Positions 1-64,000 are shown, counted from the stretch's first letter. The stretch is 64,000 nt of DNA from Spirochaetia bacterium (GCA_965198005.1 CBDAOI010000003.1:224001-288000), one strand, 5' to 3'. A program made the numbers and translations. Notes: generated from the letters alone by a model not told the origin.

Positions 1-422
1 GTGTGTGACGTGAGAGTTAGAGTTAGAGCTTACTGCCCCGTGTGTGTGTGGGGGGGGGGTAGATGAACGGAATGGGCCGATGCGGCACCCCGGGCGGCGG
101 TGCTCGGGCGCCAGTAGCGGGGGCCGGTGGCAGGGCTGCATTGCGTAGTCAGGCATCATCCGTATCCGTTCGAGTCCCCAACCCCGACATCATCGCACAC
201 CCGCGCCAAAGCGATCAAGCGCTCAATTGCACTTTTTTGCACTTTCTTCACTTTTTGTCCAGCGGCCCTGGCGCCGCTGGCGGCTGCACCACCAAGCCCG
301 CCCGGTCACGCCAGAGTCCGCCCACGGCACTGCCGGCAACTGCCTCGGTCTCGATCGCTTCGCTTTCGAAGGGCCGGCCCGCCGGCCTTGCGGGCCCGCG
401 CGAGACGGCCTACGCTGCCGCC
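1..422. repeat. Conserved non-coding region upstream of the Uma2-like nuclease (copy 1), with a GT repeat and G10 tract
   Basis: 1-60 matches 7140-7197, ~55-312 matches 7827-8062, ~252-422 matches 1617-1781, and ~358-422 matches 9227-9291. Confidence 0.85.
388..416 (+). promoter_or_regulatory. Sigma70-type promoter for a probable leaderless mRNA
   Basis: TTGCGG-17 nt-TACGCT lies 6 nt before ATG 423 with no SD. It is conserved in all three copies (TTGCAG in copy 3). Confidence 0.6.
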
Positions 423-1418
423 ATGGCCAGCACCAAGGCACCGCCCACCAAGCGCTACGAAGTATACGAAGTAACGCAACCCCGGCGCGCCCAGCCGCCG
501 GCATTCCCGGGCTGCAAGCCCGTCCGCCTGCCGCGCACCGAGATCGACCGCTTCGAGGGGCGCCTTGAGTATTGGGATGCGGCTACCGAGACCGCCTGGA
601 TCTGCGAGCCGACCACTCCCTATCACGAGCGCCCGTCGCGGCTGTTCACGAGATTGGCTGAGCTGATCGCCAGGGTGCGCGGTTCGCCGATCGAATGCTA
701 CGGCTCGATGGACCTGCTGCTGCGCGACGCCGGCGGCGAGCCGCGGCGCATCATGCAGGCGGACGAGTCGGTGTACCTGCATCCGGCGCGGGCCAAGCCG
801 GGACCTGCGGCCATGGTGGTGGGCGAGGATGACTTTCCCGACGTGGTGCTGGAAGTGGATCACACTACGGACGCGCGGCGGAGCAAGCTCGCGCTGTACG
901 AGGACTGGGGCTTTCCGGAAGTGTGGGTAGACGTGCCGGACACGCTGTCGCCGAGGCGGGCACGCGGGCGCCGCCCGGGACTGACGATTCATCTGCTGGA
1001 GCATGGTCGGTTCCGGGTTGCGGCCGAGAGCCGGGCGTTTCCCGGCTGGCGGGCGGACGAGATTCACCTGGCGCTGAACGAGCCGGCGCCATCCGCGCGC
1101 ACCAGCGCGGTGGTGGAGCGGGTCGGGGCGGCGCTGGGTGCGCGCGCAGGCACCGGCCCGGACGACGACCCGCTGCTCCGTTCGCAGCGGCGCCAGGGGT
1201 TCGAGCAGGGCCGCGCGGCAGGTCGGGCGGAAGGCCGTGCGCAGATGGTTCGTCAGATATTGCTGTCACGCGGCATTGAAGTGTCGGCGCGGTTGTCCAC
1301 CGCTACGGAGGCGGTCGCCGCGGCGGCCGAGGAGGCGCTGCTGGCGGCGGCGCTTGGCTGCGCGGATGAGGCGGAGTTCCTTGCCGCGCTCCGGCGATTG
1401 CGCGACCCGGGCGGCTGA
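423..1418 (+). CDS. Uma2/DUF820-like PD-(D/E)XK nuclease with Rpn-like C-terminal tail (copy 1)
   Basis: Motifs RLEYWD, QADESVYL, PDVVLEVDHT, KLALYEDWGFPEVW, then EQGRAAGRAEG repeats. Start set by homology to copy 3. Confidence 0.75.
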   Translation: MASTKAPPTKRYEVYEVTQPRRAQPPAFPGCKPVRLPRTEIDRFEGRLEYWDAATETAWICEPTTPYHERPSRLFTRLAELIARVRGSPIECYGSMDLLLRDAGGEPRRIMQADESVYLHPARAKPGPAAMVVGEDDFPDVVLEVDHTTDARRSKLALYEDWGFPEVWVDVPDTLSPRRARGRRPGLTIHLLEHGRFRVAAESRAFPGWRADEIHLALNEPAPSARTSAVVERVGAALGARAGTGPDDDPLLRSQRRQGFEQGRAAGRAEGRAQMVRQILLSRGIEVSARLSTATEAVAAAAEEALLAAALGCADEAEFLAALRRLRDPGG

Positions 1419-1459
1419 CCTCGCCCGCACAGCCGGACGAGCCCGAAGAGACGGCGCAC

Positions 1460-1600
1460 ATGGTTGCGGCTGCCGGCGGGCAGGCCATGGCACTGCACAC
1501 CGACGTCGCCGACCCGGCCGCGGTCGAGGCGATGGCGCAGGCAGTGGTCGACCGCTACGGCCGCCTCGATTGTGCCTTTAACGCCGCCGGTGTGGGTGGC
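1460..1600 (+). pseudogene. Internal fragment of an SDR-family oxidoreductase
   Basis: AAGGQAMALHTDVADPAAVEAMAQAVVDRYGRLDCAFNAAG, with no N- or C-terminus. Confidence 0.7.
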
Positions 1601-1781
1601 GGCCCGTGCCGACGACTTTTTTTCGGCGGCCCTGGCGCCTCTGGCGGCTGCAGTAGCGGGCTCGCCGGTCACACCAAGGTCCACGGCACTGCCGGCAACT
1701 GCCTCGGTCTCGATCTCTTCGCTTTCGAAGGGCCGGCCCGCCGGCCTTGCGGGCCCGCGCGAGACGGCCTACGCTGCCGCC

Positions 1782-2765
1782 ATGGCCAGCACCAAGGCAC
1801 CGCCAACCAGGCGCTACGAAGTATACGAAGTAGGGCAACCCCGGCACGCCCAGCCGCCGGCATTCCCGGGCTGCAAGCCCGTCCGCCTGCCGCGCACCGA
1901 GATCGACCGCTTCGAGGGGCGCCTCGAGTATTGGGATGCGGCCACCGAGACCGCCTGGATCTGCGAGCCCACCACTCCCTATCACGAGCGCCCGTCGCGG
2001 CTGTTCACGAGATTGGCTGAGCTGATCGCCAGGGTGCGCGGTTCGCCGATCGAATGCTACGGCTCGATGGACCTGCTGCTGCGCGACGCCGGCGGCGAGC
2101 CGCGGCGCATCATGCAGGCGGACGAGTCGGTGTACCTGCATCCGGCGCGGGCCAAGCCGGGACCGGCGGCCATGGTGGTGGGCGAGGACGACTTTCCCGA
2201 CGTGGTGCTGGAGGTGGATCACACCACCGACGCGCGGCGGAGCAAGCTGGCGCTGTACGAGGACTGGGGCTTTCCGGAAGTGTGGGTGGAGGTGCCGGAC
2301 ACGCTGTCGCCGAGGCGGGCACGCGGGCGCCGCCCGGGACTGACGATTCATCTGCTGGAGCATGGTCGGTTTCGGGTGGCGGCCGAGAGCCGGGCGTTTC
2401 TCGGCTGGCGGGCGGACGAGATTCACGTGGCGCTGAACGAGCCGGCGCCGTCCGCGCGCACCAGCGCGGTGGTGGAGCGGGTCGGGGCGGCGCTGGGCGC
2501 GCGCGAAGGCACCGGCCCGGACGACGACCCGCTGCTCCGTTCGCAACGGCGCCAGGGATTCGAGCAGGGTCGTGCGGCAGGTCGGGCGCAGATGGTCCGC
2601 CAGATCCTGCGGTCACGCGGCATTGAAGTGTCGGCGAGGTTCTCCACCGCCACGGAGGCGTTCGCCGCGGCGTCCGAGGAGGCGCTGCTGGCGGCGGCGC
2701 TTGGCTGCGCGGATGAGGCGGGTTTCCTTGCCGCACTCCGGCGATTCCGCGACCCGGGCGGCTGA
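1782..2765 (+). CDS. Uma2-like PD-(D/E)XK nuclease (copy 2)
   Basis: Near-identical to 423..1418, with one fewer 4-aa linker repeat. Confidence 0.75.
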   Translation: MASTKAPPTRRYEVYEVGQPRHAQPPAFPGCKPVRLPRTEIDRFEGRLEYWDAATETAWICEPTTPYHERPSRLFTRLAELIARVRGSPIECYGSMDLLLRDAGGEPRRIMQADESVYLHPARAKPGPAAMVVGEDDFPDVVLEVDHTTDARRSKLALYEDWGFPEVWVEVPDTLSPRRARGRRPGLTIHLLEHGRFRVAAESRAFLGWRADEIHVALNEPAPSARTSAVVERVGAALGAREGTGPDDDPLLRSQRRQGFEQGRAAGRAQMVRQILRSRGIEVSARFSTATEAFAAASEEALLAAALGCADEAGFLAALRRFRDPGG

Positions 2766-2836
2766 CCTCGCCCGCGCAGCCGGCGTGCCCGACGAGGCGG
2801 CATGCAGGTGGCGGACAGGCATGGCCGCCGGCCGTA

Positions 2837-3802
2837 TCAGGCTGACCGGGCGGCCTCTTGCAGGGCGCGGCGGGCGCCTTCGATGGCGCGGGCGCTCATG
2901 CCGCCGCTGCCGAGGCCGGCGCCGCCGCCGCCGCCCCGCAGCCGGGGGTCGAGCAGGTCGCGCACCGCGTCACCGAACATGTTCAGGCAGTACACCACCA
3001 CCGTGAGCGCCACCCCCGGCCACATCGCCAGGCGCGGCGCCATCTCCATGAACTGGCGCCCCTCGCGGCTCAGCATGCCGCCCCAGCTCGGCACCGTGGT
3101 CGGCAGGCCGAACCCCAGGAAGCTCAAGGACGCTTCGGCGATGATGATGCCGCCGATCGTGATCGAGAACACGACGATCACCGGCGCGGTGATGTTCGGC
3201 CACACGTGGCTCTTCAGGATGTGCCAGGGAGCGCTGCCGATGGCGCGCGCGGCCTCGAAGTAGGGATTCTCCTTGATGCCGATCACGGCGCTGCGGATCA
3301 CGCGCGAGTTGCCGATGCCGGAAGTGACGCCGAGCACGACGATGATCTGCAGGATGCCCTGGCCGACGATGGTGATGATCGTCAGCAGCAGCAACAGGCC
3401 GGGGAAGGACATCCAGGCGTCGACGAAGCGCTGCACCAGAATGTCCAGCTTGCCGCCGACGAAGCCGGCCACGCCGCCGACCAGCAGCGCCACCACGGTG
3501 CTCAGCAGGGTGGCGGCAAAGCCCACCCCGAGCGAGGTGCGGGCGCCGTACACCAGCCGGCTCAACACGTCGCGGCCGAGCTGGTCGGTGCCCAGCAGGT
3601 AGGTGGCCGACGGGTCGCCCAACCGGTCGACCAGGTGCATCTCGGCGAAGGGGAAGGGTGCCAGGACGTCGGCCAGGATGGCGATCAGCGCCAGCACCAG
3701 GACCACCACCGCGCTCGCCGCCCCGAGCGGGCGCTCCTTGAACAGTCGCCGCAGCAGGTCGAGCAGGAACGGCTGCGGTTTGGGATTATCGTTCATCGAC
3801 AC
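2837..3802 (-). CDS. Peptide/nickel ABC transporter permease (DppC/OppC-like)
   Basis: LGTDQLGRDVLSRL, EAARAIG EAA loop, EASLSFLGFG, GDAVRDLLDPR. Confidence 0.93.
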   Translation of the reverse strand: MSMNDNPKPQPFLLDLLRRLFKERPLGAASAVVVLVLALIAILADVLAPFPFAEMHLVDRLGDPSATYLLGTDQLGRDVLSRLVYGARTSLGVGFAATLLSTVVALLVGGVAGFVGGKLDILVQRFVDAWMSFPGLLLLLTIITIVGQGILQIIVVLGVTSGIGNSRVIRSAVIGIKENPYFEAARAIGSAPWHILKSHVWPNITAPVIVVFSITIGGIIIAEASLSFLGFGLPTTVPSWGGMLSREGRQFMEMAPRLAMWPGVALTVVVYCLNMFGDAVRDLLDPRLRGGGGGAGLGSGGMSARAIEGARRALQEAARSA

Positions 3803-3803
3803 C

Positions 3804-4769
3804 TCACCGGTACTGCACCCGCGGGTCGAGGTAGCCGTAGAGAATGTCGATCATCAGGTTGATCGTCATAACCGCGGTCGCGAAGAACAGGTTGATGCCC
3901 GACACCACCGGGTAGTCGCGCACCTTGAGCGCCTCGAGCATCAGTCGCCCCAGCCCCGGCAGCGCGAACATGTTCTCCATGATCACCGAGCCGCCGACCA
4001 GGATCGGGAGTTGCAGGCCGATCAGGGTCACCACCGGGATCAGCGCGTTCTTGATCACGTGCCGGAGGATGATCACCCGTTCCTTCAGTCCCTTCGCCCA
4101 GGCGGTGCGGATGAAGTCCTGGCGCAGCACCTCCAGCATCATGGTGCGCGTCATGCGCATCACGGTGGCCGACAGGTAGGTGCCCAGAATGAGGCTGGGA
4201 ATGAACAGGTGGCCGAGGTTGCGCAGCGGGTCATCGGCGAACGCCACCATGCGCAGCGGCGGCGCCCATGCCCACCAGATGGCGGGGAAGGTCAGCACCA
4301 GGGTGGCGAGCCAGAAGTTGGGCGTCGCCAGGCCGATGATGGCGATGGAGCGGCCGGCGTAGTCGCCCGCCGTGTCTTGCCGCACCGCCGAGTAGATGCC
4401 CACCGGCACGGCGATGACCAACCCGATGAGGATGGACAGGACGCCCAGCTCGATTGTGATCGGCAGCCGGCCGATGATCTTTTCCTCGACGGTATATCCG
4501 CCGAACAGCGACTCGCCCAGGGTGCCGCGCAGGAAGATGCCGCCCAGCCAGCGCACGTACTGCACGTGCGCCGGCACATCCAGCCCGAGCATGCGCTCGA
4601 CCTTCTCGCGGTCCACGTGCACCATCCCGCCCACTTCCTCCGCCAGCCGGGCCATCATGCTGTCGACGACGTCGCCGGGAAGAAAGCGCACCGACAGGAA
4701 CACCAGAACCGTCAACAGGAGGAACGTCGGGATCAGCAGCAGGACGCGGCGGATGATGTAGGTTCGCAT
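3804..4769 (-). CDS. Peptide/nickel ABC transporter permease (DppB/OppB-like)
   Basis: MRTYIIRR start, QDFIRTAWAKGL, RHVIKNALIP, LDPRVQY end. Confidence 0.93.
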   Translation of the reverse strand: MRTYIIRRVLLLIPTFLLLTVLVFLSVRFLPGDVVDSMMARLAEEVGGMVHVDREKVERMLGLDVPAHVQYVRWLGGIFLRGTLGESLFGGYTVEEKIIGRLPITIELGVLSILIGLVIAVPVGIYSAVRQDTAGDYAGRSIAIIGLATPNFWLATLVLTFPAIWWAWAPPLRMVAFADDPLRNLGHLFIPSLILGTYLSATVMRMTRTMMLEVLRQDFIRTAWAKGLKERVIILRHVIKNALIPVVTLIGLQLPILVGGSVIMENMFALPGLGRLMLEALKVRDYPVVSGINLFFATAVMTINLMIDILYGYLDPRVQYR

Positions 4770-4833
4770 TGCAGGGCGCCTGGGAAGTGGGACGGCAGCA
4801 CACGCCACCGGCCCACTCCGTCATGTGGCAGCG

Positions 4834-4859
4834 GAGCCCGCCGTTAGGCGGGCCCCTTT
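4834..4859. terminator. Intergenic GC hairpin between the SBP and permease genes
   Basis: gcccgcc-gtta-ggcgggc inverted repeat. Confidence 0.45.
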
Positions 4860-4936
4860 CAATCGCCCGTAGGGCGAGTTGATTCGTGCAGGCGCGCTGA
4901 GCGCGCCTGCAATGGAAACCGCCCCTGGCGGTTTCC

Positions 4937-6757
4937 TCAGAATCCGAGCTCCCGCTTCAGATCCTGGTCGATCCAGAGGCGCGTCAGGAGCGTTGTGAAA
5001 CCCGGCACGCCGATCGACAGCTCCCCGTTGTAGCCCTTGACCCACGGCTGGGCGACGTTGAACTGGGGGACGGGACCGGGACCGTCGATATGCCAGTGCT
5101 GGCTTACCGCGTACAGATTCGCCTCCTTGGTGAGCCGAATAATATCCTCCAGGGTGGTAGCTGCCGTGGCGGCGTCGATCATCGCGTCCATTTGCGGGTC
5201 GTTGACGCCCAATCCGTCGTTGTTCAGGCCGTAGGGGGAATTTGAGCGGTAAAAGGACTCAAGAATTTTGATATCCGCGGTCGGGTTAGCGTTTTCGCCG
5301 TGTGCAATTCCGTCTGAGGTATGCTCGCGCGTGATGGCCAGGAGCTCCGCGGCGCCATGAATGCTCATCTCGACGTCGACGCCAATCTCAGCCCAGTATC
5401 CAATGACGAGCTCCGCGTAGTTCGCATCGTAGCGTTCGAAGTATTTCAATTCGGTCTTGAAGCCATCAGGATAGCCCGCCTCGGCCAGCAGCTGCTTGGC
5501 CCGCTCCGGATCGTAGCGGTAGTACTGCTTGACCTCCTCCGGCCATTGGTCGAAGGGCGTCCCAAAGAGGCCGTCGTTGTGCACCAGTCCGTGCGGCGTC
5601 GCGTCCGCATACCCCTTGAAGTAGGTGTTGGCGATCGTCTCCCGATCAATCGCCATCTGCAGGGCCTGCCGTACCCGGAGATCGTTGAACGGCGGCCGGC
5701 TCACGGTGATGAACCGAAATGCCTGGTCGGATCGAGAGGGGCGGTCCCAGATGTTGATGTGGGGATCGGTCCTTCGCAGGCTCTCGACCTGGTCGATCTG
5801 CCTCAGCTGAGCGTCGCCGCTATTCGTCAACATATCGATTTGACCCGAGCGCAGGGCCGCGAGCCGCGCCGCCGGATCCGGTAGGATCAGGCCGACGATC
5901 TCGTCGACGTAGGGCAAGCGGTTCTCCGGGTATTTTTCGTCGAAGCCCCAATAGTTGGGATACTTAGTGTAGGTTAAACTGCTGCCATCGACGAAGTCCG
6001 TCAGCTCCATGGGCCCGGTGCCAACCAGATTCCTCCAATCCTGCATGTCGCCGTGCTGCTGGATCACCTCCGGAGGGTAGATCCAGGTGATCCACATATT
6101 GAGTAGCGCGGATCCAAAGCCGTAGGCAGGATGTGGCTTTAGAGGCCAAACGAGGTCTGGCTCTGCCAGCTTGAAGACCACCGTCGATGCGTCGGTGGCC
6201 GTAACCGATTCGATCTTGGGAAGCTGATTTGCAGCGTGCCGCGAGGCTTCGCTGAAGCCGCTACCGATCCCGTAGAGGCGATGATAGTTGAATTCGACAT
6301 CGCTGGCGGTGAGCTCGCGACCGTTCATCGGTGCTTTGTCGTGCCAACGAACGCCCGGGCGGATGTGGACGATCAGCGTGGCGGCATCCGACCATTCCCA
6401 GCTCTCCGCCAACTGTCCTCGCATGATAGACGTAGGAAAGGAAAAGAGGCGAAGGTCGTTCTCACTCCTGTCGACCGCCCAGTCCACGATGGCGAGCTGC
6501 TCGGTGACCATGCCGACGAACATTCTTGACCAGCCGCTGTTCGCCCAGGCATCAGGGTGCTCGCCCATGGCGACCACGCCGAAGGTGAGGGTCCCGCCAT
6601 ACTCGGGCGCGGTGACCATCTCGCCGGTGGATGGGTCGAGCACCATCTCCTTCTCGGCAGCGGCGGCCGGCTGGTCGCTCTCGCCGCTGGCAAACGTAAC
6701 GGTAGCCACCAGCGCGAGCGCCAGTGTCAACAAACCGATTCTGAAAACGTAGTTCAT
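4937..6757 (-). CDS. ABC transporter substrate-binding protein, family 5
   Basis: Signal peptide, PEYGGTL, LAESWE, VGTGP, DLRVRQALQMAIDR, AKQLLAEAGYPDG. GGAGG SD upstream. Confidence 0.92.
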   Translation of the reverse strand: MNYVFRIGLLTLALALVATVTFASGESDQPAAAAEKEMVLDPSTGEMVTAPEYGGTLTFGVVAMGEHPDAWANSGWSRMFVGMVTEQLAIVDWAVDRSENDLRLFSFPTSIMRGQLAESWEWSDAATLIVHIRPGVRWHDKAPMNGRELTASDVEFNYHRLYGIGSGFSEASRHAANQLPKIESVTATDASTVVFKLAEPDLVWPLKPHPAYGFGSALLNMWITWIYPPEVIQQHGDMQDWRNLVGTGPMELTDFVDGSSLTYTKYPNYWGFDEKYPENRLPYVDEIVGLILPDPAARLAALRSGQIDMLTNSGDAQLRQIDQVESLRRTDPHINIWDRPSRSDQAFRFITVSRPPFNDLRVRQALQMAIDRETIANTYFKGYADATPHGLVHNDGLFGTPFDQWPEEVKQYYRYDPERAKQLLAEAGYPDGFKTELKYFERYDANYAELVIGYWAEIGVDVEMSIHGAAELLAITREHTSDGIAHGENANPTADIKILESFYRSNSPYGLNNDGLGVNDPQMDAMIDAATAATTLEDIIRLTKEANLYAVSQHWHIDGPGPVPQFNVAQPWVKGYNGELSIGVPGFTTLLTRLWIDQDLKRELGF

Positions 6758-7139
6758 GAGAAGAACCTCCGATTCTCGATTCTTGTTCGAGAGCATGTGC
6801 TGATCCTGGTGCCGGCCCCTCGTCTGCTCTCGTTGCCTGTCTGCCGCTCTGTGTTGTGTGCGGCGCAGGCGGTTCCGACGAGGGCGACAACCTCGAACTG
6901 ACCCCGGGAGCGATCAGGCACAAGTGCCGTTGGATCGCGTCCCGCGGTGGATTACAGCTTCACGGGCACCTCCCGTATGCGTACCGGTCAGACGCAGGTC
7001 GACGCCGGTCGGAGGCGTGAACGGGTCTCGCCGGTGGTTTGTTCTGCTGTCCGGCAACGCCGGGGGTGATTGCTGACAGAGGACCAAGCAGGGCGGTGGC
7101 CGACGCGCGCGGTCGTCGGTTTACGGCGCCGGGCGCTCG

Positions 7140-8062
7140 GTGTGTGACGTGAGAGTTAGAGCTTACTGCCCCTTGTGTGTGTGTTGGGGGGGGGGGTGCA
7201 GCATAAGCGCTAACTTGTTGTGGGGGCCTACAGGGGCCATGCATGACTTTACTGTGCGACCGTACCACGGACGTGCGACTCGGATCAACCAGCCGCGTCG
7301 AAAAAATCGAAGAAATCTGGCAGCTCATGGCCCTACGGTGCGACCGTATCACGGACCCGCGACTCGCGTCAACCAGCCAGATCGAAGTAAGCTGACAACT
7401 GAGACAGCCGGCGCCGTGGCGGCTCAGCCAGCGCCCGCGAGATAGCGCCCCAAAACCGCCGCCGGGGCGCCGCTTTTGGCCCATCCCGTCCGACCGCTAG
7501 GAGTCTGTCGCAATCCGACAGACTCCTAGCGTGCCACTGGTGAACCATGCGCGCCAGTGGCAGAGCCGGTTCGATGGTGCGGGTGACCTGGCCCAGCACG
7601 AACCTGAAGTCACGCCACGCACTGGGTGGCCGCTGACGGCGCCAAGTCGTATCCCCAGGGGGAAATAGCGCTGGCATGGCGGATCAGCTTCTCGACCAGG
7701 AGCGCAACCAGCAGCTTGCCGTACAGCCACGCTTTGGCGCTGTCGTCGTCGTATTTCGGCAGGTGGCCCAACTGCGCCAACGATTTGAACCGTTTGAACA
7801 CCAACTCCACCTGCCAGGGAGGTACAGGGGGTAGACGAACGGGAGAGGCCAAAGCGGTACGCCAGGCGGCGGTGCTCGGGCGCCAGTAGGGTGGGCCGGT
7901 GGCAGGGCTGCTTTGCGTAGTCAGGCATTATCCGTATCCGTTCGAGTCCCAACCCCGATAGCATCGCACATCCCCGCCAAAGCGGTCAAGCGCTCAATTG
8001 CACTTTTTTTCCGGCGGCCCTGACGCCTCCGGCAGGCAGCACAAAGCTCGCCGGTCACGCCA
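7140..8062. repeat. Copy of the window-start upstream region, split by an IS4-family remnant
   Basis: 7140-7197 matches 1-60 (G11 tract). Homology resumes at 7827 and runs to ~8062. Confidence 0.8.
7202..7826 (-). mobile_element. IS4-family remnant (transposase C-terminus plus one end)
   Basis: WQVELVFKRFKSLAQLGHLP...AKAWLYGKLLVALL at 7610-7817, putative end CATAAGCGCTAACTT at 7202, and two imperfect ~84-bp direct repeats at ~7243-7400. Confidence 0.7.
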
Positions 8063-8176
8063 TTCCGTGCGGAAATCCTCGTCCACGTCCCGCATGGAGA
8101 GAGTGTAGTTCCAGAAGTCGACGAATACCCAAGGATGAGCGGCCCATATGGCAAGCCCGCCTACCCCGCCGCCTTG

Positions 8177-8275
8177 TGCAGGGCGCGGCGGGCGCCTTCG
8201 ATGGCGCGGGCGCTCATGCCGCCGCTGCCGAGGCCGGCGCCGCCGCCCCCCCAGGCGGGGATCGAGCAGGTCGCG
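8177..8275 (-). pseudogene. Duplicated 3' fragment of the DppC-like permease
   Basis: Near-identical to 2859-2961. Confidence 0.85.
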
Positions 8276-8294
8276 AGTGTGATAGACTTCCGGT

Positions 8295-8519
8295 GTGCCG
8301 TCATTCGCGCGCGATACACGCCCCGCAGCCGAGCGGTTTCAGACTGATGTGTATCGCAGGATGGAACCGGCGCAGAGATACTCCGTTGGCACGGAGCTCA
8401 GCGACAGCGTCAGAGACATAGCTCTGGCGGGCCTCCGCGAGCGCTTGCGCGGCTGTACGGAGCGCGCACTGCTACGGCGCTACGTGCTTGAGCACTGGGG
8501 CGTGAGCGTCGAGGAATGA
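8295..8519 (+). CDS. Small protein, probable partner of the downstream nucleotidyltransferase
   Basis: 74 aa (DTRPAAERFQ...RRMEPAQR...ELS) with an ATGA overlap into the next gene. Confidence 0.6.
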   Translation: MPSFARDTRPAAERFQTDVYRRMEPAQRYSVGTELSDSVRDIALAGLRERLRGCTERALLRRYVLEHWGVSVEE

Positions 8520-9085
8520 AGAGCCAGGGCGAGTTGCTCGGCGAAATCGCATCGCTCCTGGACGCAGCCCAGGTCCGATACATGGTTACCGGGTCGATCG
8601 CCAGCACGTACCACGGCAGACCGCGCGCTACGCAGGATGTCGACGTGGTCGTGGAGACCAACCGTGATCACCTCCTGGCTTTCGTGCGGGCTTGTGTTGC
8701 GCGTGGATTCTACGTGGACGCTGACGACGCCAAGGACGCCCTGGAGCACCGCTCGATCTTCAACGTAATCGACGTTTCCAGCGGCTACAAGGTCGACATC
8801 ATTGTCCGCAAGGATCGGCCGTTCAGCGTCGAGGAGTTCTCGCGGCGGCGCCGGGTGGAGCTGCCAACGTTTGTCGTCTCCATGGTCACCGCGGAAGACG
8901 CCATCCTCAGCAAGCTTGAATGGAACCAGGCCGGCGGCTCGGATCGCCAGTACCAAGATGCGGTGGGGATCGCCTTATCCCAAGGCGATCTGCTCGACCT
9001 CGCCTATCTCCGGCGGTGGGCGGTCGAGCTCGGAGTGGAGAACGAACTCCGGCGGCTCCTCTCCGAACGAGAACGGGACCGGTAG
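8516..9085 (+). CDS. Pol-beta-fold nucleotidyltransferase (DUF6036-like), putative TA component
   Basis: GSIA...HGRPRATQDVDVVV motif, then EDAILSKLEW and SDRQYQD. Confidence 0.75.
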   Translation: MKSQGELLGEIASLLDAAQVRYMVTGSIASTYHGRPRATQDVDVVVETNRDHLLAFVRACVARGFYVDADDAKDALEHRSIFNVIDVSSGYKVDIIVRKDRPFSVEEFSRRRRVELPTFVVSMVTAEDAILSKLEWNQAGGSDRQYQDAVGIALSQGDLLDLAYLRRWAVELGVENELRRLLSERERDR

Positions 9086-9291
9086 CGGTATCGATCGGAG
9101 CGGAAACGGGCTGAGCCAGGTCACGGATATGTGCCGTGCGGCATACCCGTCGGGTGGGCAGGCGAGTCCGCCTCGGATCTCCCCAGCCCGGATGGGTCTC
9201 GTTCGGGTAGCGGTCCTCGTCACCGGCTTCGCTTTCGAAGGGCCGGCCCGCCGGCCTTGCAGGCCCGCGCGGGACGGCCTACGCTGCCGCC

Positions 9292-10299
9292 ATGGCCAGC
9301 ACCAAGGCACCGCCCACCAGGCGGCACGAAGTATACGAAGTAGGGCAACCCCGGCACGCCCAATCGCCGGCGTTCCCGGGCTGCAAGCCCGTCCGCCTGC
9401 CGCGCACCGAGATCGACCGCTTCGAGGGGCGCCTCGAGTATTGGGATGCGGCCACCGAGACCGCCTGGATCTGCGAGCCGACCACTCCCTATCACGAGCG
9501 GCCCTCGCGGCTCCTGACGCGCCTGGCCGAGCGGATTGCCGGCGTGCGCGGTTCGCCGATCGAATGCTACGGCTCGATGGACCTGCTGCTGCGCGACGCC
9601 GGCGGCGAGCCGCGGCGCATCATGCAGGCGGACGAGTCGGTGTACCTGCATCCGGCGCAGGCCAAGCCGGGACCGGCGGCCATGGTGGTGGGCGAGGATG
9701 ACTTTCCCGACGTGGTGCTGGAGGTGGATCACACCACCGACGCGCGGCGGAGCAAGCTGGCGCTGTACGAGGACTGGGGCTTTCCGGAAGTGTGGGTGGA
9801 GGTGCCGGACACGCTGTCGCCGAGGCGGGCACGCGGGCGCCGCCCGGGACTGACGATTCATCTGCTGGAGCATGGTCGGTTCCGGGTGGCGGCCGAGAGC
9901 CGGGCGTTTCCCGGCTGGCGGGCGGACGAGATTCACCTGGCGCTGAACGAGCCGGCGCCGTCCGCGCGCACCAGCGCGGTGGTGGAGCGGGTCGGGGCGG
10001 CGCTGGGCGCGCGCGCAGGCACCGGCCCGGACGACGACCCGCTGCTCCGTTCGCAGCGGCGCCAGGGATTCGAGCAGGGTCGTGCGGAAGGCATAGCGGA
10101 AGGTCGGACGGAAGGCCGCGCGCAGATGGTCCGTCAGATATTGCTGTCACGCGGCATTGAAGTGTCGGCGCGGTTGTCCACCGCTACGGAAGCGTTCGCC
10201 GCGGCGTCCGAGGAGGCACTGCTGGCGGCGGCGCTTGGCTGCGCGGATGAGGCGGAGTTCCTTGCCGCGCTCCGGCGATTGCGCGACCAGGGCGGCTGA
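9292..10299 (+). CDS. Uma2-like PD-(D/E)XK nuclease (copy 3)
   Basis: Near-identical to copies 1 and 2, with the longest linker EQGRAEGIAEGRTEG. Confidence 0.75.
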   Translation: MASTKAPPTRRHEVYEVGQPRHAQSPAFPGCKPVRLPRTEIDRFEGRLEYWDAATETAWICEPTTPYHERPSRLLTRLAERIAGVRGSPIECYGSMDLLLRDAGGEPRRIMQADESVYLHPAQAKPGPAAMVVGEDDFPDVVLEVDHTTDARRSKLALYEDWGFPEVWVEVPDTLSPRRARGRRPGLTIHLLEHGRFRVAAESRAFPGWRADEIHLALNEPAPSARTSAVVERVGAALGARAGTGPDDDPLLRSQRRQGFEQGRAEGIAEGRTEGRAQMVRQILLSRGIEVSARLSTATEAFAAASEEALLAAALGCADEAEFLAALRRLRDQGG

Positions 10300-10395
10300 C
10301 CTCGGCCGCGCCGGCGGCTTGAGCTGCCTGCTTGCGCTGCGCGGCGCCCGAGACGCACTATGGGGGCCACGCCACACACCCGGAGGCAGCGACAG

Positions 10396-12352
<1,957 letters not shown>

Positions 12353-12364
12353 CCGCCGCTGCCC

Positions 12365-12625
12365 ATGCCGGTCGTCGCGCTGTTCCACGGCATCCGCATT
12401 CTCGTGTACTGGAACGACCACGACCCGCCGCACTTTCACGCCCAGTACGCGGAGCACGAGGCCAAGGTGGACACGCGCCGCGGCATCGTGACCGCCGGCT
12501 ACCTGCCGCGGCGGCAGCTCCGGCTGGTGCTCGCCTGGGCCGAGCTGCACGGCGACGAGCTGATGCAGAACTGGGAGCTGGCGCGCGCCGGGCAGCCGTT
12601 GCGCTCGATTCAGGGGCTGGCGTGA
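12365..12625 (+). CDS. DUF4160 domain protein (TA-like)
   Basis: MPVVALFHGIRILVYWNDHDPPHFHAQY...WAELHGDELMQNW. Confidence 0.88.
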   Translation: MPVVALFHGIRILVYWNDHDPPHFHAQYAEHEAKVDTRRGIVTAGYLPRRQLRLVLAWAELHGDELMQNWELARAGQPLRSIQGLA

Positions 12626-12948
12626 TCGACCACCCCAACTACATGCCTGAGGTGCTGCAGGTGATCGCGGCGCCCGGCGAAGGCTATCTCATCCTGCTCT
12701 ACTTCGACGACGGCTCCATTCACCGGTTCGACGTGGCGCCGCTGCTCGACCAGCCGGTGTTTCGTCCGCTGCGCGACCGCGCCCGGTTCCGGCGTGCGCT
12801 CACCGTAATGAACGGCACCGCCGCCTGGGACCTCGCCGGCACCCGCGACGAGACCCGCTGCATCGACCTCGACCCCCTGGTCCTCTACCGCACCACCCCC
12901 GAGATCGACGAACCCGCCTGGGTAGTACGCGGCACCGGCGGCGGGTAG
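12622..12948 (+). CDS. DUF2442 domain protein
   Basis: LILLYFDDG...FRPLRDRARF...GTAAW...IDLDPLVLY, overlapping the DUF4160 stop. Confidence 0.85.
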   Translation: MIDHPNYMPEVLQVIAAPGEGYLILLYFDDGSIHRFDVAPLLDQPVFRPLRDRARFRRALTVMNGTAAWDLAGTRDETRCIDLDPLVLYRTTPEIDEPAWVVRGTGGG

Positions 12949-13042
12949 GAAACCATGATCGCCGCCCGTGGCGCCGTGGCGAGAACGACACCGACCTTGG
13001 TCCAGCTCTCGACCGCCCGCCGCGCCCGCGGGAGTCCGTAGA

Positions 13043-14131
13043 TCACTTGCCGCCAGATGCGGCAAGCAGACCCAGCCGGTAGTAGGAATCGACCGTGGCA
13101 CGGATGGTGGCGTCGACGTCGTAGGGCGCCAGGCCGAGCTCCTGCATCGCCAGCAGGCAGTAGGAGCGCGGCTTGTCGTAGGTCGCCTGTGCCGGCCGAT
13201 CGCCCTGCATCTCCTCGCCGCCTACCTCCTCCACTCCGGGATAGAGCTCCCGCAGGCGCCGCTGCAACTGCCAGGTGAACAGCTCGCCGGTGCGGTCGCG
13301 TGCCGAGAGGATGTAGCGCGAGCCGTTCGCGGCCGTGCCGCGCTCGGCCGCGAGGCGGTGGGCTGTCCCCACGTCGCGCACATCGACGATGTTCCACAAC
13401 ATGCGGCCCCCCGCGCTCTTCTGGTACTGCTTCCCCGCCAGCATGAAACCGATCCACTGCTGCCAGCTATTCGGTTGGTCGTGGTTGGGACACATCAGTG
13501 GGCCGATGACGTGCACCGGCAGGATCGCCATCGCCTCGAAGCTGCCCTCCTCGGCGGCGGCCTGGTAAATCATGCGCTCGGTGTTGGCCTTCGCCATGGC
13601 GTAGGCCAGATCGCGGTTCTCGGGAATGCGATCCTCGGTCCATCTGCCCTCATATGCCTCGAGGTTGTCGCCACACCAGTCCTTCTCGGTGAAGACGTAG
13701 CCTTCCGGTCGCGGATGGCTGACCGCGGCAAACGAGCTGGTGAACACGAAGCGCTTCAGGTTGCCCGACTTCCGCGCCGAGGCCAGGACGTGGTCGTTCT
13801 CGGTAAAGCAGCCGTCGTACACCTGTTGCGGTTGCTCGCGGTTGTAGCCGACGGTGGCGCCGACGTGCAGCACCGCGCTGCAGCCGGCAAACGCCGCGTC
13901 GTAGCTGCCGCGGTCGAACAGGTCGCCGCGAAACAGCTCGACCCGACCGCGCAGGTCGGGGTCATCGTTGAGGGTGGTCAGGTGGTCGACCTTCGCCGGG
14001 TTGGCCAGATCGCGCACGCAGGCATGGACGAGATAGCCCTGCCGCATCAAGTCGTAGACGGTCCAGGATCCGATGTAGCCGCTGGCGCCGGTAACGGCCA
14101 CCGGGCCGTCGGCAGGTGAGATGGCACTCAT
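13043..14131 (-). CDS. NAD-dependent epimerase/dehydratase (extended SDR, aldehyde/flavonoid-reductase-like)
   Basis: TGASGYIG, FVFTSSFAA, YAMAK, VDVRDV. Confidence 0.88.
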   Translation of the reverse strand: MSAISPADGPVAVTGASGYIGSWTVYDLMRQGYLVHACVRDLANPAKVDHLTTLNDDPDLRGRVELFRGDLFDRGSYDAAFAGCSAVLHVGATVGYNREQPQQVYDGCFTENDHVLASARKSGNLKRFVFTSSFAAVSHPRPEGYVFTEKDWCGDNLEAYEGRWTEDRIPENRDLAYAMAKANTERMIYQAAAEEGSFEAMAILPVHVIGPLMCPNHDQPNSWQQWIGFMLAGKQYQKSAGGRMLWNIVDVRDVGTAHRLAAERGTAANGSRYILSARDRTGELFTWQLQRRLRELYPGVEEVGGEEMQGDRPAQATYDKPRSYCLLAMQELGLAPYDVDATIRATVDSYYRLGLLAASGGK

Positions 14132-14254
14132 GCTCGTGGCGTGTCCTTCATTCGTTCAGTTGTACCACGGTGGGCGTGGGTCGGTCGAGTGGAACTTCCC
14201 CACATGGTCCTGCATGAAAGCGTCGGCGGGACACGATGCGGCTCTCAGGTTCAT

Positions 14255-14316
14255 CATCAAGCCGGCCCGTCGATCGCTTCGAGGTACAGGTCCACTGCCT
14301 TGGCGGGAACGGGCGC
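14255..14316 (-). repeat. Diverged duplicate of the last ~19 codons and stop of the ABC ATPase gene at 15888
   Basis: gtcgatcgcttcgaggtacaggtccactgccttggcggg is identical to 15900-15938. Confidence 0.85.
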
Positions 14317-14565
14317 TACGAGATCGCGGTGGAGGATTCGACCAGCCACGGGCGGCTGGACATGGCGGTGCGGACGGGCGGGCACGTGTACCTGTTCGAG
14401 TTCAAGGTGGTGGAGATGGCGCCGCCGGGATCGGCGCTGGCGCAGCTGCGAGAGCGCGACTACGCGGCCAAGTACCGGGATCGGAGCGAACCGATCCATC
14501 TGATAGGCGTGGAGTTCAGCCGCGAGACGCGCAACCTGACGACGTTCAAGGTGGCGGACGGCTGA
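14317..14565 (+). pseudogene. C-terminal PD-(D/E)XK domain fragment of an AAA-ATPase-nuclease fusion
   Basis: GRLDMAV...VYLFEFK...ALAQLRERDYAAKY...IHLIGVEFS. Confidence 0.75.
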
Positions 14566-14974
14566 CGTCGGGATCGGTCACTCGGGCGGCCCTTTCGGGA
14601 CTCGCCAAAGCCTCTATCAAGCCGTAGGAATTTTCCGCGTCGGCGCGTAGCCGGCGTACGTCTATGAACGTGTAATCGAACCTGTTCCACCCCTTGGTAG
14701 CCGAGCGCGGCACCCAGGTGGGGAGACCGTTGTACAGCAACATCGGCATGATGAACGGAGGCGTCTCCTCCACGCTTCGACCGCGACACAGGCTTTCGGA
14801 CAGCATGGATGCGTAACGGCGAAGTCGTTGCGCCACTCTCGGGTACGGATGCGACAGCATCTCGATCATCAGCACCGGCGTCCCCGAGCGTCGCCGCCTA
14901 CCCGGCAGGTAGTCCACGCTCCACACCGAATCGCACAGTATGCGTAGCTGACTGCCGTCTTCTGAGGCGGCCAC
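14546..14974 (-). pseudogene. Rpn/YhgA-like nuclease fragment
   Basis: CDSVWSV...MIEMLS...RLRRYASML...PFIMPMLLYNG..W...YTFIDV. Confidence 0.5.
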
Positions 14975-15264
14975 GTCTCGGCCGCCTCAGGTTCGATTCC
15001 AATCGAGTCAGCGGCACGGCAGTCGCCACAGATTCCCTGACGCAAGTCATCGCCGCGATCCCAGCAGTAGTAACAGATTCCCAGGCGCTGCCCGACGCCC
15101 GCGAGTGCCTCCCCGGGATTGCCGTCGTGGTGCCGCGACAGCGCCAGGGCCGACTGAACGAAGCTCAGCGTTCGTTCCTCGCCGATATGCGTGAAGAACG
15201 ATTGCGCCTCGAGCCGGCTCAGGACGTCGTTCATCAAGAAGCTGTTGAAGTGGTCGGACATCAC
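14869..15264 (-). CDS. Hypothetical protein with Cys pairs
   Basis: ORF containing ICYYC and ICGDC. The 3' end overlaps the Rpn fragment and is uncertain. Confidence 0.35.
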   Translation of the reverse strand: MMSDHFNSFLMNDVLSRLEAQSFFTHIGEERTLSFVQSALALSRHHDGNPGEALAGVGQRLGICYYCWDRGDDLRQGICGDCRAADSIGIEPEAAETWPPQKTAVSYAYCAIRCGAWTTCRVGGDARGRRC

Positions 15265-15515
15265 CGAGCGTCCTCATCGCCCGGGAGATGATTGCCGCCG
15301 TACCCTTCCCATGTCAACGACGAGATCGAGGCGGGCCGTCGTTCGATTACGAAGCTGGGGACGTGCCGCCTCGACGAAGACCGACATACCGGGATCGCCA
15401 GTACCGGCGGATCATGGAGTGGGGATCGGCCGCGGGCCGGCAGGCGATGTTCGGCGGCGTGCTTGGGTTTGAGCCGCGGGCGGCTGCGGATGACCGAAGA
15501 CGCAACCGCCGCGAC

Positions 15516-15753
15516 CGGCTCCATTCACCGGTTCGACGTGGCGCCGCTGCTCGACCAGCCGGTGTTTCGTCCGCTGCGCGACCGCGCCCGGTTCCGGCGT
15601 GCGCTCACCGTAATGAACGGCACCGCCGCCTGGGACCTCGCCGGCACCCGCGACGAGACCCGCTGCATCGGCCTCGACCCCCTGGTCCTCTACCGCACCA
15701 CCCCCGAAATCGGCGAACCCGCCTGGGTAGCCCGCGGCGCCGGCGGCGGGTGA
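15516..15753 (+). pseudogene. 5'-truncated duplicate of the DUF2442 gene
   Basis: 238 bp nearly identical to 12711-12948. Confidence 0.9.
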
Positions 15754-15887
15754 GCTACCAGCGTCGCGCAGGGCAAGATCAGCCGGTGGACACCAGTTCA
15801 GCAGTTCTGCCGGGGGTCTGCCCGCCTCCTGTTTGATCTCCACGGAGGCGCGGTCGTTGACCGCCACCTCGCAGGGGGCCGGAGCCA

Positions 15888-16595
15888 TCAAGCTGACCGG
15901 TCGATCGCTTCGAGGTACAGGTCCACTGCCTTGGCGGGGAAAGGCGCCGTCTCGGAGCGCACGATGCGGCCCTCCTCGATGATCAGCAGCCGGTCCGCCA
16001 TGCCGTCGAACACCTCGGCCAAGTGACTACTTACGAATACCGTCTTGCCGCGGTCGCGCAGCTCCAGCAGCAGGCGGCGCAGCACGATGTTGGCCATCAC
16101 GTCGAGACCATTGAACGGCTCGTCCAGCACCAGCACCGCCGGATCGCCGATCAGCGCGCCCAGGAGCTGCACCTTCTTGCGCATGCCGGTGGAGTAGTCG
16201 GCGAACGGCCGCTCCAGCGGCTCCTCCATGTCCAGCCGCCGGGCGATGTCGTCCAGGGCGCGCCAAGCGCCGCGGTCGCCGATCTTGAGCAGGCTCAGGT
16301 ATTCGAGATTCTCGCGCCCGGTGAGCTTGGCGAAAAAGTAGTGCTCGTTCGGCAGAAACCCCAGGCGGCGCTTCAACTCCAGCACGTGCGGGTACTGCCA
16401 CAGGTCCTTGCCGTCGATCAGCACGCGACCGCGGTCGGGCATCAGCAGGCCGACCAGCAGCCGCATGGTGGTGGTCTTGCCGGAGCCGTTGCGGCCCAGG
16501 AAGCCGGTCAGCCCGGCGCCGAGCCCGAAGTCGAGATCGGTCACGCCGCGGTCGCTGCCGGCGTAGATCTTGGTGACCTGGTCAAACCGGATCAT
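15888..16595 (-). CDS. ABC-2 type transporter ATP-binding protein
   Basis: GRNGSGKTT, YSTGM, VLVLDEP, SSH. Confidence 0.92.
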   Translation of the reverse strand: MIRFDQVTKIYAGSDRGVTDLDFGLGAGLTGFLGRNGSGKTTTMRLLVGLLMPDRGRVLIDGKDLWQYPHVLELKRRLGFLPNEHYFFAKLTGRENLEYLSLLKIGDRGAWRALDDIARRLDMEEPLERPFADYSTGMRKKVQLLGALIGDPAVLVLDEPFNGLDVMANIVLRRLLLELRDRGKTVFVSSHLAEVFDGMADRLLIIEEGRIVRSETAPFPAKAVDLYLEAIDRSA

Positions 16596-17940
16596 CGCGC
16601 TCCGACCACTCGTCCGCCGCGGTCGAAAGATAGCGCGCGGATGCCAGGCGGTACAGGAACCACAGCACCGCCGCGCACAGGCCCACGAACAGCAGCGGCT
16701 CGACCACCGCGGCACCCAGGCCGCCCACCGCCAGCAACGCATAGAACAGCGTGGGCAGCAGGATGCGATGCAGGTGGCGTACCGCCACGAGCCAGGCCAG
16801 CAGCGGCAGCACGATCATCTGCAGCAGCAGCAGGCCGAGCGTCGCGAGCGCGCCGCCGGCCGCCAGCTCCAGAGCCAGCGCCACCAGCGTGATGGGGGCC
16901 AGCACCGCCAAGTGCGGCGTCACCAGGTACCGCGTCAGGCGCGCGAAGGAGACCGGCGTGAGCTTGTAAAAGGTGATGGGGAGGGCGCGCAGGCCGGTCA
17001 GATACACCCCGGAGGCGGCGGCGGTCGCCAGGTACGCGAGCATGAGCGTCGCGGGCACTCCGGAAGCCGGCATGCCGTATGCCGAGAGATCGGCCGCGGC
17101 CGCGAACGCGAACCCGTACGCCGCCGCGCAGCTGATCAGCCCGCCGGGGGTGAGCAGGAACTCGCGGGCATAGACCGCGACTGCGATCGGCAGGCGGCGG
17201 GTGACCAGGGCCGCCAGCGCCTTGCGCTGCGAGCGGGCCAAGCGCTGCACCACCGCGTGATACAGGGTCACCGGATTCCAGCCGCGCGCGCCGATGCTCC
17301 AGAACGCCGCCAGCGCCGCCAGGTTCACCGGCAGGACCACCAGATTGGCCGAGTCCCACCGCAGGCAGACCGCCACCTGCGCGCCCAGGAAGGCCAGCAC
17401 CGCGCCCGCCCAGGCCAGCCGCGCGCGCGGCCGGAGGCCCGACAGAACCGGCGAGACGGACAGGTGCGAGACGACCACCGCGAGCATCGAGGCGTCGGCG
17501 CCGAGGTAGCGTACGGCCTCCAGCGGCACGGGGAACGCGTGCAGCACCGCCGGCACGGCAGCCGCCAGGAACAGCACGGCGTAACCCACCGGCACGCCGC
17601 TGTTCGCCAGCCCCTGCAGCCGCAGGCTGGTGGCAAGATCCGCCGGCATGGTGGCGTGAAACATGACCGCCGACCGGGGGCACCGCGTGCGCAGCACGAA
17701 CCCCACCGCAAACCAGCCCAGCATGCTCCAGCGCAGTTCCGGCAGCGGCAGTGCGACCTGTCCGCCGTACACCGCCAGGAAGTACGCCGCGTAGGCCAGC
17801 CACAGCAGCAACGCGAGCGGCACCAGCGTCACCAGCATGCGCGGCCTGATGGAGCGCCGCAGATCGCGCAGCTCCGGGCGCAGATGGTAGCGCCAGAACA
17901 GCGGCAGGCAGGGCAGCCGCACAGTCGTCATCCGCTTCAC
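16582..17940 (-). CDS. Multi-pass membrane protein, probable ABC exporter permease
   Basis: Many hydrophobic segments, overlapping the ATPase start. Confidence 0.7.
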   Translation of the reverse strand: MKRMTTVRLPCLPLFWRYHLRPELRDLRRSIRPRMLVTLVPLALLLWLAYAAYFLAVYGGQVALPLPELRWSMLGWFAVGFVLRTRCPRSAVMFHATMPADLATSLRLQGLANSGVPVGYAVLFLAAAVPAVLHAFPVPLEAVRYLGADASMLAVVVSHLSVSPVLSGLRPRARLAWAGAVLAFLGAQVAVCLRWDSANLVVLPVNLAALAAFWSIGARGWNPVTLYHAVVQRLARSQRKALAALVTRRLPIAVAVYAREFLLTPGGLISCAAAYGFAFAAAADLSAYGMPASGVPATLMLAYLATAAASGVYLTGLRALPITFYKLTPVSFARLTRYLVTPHLAVLAPITLVALALELAAGGALATLGLLLLQMIVLPLLAWLVAVRHLHRILLPTLFYALLAVGGLGAAVVEPLLFVGLCAAVLWFLYRLASARYLSTAADEWSERDDPV

Positions 17941-17992
17941 CGGCCTCGGTGCGGCGGCCGCAGCAAGCCGCTCGGGCTCGTCACTGAACCGT

Positions 17993-18156
17993 TCAGATGG
18001 TCGCCACCAGTGCGGCCTTCCTGATCCGTCCGTCGTCCGTCAGCAGGGCGCCCGTGCACCTGAGTGCTGGCGACGATGACCCGATCCGCAGGATCGCCGC
18101 CACCGCATGGCGTTGGGCCAGCGCACGAGAATGTGGGTATCGAGCAGGACCTTCAA
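17993..18156 (-). pseudogene. VapC/PIN toxin remnant
   Basis: LKVLLDTHILVRW, DPADRVIVA and LLTDDGRIR lie in different frames, and the centre is deleted. Confidence 0.7.
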
Positions 18157-18395
18157 GGCCGGTCCGACTCCGCTTCCCACGTAGCAGCGGGCAGCACGGG
18201 TGAGACGATGTCGCCGAGCACCTCGACGCTGCACCGCAACTCGTCCTGCGGGTACCCTGCTCCGGCAATAGGGGTGGAGTGAACTGAGCCACCGGCCGGC
18301 CACGCTTCAGGATCGTGATCGATTCGCGGGTAGCGTGCACCTGGTCGAGCAGCCAGACACTTGGCTTTGAACTCCGAAGCGTTGATGCTCTCCAT
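18153..18395 (-). pseudogene. Phd/YefM antitoxin, frameshifted
   Basis: MESINASEFKAKCLA / ITILKRGRPVAQ / VEVLGDIVSP split across frames. Confidence 0.75.
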
Positions 18396-18751
18396 GTGAC
18401 CAGAATACATGACCGGTCATATGAGCGTGAAGTACCCCGTCGCCGCTCGGCGAGATTGACGATCTCCCCGGGGGCGCATAACGTCGGAACAAGCTGCCGG
18501 CGAGCGGCGACGTGATCCTGCGCCGGGTATTCATCGACGCCGAACGTTCCGCTTCGGGGAGGTCTGGGCGGCGGCGGGGAGTCCGTTCAACGTGTTCGCG
18601 ATCGCGCCGGCCCGCCTGCGCGATGTCAGCGGAGCCAGGGTGAGGAATCTCAAAGCCGAATCGGCCGAATCGGGCGCCTCTTGACCGCCTTGACGGCTTG
18701 ACCGCCAACGTCGATTGACCACCGGCCTACTCCAATGCAAGAGTTCAACGA

Positions 18752-19594
18752 ATGGACCTGACGCGCCTTGCACGCTTGCCACCCTGGCAGTGGCCCCCGG
18801 ACACCGGGAACACGCTGCTGGCGGTTCTCCGCGACCAACAGGCGGATGAATCGGAACACCTCCTGGCCGCCGAAATGGCCGGCGAGATCGTGGCCATCAA
18901 CGACGACCTCGCCGGCGCCCTGCTGTCCATCGTCGGCGACGCCACCGCATCCGAGGAGCTGCGCAGCCGGGCGGCGCTGTCTCTCGGTCCGGTCCTGGAG
19001 CAGATGGACATGGACAGCGTTGACGACTTACCGGGCCTCGACGACGAGCTGTTGGATGCCCAGCCGATCTCCGAGCACACGTTCCACCGGATCCAGGAGA
19101 CGTTGCGCGTCCGGTACCTGGAGGACGACGTCCCGAAGGAAGTGCGGCGCCGTATCCTGGAAGCCTCGGTACGCGCTCCGGCCGACTGGCATCGGGACGC
19201 GATCCGAGCGGCGTACACCCGTGAGGACCGGGATTGGCGGCTGACCGCCGTGTTCGCGATGCAGTTCGTGCGTGGATTCACTGACGAGATTGTCGCCGCG
19301 CTCGACGATCCCGACGAAGAGATCCGCTATGAAGCGGTGACTGCCGCCGGCAATTGGGAAGTCGATGCTGCCTGGCCGTACGTATCCGCCCTGCTCGCCG
19401 CGCCCGACACCGATAAAGAGCTCCTGCTCGCCGCCATCGAAGCAGGAGCCGCCATTCGTCCGCAGGAGGCGGAGCCGCTACTCGCCGAATTGAGCGACTC
19501 CCGCGACGCCGAGATTGCCGAGGCGGCCGGCGGCGCCATGATGATGGTGGCGTCTCCGTTCGACGACGAGTTCGAGGACGAATCGGAACTGTGA
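18752..19594 (+). CDS. HEAT-repeat protein
   Basis: Repeated helical motifs (ALDDPDEEIRYEAVTAAG, ELRSRAALSLG) in an acidic protein. Confidence 0.75.
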   Translation: MDLTRLARLPPWQWPPDTGNTLLAVLRDQQADESEHLLAAEMAGEIVAINDDLAGALLSIVGDATASEELRSRAALSLGPVLEQMDMDSVDDLPGLDDELLDAQPISEHTFHRIQETLRVRYLEDDVPKEVRRRILEASVRAPADWHRDAIRAAYTREDRDWRLTAVFAMQFVRGFTDEIVAALDDPDEEIRYEAVTAAGNWEVDAAWPYVSALLAAPDTDKELLLAAIEAGAAIRPQEAEPLLAELSDSRDAEIAEAAGGAMMMVASPFDDEFEDESEL

Positions 19595-19603
19595 CATGAA
19601 CCC

Positions 19604-19990
19604 GTGACCAGGAACAGAAAGCCGGGCCCGAAACTGCAGCCGTGGATCGACGCGCGCAAGCGGCACCACCTGTCGCACGCCCAGGTGCAGATGGCGCGCG
19701 AGCTGGGAATGAATCCCCGCAAGCTGGGCCGATTGGACAACCACGATCAGGAGCCGTGGAAGCTGCCGCTACGCCAATACCTTGAGCACCTGTACCGCAA
19801 GCGGTTCGGCAGAGGCGCTCCCGAGGTCGTTCGTTCGATCGAGGAGATCGCACGCCGTGATGCCGAGAGCAAGGCGCGCAAACGGGAAGCAAAGCAGCGG
19901 CGGCGAATCGCCCAGACCGGCGACGTACCCCCGAGCGCGGACAGCGACGACGCCAGTCTGTTTGAGGCCGGCACCGGCGTGGCACCATAA
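19604..19990 (+). CDS. Conserved hypothetical protein
   Basis: WIDARKRHHLSHAQVQMARELGMNPRKLGRLDNH.QEPWKLPL block with coding-like codon use. Confidence 0.65.
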   Translation: MTRNRKPGPKLQPWIDARKRHHLSHAQVQMARELGMNPRKLGRLDNHDQEPWKLPLRQYLEHLYRKRFGRGAPEVVRSIEEIARRDAESKARKREAKQRRRIAQTGDVPPSADSDDASLFEAGTGVAP

Positions 19991-20547
19991 GACTCGCGGC
20001 CTCTCAGACGGCCCGCGGTCGCTCCCCGCCGGGAGCCGCTCCGCCGTCCAGGCTTGGCAGGATTAGGCTAAGTCATTCCAGCTATTGAACATACGCATCG
20101 TCCTAAAAGAGCCGCACCCGAATCGGTTGATGGCGATGAGCCCCCGCCTCTGGCCGATCCGTATCCACCGCTGCGGCGGGTGCGGGGGGCGACTCATGCT
20201 GCCGCTCCTGCCTCGAACTCGACCGGCGACCCTGAGGCAGGCAGAGGTTGTCGGCTCGGAACAGCACCACGACGATCGAGCGCGGTCGGTCTGCTTGAGA
20301 AACTGGTCAGATGACTAGCTATAGCTATCGCCTCGGCATGCTCCCAGGGCAATCCGCGTTGCGGCCGTCGCTCAACCGCCGCCTAACGGCTAAGATAGCG
20401 GTGCAGTGGATGCAAGTGGCCGTGGTCGCCGCCGGTCGGCATTGGTCCGCACCTGGACGTGAGGGCGCCAGTCCATTTGCGTCGTGAGCAGACCACGACC
20501 AGATGGGGGATAATGCATGGTAGCCGCTCGACGCAAGGAGACGATGG

Positions 20548-21912
20548 ATGTTGCAGAAGTTGAACGTCACCAACTTCAAGGCGTGGCGAAAACTGAACAT
20601 GGCGCTCGGCAGGGTCACCGGGCTCTTCGGCACGAACAGCTCCGGCAAGAGCAGCGTGCTTCAGTTCCTGCTCCTGCTCAAGCAGACGAAGAATGCGACC
20701 GACCGCGGTCTGGTACTCGATTTCGGTGGCCCCGGAGAGCTGGTGAACCTGGGGAGATATCAGGACTTGGTTCACAAGGGAAAAGACGAGTCAGACATCG
20801 ACTGGACACTGCGGTGGCAACTGCCTGATCCCCTCAAGATCAGCGACCCCGAGGGTCTCCTTGCCACCGTGCTCATGCGCGGCAACCATCTGGAGGTGAG
20901 TACAGCAGCCGGGTTGAGGGGATCGCGTCTGACTGCACGACACCTGAAGTACAAATTCGCTAGTTCGAACTTCTTCATCAAGCCAAAGACTGAGGATTCC
21001 AGCGACTTTTTTCTTGATTCCGACGGGGCCAACCGGGTGCGATTCATTCGAACTCCGGGACGCAAGTGGGCCCTGCCCGGTCCCGTGAAGACACACCTGT
21101 TTCCCGACCGCGCCCATACGTTATTCCAGAACACAAGCTTTCTTAGCGACTTCGAGACCGAGTACGAGGCGCTGATGGACCGAATATTCTATCTTGGCCC
21201 GCTCCGTGTGCATCCGCAGCGCGAGTATCGCTGGTCGGGCGCCGGTCCGGTGGACGTGGGGCCGGCCGGCGAGCGGACCATCGACGCCATTCTGGCCGCT
21301 ACGGCGAACAACGAGACAAGGAACCTCGCCAAACACAAGGCGCTCATGTCTTTCCAGGAAATGATCGCGCATTGGCTGCAACAGCTTGGTCTGATTGAGG
21401 CGTTCGAGATCAGAGAGATCGCGCGGGGATCGAATCTCTACCAAGCCCGTGTCCGGGCGAACGCATCCGCTCCCGAGACGATGTTGACCGACGTCGGCTT
21501 TGGCGTCTCTCAGGTTCTGCCGGTGCTGGTGCTGTTGTACTACGTGCCGGAGCGCTCGATCGTACTGCTGGAACAACCGGAGATCCACCTGCATCCGTCC
21601 GTGCAGAGCGGACTGGCGGACGTGATGCTGGCAGTAGCCAAGCGGCGCCGCATACAGATCATCGTGGAGAGCCACAGTGAGCACCTGCTGCGGCGCTTGC
21701 AGCGGCGCGCAGCCGAGGGCGACTTCGCATCGTCCGATCTGAAACTCTATTTTGTCAGCAGCGACCGCGGCGCGGCGAAGCTGAATGACCTTGCTCTGAA
21801 CGAGTTTGGGGAGATAGAGAACTGGCCTGATCATTTCTTCGGAGATGAAATCGGCGAAATCGCGGCAATCAGCAAAGCATCGCTCAAGAAACGGATTGAA
21901 GCCTCTCAATGA
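20548..21912 (+). CDS. ABC/AAA-family ATPase with DUF3696-type C-terminus
   Basis: NFKAW, GTNSSGKSS, DVGFGVSQVLP, LLEQPEIHLHP, VESHSEH, GEIENWPDHFF. AAGGAG SD upstream. Confidence 0.88.
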   Translation: MLQKLNVTNFKAWRKLNMALGRVTGLFGTNSSGKSSVLQFLLLLKQTKNATDRGLVLDFGGPGELVNLGRYQDLVHKGKDESDIDWTLRWQLPDPLKISDPEGLLATVLMRGNHLEVSTAAGLRGSRLTARHLKYKFASSNFFIKPKTEDSSDFFLDSDGANRVRFIRTPGRKWALPGPVKTHLFPDRAHTLFQNTSFLSDFETEYEALMDRIFYLGPLRVHPQREYRWSGAGPVDVGPAGERTIDAILAATANNETRNLAKHKALMSFQEMIAHWLQQLGLIEAFEIREIARGSNLYQARVRANASAPETMLTDVGFGVSQVLPVLVLLYYVPERSIVLLEQPEIHLHPSVQSGLADVMLAVAKRRRIQIIVESHSEHLLRRLQRRAAEGDFASSDLKLYFVSSDRGAAKLNDLALNEFGEIENWPDHFFGDEIGEIAAISKASLKKRIEASQ

Positions 21913-22260
21913 GCGACTATGTGGTAGACACCAACGTCGCTATCGTTGCCAATCAGCCGAATGGTCATGCCGATTTAGTTTGCCAATTGACGTGCGTGGA
22001 AAAGGTACGTTCACATGTACGGCGGGATCCGGGTGCGCAGAGTTCCCATTACCCCTTGCGATGACCAATGTCGCGGCTTCGAGGAGCTTCCAGAGAACAA
22101 GCTTGACCCGTCTGACCGCAAGTTCCTCGCCGTCGCCACCGTTGCGAAAGCCGAGATTCTCAACGCCACGGACAGTGACTGGAGCGAGCAGGAAGCGCTC
22201 ACAGACAAACTGGGAGTGACGGTTCGCCAGCTTTGCCCGCAGCATGCCAGCAAACCCTAG
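21909..22260 (+). pseudogene. PIN-like domain protein with internal deletion and frameshift
   Basis: MSDYVVDTNVAIVAN (ATGA overlap with the ATPase). DPSDRKFLAVA...NATDSDW follows in another frame. Confidence 0.7.
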
Positions 22261-22271
22261 TAGAACCGGCG

Positions 22272-22949
22272 ATGAGCACAGCTCTCGGGTCGACCACTCG
22301 GATATGGAAATATCCGCGCACTCCCTACTGGCCGTACTCGCCGGCTGGTCCGCGGGATGACGATGAACTGGCCGACGCGGCTCGGTTCGCGGGGCGGCCG
22401 ATTGTCATAACGGAGAAGCTGGACGGCAGCAATACGCTCCTGCACCAGGGCGAAGTCTATGCGCGCAGCGTGTCCGCGCCCGCGACGGGGAAGTGGCTGG
22501 CGATGGTGAGGAAGCACCATGCGTGGAAGGTGACGGAGCCGGACGTGTTCCTCTATGGCGAAGACATCTACGGGGTGCACAGTATCGCGTACGACCCGGT
22601 CCCGGAACAGGAGACGTTCCATGCATTCGCGCTGCGCTTCGCCGACGGTTCCTTCGGTTCGTTCCAAACCATCGCGGACTACGCTCGGGAGCGCTCCATC
22701 CCGGTAGTGCCGATATTGTTCCGCGGGACGCTCCGGTCGGTTCGCGAGGTGCGCGACTTCGTGAGCAAGGCGCACGCGGAGCCGTCGGCCCTGGGCGGAG
22801 CACGGGAGGGCGTCGTGATCCGCCATGCGGATGGGTTTCCGGCTGTGGAATTCAAGCGCAGCGTCTGCAAGAGCGTTCGAGTGGGGCACGTACAATCCGA
22901 CGAGCATTGGTCGAAGCGCTGGCGGGCATGCCCCATCGTGCGACGGTGA
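22272..22949 (+). CDS. ATP-dependent RNA ligase family protein (Rnl2-like adenylation domain)
   Basis: KYPRTP, TEKLDGSN (KxDG), LYGE, REGVVIR, CKSVR. Confidence 0.85.
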   Translation: MSTALGSTTRIWKYPRTPYWPYSPAGPRDDDELADAARFAGRPIVITEKLDGSNTLLHQGEVYARSVSAPATGKWLAMVRKHHAWKVTEPDVFLYGEDIYGVHSIAYDPVPEQETFHAFALRFADGSFGSFQTIADYARERSIPVVPILFRGTLRSVREVRDFVSKAHAEPSALGGAREGVVIRHADGFPAVEFKRSVCKSVRVGHVQSDEHWSKRWRACPIVRR

Positions 22950-23022
22950 GCGAGGCTGTGACCCTCGCCCGCAGTATCGAGTGGTCGCTTCCCTCGCGGA
23001 TGAAGCGGTCGAGAGGCAGCCA

Positions 23023-24069
23023 TCATCCGCCGACTGACTTGAGCCAACCCCGGTCGCCTAGTGTGTCGCGTGCCAGTTCGATCTTGCGTTCCGAGAATTG
23101 CCGCTTGCGGCTGTTCCACCCATACGTGGCACGAACGACATCCGGTGTCGCGTCGGTGCCGATCTCGTTGATCACCCAGTGAACCGTGGCCAACAGCTCG
23201 AGGCCGAACGGCGACTCGAAACCGGCCACCAGCTCGACGACTCGATCAAAGCGACCACGCGTCTCGGGATGCCGGCCGAGGAACGCTTCAGCCTCGCGGA
23301 TCGCCCCGGGGATCAGGTTCAGCGGCTCGTCCGTCCGGTCCCCGCCTGAGCCGCCTCCCTGCAGGTAGTGGCCGTCGAGAGCTCGCAGAACGTGACGCAG
23401 GTTCTCCGCGTAGGGTCCGTGCGGCGCCTTCACGTACTGCAATCGGAGCGGCTCGCCGGCCTCCTGCATGAAGTAGAGCAGCTTGTGTACCTCAAGCAGG
23501 GTCACGAAGGGTTCGGCGAGACCTATCAGGTAGCGATGCATCAGACCAAGCAGTGCCGCCCGTCCCGGCGTCATGGCCGCCCGCTTCGGCGCCGGGAGCG
23601 GGACCTCCCCCGAGTCGGTTGCGTACGGCTCGAAGACCAGCGTATCCAAGTCCGGCAGGCCGGCGAGCGCCCGGTGGATGCGAGGCTTTACCGCCGTCCA
23701 CTCGAGACCGCCGAGTCCGCACCCGAGCGGCGGCAGGGAGATCGAATGAATCCGGCGCCGCTCGATCTCGGCTACCAGCGCCGACAGGCCACTGTCGATA
23801 TCCGCCAGGCGGCTCCGGCCACGCCAGTGCTGCTTCGTCGGAAAGTTGACGATGAAGCGCGGCACGAACTCGCGGGTCTCGAACACGAACATCCGGCCCG
23901 GCTGCAGCTCGCCCCAGTCGCAAGCAGCCTTGTACGCCTTGAAGTTGTCGGGGAACCTGCGCTTGAACGCGAGCGCGACGCCGCGCCCCATGACCCCGAC
24001 GCAGTTGACACTGTTGACCAAGGCCTCGCTGTCCGCTGCCAACAGATCGCCCGTCACGTATTTGATCAT
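23023..24069 (-). CDS. darG: DarG macrodomain antitoxin (DNA ADP-ribosyl glycohydrolase)
   Basis: GDLL, NSVNCVGVMGRGVA, NFPTKQHWR, PPLGCGLGGL, C-terminal KLLYFMQ..GPYA and GFESPFGLELLATVHW. Confidence 0.9.
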   Translation of the reverse strand: MIKYVTGDLLAADSEALVNSVNCVGVMGRGVALAFKRRFPDNFKAYKAACDWGELQPGRMFVFETREFVPRFIVNFPTKQHWRGRSRLADIDSGLSALVAEIERRRIHSISLPPLGCGLGGLEWTAVKPRIHRALAGLPDLDTLVFEPYATDSGEVPLPAPKRAAMTPGRAALLGLMHRYLIGLAEPFVTLLEVHKLLYFMQEAGEPLRLQYVKAPHGPYAENLRHVLRALDGHYLQGGGSGGDRTDEPLNLIPGAIREAEAFLGRHPETRGRFDRVVELVAGFESPFGLELLATVHWVINEIGTDATPDVVRATYGWNSRKRQFSERKIELARDTLGDRGWLKSVGG

Positions 24070-24085
24070 CGCTCGGGCTCCATAC

Positions 24086-24458
24086 CTAATAGTACCACTC
24101 GCGGCGTACTTCTACACGGAGGCTGGCTGAGCCACCGACGATCTCGGATACCCGTCCCGCCACGCTTTCGCTCATCACGCCGAGCCTCTCGACCAGCGAC
24201 CAAGGGAGGTATCGATGCAGCAGAAACTCCGCCTGCTTCGGGCGCTTCAGGTCGCCGCTCCACTGATCTGCCGCCACAGGTGTTCGGATGGCACGGGACC
24301 GGCAGGTGCTTGCGACGGGCCACCACCTCGGACATGCCGATTCTCGTCGGGGCTCTGCCCTCAGCGGCCTCGCTGTCGGCGAGCAAGCCGCCAGTCTCGA
24401 CAATCGCGCTGAGATTGGCGCCGTGGGTGATGTGATAGAGCCTGGGGCGCTCGGGCAC
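24086..24458 (-). pseudogene. darT: DarT (DUF4433) DNA ADP-ribosyltransferase with internal deletion and frameshift
   Basis: LYHITHGANLSAIVETGGLL...RRKHLPVPCHP in one frame, KQAEFLLH...EWYY in another. The central block is absent. Confidence 0.85.
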
Positions 24459-24605
24459 ACGCACAGTGAAGTAATCTATCCCGATAGCCGGTAGTTGAAC
24501 AGAATCGGGGACTGATGCGCCGCGCCGAAGCCTGCCGCCGCGCCACCACGAGCGGGATTGACCTATGTCGCGCAGCAGATAGCCGCTCTCCATGCGATTG
24601 GCGAA

Positions 24606-25163
24606 GATATACAAGTCATCGTAGAGAGCCACAGCGAACACCTGCTGCGACGCCTGCAGCGGCGTGCCGCGGACCGTCGATGAGTGCGACTCTCGGGTCC
24701 GCCACTCGGATATGGAAGTATCCGCGCACTCCCGCTGGACGGCAGCAATACGCTCCTGCACCAGGGCGAAGTCTATGCGCGCAGCGTGTCCGCGCCCGCG
24801 ACGGGGAAGTGGCTGGCGATGGTGAGGAAGCACCATGCGTGGAAGGTGACGGAGCCGGACGTGTTCCTCTATGGCGAAGACATCATGGCGGACTACGCTC
24901 GGGAGCGCTCCATCCCGGTAGTGCCGATATTGTTCCGCGGGACGCTCCGGTCGGTTCGCGAGGTGCGCGACTTCGTGAGCAAGGCGCACGCGGAGCCGTC
25001 GGCCCTGGGCGGAGCACGCGAGGGCGTGGTGATCCGCCATGCGGATGGGTTCCCGGCTGTGGATTTCAAGCGCAGCGTCTGCAAGAGCGTTCGCGTGGGG
25101 CACGTACAATCGGACGAGCATTGGTCGAAGCGCTGGCGCGCATGCCGCATCGCACGACGGTGA
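24606..25163 (+). pseudogene. Decayed duplicate of the ATPase-RNA ligase unit
   Basis: 24606-24668 matches 21652-21712. 24680-25163 matches 22272-22949 minus 92-bp and 102-bp deletions. Confidence 0.9.
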
Positions 25164-25170
25164 GCGAGGG

Positions 25171-25640
25171 ATGAACGGGGAGCGGGGCTCGGCGTGGGGG
25201 CTGGACTTCTACGACCCCGAGTTTCTGGCCGATCCGGCGCCGATCGTTCGCAACGAGCAGACCGGACAGTGGATGCTGACGCGGTTCGCCGACGTGTACG
25301 AGACGCTGCGCGACCGGCGGCTGGGCCGCGTCTACCACCACCGGTACAGCCACGCCGAGCTGGGACAGCCGGCGCCCGACCCGCGCTGGGCCGCGTTCCA
25401 CCGGCACGAGCGCTGGTCGATCGACCGCTGCCGGGAGCTGGGGGCGTTCGACCTGCTGGCCGACTACGCCCAGCGCTACTCGGTGGCCGTGGTCGCCGAG
25501 GTGCTGGGCGTGCCGCGCGCCGACACGCAGCGGCTGCTGGACTGGTCGCACGCCATCGTCAAGATGTACGAGCTGTCGGCGCCCGAGGAGCTGAAGGCGC
25601 GGGCCGACGCGGCGGCGGGCGAGTTCATCGCCTGGAGGCG
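25171..25640 (+). pseudogene. Cytochrome P450 N-terminal remnant
   Basis: DPEFLADP, WMLTRFADV..LRD, FDLLADYA..VVAEVLGVP. The DHTRLR region and the heme-Cys C-terminus are absent. Confidence 0.75.
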
Positions 25641-25817
25641 GGCCTCGGCGGGCCCGGCTTCTGACGGGGCGCGGCGGGTCCCACTCGGCGTCGATGCCGA
25701 AGGCTCACAGCCGCCACGTCGCCGGCCAGCTGACAGTCATCTTGCGCCGGCCGGAGCGGCGCGCGCCGCCGCGGCATCGTGCCGCCGCCCGTGTCAGGGT
25801 CGCGCCATGGAGTCAGG

Positions 25818-27014
25818 TCAGTCGTGGTCGAGGGCGCGCTCGCCGTGGAAGGTGAGGTCGAGGCCGGCCTCCAGCTCGTCGGTTTCGGGCTTGAGGCGCT
25901 TGACGGCGCCCAGCACCTTGAGGATGAGCCAGGTCATCCCGAACGCGTACACCACGCTGATCACGGTGGCGGCCAGGTTGGCCAGGAACAGTGATACCCC
26001 GCCATAGATCAGCCCCGGCGGCGCCCCGGTCTCGGGAGTCGCGAACACGCCGGTGAGGATCGAGCCCAGGATGCCGCCCACGCCGTGCACGGCCCATACG
26101 TCGAGCGCGTCGTCCCAGCCCATGCGCTCCTTGAACAGCACCGCGCCGTAGCAGGCGGCCCCCGAGAGCACGCCGATCAGCGCCGCCCAGCCGGGGGTCA
26201 CGAAGCCGGCCGCCGGAGTGATGGCGATCAGGCCCGCGATCGCGCCGGTGAGCGCGCCGATGATGCTCGGCTTGCCCTTGTGCCGCCACGACAGCAGCAT
26301 CCAGGTGACCATCGCGGTGGAGGCGGAGATGTCGGTGTTGATGAAGGCGACCGACGCGATCTCGTTGGGCGACAGCGCGCTGCCGCCGTTGAAGCCGAAC
26401 CAGCCGAACCACAGCAGCGCGGCGCCCAGCGCCACGAAGCGGAGGTCGTGCGGGGCCGTGTGCGTGCGGCGCGCCCCCAGCACGGTGACGGTGGCCAGCG
26501 CGGCCATGCCGGCCGAGATGTGCACCACGGTGCCGCCGGCGAAGTCGATCGCTCCGAGCTGGGCCAGCAGCCCGCCGCCCCACACCCAGTGCGCCAGCAC
26601 CGAGTAGACCAGAATGCTCCAGAGGCAGATGAAGATCAGGTAGCTGCTGAAGCGGAAGCGGTCGACGAACGCGCCGGTGATCAGCGCCGGGGTGATCACC
26701 GCGAACATCATCTGGAACAGGAAGAAGGTCCAGGTGGGGATCGTGGTCCCGCCGAACACCTCGTCGATCGGGATCCGGAACAGCCAGTACTTGAGGTCGC
26801 CGATGATGCCGCCGACGGTATCGCCGAACGCGAGCGAGAAGCCGACCGCGATCCACACCGTGCTCACCAGCCCCAGCGAGATCAGGTTCTGGGCGATGAT
26901 GGTCAGCGTGTTGTGGCGGCCGACCAGCCCGCCGTAGAAGAAGGCCAGTCCCGGCGTCATGAGAAACACGAGAGTCGAGCAGAGAAGGACGAATCCGGTA
27001 TCGACGAGGTTCAT
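25818..27014 (-). CDS. amt: Ammonium transporter
   Basis: LMTPGLAFFYGG, FQMMFAVITP, DFAGGTVVH, WFGWFGFNGGS, DDALDVWAVHG. Confidence 0.96.
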   Translation of the reverse strand: MNLVDTGFVLLCSTLVFLMTPGLAFFYGGLVGRHNTLTIIAQNLISLGLVSTVWIAVGFSLAFGDTVGGIIGDLKYWLFRIPIDEVFGGTTIPTWTFFLFQMMFAVITPALITGAFVDRFRFSSYLIFICLWSILVYSVLAHWVWGGGLLAQLGAIDFAGGTVVHISAGMAALATVTVLGARRTHTAPHDLRFVALGAALLWFGWFGFNGGSALSPNEIASVAFINTDISASTAMVTWMLLSWRHKGKPSIIGALTGAIAGLIAITPAAGFVTPGWAALIGVLSGAACYGAVLFKERMGWDDALDVWAVHGVGGILGSILTGVFATPETGAPPGLIYGGVSLFLANLAATVISVVYAFGMTWLILKVLGAVKRLKPETDELEAGLDLTFHGERALDHD

Positions 27015-27040
27015 TGGTTGCTCCTATCGTTGCATGTGGT

Positions 27041-27628
<588 letters not shown>

Positions 27629-27659
27629 GCGCTCGGCCTCCCGTTCCGCCCGCGCCTGC

Positions 27660-29945
<2,286 letters not shown>

Positions 29946-29960
29946 AAGACGGTAATCAGT

Positions 29961-29995
29961 AACAAAAAAAGTGCCCGCCGTCAACGGCGGGTCAC
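29961..29995 (-). terminator. Intrinsic terminator/attenuator immediately upstream of the reductase start
   Basis: Minus strand GTGACCCGCCGT-TG-ACGGCGGGCAC-TTTTTTTGTT. Confidence 0.75.
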
Positions 29996-30316
29996 CTACT
30001 AGTCCAAAGGGTGCTCTCACGCTGGCCGGTGCAAAGCCGCGATGCGCCAAGCAGGCGTCGGAAAGGTTGCGCCGGCGAGGCCCAAGGCCTGCTCGGCTGC
30101 TCGACGGAGTTGGCGTTGGCGACGCCCTGCTCGGCGCCTTGGCGAGCAGGCCGCACCTGCCCGCGCGGCTCCTCCAGCGGCTCCAGGGCGGCAGGCTCCA
30201 TCTCGTCCGGACGAGCACGGCGCGTGATCAGGTGTTGTTCGGCACGCAAGGGTAGCTGCATTATTAGTGACTGAACGAGCACCAGTCCGGCCGCAATCCC
30301 ATCAGGAGGAGTCCGT

Positions 30317-30763
30317 ATGAGTACCCGATTTCGCGTTCCGCCGCGGTTGCGGCGGCTCGATCAGCGCTTGACGGCCTGGATGGACCGGCATGGCGTCCTG
30401 CTGCTGCGGGTGGCGGTCGGGGTGGTGTTCATCTGGTTTGGCGCGCTCAAGCTCTTGCCCGGAGCGAGTCCAGCGACCGGCCTGATCGTCTCGACCTATC
30501 CCTTCCTGCCGGAGCGGCTGTTCGTTTCGTTCGTGGGCTGTTGGGAGGTAGTGATCGCACTCGGCTTTCTCACCGGTCGATTCCTCCGGGTGACGGTGGC
30601 GCTGATGTATCTGCAGATGCTCGGGGCGATGTCGCCAATCGCGCTGAATCCCGCTGTCGTCTTCGCGCAACCGCCATTCGTACTCACTCTCGAAGGGCAG
30701 TATATCTTCAAGAATCTGGTCCTGCTTGCCGCGGCGATCGTGGTCGGCGCACGGGTGCGTTGA
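30317..30763 (+). CDS. DoxX-family membrane protein
   Basis: LLRVAVGVVFIWFGALK, LTLEGQYIFKNLV. AGGAGG SD upstream. Confidence 0.85.
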   Translation: MSTRFRVPPRLRRLDQRLTAWMDRHGVLLLRVAVGVVFIWFGALKLLPGASPATGLIVSTYPFLPERLFVSFVGCWEVVIALGFLTGRFLRVTVALMYLQMLGAMSPIALNPAVVFAQPPFVLTLEGQYIFKNLVLLAAAIVVGARVR

Positions 30764-30804
30764 CAGGGTACCGTTCGCCGGGGCGGCGCGCTAGAGGTGA
30801 TCCA

Positions 30805-31648
30805 CTACCGAAGGATGGCACCCTTCAGGAGCCAGATAATAACGCCCGCGAGCAGAAGAAGGACTGGCGACCATATCGCAGCGATCAATCGCCACGCTTC
30901 GGGCCGGGGCCATTTCACAGCGCCAGTGTAGCGCGAGCGCGCCGTACGCGTCACGGCCGACGGGCAGCCGCCGTGCGCAGCCTCGGCATGTAGCTTGAAG
31001 AAAGAGATCCAGTGTTCCGCTGGTATACCGCCGACGTGGTAGCCTCTCATGGCGGCCGTGTAATCGTCCATGAGACCGGTCAACCGGGCTATGCGACCGA
31101 AGTTGTGGCCGCCGTCCTTTACCGGACGGTCAGCGATCCTGGTCTTGGGCCTCGGGTACGGGCTCACGTCGGTGCCCGGAGGATGTACCGTCCGCTGGTC
31201 CGGAGTGTCACTTGTCTCCCTGACGGTGGTCCACCACCAATTTCGATACTCGGCCGCATAACGGGCCTGCTCAATATACGGCTCGTAAACGACGGGTTCC
31301 CCCGACAGAACATTGCGAAGATGCCACGGAACCACGACCAGAAGGTCTTGTGGGGCGCAGGCTTTTGGGGTGACAGTGTACCGAAAGCTGGGCTCGCGCT
31401 CTTTCGAGAGTAGATACCATCCCTTGAGTTCTATGCCCAACGCGATATCTTCACTTCCATCCATTGCTGCCCAGCACCGCATTCAGACTGAACAGGTCAG
31501 CCGCTTCGAGACCCTCGATGTGAGTTGTAGTGTGGAAGTATACAGGGAGAGCCCTGGTGGCATCCCTGACGCGCCGTACCAGACTCGCATGCTCGCTCGT
31601 CGGGGGAAACACGTGCCGTTGCGGTTGAGACATGAGGCGCTCGTTCAC
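30805..31648 (-). pseudogene. Probable type II restriction endonuclease, broken by deletion/frameshift at ~31460
   Basis: N-part ALPVYF...DLFSLNAVLGS is out of frame with LGIELKGWYLL (ExK). It overlaps the methyltransferase stop. The 3' end is uncertain. Confidence 0.6.
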
Positions 31649-32730
31649 TCCCTCTCAAGCGGTAACGATAATTGTATGCTTGCCGCCTGTTCGTGAAGTC
31701 GGCTCTGCGCCAGCGCCGCAAAACCGCGGTCTACTTCGGCGGCAAGAGCGTGCCGCCCCAGCGCGATCGCGGCGACCGACGCCGAGCACAGCCCGCCGAA
31801 CGGCTCCCACACCGTGTCTCCTGCGTTCGAGGCGATACCAATGATCCGACGCATGAATGACAGAGGCTTCTGGTTCAGGTGAGCCGTAGCATTGCGACCG
31901 GGATTGTGCATCCGAGGCGCGACCCGCCGGCCGTTGCCCCGATAGCGCTCAACACCGTTGAGGGGCGGATGCGACCAGACGTTGGTTAAGCCGTGCTCGT
32001 GATTCCATGGGTGTCGCAACTTGGCCCATTCCTCCGGGCACAGCGGCCGCCTTCCGTCGAGAGAGAAGTATGGGCGTCCGGCGGGATCACCATGTCGGTT
32101 GGCGTACGCGACCATTCGAGCCATCATTTCCGGGGGCGGCAAGTACCACAGCCAATCCTGTGTGAGGTACTTGCGCGTGGCCGCGTTCTTGACTCCACAC
32201 GCCTCGTTTGCCTGGTGTAGCGGCATTCCGGTGCGCCGCCACTCCGAGCGTAGCCATTGACTACCCGACATGGTCCCCTGGACTGACGAGAAATCCAGCC
32301 GCCGCCGGTAGAACACGCACACCTCGGTAACCGTAGGAAGTCGGCGGATCGTAGCCCCGTTCACGTTTCCTGCGATGTGCCTGATACCCTTGTCCCAGAC
32401 TATGGTCTGGACATACTCCCAACCGTGGGACACGAGCAGCGAGTGTACCGTCGCCCATCCGATCTCAGTATTCCAGAACCACAGTGTTGTCGCCGGGTGA
32501 GCACGTTCCGACCAGGTCGCGACGTGTTGCGCGTACCACTCGTCAAGCCGAGAAGGTGTGCGCGGGTCGCCCGGAAAGCCTCCGACGCCATATGCGCCGT
32601 CGGAGATGATGAGATCAGGGGCTTCCCACCTGGAGTACGCTTCCTCGGCCCTTCCCACGTGCAACTTGCAAGATCCTGCCGCTGGCTTCGTCACAGTGGA
32701 TGACCCCCAAGGAATCTTACCGCAGACCAT
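31645..32730 (-). CDS. N4-C/N6-A DNA methyltransferase (beta class)
   Basis: DLIISDGAYG (DPPY-like) precedes H.NQKP and WEPFGGLCS (FxG-like). Confidence 0.85.
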   Translation of the reverse strand: MVCGKIPWGSSTVTKPAAGSCKLHVGRAEEAYSRWEAPDLIISDGAYGVGGFPGDPRTPSRLDEWYAQHVATWSERAHPATTLWFWNTEIGWATVHSLLVSHGWEYVQTIVWDKGIRHIAGNVNGATIRRLPTVTEVCVFYRRRLDFSSVQGTMSGSQWLRSEWRRTGMPLHQANEACGVKNAATRKYLTQDWLWYLPPPEMMARMVAYANRHGDPAGRPYFSLDGRRPLCPEEWAKLRHPWNHEHGLTNVWSHPPLNGVERYRGNGRRVAPRMHNPGRNATAHLNQKPLSFMRRIIGIASNAGDTVWEPFGGLCSASVAAIALGRHALAAEVDRGFAALAQSRLHEQAASIQLSLPLERE

Positions 32731-32785
32731 ACTACAGTGAACGCGCGCATGTGGCCCCGTGCTTCAACCGTGCTCGACGACGGGA

Positions 32786-33352
32786 CTAACTGCCCCCGGG
32801 GAGAGCCGCGCCGTCGAACTCGCCGCGTTCGTGGCGACGGGCGAGCGCGGTGTAGTAGCCGACGATGCGGGTGACGTAGGCGCGGTCGGCCGCGGTCACC
32901 ATGCGGACCGCCTTGGCCGGCACCCCGGCCAGCAGGGTGCCCGGTTCCGCGCGCGTGCCCGGCCGCACTACCGCGCCGGCCGCCACCAGACAGCCGGCGC
33001 CGAGCACGGTGCCGTCGAGCACCGTGGCCCCGATCCCGATCAGGCAGCTCTCGCCGACTTCCCGGCAATGGACGCAGGCCTGATGTCCGATCACCACCTC
33101 GTCACCGATCTCCAGCGATTCGCCGCTGCGCGTATGCAGCATCGCCTGGTCCTGGATCGAGCAGCGCGCGCCAACCCGGATCGGCGCGACGTCGCCGCGG
33201 ATGCAGGTGAACGGCCACACGTTGGTGTCGACCCCCAGCACGACGTCGCCCACCACGATCGCGCTGCGCGCGATGAACACGTCGCCCACCCGGCGCATGG
33301 CCACCGTGCCGCCGGGGAAATTGAGTGCTTCAGTCGTCGCCATGCGCTTCAT
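32786..33352 (-). CDS. Gamma carbonic anhydrase family protein
   Basis: Hexapeptide repeats, IRGD, QDQAMLH, IGHQACVH. Confidence 0.88.
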   Translation of the reverse strand: MKRMATTEALNFPGGTVAMRRVGDVFIARSAIVVGDVVLGVDTNVWPFTCIRGDVAPIRVGARCSIQDQAMLHTRSGESLEIGDEVVIGHQACVHCREVGESCLIGIGATVLDGTVLGAGCLVAAGAVVRPGTRAEPGTLLAGVPAKAVRMVTAADRAYVTRIVGYYTALARRHERGEFDGAALPGGS

Positions 33353-33568
33353 CGTGGCGGCGCCGGGCGCGCTGTCAAGCGCCAAGGCGGATCAGGCAGC
33401 GCGCGTGGCGGCCTGCGGTGGCCGGGCGGCGGTGGTGGCGCGCGGCACCTTCGCCAACTCGTCGGTTCCCGGGGAGACGCCGGTATGGTCCCAACCCAGC
33501 GCCGCGTCATAACTGCCGCGCGAAGTGATGCGCCTCGGGCGCCCGTCGTCGCCGCCGTCCGCCCGGGC

Positions 33569-35344
<1,776 letters not shown>

Positions 35345-35448
35345 CCGCCGCTCCGTGTGCCCTGGCCGGCCCAACCGATCCAAGGTTTCTTGTCAATGCA
35401 CAACATTCCTTATGTACCGCCGGGCCGGCGCGGCTCGCGGAGCGGCCG

Positions 35449-36267
35449 TCAGTGCTGGCACCGGGCACAGTAGTATGTGCTGCGTTGGCCACTGCGCACC
35501 AGCCGGATCGGCGCGCCGCATTCGGCACAGGGCTGCCCACTGCGCCCATATACGGCAAGGTGACCCGTGAAGTAGCCGAGGCGCCCGTCCGCGCCGCGAA
35601 AGTCGCGCAGGGTGGTGCCGCCGGCCGCGATCGCGTCTTCCAGCACCGACCGCACCGCGGCCACGAGCGCCTCGTAGCGCGCCAGCGAGATGCGTCCGGC
35701 GGCGCGCAGCGGGTGGATGGCGGCCCGGTACAGCGCCTCGCTGGCGTAGATGTTGCCGACCCCGCAGACCACGCGGCTGTCCATCAGCACCGCCTTGACC
35801 GCCGCCGTGCGCCGCCGCGTGCGGCGGTGGAGGTACGCGCCGGTAAGCTCCGGTCCCAGCGGCTCGGGGCCCAGTCCGCGCAGGCGCGGGTGCGGCCGGT
35901 CGGCGCCGGGACTCCACAGGCAGGCGCCGAACCGGCGCGGATCGCGGAGCCGCAGTGCCTGGCCGTCGTCGAGCACCAGGTCGAGGTGGTCGTGCCGAGC
36001 CGGCGGCGTGCCCGCCGGCACCATCCGCAGACGGCCGGACATGCCCAGGTGGAGCAGCACCGTACCGGCCGGCGCCGTCTCGAGCAGCAAGTACTTGGCC
36101 CGCCGCCCGACGGCGCAGATCGTACGGCCCGGCAGCGCGCGCTCGAGTTCCGGCGGGACCGGCCAGCGGAGCTGGCGCTGCCGCACCACGACCGCGCGCA
36201 CGCGGCGGCCGACCAGCAGCGGGGCGAGGCCGCGGCGGGTGGTCTCCACCTCCGGCAATTCAGGCAT
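35449..36267 (-). CDS. mutM: Formamidopyrimidine-DNA glycosylase
   Basis: MPELPEVE, HLGMSG, DPRRFG, GVGNIYASE and a C-terminal zinc finger. Confidence 0.97.
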   Translation of the reverse strand: MPELPEVETTRRGLAPLLVGRRVRAVVVRQRQLRWPVPPELERALPGRTICAVGRRAKYLLLETAPAGTVLLHLGMSGRLRMVPAGTPPARHDHLDLVLDDGQALRLRDPRRFGACLWSPGADRPHPRLRGLGPEPLGPELTGAYLHRRTRRRTAAVKAVLMDSRVVCGVGNIYASEALYRAAIHPLRAAGRISLARYEALVAAVRSVLEDAIAAGGTTLRDFRGADGRLGYFTGHLAVYGRSGQPCAECGAPIRLVRSGQRSTYYCARCQH

Positions 36268-36315
36268 CGGCCCTGGTCCGGGGAGCCCACGGCGGCACCG
36301 TCGAGCGCAGCCGCG

Positions 36316-36705
36316 TCAGCCTACCGACAGCGGCCAGGAGGGCATCGCCAGCAGCATCAGCGTGCTCCCCGCCAGGGCGATGTTCTTCATGAAGTTGGCC
36401 ATCTCCTGCTGCCGCGTCTGATCATCGGCGCCGGCCTGCGGCCGGTGCACCATCAACGCAGCCAGCGCCAGGAACGAGGCGACCACGATCACGCCCACCC
36501 GCGGGAAGTAGCCGAGCCCGATCGACAGCGCGCCGGCAATCAGCGCCAGACCGGTCAGCGGCACCGACACTTCCGGCAGCAGCACGCGCCGGGAGCGCGC
36601 GTAGTCGATCATCGCGGGCATACGAATGAAGTGATTGAGCCCGAAGAAGAGGTACATCAACCCGGCCAGAACCCGACCGACCAGAAAGATCACTTCCACC
36701 TCCAC
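36316..36705 (-). CDS. DoxX-family membrane protein
   Basis: GRVLAG..FFGLNHF, FMKNIALAG. AGGAGG SD upstream. Confidence 0.85.
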   Translation of the reverse strand: MEVEVIFLVGRVLAGLMYLFFGLNHFIRMPAMIDYARSRRVLLPEVSVPLTGLALIAGALSIGLGYFPRVGVIVVASFLALAALMVHRPQAGADDQTRQQEMANFMKNIALAGSTLMLLAMPSWPLSVG

Positions 36706-36756
36706 CGGTTACCTCCTACGCGCGCCTACGACGGCGCACCCGGCTGCCGCCCACGG

Positions 36757-37257
36757 TCACGGCCGGAGGTCGTGCGCTTGCCGGCGGCCGCGATCGGGCA
36801 ACGGGCAACCGGCGGCGGCACCGAGCCGATGCCGCTGGCCGGCGACCAGCCGGTACAGCGCGTCGCGTACCGGACGCGGCACCAGCCGCAGGACGCCGGC
36901 CAGCGTCGCGTACCATCCGCCGATGGCGACGGCAACCGCGACCACTGCCTCCGACCGTACCGCGAGCCTGCCGTCCGCGCCGCGCCACACGAGCGACCCC
37001 GGCGCCTCGGCACGGCCGGCGCCGCCGCGCAACTCCGGCGGCAACAGGCGCTGCGCGATCTCGCCCTGGAGCGCGGCCAGCGCCACCCGGCCGTACCGGT
37101 CATGGTCCACCACCCATTGCGCGGCGCGCTGGCAGAGCAGACAATGACCGTCCACGAACAGGATCGGCTTGGCCGGGACGATCCGCGGCCCGCGTTTGCG
37201 CTCACCGTCATCCCAAGCGTAGACTGAAGCTGTGACGTCTCCTGATCCGTGCGCCAT
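36757..37257 (-). CDS. DCC1/DUF393 thiol-disulfide oxidoreductase family
   Basis: ILFVDGHCLLC, AALQG, VPRPVRDALYRLVA..R. Start uncertain. Confidence 0.8.
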   Translation of the reverse strand: MAHGSGDVTASVYAWDDGERKRGPRIVPAKPILFVDGHCLLCQRAAQWVVDHDRYGRVALAALQGEIAQRLLPPELRGGAGRAEAPGSLVWRGADGRLAVRSEAVVAVAVAIGGWYATLAGVLRLVPRPVRDALYRLVAGQRHRLGAAAGCPLPDRGRRQAHDLRP

Positions 37258-37299
37258 CGGCCCATTATTACCTACACCGGGCGTCGCCACAACGCCGGC

Positions 37300-38556
37300 A
37301 TGAAACCGGTCCGGCTGGCCTACGGCCGCACCGGGCTCACGCTCGCCGTGCCGGACGCGGCGCAGGTGGTGGAACCGCGCGCGGCACCCGCGGTGGCGGA
37401 CGAGACGCGCGCCCTGGAGGCGGCGCTGGCGGCGCCGGTCGACGCCCGGCCGTTGATGGAGCTGGCCGCCGGCAAGCGGCGCGTGGTCGTGACCCACACC
37501 GACGTCACCCGTGCCACCCCCAACGACCGCATCCTGCCGGTCGTGTTGCGCACCCTGGAACGGGCCGGGGTGGAGCGCCGATCGATCACCCTGCTCAACT
37601 CCCTGGGAACGCATCGACCCCAGACCGCGGCCGAGCTGCGGCGGATGCTCGGCCCGGAGCTGGTCGCCTACTACCGCTGCGCGCAGCACGACGCCTGGGA
37701 CGACGCGGGTCTGGTGGTAGCGGGCACCACCCGGCGCGGCAACGTCGTGCGCCTCAACCGCAGCGTGATGCAGGCGGACCTGGTAATCTTCACCGGGTTC
37801 ATCGAACCGCACTTCTTCGCCGGCTTCAGCGGCGGCCCCAAGGGGGCGCTGCCCGCCCTGGCCGGCCACGAAAGCGTGCTCACCAACCACGGCTACGCGA
37901 TGATCGGCGACCCGCGGGCGACCTGGGGGATTACCGCCGGCAACCCGATCTGGGAGGAAATGGCGGAAGTCGCCCGGTTCATCGAGCCGCTGTTCCTGGT
38001 CAACGTCGCGCTCAACACCGCCGGCGCGATAACCGGCGTGTTCGCCGGTGACGTGCTGACCGCCCACCGGCGCGGCTGCGAGTTCGTACGGGACAGCGCC
38101 ATGGTCGGCGTGGAGGAGCCGTTCGACGCGGTGGTGACCACCAACAGCGGGTACCCCCTGGACCAGAATCTGTACCAGACGGTTAAGGGCATGCAGGCCG
38201 CCCGCGGCGTGGTGCGCACCGGCGGCGCCATTCTGATGGCCGCGGCGTGCGAGGACGGCTTGCCGAGTCACGGCCGCTACGCCGAGCTGCTGGCGCAGGC
38301 GGGGTCGCCGGAGGCGGTGCTGGCCATGGTCGGCGCTCCGGGGTTCGCGGCACAGGATCAATGGCAGGTGCAGATTCAAGCCCGGATTCAACGCCACGCC
38401 GACGTCTACGTGTACAGCGACGGTCTCTCCGAGGCTGAAATCCGAAGCGCCTTGCTGACGCCTTGCGGCGACCTCGAGGCGCTGCTGGCCGAGCTGCAGC
38501 CACGGCGGCTGTGCGTGCTGCCGCAGGGACCGCTGACCATCGCCTACCTGAACTGA
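37300..38556 (+). CDS. larA: Nickel-pincer-dependent lactate racemase family protein
   Basis: DVTRATP, LGTHR, EPHFFAGFSGGPK, GYPLDQNLYQTVKG. Confidence 0.88.
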   Translation: MKPVRLAYGRTGLTLAVPDAAQVVEPRAAPAVADETRALEAALAAPVDARPLMELAAGKRRVVVTHTDVTRATPNDRILPVVLRTLERAGVERRSITLLNSLGTHRPQTAAELRRMLGPELVAYYRCAQHDAWDDAGLVVAGTTRRGNVVRLNRSVMQADLVIFTGFIEPHFFAGFSGGPKGALPALAGHESVLTNHGYAMIGDPRATWGITAGNPIWEEMAEVARFIEPLFLVNVALNTAGAITGVFAGDVLTAHRRGCEFVRDSAMVGVEEPFDAVVTTNSGYPLDQNLYQTVKGMQAARGVVRTGGAILMAAACEDGLPSHGRYAELLAQAGSPEAVLAMVGAPGFAAQDQWQVQIQARIQRHADVYVYSDGLSEAEIRSALLTPCGDLEALLAELQPRRLCVLPQGPLTIAYLN

Positions 38557-38591
38557 ACGCCGCCGCCCGCCCGGCTAGCCGGACTAGCCGG

Positions 38592-39515
38592 CTAGCCGTC
38601 CCAGGGCGGGGCCAGTCCGAGCCGTTGCAGCGTGAGTTCCGCCTCGGCCCGCTCCCGGTTGCGCCGGAGCTGTCCGTCGCGGCGGCGCAACCAGCCGGCG
38701 CGCTCGGCCACCGCCAGCGCCTCCCGCGTGCGTCCCCGGTTGAGGCAGGCGACCAGTTCCAGCTCGAGGCGCGTGAGCTGCAGCGCCTGCACGCGGTAGT
38801 CGTGGAATGCCTCCCACGTGACCGGCACCCAGCGGCGCACGATCTCCTCTCCGATCAGTGCCGCGTAGGCACGGATCTCGGCCTGGGCGTGGAGGTCGGC
38901 GCGCAGGCTCAGGAAGTGCAGCAGGTTGTGCAGGTCGATCTTCCAGTACGCCTCGGTGTAGGTCGACAGCGGCAGATCCTTGCGCGCCTGCTCGCGCGCC
39001 ACTCCCGCCTCGAGCCGCTCCTGATAAACCGCCCGCGCCTGCTGCTGGAGCTCTTGCTCGCGGCGCGAGAGGCGGGCGCCGGTGGCGGGGTCCAAGGTCC
39101 CAGCCGACCCTTGCCGGTTGGCGGTGGCCTGGCGGCGCCACTGGTGTTCCCCGGTCCGGCTGGCGGCGTCGATCGCCACCGAATAGCGGGTGGAGTACTC
39201 GTTCACGTTGGCGGTACGATGGCGGATCCACTGGCGCCAACAGTCCATCGGCACCCGCACGTGGAGCTTGATCTCGCACATCTCGAACGGGGTGGTGTGC
39301 CGGTGCCGCATCAGGTAGCGGATCAGCGCGCGGTCTTCGCTCACCCGTTTGGTGCCGGCACCGTAGGACACGCGCGCCGCCTGGACGATGGCGGCGTCGC
39401 CGCCCAGGTAATCCACCACCCGCACGTAACCGTCGTCGAGCACCGGCAACCGCCGGCCGATGAGCGCGTCCAGCTCCGGCACCGCCGGCCGCCCGCTCCC
39501 CGCGTCACCGTTCAC
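38592..39515 (-). CDS. thyX: FAD-dependent thymidylate synthase
   Basis: AARVSY, HTTPFE, RQWIRHR...NEYSTRY, HAQAEIR. Confidence 0.96.
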   Translation of the reverse strand: MNGDAGSGRPAVPELDALIGRRLPVLDDGYVRVVDYLGGDAAIVQAARVSYGAGTKRVSEDRALIRYLMRHRHTTPFEMCEIKLHVRVPMDCWRQWIRHRTANVNEYSTRYSVAIDAASRTGEHQWRRQATANRQGSAGTLDPATGARLSRREQELQQQARAVYQERLEAGVAREQARKDLPLSTYTEAYWKIDLHNLLHFLSLRADLHAQAEIRAYAALIGEEIVRRWVPVTWEAFHDYRVQALQLTRLELELVACLNRGRTREALAVAERAGWLRRRDGQLRRNRERAEAELTLQRLGLAPPWDG

Positions 39516-39530
39516 GCGAACAGTTTCCTC

Positions 39531-41453
39531 TCACACGAACAGTTCCTCGCCGCGCTGCAACCGGCGTGCGATTACCGCGGTCTGGTAGCCCGCACGCCGG
39601 GTCGGACAATGGGCGGCGAGGTTGCGCGCCACGCCCACCATGATCTGTTCCGCGCCGGCGTCGTTGCCGCGCGCGGCGAGCTGGGTGGTCGCCGCCTCCA
39701 GCACCTGCAGGGTGTGGAAGTCCAGGTCTTCGCGCAGCGTGGCGAAGGCCAGCGTGTCGACCAGCCGCGCGAAGTGCGCCGGCCAATCGGCGGCCGGTGA
39801 CCGCAGGTAGCCGCTGACCAGCTCGGCGGCGCGCTCGACCCCGGCCCGGTGGTCGAGCACGTGCAGCAGTTCCTTGAGCAGAGCGCCGCCGCGCGGCTCC
39901 CCGGCTGCCGCAGCGCGCCCGGCGGGGTCGCGTTCCGCAGCGTCGGGTTCGGCGGCGTCGCGTTCGGCGGGGAGCCGGGCCGGGGGCACGTTGAGGTAGC
40001 GGTCCACGTAGACCGCGACCGCGGCCTGGAACAGCGCCCGCACCACGTCCGGCCCGGTGGTTCGTTGCAGCGCCTGCTGCACGGCGTTGCAGAAGATGAA
40101 GGTGTGCTGCGGATTGAACCAGTCGCCGACCTCGTTGGAAGTGGCGAACCGCGCCAGCCGCAGGCCGGCGGCGCGGGTGATGGCGGTGCCGACCGCCGCG
40201 GGCTCCGTCCCCGCGCCGAGCGCCGCCTCCACCGCCGCGATCACCTGCAGCGGATCGCCGCCGAGCACCTCGCGCACGAGCTGCTCCTCGTCCGCCGCGA
40301 CCGGGGCGGTGCCGCTGCCGGTGCTGCCGGTGCTCCCGCTGCCCGTGCCGGTGCCGGTGCCGCTACCGGTGCCGCTGCCGCTACCGGTGCCGCTACCGGT
40401 GGCGCCGGCCAGCGCGGCCGGCAGCCGCTCCTCGGCGGCGCGCACCGCGGCGGCAATCTCCACCGGGTGGTGCCACGGCGTTCCTTCCTCCTCGCCGCGC
40501 GCCGCGGCCAGGGTCGGCGCCAGCAGCGCCAGCAGGTCGGACCGGCTGCCGGCGGTGGCGCCGTTGCCGTTGCCGCCGCCGGCGCGCAGCAGGTCGGACA
40601 GTTCCAGTGCCTTGTTGCAGGCGTCGAACAGGTGGCCGGTGTTGGCGTACAGGCGGTCGGCGGCGGCGCCGTACACCAGGTCGGCCAGAGCGGCGGGCGG
40701 CAACCGCTCGGCCGCGGTGAGCAGGGTGCGCTCCACGGCATCGCGGTGGCGGGTGCGCACCCACTGCCGCAGCCAGCGCCCCAGGGCGGCGGCCGACGCC
40801 GGGGCCGCCAGCGGATCGCGCGGGCGCCGCGGCGGGCCGGCGTTGGCCTCGGCCGCGAGCTGGCGGACCGCATAGCTCATGCCCAGGTAGAGCGTATCGC
40901 GGCTCAGCCGGGGCGCCAGGCGGGCGACGCAGGTCAGACGCACCAGCCCCTCGCCGAAGCTGGTGACGTTGGCCGTGGCATACGCGGCCACGTCCGCCAG
41001 GATCGGCGCCAGCCCGGCCCCGGCGCCGAGCAGGCTGATCAGGCTCTTGGCCTGCACCAGCCCCACGCCCAGCTCCAGGCCGCGCCGCAGGCGCCGCCGG
41101 TGGTAGGCGGCGTCACGCGGGTGGCGCGGCCGGGTGGCCACCCACACGTCGTCGCCACGCAGCTCGGTGGCGTAGGCAACGGCGTCGTCGGCCCACAGGT
41201 CGAAGGTGCAGCCGCTGGCCAGTTCGAACCGCGCCTCGTGCCAGTGGCAGGTCAGGATGCCGTCCTTCACCGAGCCGCGGTCGAGCGGGAACCCCAGGTG
41301 CGGGCAGCGGTTGTCCACCGCGTGGAGCTCCCCGTCGGCGGCGAACACCGCCACCGCGCGCTGCCCGGCCCGGGTCACCACCACGCCGCGCTGGCGCACC
41401 TCGGCCAGCGAGGCCACCCGCACCATGCCGTCGCCGCTTGCCAACTCCCGCAT
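39531..41453 (-). CDS. Rieske (2Fe-2S) domain protein with large helical C-terminal region
   Basis: CPHLG and CHWH motifs, with a GS/GT low-complexity insert. Confidence 0.85.
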   Translation of the reverse strand: MRELASGDGMVRVASLAEVRQRGVVVTRAGQRAVAVFAADGELHAVDNRCPHLGFPLDRGSVKDGILTCHWHEARFELASGCTFDLWADDAVAYATELRGDDVWVATRPRHPRDAAYHRRRLRRGLELGVGLVQAKSLISLLGAGAGLAPILADVAAYATANVTSFGEGLVRLTCVARLAPRLSRDTLYLGMSYAVRQLAAEANAGPPRRPRDPLAAPASAAALGRWLRQWVRTRHRDAVERTLLTAAERLPPAALADLVYGAAADRLYANTGHLFDACNKALELSDLLRAGGGNGNGATAGSRSDLLALLAPTLAAARGEEEGTPWHHPVEIAAAVRAAEERLPAALAGATGSGTGSGSGTGSGTGTGTGSGSTGSTGSGTAPVAADEEQLVREVLGGDPLQVIAAVEAALGAGTEPAAVGTAITRAAGLRLARFATSNEVGDWFNPQHTFIFCNAVQQALQRTTGPDVVRALFQAAVAVYVDRYLNVPPARLPAERDAAEPDAAERDPAGRAAAAGEPRGGALLKELLHVLDHRAGVERAAELVSGYLRSPAADWPAHFARLVDTLAFATLREDLDFHTLQVLEAATTQLAARGNDAGAEQIMVGVARNLAAHCPTRRAGYQTAVIARRLQRGEELFV

Positions 41454-41482
41454 CCTGACCTCCCGCTCCCAGTCTCCCGCGG

Positions 41483-42646
41483 TCAATGGTGAAACAGCCG
41501 CAGCCCGGTCATCACCATTACCATTCCCTGCTCGTCGCAGGCGCGCACCACGTCATCGTCGCGCAGCGAGCCGCCGGGCTGGACCACGTAGCGCACCCCG
41601 ATGCGGCGCGCCACGTCGATGCTGTCACGATGGGGGAAGAACCCGTCCGACGCCAGCACCACGTCCTTGAGCCCCGCCAGCCACGCGCGCCGCGCCGCCG
41701 CTGACAACGGCGCCGGCATCTGCTCCACCTGCGCCCGCAACCAGGAGTCGTCGGTAGCTTCGACGCCGCCCACGAACTGCATGTTCCAGGTATCGCGGTC
41801 GTGGCGCCGCACGCCGGGGCGGAACCGGACCGCGCGCAGCGCCGGGTGGAAACGCAGGGACCAGGCCGCCGCCTTCTGCACCGCGAGCTGGGTGCAGTGA
41901 ATGCGCGACTGCTGGCCGGCGCCGATCCCGATGGTCTGGCCGCGGTACACGGCGCACACCGAGTTGGACTGCGTGTACTTGAGCGTAATCAGGGCGAGCA
42001 GAATGTCCCGTGCCGCCGCCGCCGGCAGGGCGCGCGCCGCGGTGGGCACCGTGCCCAGCAGCTCCGGCCCGATCGTGGCGCGGTTGCGGGGCTGCTCCAG
42101 CGTCAGGCCGAACACCTCGCGCCGCTCCCGCTCCGGGGGCTCGAACGCCGGGTCGATCGCCACCACCCGATAGGCGCCGCCCTGCTTGGCCCGCAGCAGC
42201 TCCAGCGCGGCGGCCGCATAGCCGGGCGCGATGATGCCGTCGGAGGTCTCGCGGCGCAGCAGCCGCGCCGTGGGCAGGTCCACCTCGTCGCTCACCGCCA
42301 CCCAATCGCCGTACGAACTCATCCGGTCGGCCCCGCGCGCCCGCGCGTAGGCCGCGGCGAGGGGGGACAGGTCCCCGGCGCCGGCGGCGAACACCGTCCG
42401 TTCGGTGGTGCTGAGCGGCAGCCCCAGGGCGGCGCCGGCCGGGCTGACGTGCTTGAACGAGGTGGCGGCGGGCAGCCCGGTGGCGGCCCGCGCCTCGCGC
42501 ACGAGCTGCCACGCGTTGAGCGCGTCGAGCAGGTTGACGTAGCCGGGGGCGCCGTTGAGCACCGTGATCGGCAGCGCACCGGACGCGGTCAGCCGGGCCC
42601 CCTGCTGGTGCGGATTGGCGCCGTATCGGAGCGCTAGCTCGCCCAC
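41483..42646 (-). CDS. purH: AICAR transformylase (PurH transformylase domain only)
   Basis: LRYGANPHQ, SFKHVSPAG, KYTQSN, GAGQQSR, ASDGFFP, QPGGS. Confidence 0.9.
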   Translation of the reverse strand: MGELALRYGANPHQQGARLTASGALPITVLNGAPGYVNLLDALNAWQLVREARAATGLPAATSFKHVSPAGAALGLPLSTTERTVFAAGAGDLSPLAAAYARARGADRMSSYGDWVAVSDEVDLPTARLLRRETSDGIIAPGYAAAALELLRAKQGGAYRVVAIDPAFEPPERERREVFGLTLEQPRNRATIGPELLGTVPTAARALPAAAARDILLALITLKYTQSNSVCAVYRGQTIGIGAGQQSRIHCTQLAVQKAAAWSLRFHPALRAVRFRPGVRRHDRDTWNMQFVGGVEATDDSWLRAQVEQMPAPLSAAARRAWLAGLKDVVLASDGFFPHRDSIDVARRIGVRYVVQPGGSLRDDDVVRACDEQGMVMVMTGLRLFHH

Positions 42647-43824
42647 GCCGCGCCTCCGTCACGGCCACCGTCCGGGCCGGCCCACAAGCCGGCGCCCCCG
42701 CCGGCCTCCGCCTCGACGCGCTGCAGTTCCGCCACTTGGTGGCGAAACGCCGCCGACTGCATCAGCGGCACGGCGCGCAGCTCGCGCAGCGAACGGGCGC
42801 CGCACAGGGTCATGGCCGCCCGCAACTCATGCTCGACCCGGCCGATCAGGGCCAGGGCGCCGTCGGTGCCGCCGGCCATGGCCGCGCGAATGAACGGCAG
42901 CGCCATCCCGCCAAGCGCGGCCCCCAGCGCCACCGCCTTGGCCAGGTGGACGCCGTGGCGCAGGCCGCCCGAGGCGATCAGGTTGGCGGACAGGTCGCCG
43001 AGCAGGGCCAGCAGCACGCCGGTCGGCAGACCCCAACCGGAGAACGCCCCGGCGCTCGCCGCCTCGCGCTCAGGGAGCCGCTGCCCCTCCACCATCACCC
43101 AGTTGGTGCCGCCGGCACCGGCCAGGTCCACGTACCGGACGCCGCAGCCCAGCAGCCGCCGCACCAGCCGCGGCCGGATACCGAACCCCGTCTCCTTGAC
43201 GATCACCGGCAGCCCGCACTCCGCCACCGCGCGCTCGATGGCGCTCAGCAGTCCGCGGAAATCGCGGTCGCCGGCGGGCTGAAACAGCTCCTGGCCGGCA
43301 TTCAGATGGACCACCAGAGCCTGCGCTTCCAGCCGTTCCAGCAAGCGCCGCAGTCGGCCCGAGTCGAGGTCGCGGAGCTGCACGGCACCGAGATTGGCCA
43401 GCACCGGCACGTCCGGCGCCAGCGGCTTCACGTGGAAGTCGGGGAAGGTCGCGTCGTCCTCCAGCAACGGCCGGATCGACCCCACCCCGAGCGCGATCCC
43501 GGCCCGCTGCGCCGCCGCCGCCAGCGCGTGGTTGGCGTTGCGGCCGCGTCCCGAGCCGCCGGTCATGCAGGAGATCAGCAGCGGCAGGCGCAGGGTTGCA
43601 CGCAGAAACGGCTGGCTGGTATCGACGCCGCGGCTGTCCAGCTCCGGCAGGGCCTGATGCACCAACTGCACCTGGTCCAGGCTGGTCCCCGCACCGGCCG
43701 GATCGGCGTAGCGCTGCTCGTCGAGCACGATCTCGAGATGGTGCTCCTTGCGTTGGACGATCGCGGCTTGGGCGGCGCTGGGGCTCGGCGGGGCGATTGG
43801 AGAGTCAGGGTCCGACGGGCTCAT
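42634..43824 (-). CDS. fni: Type 2 isopentenyl-diphosphate delta-isomerase
   Basis: RKEHH, MTGG, NLGAVQ, HLN..QE, VKETGFG, GAGGT, ASGG. Confidence 0.93.
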   Translation of the reverse strand: MSPSDPDSPIAPPSPSAAQAAIVQRKEHHLEIVLDEQRYADPAGAGTSLDQVQLVHQALPELDSRGVDTSQPFLRATLRLPLLISCMTGGSGRGRNANHALAAAAQRAGIALGVGSIRPLLEDDATFPDFHVKPLAPDVPVLANLGAVQLRDLDSGRLRRLLERLEAQALVVHLNAGQELFQPAGDRDFRGLLSAIERAVAECGLPVIVKETGFGIRPRLVRRLLGCGVRYVDLAGAGGTNWVMVEGQRLPEREAASAGAFSGWGLPTGVLLALLGDLSANLIASGGLRHGVHLAKAVALGAALGGMALPFIRAAMAGGTDGALALIGRVEHELRAAMTLCGARSLRELRAVPLMQSAAFRHQVAELQRVEAEAGGGAGLWAGPDGGRDGGAAWAS

Positions 43825-43964
43825 CGGGCGCGTACCGCTACCGTACCGCCAGCGTGTCCGCTCTGTCCAGAAGCCGCACCGGCGGCACCGGCGGCCCGTA
43901 CCAGCGGCCCGGAAGCAGGGGTGGGATGGCGCGTTCCGCTCACTGCGGCTGACCTGCGCTCGGT

Positions 43965-45236
43965 CTATCCGGTTTGTCCCGCGCGCTCGTGCACGGCTGC
44001 AAGCCACCGCCAGACCGGCTGGAGCCGGATCCGGCCCCGTTTGCCGTACCACTCGACGGTCTCCTCGGTGTCCGTGTCGGCGGTCAGGACCAGCAACCGG
44101 TCGCACGCCAGCTCGCTACCGGCCTGGAGCAGGGCGCGCAACTCGCGCTGTCTCGTGCGCACGGCGGTCATGTCCCAGCAAACCTGGATGAGCTGGGTCA
44201 CGCGACGATCTTCCTGCACGACAAAGTCCACTTCCCGTTGCTGGACGTCCCTCCAGAAGAACAGGTTGCACTCGCCGTCCAGCGCGCGTTTGTGGAGCGC
44301 GACTGCGACCAGATTCTCCACCAGTCTGCCCGTGTCGCGGCTGAACTGCACGGCGCGGGCGGTGATCAGCCCATTGTCGATGCAGTAGATCTTGCGGTTG
44401 GCCACGACCTGCTCGCGCACCTTGAATGAGAAACGTGGGACCGAGAAGAACAGGAATGCCTCCTCCAGGTACCCGATGTACTTGGCCACGGTATGCACGC
44501 TCTTGCTGCCGGTCACCGTGGCAAGCCGGTTCAGCGAGTACTCGCGGGCGACGTTGGCCAGCAGGTACCGCGCCAGATCGTCGATCCCCGCCGCCGACCG
44601 GACGCGACGGCGACGCACGATGTCCTTGTAGAGGATCGAGTCCCACAGCGTGCGGAGATAGAAGCCGCGATCCAGGTCGCGCAGCAACGGCTCCGGGTAA
44701 CCGCCATCGCTGACGTACCGGCGGAACAACTCGGCCAGCTCCGGATCGGTGTGCCGCCCGGAGACCGCTTGCAGCGATTCCGCGAACGAAAACGGGAACA
44801 GGACGATGGGAAGGTGGCGTCCCGTGAGATGCGTGGCCAGCTCCCCGCTCAACAAGTGCGCGTTGCTGCCGGTCAAGATCAGGCGCAATCCCTGACGCTG
44901 GAGCCGATTCACGAACAGCTCCCACCTCGGCAGATTCTGAATCTCGTCGAGCAGCAGATGGCGCGGGCTACCGTACACGGCGTTCACGGCGGCGATCAGC
45001 CGGTCGTAGTCGGCCACGTCCACCAGCCGTTCATCATCGAAGTTGAGGTACCCGTGGGCGGTCCCCTGCGCCAGCAGGTGCATCGCCAGAAACGACTTGC
45101 CGCACCGGCGGGGGCCGATTACGACCTTGATCAGACCGTCGTCACGCACCGGCACCGAGACTTGTCGCCGCACATACCGCTCAGCCAATCGCGACTCCAA
45201 CTCCCGTCGCTGCAGCTCGACTACATCGTGGAGCAT
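43965..45236 (-). CDS. AAA+ ATPase with DUF4143-type C-terminus
   Basis: GPRRCGKS, LLDEIQ, LTGS, GGYPE, KIYCIDNG, EVDFV. Confidence 0.88.
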   Translation of the reverse strand: MLHDVVELQRRELESRLAERYVRRQVSVPVRDDGLIKVVIGPRRCGKSFLAMHLLAQGTAHGYLNFDDERLVDVADYDRLIAAVNAVYGSPRHLLLDEIQNLPRWELFVNRLQRQGLRLILTGSNAHLLSGELATHLTGRHLPIVLFPFSFAESLQAVSGRHTDPELAELFRRYVSDGGYPEPLLRDLDRGFYLRTLWDSILYKDIVRRRRVRSAAGIDDLARYLLANVAREYSLNRLATVTGSKSVHTVAKYIGYLEEAFLFFSVPRFSFKVREQVVANRKIYCIDNGLITARAVQFSRDTGRLVENLVAVALHKRALDGECNLFFWRDVQQREVDFVVQEDRRVTQLIQVCWDMTAVRTRQRELRALLQAGSELACDRLLVLTADTDTEETVEWYGKRGRIRLQPVWRWLAAVHERAGQTG

Positions 45237-45357
45237 GGCCCAGTCCGGGACGATCTATGCTCTAGTGCCATCCTGTTACACAAAACTTGGAACTATTGTG
45301 TAACAGAAGTCAAATACAACGCAACACCGAAGCCGCGCCGGCGATCCCCACGCCAAC

Positions 45358-45590
45358 TCAGGCGGCGACGCCGTAACTGCCGGTGCCGCCCTTGAGGCGG
45401 GGGTCGAGCAGGTCGCGGACCGCGTCGCCGGGAAAACATGTTGAGGCTGTAGACCACGATGGTCAGGCACACGCCGGGCCAGATCGCCAAGATCGCCAGC
45501 CGCGTGGCGCCATCTCCATGTACACGCGGCCTTCGCGGCTGAGCATGCCGCCCCAGCTCGGGATGTGGACCGGCAGGCCGAATCCCAGGC
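45358..45590 (-). pseudogene. 3' remnant of a further DppC-like permease
   Basis: LGFGLPVHIPSWGGMLSREGR..MEMAPR...SLNMF...RDLLDPRLKGG, with frameshifts. Confidence 0.85.
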
Positions 45591-45678
45591 AGCACCGGCA
45601 GTGGCTGCGGCTCCTACTGGTGGGCGGCTTTGTTCGCGGACGATAGGATCGTCCCGTGCGTGTGCTAAGATCGCGCTC

Positions 45679-46728
45679 GTGGACACCCTGCGCACGACCA
45701 ACGTCTGCCTGCTGACGATTGCCCTGCTGGCGCTCGGTGCGATTCTCAAGGTCGCCCAGCCGGTATTCATTCCGCTGCTGCTCGCCTTTCTGCTGACCTA
45801 CGTCATGGACCCGCTCATGCTCCTGCTGCGGCGCGCACTGCCGGTGTGGCTGGCCACCCTGATCACCGCGCTCGTGTTTCTCGGCGTGCTGACCGGGTTC
45901 GGCATACTGGCCTGGGTCAACCTCGCGGCCCTCGGGCGTGGTCTGCCCGCCTATCAGGATGCTCTGATGGAGATGGTGCGTGCCGTCAACGACTGGCTGC
46001 AGGCGCTGGCCGGGATGCAGTTGTTCGAGATCGACGTCGATCTGTTCGAGGAGCTGCGCACGGTCTCCATTCCCAGCGTGGTGTTCAGCACCGCCCGCTC
46101 GACCGTGTCGGTAGTCCTGCTGTTCCTGCTGATCTACCTGTTCGCGGTGCTGTTTCTCGCCGGGAAGCACTACTTTCCGCGCAAGCTGCTGCGCGCGTTT
46201 CCCCGCACCCAGGACGGGAATCCGAACAAGGTGCCGGTTATTCTGCGCCACATCGACACCAGTCTGCGCCGCTTCATCGCCGTGAAGACGCTGATCAGTC
46301 TGGTCATCGGCACCGCCACCGGGATCGTGGCGGCGCTGTTCGGGGTGGCGTTCCCCGTGGTGTGGGGTCTGCTGACGTTCGTGCTCAACTTCATTCCCAC
46401 GGTCGGCTCCACGGTCGCGGTGGTCGCCATCTTCCTGTTCGCGCTGGCGCAGTTCGGCAGTCTGGGGCCGGCGGCCGCGGTGCTGGCGTGCACCGCCGCG
46501 CTGCAGGCGTTCAGCGGCACCTACGTCGAGCCGAAGCTGATCGGCGACGCGCTCAACCTGTCGCTGCTGGTGGTGTTCATCTCCCTGCTGTTCTGGGGCT
46601 GGCTGTGGGGACCCGCCGGGGTTCTGCTCGCCGTGCCGATGACCTCCGCGGTGAAGGTCATTCTCGAGAACATCCCGCTCACGGCGCACCTGGTCACCCT
46701 CCTCGAGCACCCGCGCAGCCGCTACTAG
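45679..46728 (+). CDS. AI-2E family transporter
   Basis: LNFIPTVG, EPKLIG, WGWLWGPAGVLLAVP. Confidence 0.9.
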   Translation: MDTLRTTNVCLLTIALLALGAILKVAQPVFIPLLLAFLLTYVMDPLMLLLRRALPVWLATLITALVFLGVLTGFGILAWVNLAALGRGLPAYQDALMEMVRAVNDWLQALAGMQLFEIDVDLFEELRTVSIPSVVFSTARSTVSVVLLFLLIYLFAVLFLAGKHYFPRKLLRAFPRTQDGNPNKVPVILRHIDTSLRRFIAVKTLISLVIGTATGIVAALFGVAFPVVWGLLTFVLNFIPTVGSTVAVVAIFLFALAQFGSLGPAAAVLACTAALQAFSGTYVEPKLIGDALNLSLLVVFISLLFWGWLWGPAGVLLAVPMTSAVKVILENIPLTAHLVTLLEHPRSRY

Positions 46729-46806
46729 CGCCCGGGCGGCGGTCTTGGGGACGTGCCGGCAGGCGGCCGGCGCGCAGCCGATGCGCCTGCCGCCAGTCGG
46801 TTCCGG

Positions 46807-49695
46807 CTACTCGGCGTCGCCGGCGCCGGCGCCGGCGTCTTCGGCCGCCTCGGGCAGCAGCACCACGCGCACGTAGCGGTCACGGTTGAGGTAGCGGCGC
46901 GCCGCGTCGACCACCTGCTCCAGGGTCAGCGCCTCGAGCCGCTGGTCGAAGGCGGGAATCACGCCGAACTCCTCGGCGCGTTCGACCACCGCCTCGATCT
47001 GGCCCAGCCAGAAGCCGTTCTCGCGTTGCTGCTCCTCGCGCGCCGCGCTCAGCAACTCCTTGGCGGTGTCCAGATAGCTCTGCTCGCCGCCGCCGAGCAG
47101 CCAGTCCACGGCCCCGAACACCTCCTCCAGCAGTTCGTCGGCGCGGGCCGGGTCGCTGCCGAAGTCGACGAACACCCGATACTCCGGGTCGGGCAGCAGC
47201 GACGCCGAGGCGCCGACGTAGATCGAGTAGGTGCTGCCCAACTCCTGCTCGACGCGCTCCCGCACCTTGGCTTGCAGCATCTCCTTGAGCGCCGCCAGCG
47301 CCATCGCCTCCGGCCGGCTCCACTGCATCTCGCCGGCGAACACCAGCCGCGAGCGGCTACGCGGTTCTATCCCCTTGTACACGGTGAGGTCCACCACGCC
47401 CGGCGGCGGGTCGATCTCCAGATCCTGCCACTGCTCGCTGCGGCCGGCCGCCGGCAGCGAGGCGAGGTAGGTGCCGGCCAGGGTGCGGAGCTGGTCCCAG
47501 TCGAATGCGCCGACGATGACGAAGGTGAAGTCGCCGAGGTCGGCGAACCGATCGGCGTAGACCGCGGTCGAGCGCTCCAGGCTCATCTCGTCCAGCACTT
47601 CCACCGTGAATGGCCGCGAGCGGAAGTGGTCCTGGCTCAGCGCGCTGCGGATCGTGTCCGCGAACACCGCGTCGGGCTGGGCGCGCCGGTTCTCGATATT
47701 GCTGCGCAGGCGCGAGGAGTAGGAGGCGTAGAAGGTCGGATCCAGCCGCGGCTCGGTGGCGTACAGGGTGATGAGCTGGAACATGGTCTCCAGATCCTCC
47801 GGCGAGGCGCTACCGGAGAATCCCTCGAACAGAGAGCCGACGTAGGGCTCGGCGGTGGCGGTATTCCCGGCCAGCAGCTTCTCCAGCGCGACCCGGTCGT
47901 GCACCCCGGCGCCGCTGCCCTCGACGATGTTGTCGGCGGTGATGGCGGCGATGTAGTCGCTGTCCGCCACCAGCGACGTGCCGCCGGGGCTGGTCGCGGT
48001 CAGCAGCACCTCGTCGTTGCGGAAGTCGGTCTGCTTGGCGATCACCGTCACGCCGTTGGACAGCCTCCAGCGTACCGCGTCGACCGCCGCGATCGGCTCC
48101 TCCGCGGTGATGCTGCCCGGCTCCGGCAGCTCCGCCATCAGCGGCACGTCGCTGGCCACGTCCTCGTACGGGGCGACCTCCAGGCCGGCGGCCCCGTGCA
48201 GCGTGGCCAGCAGCGCCTGCTCCACCTCCGGGCCGGAGGCGACCGCGTCCGATCCGCTGACCATGGCCACCGTGCTCTCCAGCGTGACCCACGGCTCCGC
48301 CAGCCGGTTGACGTCCTCCAGCGTGATCTCCGGCAGGAGCTCCTGGTGCAGCCGGTACTCCGCCTCGATCCCGGGCACCGGCTCATTCTCCACGAAGTGG
48401 CGGACGTACTCCTGGGCGAAGATCACCGACGGCCGTTGATCGCGCTCCAGGTACGCGCTTTCCATGCCGCGCAGCAGGTTGGCCTTCTCGCGCTCCAGCT
48501 CGGTCGCCGTGAACCCGTAGCGCAGGATGCGCTGCATCTCCTCCAGCATCGTGGCCAGCCCGCGCTCGACGCCGTCCTCGTCCACCTGCGCGATGGCGTA
48601 CAGGACCGCGGTGTTCGCCAGCAGCAGCCCCTGCCCGAACCACGCCCCGACGAACGGCGGGTCGGCCACCTGGGTGCGTTCGAACAGCCGCGCGTTGGCC
48701 ATCATCGAGAACAGCGACTTGGTCAGCAGCAGCCGGTACGCGGCCAGGTTCTGGCCCGTCTGCGGCGGCAGCTTGGCGTAGATCCGCACGGTGGTGGAGC
48801 TCATCTCCGGATCGGTATTCACCGTCACGCGCGGCGCGGCATGCGGCGGCAGCGGGTAGTCGGGGCGCACGGTGGGCGTCTGCGGCCGCGCCGCGCGCTC
48901 CTGGTAGGCCTCACCCTCCGGCGGCGGCGCGAAGTGGCGGCGGATGTCGGCCACGATCTGCTCCGCGTCGAAGTCGCCCACGGCGATCACCGCCATCAGC
49001 TCGGGCCGGTACCAACGCTCGTAGAAGGTGCGCAGGTCGTCCGCGGTAGCCGCCTCGATCACCTCGGGCAGGCCGATCGGCAGCCGCTCCGAGTAGCGCG
49101 ACTCCCCGAACAGCACCGGGTACTCCAGATCCCGGATCCGCGCCCCCGCGCCGCGGCGCGTGCGCCACTCCTCCAGCACCACGCCGCGTTCCCGCTCCAC
49201 CTCATCCGGATCGAAGGCGATCGCGTAGGCCCAGTCGCTGAGAATCTCGAACGCGGTCTCGGTGATCTCCGGGTCGTCGGTGGGAATCTCGATCTTGTAG
49301 ACGGTCTCGTCGAACGAGGTGTAGGCGTTGAGGTCGGGGCCGAACTTGGAGCCGATCGACTCCAGGTAGTCGATGATCTCCTGACCCGAGAAGCGCTCGG
49401 TGCCGTCGAACGCCATATGCTCGGCGTAGTGCGCCAGCCCGCGCTCGCGCTCCTCCTCGAGCACCGAGCCGGCGCGCACCGCCAGCCGGAGCTGGGCGCG
49501 GTTGCGCGGCTCGGCGTTGTGCTTGACGTAGTAGGTCAGACCGTTGCTGAGCGTGCCGCGCAGCACCTCGGGATCGAACGGCAGGTCGCTTTCGGGAGCC
49601 TGGCTCCAGGCGAACGGGACGATGACGACCAGCGCCGCGAGGACCGCGGCGAACCGGGTGACGAACCGAAAAATGTTGGACTGCATGATGAACAA
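46807..49695 (-). CDS. M16 (insulinase/PqqL-like) zinc protease
   Basis: Signal peptide, GLAHYAEHMAF (HxxEH), NAYTSFDETVY, WYRP. Confidence 0.93.
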   Translation of the reverse strand: MFIMQSNIFRFVTRFAAVLAALVVIVPFAWSQAPESDLPFDPEVLRGTLSNGLTYYVKHNAEPRNRAQLRLAVRAGSVLEEERERGLAHYAEHMAFDGTERFSGQEIIDYLESIGSKFGPDLNAYTSFDETVYKIEIPTDDPEITETAFEILSDWAYAIAFDPDEVERERGVVLEEWRTRRGAGARIRDLEYPVLFGESRYSERLPIGLPEVIEAATADDLRTFYERWYRPELMAVIAVGDFDAEQIVADIRRHFAPPPEGEAYQERAARPQTPTVRPDYPLPPHAAPRVTVNTDPEMSSTTVRIYAKLPPQTGQNLAAYRLLLTKSLFSMMANARLFERTQVADPPFVGAWFGQGLLLANTAVLYAIAQVDEDGVERGLATMLEEMQRILRYGFTATELEREKANLLRGMESAYLERDQRPSVIFAQEYVRHFVENEPVPGIEAEYRLHQELLPEITLEDVNRLAEPWVTLESTVAMVSGSDAVASGPEVEQALLATLHGAAGLEVAPYEDVASDVPLMAELPEPGSITAEEPIAAVDAVRWRLSNGVTVIAKQTDFRNDEVLLTATSPGGTSLVADSDYIAAITADNIVEGSGAGVHDRVALEKLLAGNTATAEPYVGSLFEGFSGSASPEDLETMFQLITLYATEPRLDPTFYASYSSRLRSNIENRRAQPDAVFADTIRSALSQDHFRSRPFTVEVLDEMSLERSTAVYADRFADLGDFTFVIVGAFDWDQLRTLAGTYLASLPAAGRSEQWQDLEIDPPPGVVDLTVYKGIEPRSRSRLVFAGEMQWSRPEAMALAALKEMLQAKVRERVEQELGSTYSIYVGASASLLPDPEYRVFVDFGSDPARADELLEEVFGAVDWLLGGGEQSYLDTAKELLSAAREEQQRENGFWLGQIEAVVERAEEFGVIPAFDQRLEALTLEQVVDAARRYLNRDRYVRVVLLPEAAEDAGAGAGDAE

Positions 49696-49727
49696 GATAC
49701 CGGCCCGTTCATGGTAAGGTCAGCGGG

Positions 49728-50657
49728 GTGGCCGATTTCGTTGAGAAAATCGGCGGCGGCGGCGAGTTGCCGGTGGTCGCGATCACGATGGGCGATCCGG
49801 CCGGGGTGGGGCCGGAAGTCGCGGTCAAGGCGCTGCAGCACGCCGCGGTGCGGCGCGTCTGCCGGCCGGTGGTGGTGGGCGATCCGGCCGTGCTGGCGGC
49901 GGCGGCCCGGATCTGCGGCAGCCGCGCGGCAGTGGTGCCGGTGGCGGCGCCGCCGGCCGCGGCCGCGGCCGGCGCGTGGGTGGGCGGGCGCATCAACGTG
50001 GTGGCGAGCGGCGGCCTGGAGCCGGCGGAGCTGCGCCGCGGCGTGGTGTCGGCGGCCGCGGGGGACGCCGGCTATCGGGCGATCGCGCGCGCCGTCGAGC
50101 TGGCGCAGGCGGGCGCCGCGGCGGCCACGGTGACGGCGCCGATCCACAAGGAGGCGCTCAACCGCGCCGGTCACCGGTTCGCCGGCCAGACCGAGATCTA
50201 TGCCCAGCTCACCGGCACCCGCGACTACGCGATGCTGCTGATGGCCGGGGCGCTGCGCGTGGTGCACGTCTCCACCCACGTGTCGCTGCGCGAGGCGTGC
50301 GCGCGCGTCACCCGGCGACGGGTGGAGACCGTGATCCGGCTGGCGCACGCCGCCGGCCGCATGCTCGGCATCGCGCGGCCGCGCATCGGGGTGGCGGGGC
50401 TCAATCCCCACGCCGGCGACGGTGGTCTGTTCGGCAACGAGGAGGCGGCCGAGATCGTGCCGGCGATCCGCGCGGCGCGGGCGGACGGCGTCAACGTCAC
50501 GCTCGGCATTCCGGTGATCCGGGTGTCGGTGGACCACGGCACGGCGTTCGACGTGGCCGGCACCGGCCGCGCCTCGGAGGCGAGCATGGTGCAGGCGATC
50601 CTGTGCGCGGCGCAGATGGCCTGCGCGGCGCAGATGGCCGCGCACCGCGCGCGATGA
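49728..50657 (+). pseudogene. pdxA: PdxA-family dehydrogenase with in-frame internal deletion
   Basis: TMGDPAGVGPE, TAPIHKE, LNPHAG and SVDHGTAFD are present. The GP.PPDT...MYHDQG block is absent. Confidence 0.8.
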
Positions 50658-50974
50658 TCATCGCCACCGCGGCCACCATCGCCGGCCACCGCATCGTCCG
50701 TACCATCGGCCTGGTGCGCGGCACCACGGTCCGCAGCCGCCACGTCGGCCGCGACCTCATGGCCGGCCTCAAGACGATCGTCGGCGGCGAGATCGCCTCC
50801 TACACGACAATGATGGAAGAGGCGCGCGCGGAAGCGCTGCAGCGCCTGGTCGCGGACGCCGAGGCGCGCGGCGCCAACGCCATCACCGACCTGCGCTTCA
50901 GCACCGCCGCCGTCATGAGCGGCGCCGCCGAGGTCCTGGCCTACGGCACCGCCGTGACCGTTGCGCCGGAGTAG
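50654..50974 (+). CDS. YbjQ/UPF0145 family protein
   Basis: GLVRGTTVRSRHVGRD..AGLKTIVGGE, GANAI, EVLAYGTAV. Confidence 0.92.
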   Translation: MIIATAATIAGHRIVRTIGLVRGTTVRSRHVGRDLMAGLKTIVGGEIASYTTMMEEARAEALQRLVADAEARGANAITDLRFSTAAVMSGAAEVLAYGTAVTVAPE

Positions 50975-51224
50975 CGCCGCCGGCCGGTACGGGTAGGGTC
51001 AGGAAGGGGTCCCCGCATCAGGTTCGAGACGGTTGGCGCGTGACTCGATTTCCGCGCACCGCAGCATAATCACCTCGGACGACGCTGCGCGCCCCACAAT
51101 ATCGACAACACGGGCCGTCAGCTCGTGACCGTTTGCGTCGGTGAGACGCAGAGGCTCGCCGAGCATGAAGTGCAACGGTTGCGGCTGTCCCTGGTTGACG
51201 GCGATGTTGGAGGTGTAGAGGAAG

Positions 51225-51659
51225 GTGCGGTCGATGGTGTTGCTCGTGGCAGGGCGCACGGATCGAAGCTTGGTGACCAAGCACCGGCGCCTGAGGGAAT
51301 TCACGACTGAGGACTACGATCGCCTGGTCGACCTGATCATCCGGTTCGGCACGGTATTCGTCACGCCGAACACACTGACGGAAGCCTCCAATCTACTGGC
51401 TCAGCATGGAGATCCTGAGCGGACACTCTGTTTCGGTACGCTGAAGCTACTTATCGAGGAAAGCGAAGAGATCGTCATCGCCAGTGTCGACGCATCGCGC
51501 AACAGTGCGTTCGAGCGGCTCGGACTCACGGATGCCGTATTACTGGAGGCCGTCTCCGCTACGAGACCGCTGGTCACCGTGGATCTCGATCTCTGGTTGG
51601 CAGCTTCCCGGAAGCTCCCGAACGCGGCTCTCAACTTCAGGCATCTGACGCCGCGGTGA
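51225..51659 (+). pseudogene. PIN-domain protein, 5'-truncated
   Basis: VTPNTLTEASNL, RLGLTDA, LVTVDLDL. The first PIN Asp motif is missing. Confidence 0.65.
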
Positions 51660-51694
51660 TCGGTTGCCAATCGAGGAGTTGTGCCCCGGAGCCC

Positions 51695-52894
51695 TCAGGT
51701 GAGCGCGCGCAGGCCGGTCACGAAGCGGTCGAGGCCGGTGCCGGCGGCGCGCGGGGTGAGGGCGCCGTAGCCGAGGCGCAGGGCACAGCCGGCCACGCCG
51801 AAGGCGCTGCCCGGCAGCACCGCGACCCGGTGCTCGGCGATCAGCCGGCGGGTCAGGTCCATCGGGTCCAGCTCGCGCCGCACGCGCAGCAGCACGTAGA
51901 ACGCCCCCTCCGCGCGCACCGGCGCGCAGCGGTCGGCCAGCGCCGCCAGCGCCGCCAGCACGGTCGCCCGGACCTGCTCGATCCGCGCCCGCTGCTGCAG
52001 GCACCAGGCGCGTCCCGCCTGCAGCGCGCCCACCGCGGCCGCCTGACTGGCCAGCGGCGGGCAGATCACCACGGTGTCCTGGATCTTGGCCACCGCGTCG
52101 TACAACCCGGCGGGAATGGTCATGTAGCCGATGCGCCAGCCGGCGAAGCCGTAGCTCTTGGACAGCGAGAACAGCGAGATCGTGTGCCCGCGCGCGTCGC
52201 TCAGCGAGCCGGGCGAGAAGTGCGGCCGGTCGCCGTAGGTGAAGTACTCGTAGGCCTCGTCGTGGACGTGATAGATGCCGCGCTCGGCGCACAGCCGGTT
52301 CAGCGCCTTCAGGGCGGCGGCCGAATACACGGCGCCGGTGGGGTTGTTGGGCGAGATCGACACCACGGCGCGGGTGCGCGGACCGACCGCGCGCGCGATG
52401 GCAGCGACGTCCAGGTGCCAGGCAGCGTCGGCGGGCACGATCACCGGCCGGCAGTTGGCGATCGCCACCGCCATCTCGTGGTTGAAGTAATAGGGACTGA
52501 TCAGAATGATCTCGTCGCCGGGGTCGGCGATCGCCAACAGGGCGTTGACGAACGCCATGTTGCCGCCGGCGGTCACCACCAGCTCCCGTTCGTCGCGGAG
52601 CTCGATGCCGTTCTCGGCGGCGAGCTTGGCCCGTAGCGCCGCGCGCAGCGGCGGGATGCCCCACACCGCGCCGTAGCGGTGGTCCGCCGCATCCGTGCCG
52701 AATCGGCGCAGCGCCTCGTGCGCCTGCGGCGGCGGTCCGTACCAGACCACGCCCTGGCCCAGCGAGATGGTGTCGGGGTAGTCGCGGATCAGTCCGTGGA
52801 TGATCGGGATCACCGGCGGCTGCACCGCCTCCAGCCGGAGCGACTGGCCGGGGCGGGCGTGGCTCGGGTGCCCGCCGCTGCCTCCCCCGGACAT
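51695..52894 (-). CDS. PLP-dependent class I/II aminotransferase
   Basis: ISLGQG, SPNNPTG, DEAY, SLSKSYGFAGWRIG. Confidence 0.92.
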   Translation of the reverse strand: MSGGGSGGHPSHARPGQSLRLEAVQPPVIPIIHGLIRDYPDTISLGQGVVWYGPPPQAHEALRRFGTDAADHRYGAVWGIPPLRAALRAKLAAENGIELRDERELVVTAGGNMAFVNALLAIADPGDEIILISPYYFNHEMAVAIANCRPVIVPADAAWHLDVAAIARAVGPRTRAVVSISPNNPTGAVYSAAALKALNRLCAERGIYHVHDEAYEYFTYGDRPHFSPGSLSDARGHTISLFSLSKSYGFAGWRIGYMTIPAGLYDAVAKIQDTVVICPPLASQAAAVGALQAGRAWCLQQRARIEQVRATVLAALAALADRCAPVRAEGAFYVLLRVRRELDPMDLTRRLIAEHRVAVLPGSAFGVAGCALRLGYGALTPRAAGTGLDRFVTGLRALT

Positions 52895-53560
52895 CAGGGC
52901 ACCAGCACCGCCGAGCCGCTCAGCCGGCCGCGGCGTACGGCATCCAGCGCGGCGTTGGCGGCGCCCAGGGCGAAGGTCTCGTAGTCGGCGCGCAGCCCGC
53001 AGGCGGCCGCGCGCGCCAGGAACTCGGCGCCGTCGCGGCGCGTCAGATTGGCCACCGAGCACAGCTCGCGCTCGTGCCACAGGGCGGCGTAGGGAAAGCC
53101 GGGAAGGTCGCTCATGTGGATGCCGGCGCATACTACCACGCCGCCGCGCTCGACCGCCGCCAGGGCCGCCGGCACCAGCCCGCCGACCGGGGCGAAGATG
53201 ATGGCCGCGGCGGGCGGCTCGGGGGGCGCCGCGGCGGAGCCGCCCGCCCAGGCCGCGCCGGCCGCGCGCGCCTGCCGCTGCTTGCGCACGTCGCCCGGGC
53301 GGGTGTGGACGAACACGGTGCGGCCGTCGGCGCGCGCCACCGCCAGCAGCAGTCGCGCCGCGGAGCCGAAGCCGTACAGCGCCAGCGCGCCGGCGGCGTC
53401 GTCGAGGGCCGGCCGGGCGCGGCGGTAGGCGCGGTAGCCGATCATGCCGGCGCACATCAGGGGGGCCACGGCGGCTGCCGCGGCGGGGTCGCTGCCGCCG
53501 GCCGCGTCCAGTGGAAACACGTAGTCGGCGCGCGCGGTCAGCAGTTCGGCGTAGCCGTAG
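52894..53560 (-). pseudogene. Zinc-dependent alcohol dehydrogenase, N-terminal half lost
   Basis: GYAELL..ADYVFP, APLMCAG, YGFG, SVANLTR. Homology stops abruptly at 53560. Confidence 0.8.
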
Positions 53561-53970
53561 CTAAGCTAAGCTAACATATCCAGGAGGCGGATGGTTGTCG
53601 GTCTGGTCATCTTCCTGCACCTCCTGCAACGCCACCAACGCGGCGGCTAAGACGTCACGGGCATATCGTCCGGCTACCGCCAACGTCTCGAGGGCTCTCC
53701 GAGCCCTGGACAGGCGGATCACCTCATCCCGATAAAAGTCAACCACAACCCGTGGCGAGGTCGTAAACGGCAGCCCCATGATACGACACGTGCGGATGGC
53801 GCGACCGTCATCGGACAACAAGAGGTCGGCGTCAGCGTCGAACCAAAGTTGGATAGCCGCCGCTTCGCCGCGACCAAGTGCAAGCGGCAGGCTCCGGCCC
53901 GAGACCACCCTGACCACCCGCACCGTGCCCTCCTTGACAACTTCCGCAACGATGGCCGCATCAGTGTGCC
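53561..53970 (-). pseudogene. PIN/DUF3368-like protein fragment
   Basis: LGRGEAAAI..LLLSDDGRA motif, with the N-terminus missing. Confidence 0.65.
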
Positions 53971-54049
53971 GGCGGGTGCGTGGCGGGCCCCGTATCAGCC
54001 GTCCCAGCGCTACTACCTGCGCTGCCGCCGGTGCGGACGCTGGAGGAGG

Positions 54050-54940
54050 TCAGGATGACGTTCGTGGAACGGGTAGCCGAGTATCGGCACCCAGACGACC
54101 CACACCGCCCTTCAGCCGGGGATCGAGCAGGTCTCTGAGCGCATCACCGAGCATATTCAGACTGTACACCACCACCGTCAGGCAGAGGCCCGGCCAGATG
54201 GCCAGCCAGGGCGCCAACTCCATGAACCGGCGCCCGTCGTTGCTGAGCATCCCTCCCCAGGTGGCGACATTCGGGGGGAGACCGAAACCGAGGAAGCTCA
54301 GCGAAGCCTCGGCCATGATGACGCCGCCAATGGTCACGGTGAAGGTGATGATCATGGGCGCCATGATGTTGGGCAGCACGTGACGGAAGATGGTCCTGGT
54401 CGCGCTCGCGCCAAACGCCTCGGCCGCCTGCAGATACATGTTCTCCCTGATGCCGATGACGGCGCTGCGCGCGATGCGCGAGCCGCCAATGCCGCCGCTA
54501 ATGCCCAGCACCAGTACGGTCTGCAGCAGACCCTGGCCGACCAGCGACATCACCGTGATCAAGATGAGCAGCCCCGGGAACGCCATCCAGGCGTCGACGA
54601 ACCGCTGCACCACCATATCGAGCTTGCCGCCGAAGAACCCGGTCGTGGTGCCGATCAGCATCGCTACCACCATGTTGATACTGGTTGCTGCCAGGCCGAC
54701 GACGAGCGACACGCGCGCCCCGTAGATGATTCGGCTGAGCACGTCTCGCCCCAGCTGGTCGGTACCCAGCAGGTATTTCCCTGACGGGCCGGTTAGCCGG
54801 TCTAACATGTGGGGCTCACTCATCGGGAAGGGCGCCAGTACGTCGGCGAAGATACCGGTGAACAGCAGCAGCAGCACGATGATGCCGCCGAACGTGCCCA
54901 GCGGCTTCTCCCGGACCAGCCTCGAGAGGAAGTCACTCAT
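54050..54940 (-). CDS. Peptide/nickel ABC permease (DppC-like)
   Basis: Paralog of 2837..3802. Confidence 0.93.
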   Translation of the reverse strand: MSDFLSRLVREKPLGTFGGIIVLLLLFTGIFADVLAPFPMSEPHMLDRLTGPSGKYLLGTDQLGRDVLSRIIYGARVSLVVGLAATSINMVVAMLIGTTTGFFGGKLDMVVQRFVDAWMAFPGLLILITVMSLVGQGLLQTVLVLGISGGIGGSRIARSAVIGIRENMYLQAAEAFGASATRTIFRHVLPNIMAPMIITFTVTIGGVIMAEASLSFLGFGLPPNVATWGGMLSNDGRRFMELAPWLAIWPGLCLTVVVYSLNMLGDALRDLLDPRLKGGVGRLGADTRLPVPRTSS

Positions 54941-55898
54941 AGCGCACCCTGGGATCCAGGTAGGCGTAGGTGAGGTCGATGCCGAGATTGATCACCATCA
55001 CGGCAGTTGCCAGCATCAGGTTGATGGCAGAGACCAGGTGATACTCCCGCAGGCTGAGGGCCTTCAGCAGCAGACGGCCTATGCCGGGGAGGACAAAGAT
55101 CTGCTCGATGATGACCGACCCCCCGATGAGGATGGGCAGCTGAAAGCCGACGAGGGTGACCACCGGGATGAGGGCATTCTTCAAGGCATGCCGCATAACG
55201 ACTACCCTCTCCCTCAGCCCCTTCGACCAGGCGGTTCTGATGTAGTCTTGGCGCAGGACCTCCAACGCCATGGTGCGCGTCATGCGCATGGTGGTTCCCG
55301 AAAGGGCCATCCCCAGGACCGCGGCCGGGAGGAGAAACATCCGCAGATTGCCCAGCGGGTCGTCCGCGAAGGTGATCAGTTCCAACGGCGGTGACCATCC
55401 CCACCAGATCGCGGGGTAGACCATGATGATAGTCGCCGTCCAGAAGCTGGGGACTGAAATGAAGATGATGGCGAGGCTGCGCCCGCCGTAGTCGCCGGCG
55501 CTATCCTGCCGAATCGCCGAGTAGATGCCTATCGGCAACGATATCAGCAGTCCGATGAGAACGGCAAACACCCCAAGCTCGAAGGTCACCGGAAGCCTGG
55601 GAAGTATCTCCTCGACAACAGGCTGGTCTCCCCTGAGCATCGTGCCCAAGTTCCCCTGAAGTATTTGGCCAATCCAGCGACCATACTGTACGTGTATTGG
55701 CACATCCAGACCGAGGCGGCGCTCAATGGCCTCACGGTCCAGGGAACCGCCAGAATAGCCTGACTCAGGCCCCATTTCAATGGCCATCACGTCGATGATG
55801 TCACCGGGGATCAGGCGAATGAACAGAAAGACCAGGCTGGACACAATGAAGAGGGTCGGGATCAGCAGCAGCAGCCTTCTGATTATGTAGGTGCGCAC
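54933..55898 (-). CDS. Peptide/nickel ABC permease (DppB-like)
   Basis: Paralog of 3804..4769. Confidence 0.93.
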   Translation of the reverse strand: MRTYIIRRLLLLIPTLFIVSSLVFLFIRLIPGDIIDVMAIEMGPESGYSGGSLDREAIERRLGLDVPIHVQYGRWIGQILQGNLGTMLRGDQPVVEEILPRLPVTFELGVFAVLIGLLISLPIGIYSAIRQDSAGDYGGRSLAIIFISVPSFWTATIIMVYPAIWWGWSPPLELITFADDPLGNLRMFLLPAAVLGMALSGTTMRMTRTMALEVLRQDYIRTAWSKGLRERVVVMRHALKNALIPVVTLVGFQLPILIGGSVIIEQIFVLPGIGRLLLKALSLREYHLVSAINLMLATAVMVINLGIDLTYAYLDPRVRYE

Positions 55899-56024
55899 GG
55901 CTCCTCAGTGGTTGGCGGAATCCTGGTCATAGACTCGAGGCAAGCGGCGGGGGGTCCAAGCCCCCACCACCTGCCCCTCATGAGCAATGGTTGTCCCCAG
56001 CTCCCTTTTCCCTAAGGTCAGCCA

Positions 56025-57809
56025 CTAATGACCCATCGCTTCCTTGAGGTCTGAGTCGAGCCAGACTCGGGAGAGGTAGAGCCAGTGGCTTCCGCCTCCC
56101 ATGGTCCTTTCCCCGTTGTAACCCGCCATCCACGGCTGCCAGAAGATGAAATTTGGCCGCATTGGGCCCCATGTCGTCCACTGCTGCTCGGTGAAGTACG
56201 TATCCGCCTCCTTCACCAGCTCCATCATCTCCTCGGTGCTGCCGGCGTTTTCGGCAGCTTCAACCATGGCATCATAGACCGGGTCCTGGACTCCGGGTGT
56301 ATTCGTCCACACATCGACCGAAGAATGAGCTACGGTCCTGATGGCCCCAAGTGGCCACCAGGGGACGCCTCTTATCCCAATGGTCATACCTCCTTCGTAA
56401 GTATGGGTGCTCAAGCGTGGCGCCAGGACGGCCCACTCCATGATGTCAATCTCGACATCAACGCCAATCTGGGCCCAGTAGTCCACGGACAATTGTGTAT
56501 AGTCTAGGTTATTGTAAAACGTGAGGGTGGGGGCGAGCCCGATTTTGGTCTTGAAGCCATTGGGATAGCCGGCTTCCGCCAGAAGCTGCTTCGCCCTTTC
56601 CGGGTCGTAGGCGTGGTTGTCTTTGATCTGCTGCGGCCACTCCTCAAATGGGGTGTAGAACCCGGGGTGAGCCGGGTTAACAATCCCGTAAGGTGTCGTG
56701 TCGCCATGCCCCTCAAACAAGGTGTCGTTGATTGTCTCGAGGTCCAGCGCCAGCTGCATCGCCGTGCGCACCCGGATGTCATCGAAGGGCGGCTTGCGCA
56801 CATCCATGGCGAATGTCCACGGCGTGTTCAGCGTGGTTGTCCATAAGAGTTCGGGGTTGGTCATCTGGAGGGCCTTCGCCTGATCCACAGTAACCGACCA
56901 CATCCGAGCGATCTTGCCCGTGCGCAGCGCCGCCAACAGTGTGGATGAGTCCGGTATTATGAGCGACTTGACCTCGTCGAGGTAGGGCAGGCGGTTCTCC
57001 GGGAACTTCTCGTCGTAGCCCCAGTAGTTGGGGTTCTTGGTGTAGGTTACGGAGCTGTCCTTCACCCAGTCCGTCAGCATGTACGGCCCGGTACCGACCA
57101 GGTTCCTCCAGTCCTGAGCGTCTCCGTGTTCCTCGATTACCTCTGGCGGATATATAAAGGCGCCATCGTGGCTATTGATGATTGCCATAAAAGCACTGAA
57201 GTCCCGCTTGGTCAGCTTGAAGACAACCGTGTACTTGTCGGTCGCGTCTATCGATTCAATTGGCGCGCCGGTGAGAACGTGGGCGTACGGGCTCTTCTCG
57301 GTGAAGCCGCTGCCCAGACCAAACATGCGGTGGAAGTGGAACACGATGTCCTCGGCAACCAGCTCACGCCCGTTCAGCGGGGGCTTGTCCTGCCAGTGAA
57401 CGCCCTTGCGAATGTGGAAGATATAGGTTGTATCGTCGGGCGTTTCCCAGCTTTCAGCAAGCAGTCCTCTGTGGACAGATAGAGGAGGGTCCAAACTTTT
57501 AAAATCCCATTTGTCTCTGGGCGTTGCCCAGTCTGCTATGCCCAGCTTCTCCAGGACTAGGGTAACGAGCTCTCTCGCCCCGGCACCCCACCAGAGGTCT
57601 GCGTGCGGACCGAGCGGAGAATTCCAGCCTTGAGCGATCCTACCACCGTACTGTGGCGCCACCACCACCTTACCGGTGGTGGGGTCGGTCACATACTTCT
57701 TGTCGGCGGCGGCTGCCGGCTCCTCTTCTGAGCCAGCGGCCCACAGGCCGGTAGCGGTCAGAATCAGGACCAACGCAATCGCGAAGGTCCTTGCAAAAAA
57801 TATCTTCAT
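56025..57809 (-). CDS. ABC substrate-binding protein, family 5
   Basis: Paralog of 4937..6757: PQYGG, LAESWE, VGTGPY, AKQLLAEAGYPNG. Confidence 0.92.
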   Translation of the reverse strand: MKIFFARTFAIALVLILTATGLWAAGSEEEPAAAADKKYVTDPTTGKVVVAPQYGGRIAQGWNSPLGPHADLWWGAGARELVTLVLEKLGIADWATPRDKWDFKSLDPPLSVHRGLLAESWETPDDTTYIFHIRKGVHWQDKPPLNGRELVAEDIVFHFHRMFGLGSGFTEKSPYAHVLTGAPIESIDATDKYTVVFKLTKRDFSAFMAIINSHDGAFIYPPEVIEEHGDAQDWRNLVGTGPYMLTDWVKDSSVTYTKNPNYWGYDEKFPENRLPYLDEVKSLIIPDSSTLLAALRTGKIARMWSVTVDQAKALQMTNPELLWTTTLNTPWTFAMDVRKPPFDDIRVRTAMQLALDLETINDTLFEGHGDTTPYGIVNPAHPGFYTPFEEWPQQIKDNHAYDPERAKQLLAEAGYPNGFKTKIGLAPTLTFYNNLDYTQLSVDYWAQIGVDVEIDIMEWAVLAPRLSTHTYEGGMTIGIRGVPWWPLGAIRTVAHSSVDVWTNTPGVQDPVYDAMVEAAENAGSTEEMMELVKEADTYFTEQQWTTWGPMRPNFIFWQPWMAGYNGERTMGGGSHWLYLSRVWLDSDLKEAMGH

Positions 57810-57914
57810 CGTTTCTTCCTTGAATGTTATTTCGAGAGTATTGCGAAGCGGATTGCCGCTCCCTGGCTACTCTCGCGCCCGACAACGCGGACGGCCAGTC
57901 TGAGTCAGATTGGT

Positions 57915-58002
57915 GACGCGCGCGGCGTGTGACTCACCGGGTTCGCCCGGGCTCACGCCGCGCGCGCGTGCGGTTCTTTCAGTATCATCTTCACCTCCTT
58001 CT
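57915..58002 (-). promoter_or_regulatory. Putative leader peptide (MILKEPHARAA, 57953-57988) overlapping a long hairpin
   Basis: AAGGAGGTG SD precedes the ATG. Inverted repeat acgcgcgcggcgtg...ccggg-ttcg-cccgg...cacgccgcgcgcgt. Confidence 0.45.
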
Positions 58003-58316
58003 TGGGGCACAGGGTGCCCTGCCAGATGGCTGACGTAAGATGGGATCCGCGTGCGCGCCCCATCATGCAAACGCCCACCGCTCGGCGGACGTCGGGACCT
58101 GCGTCACGACGCCACGCGGGGCGGTGGTCGGCCGAGCAACGAATGTGGTTGACCGGCGACGTCGGTCGGTTCTGTGACGGTGAGTTGGGGGGCGGCGATC
58201 CAGGACCGGTGCGGTCGTAGCCGGCCGCTACCCCGGTGCTGAAGGCGACGGCGTGCGCGGGGTCGCGTACGGGGCGATCAGCCGGAGCGGTTAGTTGTTT
58301 CTCGGTTTGAAAAAGT

Positions 58317-58336
58317 GGGGGGGGGGGGGGGGGGGG
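58317..58336. repeat. G20 homopolymer
   Basis: 20 consecutive G. Confidence 0.9.
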
Positions 58337-58352
58337 CACCGGCTGCGTCACT

Positions 58353-58698
58353 GCCAACCGGTCACTGCGCTGACTGTCGTCGCGGCGCTTCATCATCGAT
58401 CCGTCGGACCCCAAGCGAGGGAAGCTTGCTATGGACGCGAGCACCCTGTCAACGACTCGGACGTCACCGAACGTCACCGGCCACTGCGCTGGCTGTCGTC
58501 ATGGCGCGTCATCATCGATCCGTCGAACCCCAAGCGAGGCAAGCTTGCTATGGGCGCGGCCACCCTGTCAACGACTCGGAGGTGACCGACCCTGACCGCC
58601 AACCGGTCACTGCGCTGACTGTCGTCATGGTGCGTCATCATCGATCCGTCGAACCCCAAGCGAGGCATGCTAGCGTGGGCGCGCCCACCCTGTCAACA
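58353..58698 (-). repeat. Three imperfect ~120-bp tandem repeats, each with a TTGACA box on the minus strand
   Basis: Shared catcatcgatccgtcgaaccccaagcgagg and caccctgtcaac. tgtcaa occurs at 58447, 58566 and 58691. Confidence 0.88.
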
Positions 58699-58749
58699 GC
58701 GCCGCCCCGTGCGCCCCCTGCGTGCGCGGCCGACCGGCAGCCGGGGCGG

Positions 58750-59420
58750 TGTCACGCCCGATGGCCCGTGACCTCCACCCGTGGCGCCCTCCCTGGCGCC
58801 CCAGGTGGCATGTAGCTCCCGGCCCGCGACAGGGACGTCGTGGGCTGGGAGCCCGGTGGCAACTCCGGAGGCGCGCCCGCAACGCGCTCGACCAGATCAA
58901 CCAGCGCCGGGCTGGGGATGGGCGTGACCTGGCCGGTCAGCTCGAAGCGGCGCCTGGCATCGTAGTGTCTGCGCATCATAGGGCACCGCAGACCCAGTCG
59001 GCGAAGTGCACGGGTAACTCATCACACGACTGACGCGTCGTCCGTTCGTCGGCCCCGTCCATGGGGCCCAGCATAGGCGTTCCCGCGCCATGGAGGGCGC
59101 GGGCGATTGCGCGCGTCTGGAGTCAACACCCATCACGCTCACCAGCGACGGGTCATGGAACCCGCTGACCGACCCGGTCAGTCTGAAAGCAGCGACTGGC
59201 ATCGCAGGGTCTGTGCATCATCGTAGCGAAGGTCGGAGGCCACCACCCGGCAGTAGCCGGCGGTTGGGAGGCCACGCCACACGAGCCGTGAACCCGCTCC
59301 CCACCGACCGTCGGCAGGCCGCTCGGGGAACAACACCACCGACCTCGGGGTGAGTCCGGCGGGGAAGCCGGGCACCGGTAAACTCTTCACACGGCTGACG
59401 CGTCGTCCGTTCGTGGGCAG
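58750..59420 (-). repeat. Degenerate tandem copies of the SLOG-like gene end and its downstream sequence
   Basis: 58768-58812 ~ 59634-59678, 59230-59340 ~ 59908-60063, 58934-58978 ~ 59175-59221, and ctgacgcgtcgtccgttcgt at ~59030 and ~59395. Confidence 0.7.
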
Positions 59421-59834
59421 ACACGGTCACTCGCAACAAAGGGGCCTTCGGACACGTTCTGAATCGGCCAATGGGCCCTTTTGCCGGATCACAGGTATCG
59501 CCATTGTGCTGATGCCGCGGGCGCACCGCTAGTGACGGTTGGCCGGTGGTGCCCGCGCGGATCGTGGCGGCGTGAGAGGTAGCGCTGCCACGTCATGCCG
59601 CCGCCTCATCGGCCGCGGCAGAGCTCGTAATCGGTGACCTGCACCCGTGGCGCCCTCCCTGGCGCCACGGGTGGCATACGGCCCACAGACCACGACACGA
59701 GGTCGGGGGCTGTGGGCTGCTTCGCTGGTCCGGAGGGGGGGGCCGGAAGGCGACCGAGCAGGTCGGCGAGCGCCGGGCTGTGCATGGGCGTTGCCTTGCC
59801 GGTCAGCGGGAAGCCGATGCTCCGATCTCGACCC

Positions 59835-60384
59835 TCAGTACTCGTCGTCACAGAGGCCGTCGCGGAAGGTGTGCGGCACCACCCAGTAGCCGTCGACCGT
59901 GGCGAACAGGTCGGAGGCCACCACCTGACAGAACGCCGGAGCGACAGGCGACCGTGAGGCCACCACGAAAGTCGGCTTGAGGTGGTAGAGCGCCGAGCGA
60001 TAGGCAAGCCGCGAGCCCGACCCCCACTGGCGGTCGGCGGGCCGCTCGGGGAACAGCACCACCAGCGAGCTGCGCTTGACCAGCCACAGGGTGCGCCGCG
60101 CCAGCGCCGCCCGGGGCGGGATGCCCTCGGGCACCACCGCCGAGGCGAACAGTCCCTCGGCCCGGCAGCGCCGTGCGCGCTGGCCGAACGCGTAGCCGAC
60201 GAACACCTCGTCGGGGCCGCACGCTGAGTGGGCCAGCGCCGCCCGGAACGCCGCATCGACGCGTCGCGCAACCCACGAAGAACCCGAACCCGTGCCGGCG
60301 GAACCGGTCGATCAGCGCGCGGCAGACCAGCTGCTCCACCTGCCCGCGGCGGCTGCCGGCAAACAGCACCGAGCGCGCCGCCAC
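59835..60384 (-). pseudogene. SLOG/DprA-like Rossmannoid protein, frameshifted at ~60262
   Basis: VLFAGSR...FFVGCAT/VDAAFRAA...ALARRT..LV..SSLVVLFP...GSGS...A...KPTFV. Confidence 0.5.
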
Positions 60385-60465
60385 CTTGAACCGCAGCGCC
60401 GGCTGATGGGGTAATCACGATGACCTCTGATCGCCTGAGGTACTGCTGGCGCGAACCCGACCGCG

Positions 60466-62564
60466 CTACGCGGCCGGAGCAGAGCGGTAGCTGGCACAGC
60501 GCGGGTCGCGCCGTCGGTTATGGACGGTGCAGCGCAAACGCAAATTGACCATGTCGTTACTGCCGCCCTGCGCCACCGGCACGATGTGGTCGATCTGCAC
60601 CAGGTGGGTCGACCCGCAGGTCACGCCGGTGAGCGGGTCCTGGTAGCAGCAAGCCCCACCGTCCCTCCGCCACACCGCACGTCGCACCGCCGCCGGAATG
60701 TGCCGCCTCCCCCGGCGCGCGCGGGCGGATTCGGGTGCTGGCGGCTGCGACGCCGTGCGATCTCCGGACAGCCGCGCTCGCACCCCGCAGTGCAACTCGG
60801 CGTCCGTCCGGGAAGGCCCCTTCCCTGCCCGCGGCGCCTGCTGGTTCTGCGCCGAACTCGGAGTGCCGCGGCGAACCTGCTCGCTTCCCGGGGTCGCTAC
60901 TGTCTGCGCTTGCCGGTTCGGCGCCGAACCGCGGGCAGGTGCGACGCTGGAGTCGGCCGCAGCAGGACCGGGCGCAGGAGAGCTGGCAGCGACCGAGCCG
61001 GCGTAGCGCGGAGTCCGAGCACCACTCCGATCCGCTGCCCGCGGCGCTTGTTGGTTCTGCGCAGAACTGCCACCGCGTGCGCCCGCGGTGCCGGCGGCGA
61101 CCGGACCGCGGAAAGCCGCCATCAACCGAGCCGGCGTGGCGGAAAGCCGCCATCAACCGAGCCGGCGTGGCGCGAACTGTCCGATCGCCACGTCCGAGTC
61201 CGATCGCCACTCCGATCCGCTGCCCGCGGCGCCTGTTGGTTCTGCGCCGAACCGCCGGCAAGTGCGACGCCGAGGCCGGCGGCCGCCGGAGCGGCAGTGA
61301 AACAGCTCGCATCGACCGAGCCGGCGGCGACCGGAGCGGGTGCGGGGCTGCCAGCAACCGGACCCGCGGCAACCGAACTGCGGGCAGCCGCGGTCGCGGG
61401 CACCCCCTCGTCAGGCGCTCCGGCGGCGCAAGTCGACGAGCCGGCCTTGGATGCAACCGCGGCCACCACATCACCGGTAGCCCGGTGTTCGTCGGTGACG
61501 GCGAGATGCTGCTCGCACGTCTCGGCGGGCCGCGCCGGCACCGCCGCCCCCCGCTTGGCGCGACTCCGCTCCCGCATCGGGTCGTACTTCCGCTCCGCCT
61601 GCTGCAGCAGGTAGGCGAGCAGTTGCCCGGTGGTGAAGCCCGGGTTCACGTGCGACAGCCAGCCCTTCAGCTTGGCGATGGTCCCTATACTGCTCTGGTC
61701 CAGGATCACCCGCACCGCGTAGCGGCCGCCGCCGAGGGCGCGCTGCTGCTCTCGCGGCAGGTCCAGCTCGGGCTCCAGTTCCGCCAGCAGCTTCTCGGTC
61801 TCACGGGCCGACTTGTTGGCGACCAGATCGACCAGTTCGACCTTCTGGTCCCGGGTCCATGCCGGTGGTGGTTCCGTCGCGGGCGGCGACGGCGCAGACT
61901 CGCGGGCCGCACCCGGGGGCGGCGACGCAGCGGCTGACGCCAACGCCGCCGGGGATGCGGCCGCGGCCTTCCCGGCTGCGGCGGCGGTTTCCGCAGCCGG
62001 CGACGTCGCCGGCCCTGGCGCCAGCGTTGCGGCAGGCGCGGCTTCCTGGGTTCCCGCGACTTTCGTCTGCGCCGGGTGCACCCCACCAGCCGACGACTCC
62101 TCGGCGCCCACCCTTACAGCGCCCGCCGCCGACACGCTCGCCGACACGCTCGCCCGCTCACGGACGGCTTTACGGGAAGCCTTACGAGCCGCTTTCCGCG
62201 CACGCTTTTCAATCGCGTTCTGCAACTGACTCGCGGTCGTGAGATTCAACTCGCCGCTGCGCAGCTTGTCTGCTATCCCTGGCATTTCACGACACAACTT
62301 CATCACCATGATTCTCCGCCAAGCGCATCCATTACTGTAGTTCAGCTCCCGTACCGCGTACGCGAACAGACTCGGATAGCCACGTTCTTCGTACAGCTCA
62401 CGGCGCTCTATTTCGTCCAAGTGCTGGATCGTAACGATGGTGAGTTCAGTCTCGTGGCGCGCCAGTTCTCTGGTCCTGAACAGTAGATCAGCGTCGCTTA
62501 CCAAGTGGAAAGTGTTGGGTACATCGAGAGACTGGCAAGAGGCATCAGATACGACATTATTCAT
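60466..62564 (-). pseudogene. DUF222-like N-terminus plus C-terminal HNH endonuclease, frameshifted in a repetitive linker
   Basis: GYPSLFAYAVRELNYS..AWRR..LRSGELNLT, and RHIPAAVRRAVWRRDGGAC...IDHIVPVAQGGSN..NLRLRC..HN. Frames break at ~61120. Confidence 0.8.
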
Positions 62565-62639
62565 GTCGATAGTATACCACGAAGCGAAAGAATATGCAAC
62601 CTTACAGCGGCGCAATTCTAGAATGATCCATGATTCGAT

Positions 62640-63977
62640 GTAACCATTTAGCCGGGGGTGGCTGACGTGAGGCAGGGAGGGGTTGTCGGGTGGCCGGCAA
62701 AGACGCTCCGCAGGGCTTCAATTACGTTGCCGCCGTTCTTCCGGACATGAACGCCAGCACCCCGCGCCAGCGGCTGGCCAGCCGTAGCACCAGGTTACGT
62801 GGTTTGCTCTGCTTCTTGCGTCCACGCTTCTTGCGGCTGCCGGGTGGCTCTGGCGGCGGCGGATTGGCGCGCAGCCCGGCGTTCATGATCCTGCGGTACT
62901 CGGCGGCAAACCGTTTGCGCAGTGGCCCGTACAGCCGCGTACGCCCCTCCTCGACCGCGCTTGCTACCGCTCCCTTGATCTCCAGCAGCAACTCGATCAG
63001 CTCTTGGGTCCACTCCTGCCCGTACTGCTCGTGTATGAAGATCAAATCGCGCAGATGATGCGCGTTGCACAGCCCATGGCGGCAGTCGTAGCGGAAGTAG
63101 CTTTGCCAGTGATCGTGCACCGCAGTCCCTGCAAACTCCGGCAAGATGCCGATCTCGGCAAATGCTTGCTGACCCCGCTTCGCGTGCGCCGCGTAGTAGG
63201 TCAGCAATTCCGTGCTCGCCACGTGTAGCCACTGCAGCTTGCCGTTGATACTCATCCCGGTCTCATCGAAGCCGACCACCGGCTGACCACTGATAGCAGC
63301 ACGGATGGTTTCGTTGATCCCCGCCACGCGCTGCCCGCAGAGGTCGTTGATGTTCACCAACGTCCCCACACTAATCGGAATCGAGAACAGATCCTCGAAC
63401 AGCTCCGCCGTTCTCTGATACGGCAGCGGGCCGTAATTCTTCAGATACGTCGCTATCGCTTGCAGCCGGCAGCCGTACTGCACCGGCTGCTCCCAGTCCA
63501 CTACCGGCTCGTCGGCCAGCGCTGCGCCACACCGACAGCGCTCCACACGGCGCACCGTGACCGCGTCCGCTTGCTCCACTTGACGTAGCGTCGCCCCAGG
63601 ATGCTCGGGCTGCCCTCCCGGACGCCTGTCCGTGCGCTCCCGGCGCTTCGATTTGCGCTTTTGCTGCTTACGTTCGAAGGTGTCCCGCGACGGTGGCTTG
63701 CCGCTGTCGTGACTGTCCTTCTTCAGCTCTTGGAGCTCCTGCTCCAGTGCCGCGATCCGTTGCGCCTGCCGCTCACCGGTTACCGTGAATTCTTGGATGA
63801 TCTTCCCGATCAACTCGACCACCGCTTCCCGGCCTCGAGCGTAGACCTCAAGTATCTGCTCACGCGTGAGCTTGAAGCCCGCGTCCATTCCCCCCCAGCC
63901 CTGCCGCCAATCTAGCATCCTGTTCCAAGCAAGTCTATCCTATTCCTCAAATTCCTTTCAGCGGGCTGAATAGTTAA
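62640..63977 (-). mobile_element. IS66-family element with deleted, truncated transposase (ORF 62722-63888)
   Basis: KDSHDSGKPPS, PGGQPEHPG, FDETG, WLHV, VHD, CNAHHLRDL. Imperfect IRs GTAACCATTTAGCC (62640) and GGCTGAATAGTTAA (63964-63977). Confidence 0.88.
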
Positions 63978-64000
63978 GTAGTTTTTCTGATGACGGTGCC

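Follow-up and report, generated by a model that had tools for sequence, protein, structure and literature searches.

Uma2-family nuclease-like genes alternating with repeated dpp operons in a spirochaete: a probable case of concerted evolution

Within 10 kb at the start of the window, which is the whole 64,000-nucleotide stretch of spirochaetal DNA that was analysed, a PD-(D/E)XK gene of the Uma2 family occurs three times, and the question raised by this locus is how the copies have come to be so alike and whether the gene spreads by its own means. A sequence-only reading had proposed a self-contained nuclease cassette, either mobile or addictive without a transposase, or carried as a passenger of duplicated dpp operons. 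Its claim of three intact and nearly identical nuclease genes (93-95% identical to each other) was confirmed by the open reading frames, by a match to the Uma2 HMM and by a repeat search of the window, in which copies 1-3 share direct repeats at 93-97% identity. The main features are the following:

423..1418, + strand: Uma2 copy 1 (C1), 331 aa, intact
1437..1614, + strand: filler between copies 1 and 2, with a 74% match to C4:1140710-1140868; we take it to be a fragment of a short-chain dehydrogenase gene, from motifs read by eye in its translation and not from an HMM
1782..2765, + strand: Uma2 copy 2 (C2), 327 aa, intact
2837..6796, - strand: dppABC operon (dppC 2837-3802, dppB 3804-4808, dppA 4937-6796), convergent with copy 2
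9292..10299, + strand: Uma2 copy 3 (D), 335 aa, intact; homology to the other copies stops at about 10317

This trio is part of a larger Uma2 family sited between repeated dpp operons. Indeed, a genome-wide BLAST of the copies showed that the array is larger than had been claimed: two additional intact copies (A and B) are located just left of the window (C3:212935-213954 and 218785-219768), so that the whole array comprises five intact Uma2 copies in 21 kb (C3:212935-234299), alternating with three paralogous dppABC operons, and about five more copies and seven fragments are dispersed elsewhere in the genome. In this genus, each Uma2 gene of the array points away from a dppA on one side and towards a dppC on the other. 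Just past copy 3, at 10323-10332, homology to the acs loci of congeners begins. The host is a high-GC bacterium, probably a sponge-associated spirochaete.

An assembly artefact, in which one gene would have been mis-assembled several times, is scarcely credible. The array copies differ by about 6% in sequence and have different flanks, related genomes have the same arrangement, and unique junction stretches (8218-9255 and 7788/7817-8206) recur with 0-2 differences in the contigs of two DNA runs that come from separate studies. One DNA run also reproduces 10281-10613, a stretch that spans the end of copy 3 on its 3' side, without any difference, and the bin containing the spacer at the junction of copies 1 and 2 is covered by both runs. 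Small assembly indels do occur, as the short-read contigs of both DNA runs lack one base at 321 and one at 11265. The decay of neighbouring genes reported in the sequence-only reading is only partly real: the frameshift in acs near 11265 is probably an assembly indel, since it is missing in the contigs of both runs.

The genes constitute a lineage-specific subfamily of Uma2 (COG4636/DUF820) nuclease-like proteins. Over residues 45-169 the protein scores 31.7 bits with Pfam Uma2 (PF05685), whose cut-off is 27 (E 1.3e-7), and all 38 aligned members match the model at E up to 1. In a Foldseek search with an AlphaFold2 model (mean pLDDT 70.7), the best six chains, from four entries, were Uma2/DUF820 structures (9y1l, 6okh, 3ot2 and 1wdj; E 4e-6 to 2e-2), and the model points to the restriction-endonuclease-like fold of the solved Uma2 members. 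Across the 38 sequences, P139, E144, D146 and K155 never vary, and the conservation of D140 is at least 90%; these signature residues correspond to PD..E..K in 9y1l. Feder and Bujnicki (2005, PMC551604), where they treat the active site of Uma2, give it as PD-ExX-K with the lysine on the following helix, and the PD-ExD-K variant is already described there for the family. Nuclease activity is predicted, and we take the protein to be a putative DNA nuclease that serves conflict or its own spread; the papers on the family cited here report no biochemical assay of any member. PADLOC gave only a weak match, over the catalytic core, to the candidate model PDC-S17 (E 5.6e-4, 17.4 bits).

The N-terminal nuclease core (PD-ExD-K) is followed by a small middle subdomain, a long C-terminal helix consisting of G-x-x-x repeats in variable number, and a small helical bundle, this C-terminal extension totalling about 160 residues. 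A profile of the last ~90 residues (repeat helix and bundle) retrieved only 398 cluster representatives among 1.84 billion. Alignments place the number of G-x-x-x units between 0 and about 13 across the family, and the tracts in the window are:

1197..1241, + strand: in-frame 12-bp (G-x-x-x) repeat tract of copy 1, located from alignments
2556-2588 (copy 2) and 10066-10122 (copy 3): matching G-x-x-x tracts, the number of units varying by copy

The limits of the repeated unit were mapped by aligning 10 genomic copies with 500-bp flanks. Depending on the copy, the left end lies at 357, 366, 367 or 382-390 and the right end at 1418, 1423, 1428 or 1436 (window positions). The homology, said in the sequence-only reading to end within about 15 bp of the stop, was found to end 0-18 bp past the stop codon. 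The shared unit consequently consists of one open reading frame, 35-60 bp before it (left limit at 357-390) and at most 18 bp after it; between species, homology is limited to 388 and ~1419-1438, which coincides with the limits within the genome. The upstream blocks are:

357..422, + strand: upstream block of copy 1, with TTGCGG (388-393) and TACGCT (411-416), 17 nt apart
1615..1781, + strand: in front of copy 2, a partial dppA-5' element (from its position ~250) and then the upstream block, with hexamers at 1747-1752 and 1770-1775
9226..9291, + strand: upstream block of copy 3, with TTGCAG (9257-9262) and TACGCT (9280-9285)

The pattern TTGNNN-N16-18-TANNNT-N5-8-ATG precedes 59 of 67 family genes, with spacers that are unlike between clades, and occurs 77 times over 652 kb on both strands, the 59 family matches included. 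The hexamer pair is a putative promoter, although it falls below the threshold of a consensus scanner: an E. coli-type promoter scanner found none in the upstream block. In each gene the pair stops 6 nt short of the ATG, suggesting that the mRNA is leaderless. Each Uma2 gene is a compact, self-sufficient expression unit with its own putative promoter. Parts of the open reading frames are represented in contigs from two RNA libraries, in which DNA carry-over is possible. A structured RNA in the upstream region, also considered in the sequence-only reading, was rejected: an Rfam search of window 1-12000 returned nothing at E up to 1, and the three upstream blocks do not fold beyond chance (z-scores 0.43, -0.41 and -1.0).

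Further upstream, and in the region before copy 3, lie the following features:

50..340, no strand assigned: dispersed non-coding element of dppA 5' regions, starting after a poly-G run
7195..7826, no strand assigned: genome-wide repeat mosaic, interrupting the dppA upstream region
7610-7852, - strand: C-terminal remnant of a DDE transposase, in or at the repeat mosaic
7827..8062, no strand assigned: another copy of the dppA-5' element, with 81% identity to window 55-313
8168..8275, - strand: remnant of a dppC 3' end, ~90% identical to 2850-2962
8295..9085, + strand: small ORF (8295-8519) overlapping a nucleotidyltransferase-like ORF (8516-9085)

The ~420 bp of upstream DNA noticed earlier is indeed shared, but it belongs to the dppA 5' region and not to the nuclease unit. 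In a genome-wide BLAST of the 50..340 element, 14 of 15 hits were located 230-2130 bp upstream of a divergent dppA, and the element is also present upstream of dppA genes without Uma2; it is a separate, dispersed dppA-5' element. Likewise, of the two insertions proposed before copy 3, the first (7195-7826) is the repeat mosaic with its IS remnant, whereas the second (8063-9226) is not a simple insertion, as it contains the dppC remnant and the small-ORF/nucleotidyltransferase-like pair. This pair is possibly toxin-antitoxin-like: it has a weak AbiEii match below cut-off (E 0.0014) and no match in NCBIfam or PADLOC. Neighbouring small gene pairs vary from one Uma2 copy to another. A toxin-antitoxin or addiction module was rejected as a description of the repeated unit, which has no partner gene.

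All five intact copies are under purifying selection. In each of the 10 within-genome pairs, dN/dS was 0.16-0.25 at a dS of 0.035-0.154, and 15 comparisons with congeners gave 0.26-0.38 at a dS of 0.27-0.68. With the catalytic signature also kept, the earlier proposal that the gene is actively retained holds well, and purifying selection would keep every Uma2 copy functional. The subfamily is carried by 20 of 23 genomes of the same bacterial family, with up to 32 matches per genome and some tandem runs of 16. The alternating dpp/Uma2 order was found in G001, G003, G005 and G006, and equivalent array positions are occupied in other species, which argues that the array is old; positional orthology was assigned from flanking dppC identity, the order of units not being collinear between species.

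The relationships of the Uma2 genes conflict with those of their flanks. In a tree of 20 sequences (three rows duplicating other loci having been dropped), the five array copies form a single clade with a support of 1.0. By contrast, dppC_A is 68% identical to dppC_B and 82% identical to its positional counterpart in G006, and dppC_B is 90% and 93.6% identical to its counterparts in G003 and G001, respectively, whereas Uma2_A is 92.3% identical to Uma2_B but only 87.6% (G006) and 84.8% (G003) identical to the Uma2 genes at these positions. Moreover, the array copies are mosaics of one another. Indeed, the 30 informative sites among the five copies support conflicting partitions ({C1,D} 8, {A,C1} 8, {B,C2} 7), the four-gamete test is violated by 205 of the 435 pairs of sites, and like partitions are clustered, 10 of 29 neighbouring pairs being identical; with as few as five copies this clustering is only moderately strong, being reached in 388 of 20000 shuffles. 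The evidence for exchange is indirect, no single conversion event having been caught directly.

The best reading, to which we give a probability of about 0.6, is that the copies evolve in concert, through gene conversion together with segmental duplication. Gene conversion is favoured by the mosaicism and by the contrast between Uma2 genes A and B, 92% identical, and their adjacent dppC genes, which share 68% identity and find closer positional counterparts in other species. Repeated conversion confined to the only block common to the units (promoter and open reading frame) would produce the near-identity within the genome, and occasional larger segmental duplications or conversions would also take in dppC or the dppA 5' region. 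Such a larger tract is seen in copies B and C2, which are ~98% identical over about 2 kb including the adjacent dppC, and upstream of B and C1 a stretch of 384 bp shows 97.7% identity between the two.

These same tracts bear on the proposal that the gene is a passenger of duplicated dpp operons. The B/C2 tract agrees with it, as do the 3.2 kb shared at 94.6% by units B and C (Uma2, dppC and dppB) and copy F, on another contig, which shares both the upstream element and the stretch 3' of the stop codon and also has a dppA next to it. However, recent duplication of dpp-plus-Uma2 units with no later exchange is too simple for the rest and is very unlikely as a general explanation; for copies A, C1 and D it is already contradicted. 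The dpp proteins of unit A are only 47-70% identical to those of unit C while their Uma2 genes are 93% identical, copy D has no downstream dpp operon, the identity between B and C drops in steps (~98% over Uma2 and dppC, ~92% in dppB, ~80% in dppA), and the informative sites fit no single tree. A functional partnership with the dpp operons, for instance as a DNA-binding regulator transcribed divergently from dppA, would account for the divergent dppA/Uma2/convergent dppC layout, which recurs in four congeners and even for the 56%-identical paralogue I, and for the conserved non-coding element between dppA and Uma2. It is more doubtful still: against 134 near-full-length dppB paralogues the genome counts only some 10 Uma2 genes, the pure tandem arrays of the sister clade have no dpp match at the loci of G018, G020, G022 and G023, the catalytic residues are conserved, and the non-coding element also precedes dppA genes without Uma2.

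Selfish, nuclease-driven spread has been proposed for the Uma2 family (Feder and Bujnicki 2005, PMC551604, in its discussion of these proteins), and in its form for this locus the nuclease would nick or cut at or near sister or empty sites, homing-like break repair then copying the promoter and open reading frame, with spreading and homogenisation as the result. The compactness and self-sufficiency of the unit, its narrow range of ends where flanks are unrelated (A, D, E and G), its proliferation among the related genomes and the identity of Uma2 paralogues (84-92%) compared with adjacent dppC genes (68-72%), within and between species, are in its favour. So is the proximity to dpp genes, 11 of 17 loci, which are not independent, lying at most 800 bp from one compared with about a fifth of the genome. 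Copies G and H are remote from any dpp gene (8.5 and 24 kb), which implies that the gene has been moved by something at least occasionally. Gene conversion and repeated insertion of a cassette beside existing dpp operons predict the same conflict between gene and flanks. Nevertheless, a selfish cassette is rather unlikely, and the transposase-free mobile or addiction cassette of the sequence-only reading was not borne out. The ends differ among copies by as much as ~30 bp and fall where conservation between species also stops, and neither a target duplication nor terminal repeats were seen, window 1-14000 having no inverted pair of 40 bp or longer; hallmarks of a mobile or homing-type cassette were thus not found. 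No clean empty site was found among the congener loci compared: locus G is a deletion junction relative to 10 congeners, and none of nine congeners has Uma2 within 1.5 kb upstream of acs, where their sequences also differ from each other. Finally, the recent conversion tract includes dppC, so exchange is not cassette-specific.

Under concerted evolution, occasional cleavage by the predicted nuclease may favour recombination. A stronger version, in which the nuclease is the engine, its cuts or nicks within or beside sister units leading to repair that overwrites diverged copies ('paralogue homing') and to unequal recombination among more than 130 dpp operons, is distinctly improbable; if true, a predicted nuclease would play a part in the extraordinary degree to which peptide transporters have expanded and turned over in this symbiont lineage. 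To our knowledge, Uma2 is among the largest bacterial protein families without known function, and we know of no biochemical function for any of its proteins. As Uma2 proteins have since 2005 been regarded as possible selfish nucleases (PMC551604), the locus offers a natural series for testing this idea, with five intact copies ~6% apart that differ in repeat-helix length, a simple putative promoter, a recurrent dpp partner and counterparts at equivalent positions in sister species. Such a series could be used to ask if the protein cleaves DNA and if this cleavage is what drives gene conversion.

Proliferation of Uma2/COG4636/DUF820 paralogues is known in cyanobacteria and Thermus (PMC551604; Omelchenko et al. 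2005, PMC1274311; Steczkiewicz et al. 2012, PMC3424549). The likeness extends to family and fold, many paralogues per genome with some in tandem, monophyly within genomes and no methyltransferase or transposase partner. The locus differs in its recurrent neighbour (dppABC), none having been found in the 2005 survey, in the ~160-residue C-terminal extension (middle subdomain, G-x-x-x helix and bundle) and in its lineage, a high-GC, probably sponge-associated bacterium and not a cyanobacterium. Like free-standing homing endonuclease genes, it has a small gene for a predicted nuclease, its own putative promoter and probable recombinational copying without a transposase; unlike them, it showed no defined target, occupied/empty pair, intron, intein or phage context in the window or the congener loci. 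The Rpn (YhgA-like) nucleases are multi-copy PD-(D/E)XK proteins in which a glycine-spaced repeat and a small helical tail (DUF4351-type) follow the nuclease, and they resemble the Uma2 genes described here. They belong to a different nuclease family, and a tail of this type was rejected: DUF4351 (PF14261) matched 0 of 38 members at E up to 1, and in the genome its best score was 13 bits (E 0.57, cut-off 25 bits), in paralogue I only. Look-alikes in the Atlas reached 0.82-0.85, below the level that counts. In summary, the locus is no new kind of system; it adds a lineage and a C-terminal variant to the known habit of Uma2 genes.

The source genome (four contigs, 4.89 Mb, 66% G+C) carries in the window (C3:224001-288000) the three intact Uma2-like genes that the sequence-only reading had reported. 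These ORFs are linked by direct repeats of 93-97% identity, and their product matches the Pfam Uma2 family (PF05685) with a score over the curated cut-off. A whole-genome BLAST search with the unit recovered these copies and revealed a cluster larger than that reading had seen, with two more intact genes directly left of the window and others dispersed over the genome, besides seven fragments.

Uma2 copies in the source genome
C3:212935-213954, copy A, intact, directly left of the window (whole-genome BLAST)
C3:218785-219768, copy B, intact, directly left of the window (whole-genome BLAST)
Window 423-1418, copy C1, intact ORF
Window 1782-2765, copy C2, intact ORF
Window 9292-10299, copy D, intact ORF
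Contig C1, copy E (whole-genome BLAST)
Contig C4, copies F and G, both broken (whole-genome BLAST)
Contig C4, copy H, about 72-75% protein identity
Contig C2, copy I, 56% identical

The layout of the array was determined by self-comparison of C3:200-240 kb and by tblastn with the DppA, DppB and DppC proteins of the window. From left to right, it comprises dpp operon remnants, Uma2-A facing dppCBA(A), Uma2-B facing dppCBA(B), Uma2-C1 and Uma2-C2 facing dppCBA(C), repeats with an IS remnant, a dppC 3' remnant, a small ORF with a nucleotidyltransferase-like ORF, Uma2-D and, finally, the acetyl-CoA synthetase gene acs. Every Uma2 gene is therefore convergent with a dppC and divergent from a dppA. 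The spacer between C1 and C2 (1437-1614) holds what reads by eye as part of a short-chain dehydrogenase gene, filler DNA left by an earlier rearrangement. At 7443-7531, a repeat some 85 bp long, present in dozens of copies across the genome, looks like a miniature insertion element; contigs of one RNA run and two DNA runs skip 84 bp and join 7442 to 7527, and their source is either a strain that lacks the insert or other, insert-free copies of the repeat around it. Right of acs are found a DUF4160/DUF2442 gene pair and a PDDEXK_9 nuclease-like gene (12365-12948 and 14236-14565), as well as a 236-bp stretch duplicated 2.8 kb apart with 97% identity (12711-12946 and 15516-15751). Small gene pairs of toxin-antitoxin type occupy spacers adjoining Uma2 genes:

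Window 8295-9085, small ORF and nucleotidyltransferase-like ORF, before copy D
L017:2304-3092, DUF2204/DUF6036 nucleotidyltransferase, before paralogue I
L031 (locus of the congener G001), dppC remnant and ribbon-helix-helix antitoxin/RelE-like toxin pair (by eye), between tandem Uma2 genes

According to a word index of public sequencing data, the stretch occurs in 24 runs belonging to 10 studies, including metatranscriptomes labelled 'sponge metagenome'. Two DNA runs, each from a different study, yielded contigs that matched its unique stretches with 0-2 differences, and the 3' junction of copy D was matched with 0 differences by the contigs of one DNA run. In the window, acs (10360-12352) reads frameshifted at about 11265; the contigs of both DNA runs are one base shorter at this position, which would restore a single acs frame. 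The frameshift is probably an assembly indel, and the decay earlier attributed to neighbouring genes probably does not extend to acs. A similar single-base difference occurs at 321, and position 95 differs in one run as well. In two sponge metatranscriptome runs, contigs span 2507-2721 and 2658-2816 and give depth in further ORF bins; RNA cover is lacking from bins 1657-2070 and 7867-8280 and almost lacking from bin 1243-1656. Since these data are contigs, in which DNA carry-over is possible, they give neither level, strand nor start, and offer a weak hint that the ORFs are transcribed.

Every intact copy is maintained by purifying selection. Indeed, dN/dS (Nei-Gojobori) was 0.16-0.25 in every one of the 10 pairings among the intact copies A, B, C1, C2 and D (dS 0.035-0.154), in agreement with the active retention proposed earlier, and 0.26-0.38 in 15 comparisons of copy D with congener genes (dS 0.27-0.68).

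Of 23 genomes in the same family, 20 gave matches at E-values up to 1e-10, with a maximum of 32 per genome; with this query, 0 of 17 genomes, some of them incomplete, representing the seven remaining families of the order did so. In four congeners (G001, G003, G005 and G006), close homologues are also convergent with dppC or placed between dpp operons; in G001, a tandem Uma2 pair adjoins a dppC with 95% protein identity to that of the window. NCBI labels three rows of close homologues 'Spirochaetaceae bacterium' and one row 'Deltaproteobacteria bacterium'. The sister clade (about 60% identical) has pure head-to-tail Uma2 arrays without dpp genes (L019-L021, and also L027-L030), with 16 copies in the 47 kb of G020:C1:49001-96000 (L019-L021); in these arrays two upstream variants alternate, with hexamers and spacing unchanged.

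The genes and their flanks tell conflicting histories. In a maximum-likelihood tree of 20 genes, from which three rows duplicating other loci were left out, the five copies of the source genome form one clade (support 1.0). Identity between Uma2_A and Uma2_B is 92.3%, and it is only 87.6% and 84.8%, respectively, against the Uma2 genes that occupy the corresponding positions in G006 and G003, whereas dppC_A and dppC_B share 68% identity, dppC_A being 82% identical to the dppC at the matching position of G006 and dppC_B 90-94% identical to those at the matching positions of G003 and G001. The copies are, moreover, mosaic: 30 informative sites include the incompatible partitions {C1,D} (8 sites), {A,C1} (8) and {B,C2} (7), 205 of 435 site pairs are incompatible by the four-gamete test, and sites with identical partitions tend to be neighbours in the gene (10 of 29 adjacent pairs, a value reached in 388 of 20000 shuffles). 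The best reading is that the Uma2/dpp array is old and that its copies are kept alike through concerted evolution. Gene conversion would act only where copies share homology, larger duplications would occasionally add to it, and the predicted nuclease may itself stimulate exchange between copies.

The suggestion that the genes are passengers of tandemly duplicated dpp operons holds for part of the array. Copies B and C2 lie in a tract with about 98% identity across Uma2 and dppC together, a value that falls to about 92% across dppB and about 80% across dppA, and the regions upstream of B and C1 share 97.7% identity over 384 bp. Such tracts of unequal extent also agree with concerted evolution; the divergence between dppC_A and dppC_B beside such similar Uma2 genes argues against it for A and B. 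A transposase-free mobile or addiction cassette, the other proposal, would call for ends, a partner or empty sites of its own. The Uma2 unit showed no terminal repeats and no second gene, and no clean pair of occupied and empty sites was found at locus G or upstream of acs. Copy G, the only copy outside a dpp context that was examined, lies at a deletion junction relative to 10 congeners, one of which holds a related Uma2 copy within the interval absent at locus G. In none of 9 congeners does the gene occur in the 1.5 kb preceding acs, their upstream sequences also differ among themselves, and congener homology begins at 10323-10332. Both empty-site candidates are rearranged regions, hence not clean sites. 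In an alignment of 10 Uma2 copies with 500-bp flanks, the common block begins at positions equivalent to window 357 (D), 366 (A), 367 (E) and 382-390 (G), and ends at the stop codon (A) or 5 bp (E), 10 bp (G) or 18 bp (B, C1, C2, D, F) beyond it; interspecies homology runs from 388, 35 bp before the ATG, to about 1419-1438. Because the limits within the genome and between species coincide, the apparent cassette ends match those of the sole block conserved by selection; a mobile cassette is the less likely reading.

The longer upstream DNA first counted as part of the nuclease unit (about 50-340 and 7827-8062) is a dispersed element that belongs to the dpp operons. It spans about 230-290 nt, begins after a poly-G run and precedes at least 14 dppA genes; 14 of its 15 genomic matches lie 230-2130 bp upstream of a divergently oriented dppA, in some cases without a nearby Uma2 gene. 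Further copies are the following:

C1:194166, C1:215707, C2:465505, C3:891121, C3:977186, C4:1295478 and C4:2246028, dppA-5' element

The element is 73-98% identical at the DNA level although its dppA genes are only 43-50% identical at the protein level, and it may be a common regulatory region or an RNA. It had no Rfam or tRNA match, and its alignment fold was unconvincing as RNA (compared with column shuffles, z is -2.1 for the plus and -0.87 for the minus strand). The dpp/opp-type peptide ABC transporter operons (e.g. 2837-6796) are extraordinarily expanded in this genome: 134 near-full-length dppB paralogues were counted, and dpp matches, many of them fragments, make up about 12% of the 4.9-Mb genome. 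Uma2 loci, which are not independent of one another, lie at most 800 bp from a dpp gene in 11 of 17 cases, versus about one fifth of the genome; the nearest dpp gene is 8.5 kb away from copy G and 24 kb away from copy H.

The conserved block before the ORF reads TTGC(A/G)G, 17 nt, TACGCT, 6 nt, ATG. The pattern TTGNNN-N16-18-TANNNT-N5-8-ATG was present at the expected site in 59 of 67 family genes at the loci examined, with spacers unlike between clades, and had just 77 matches, these 59 included, on both strands of 652 kb. Judged on this conservation, the block is a putative promoter of a leaderless mRNA. A scan of the region for E. coli-type promoters returned 0, and its 5 terminator-like sites are no more than would arise by chance (4.6). 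The proposal of a structured RNA upstream found no support: the Uma2 upstream block folds no better than shuffles, window 1-12000 had no Rfam match at E-values up to 1, and ARAGORN predicted no tRNA or tmRNA in 1-10400.

In a 38-member protein alignment, E144, D146 and K155 are invariant and D140 is at least 90% conserved; these residues align with the solved protein 9y1l and correspond to PD-ExD-K, the variant described for COG4636 (PMC551604). The AlphaFold2 model (pLDDT 70.7) shows a nuclease core, with four Uma2/DUF820 structures as best Foldseek matches, followed by a small beta/alpha subdomain, a long G-x-x-x repeat helix (a 12-bp unit in 0 to about 13 copies over the family) and a helical bundle. 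A profile of this tail (repeat helix and bundle, the last ~90 residues) matched only 398 cluster representatives in 1.84 billion; among 55 of these proteins scanned, 20 match Uma2 at E-values up to 0.01 and none match DUF4351, while one ankyrin and one DUF805 protein look repeat-driven. Several assignments of the tail were discarded: Yae1_N (E 0.006-0.12) and FliH (E 0.005-0.04) are weak repeat-driven matches (Pfam, NCBIfam, PHROGs), the DUF4351 model gave no match, all Atlas leads were below 0.9, and an AAA-lid-like bundle (tail-only model, pLDDT 80.5) reached Z of at most 6.7, within the stated noise for helical models. One array member in G023 (L029:18759-18977) retains the nuclease core and the first part of the G-x-x-x repeat but then has a different short helical tail, which suggests that Uma2 tails are exchangeable modules. 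PADLOC returned a weak match to one candidate single-gene defence model; any cellular role of the protein is one that we infer.

A search of the Uma2 literature at abstract level, sponge context included, found no functional study and no account of this subfamily. Passages of PMC551604 already describe Uma2 proliferation in genomes, tandem duplicates, within-genome monophyly and a selfish-nuclease hypothesis; PMC1274311 gives 15 paralogues for Thermus, and PMC3424549 contains a row for the family. The present locus is a further case of this known proliferation. It is particular in its recurrent dpp operon partners, in the C-terminal extension, in a compact promoter of presumably leaderless type and in clearly conflicting histories of the genes and their flanks.
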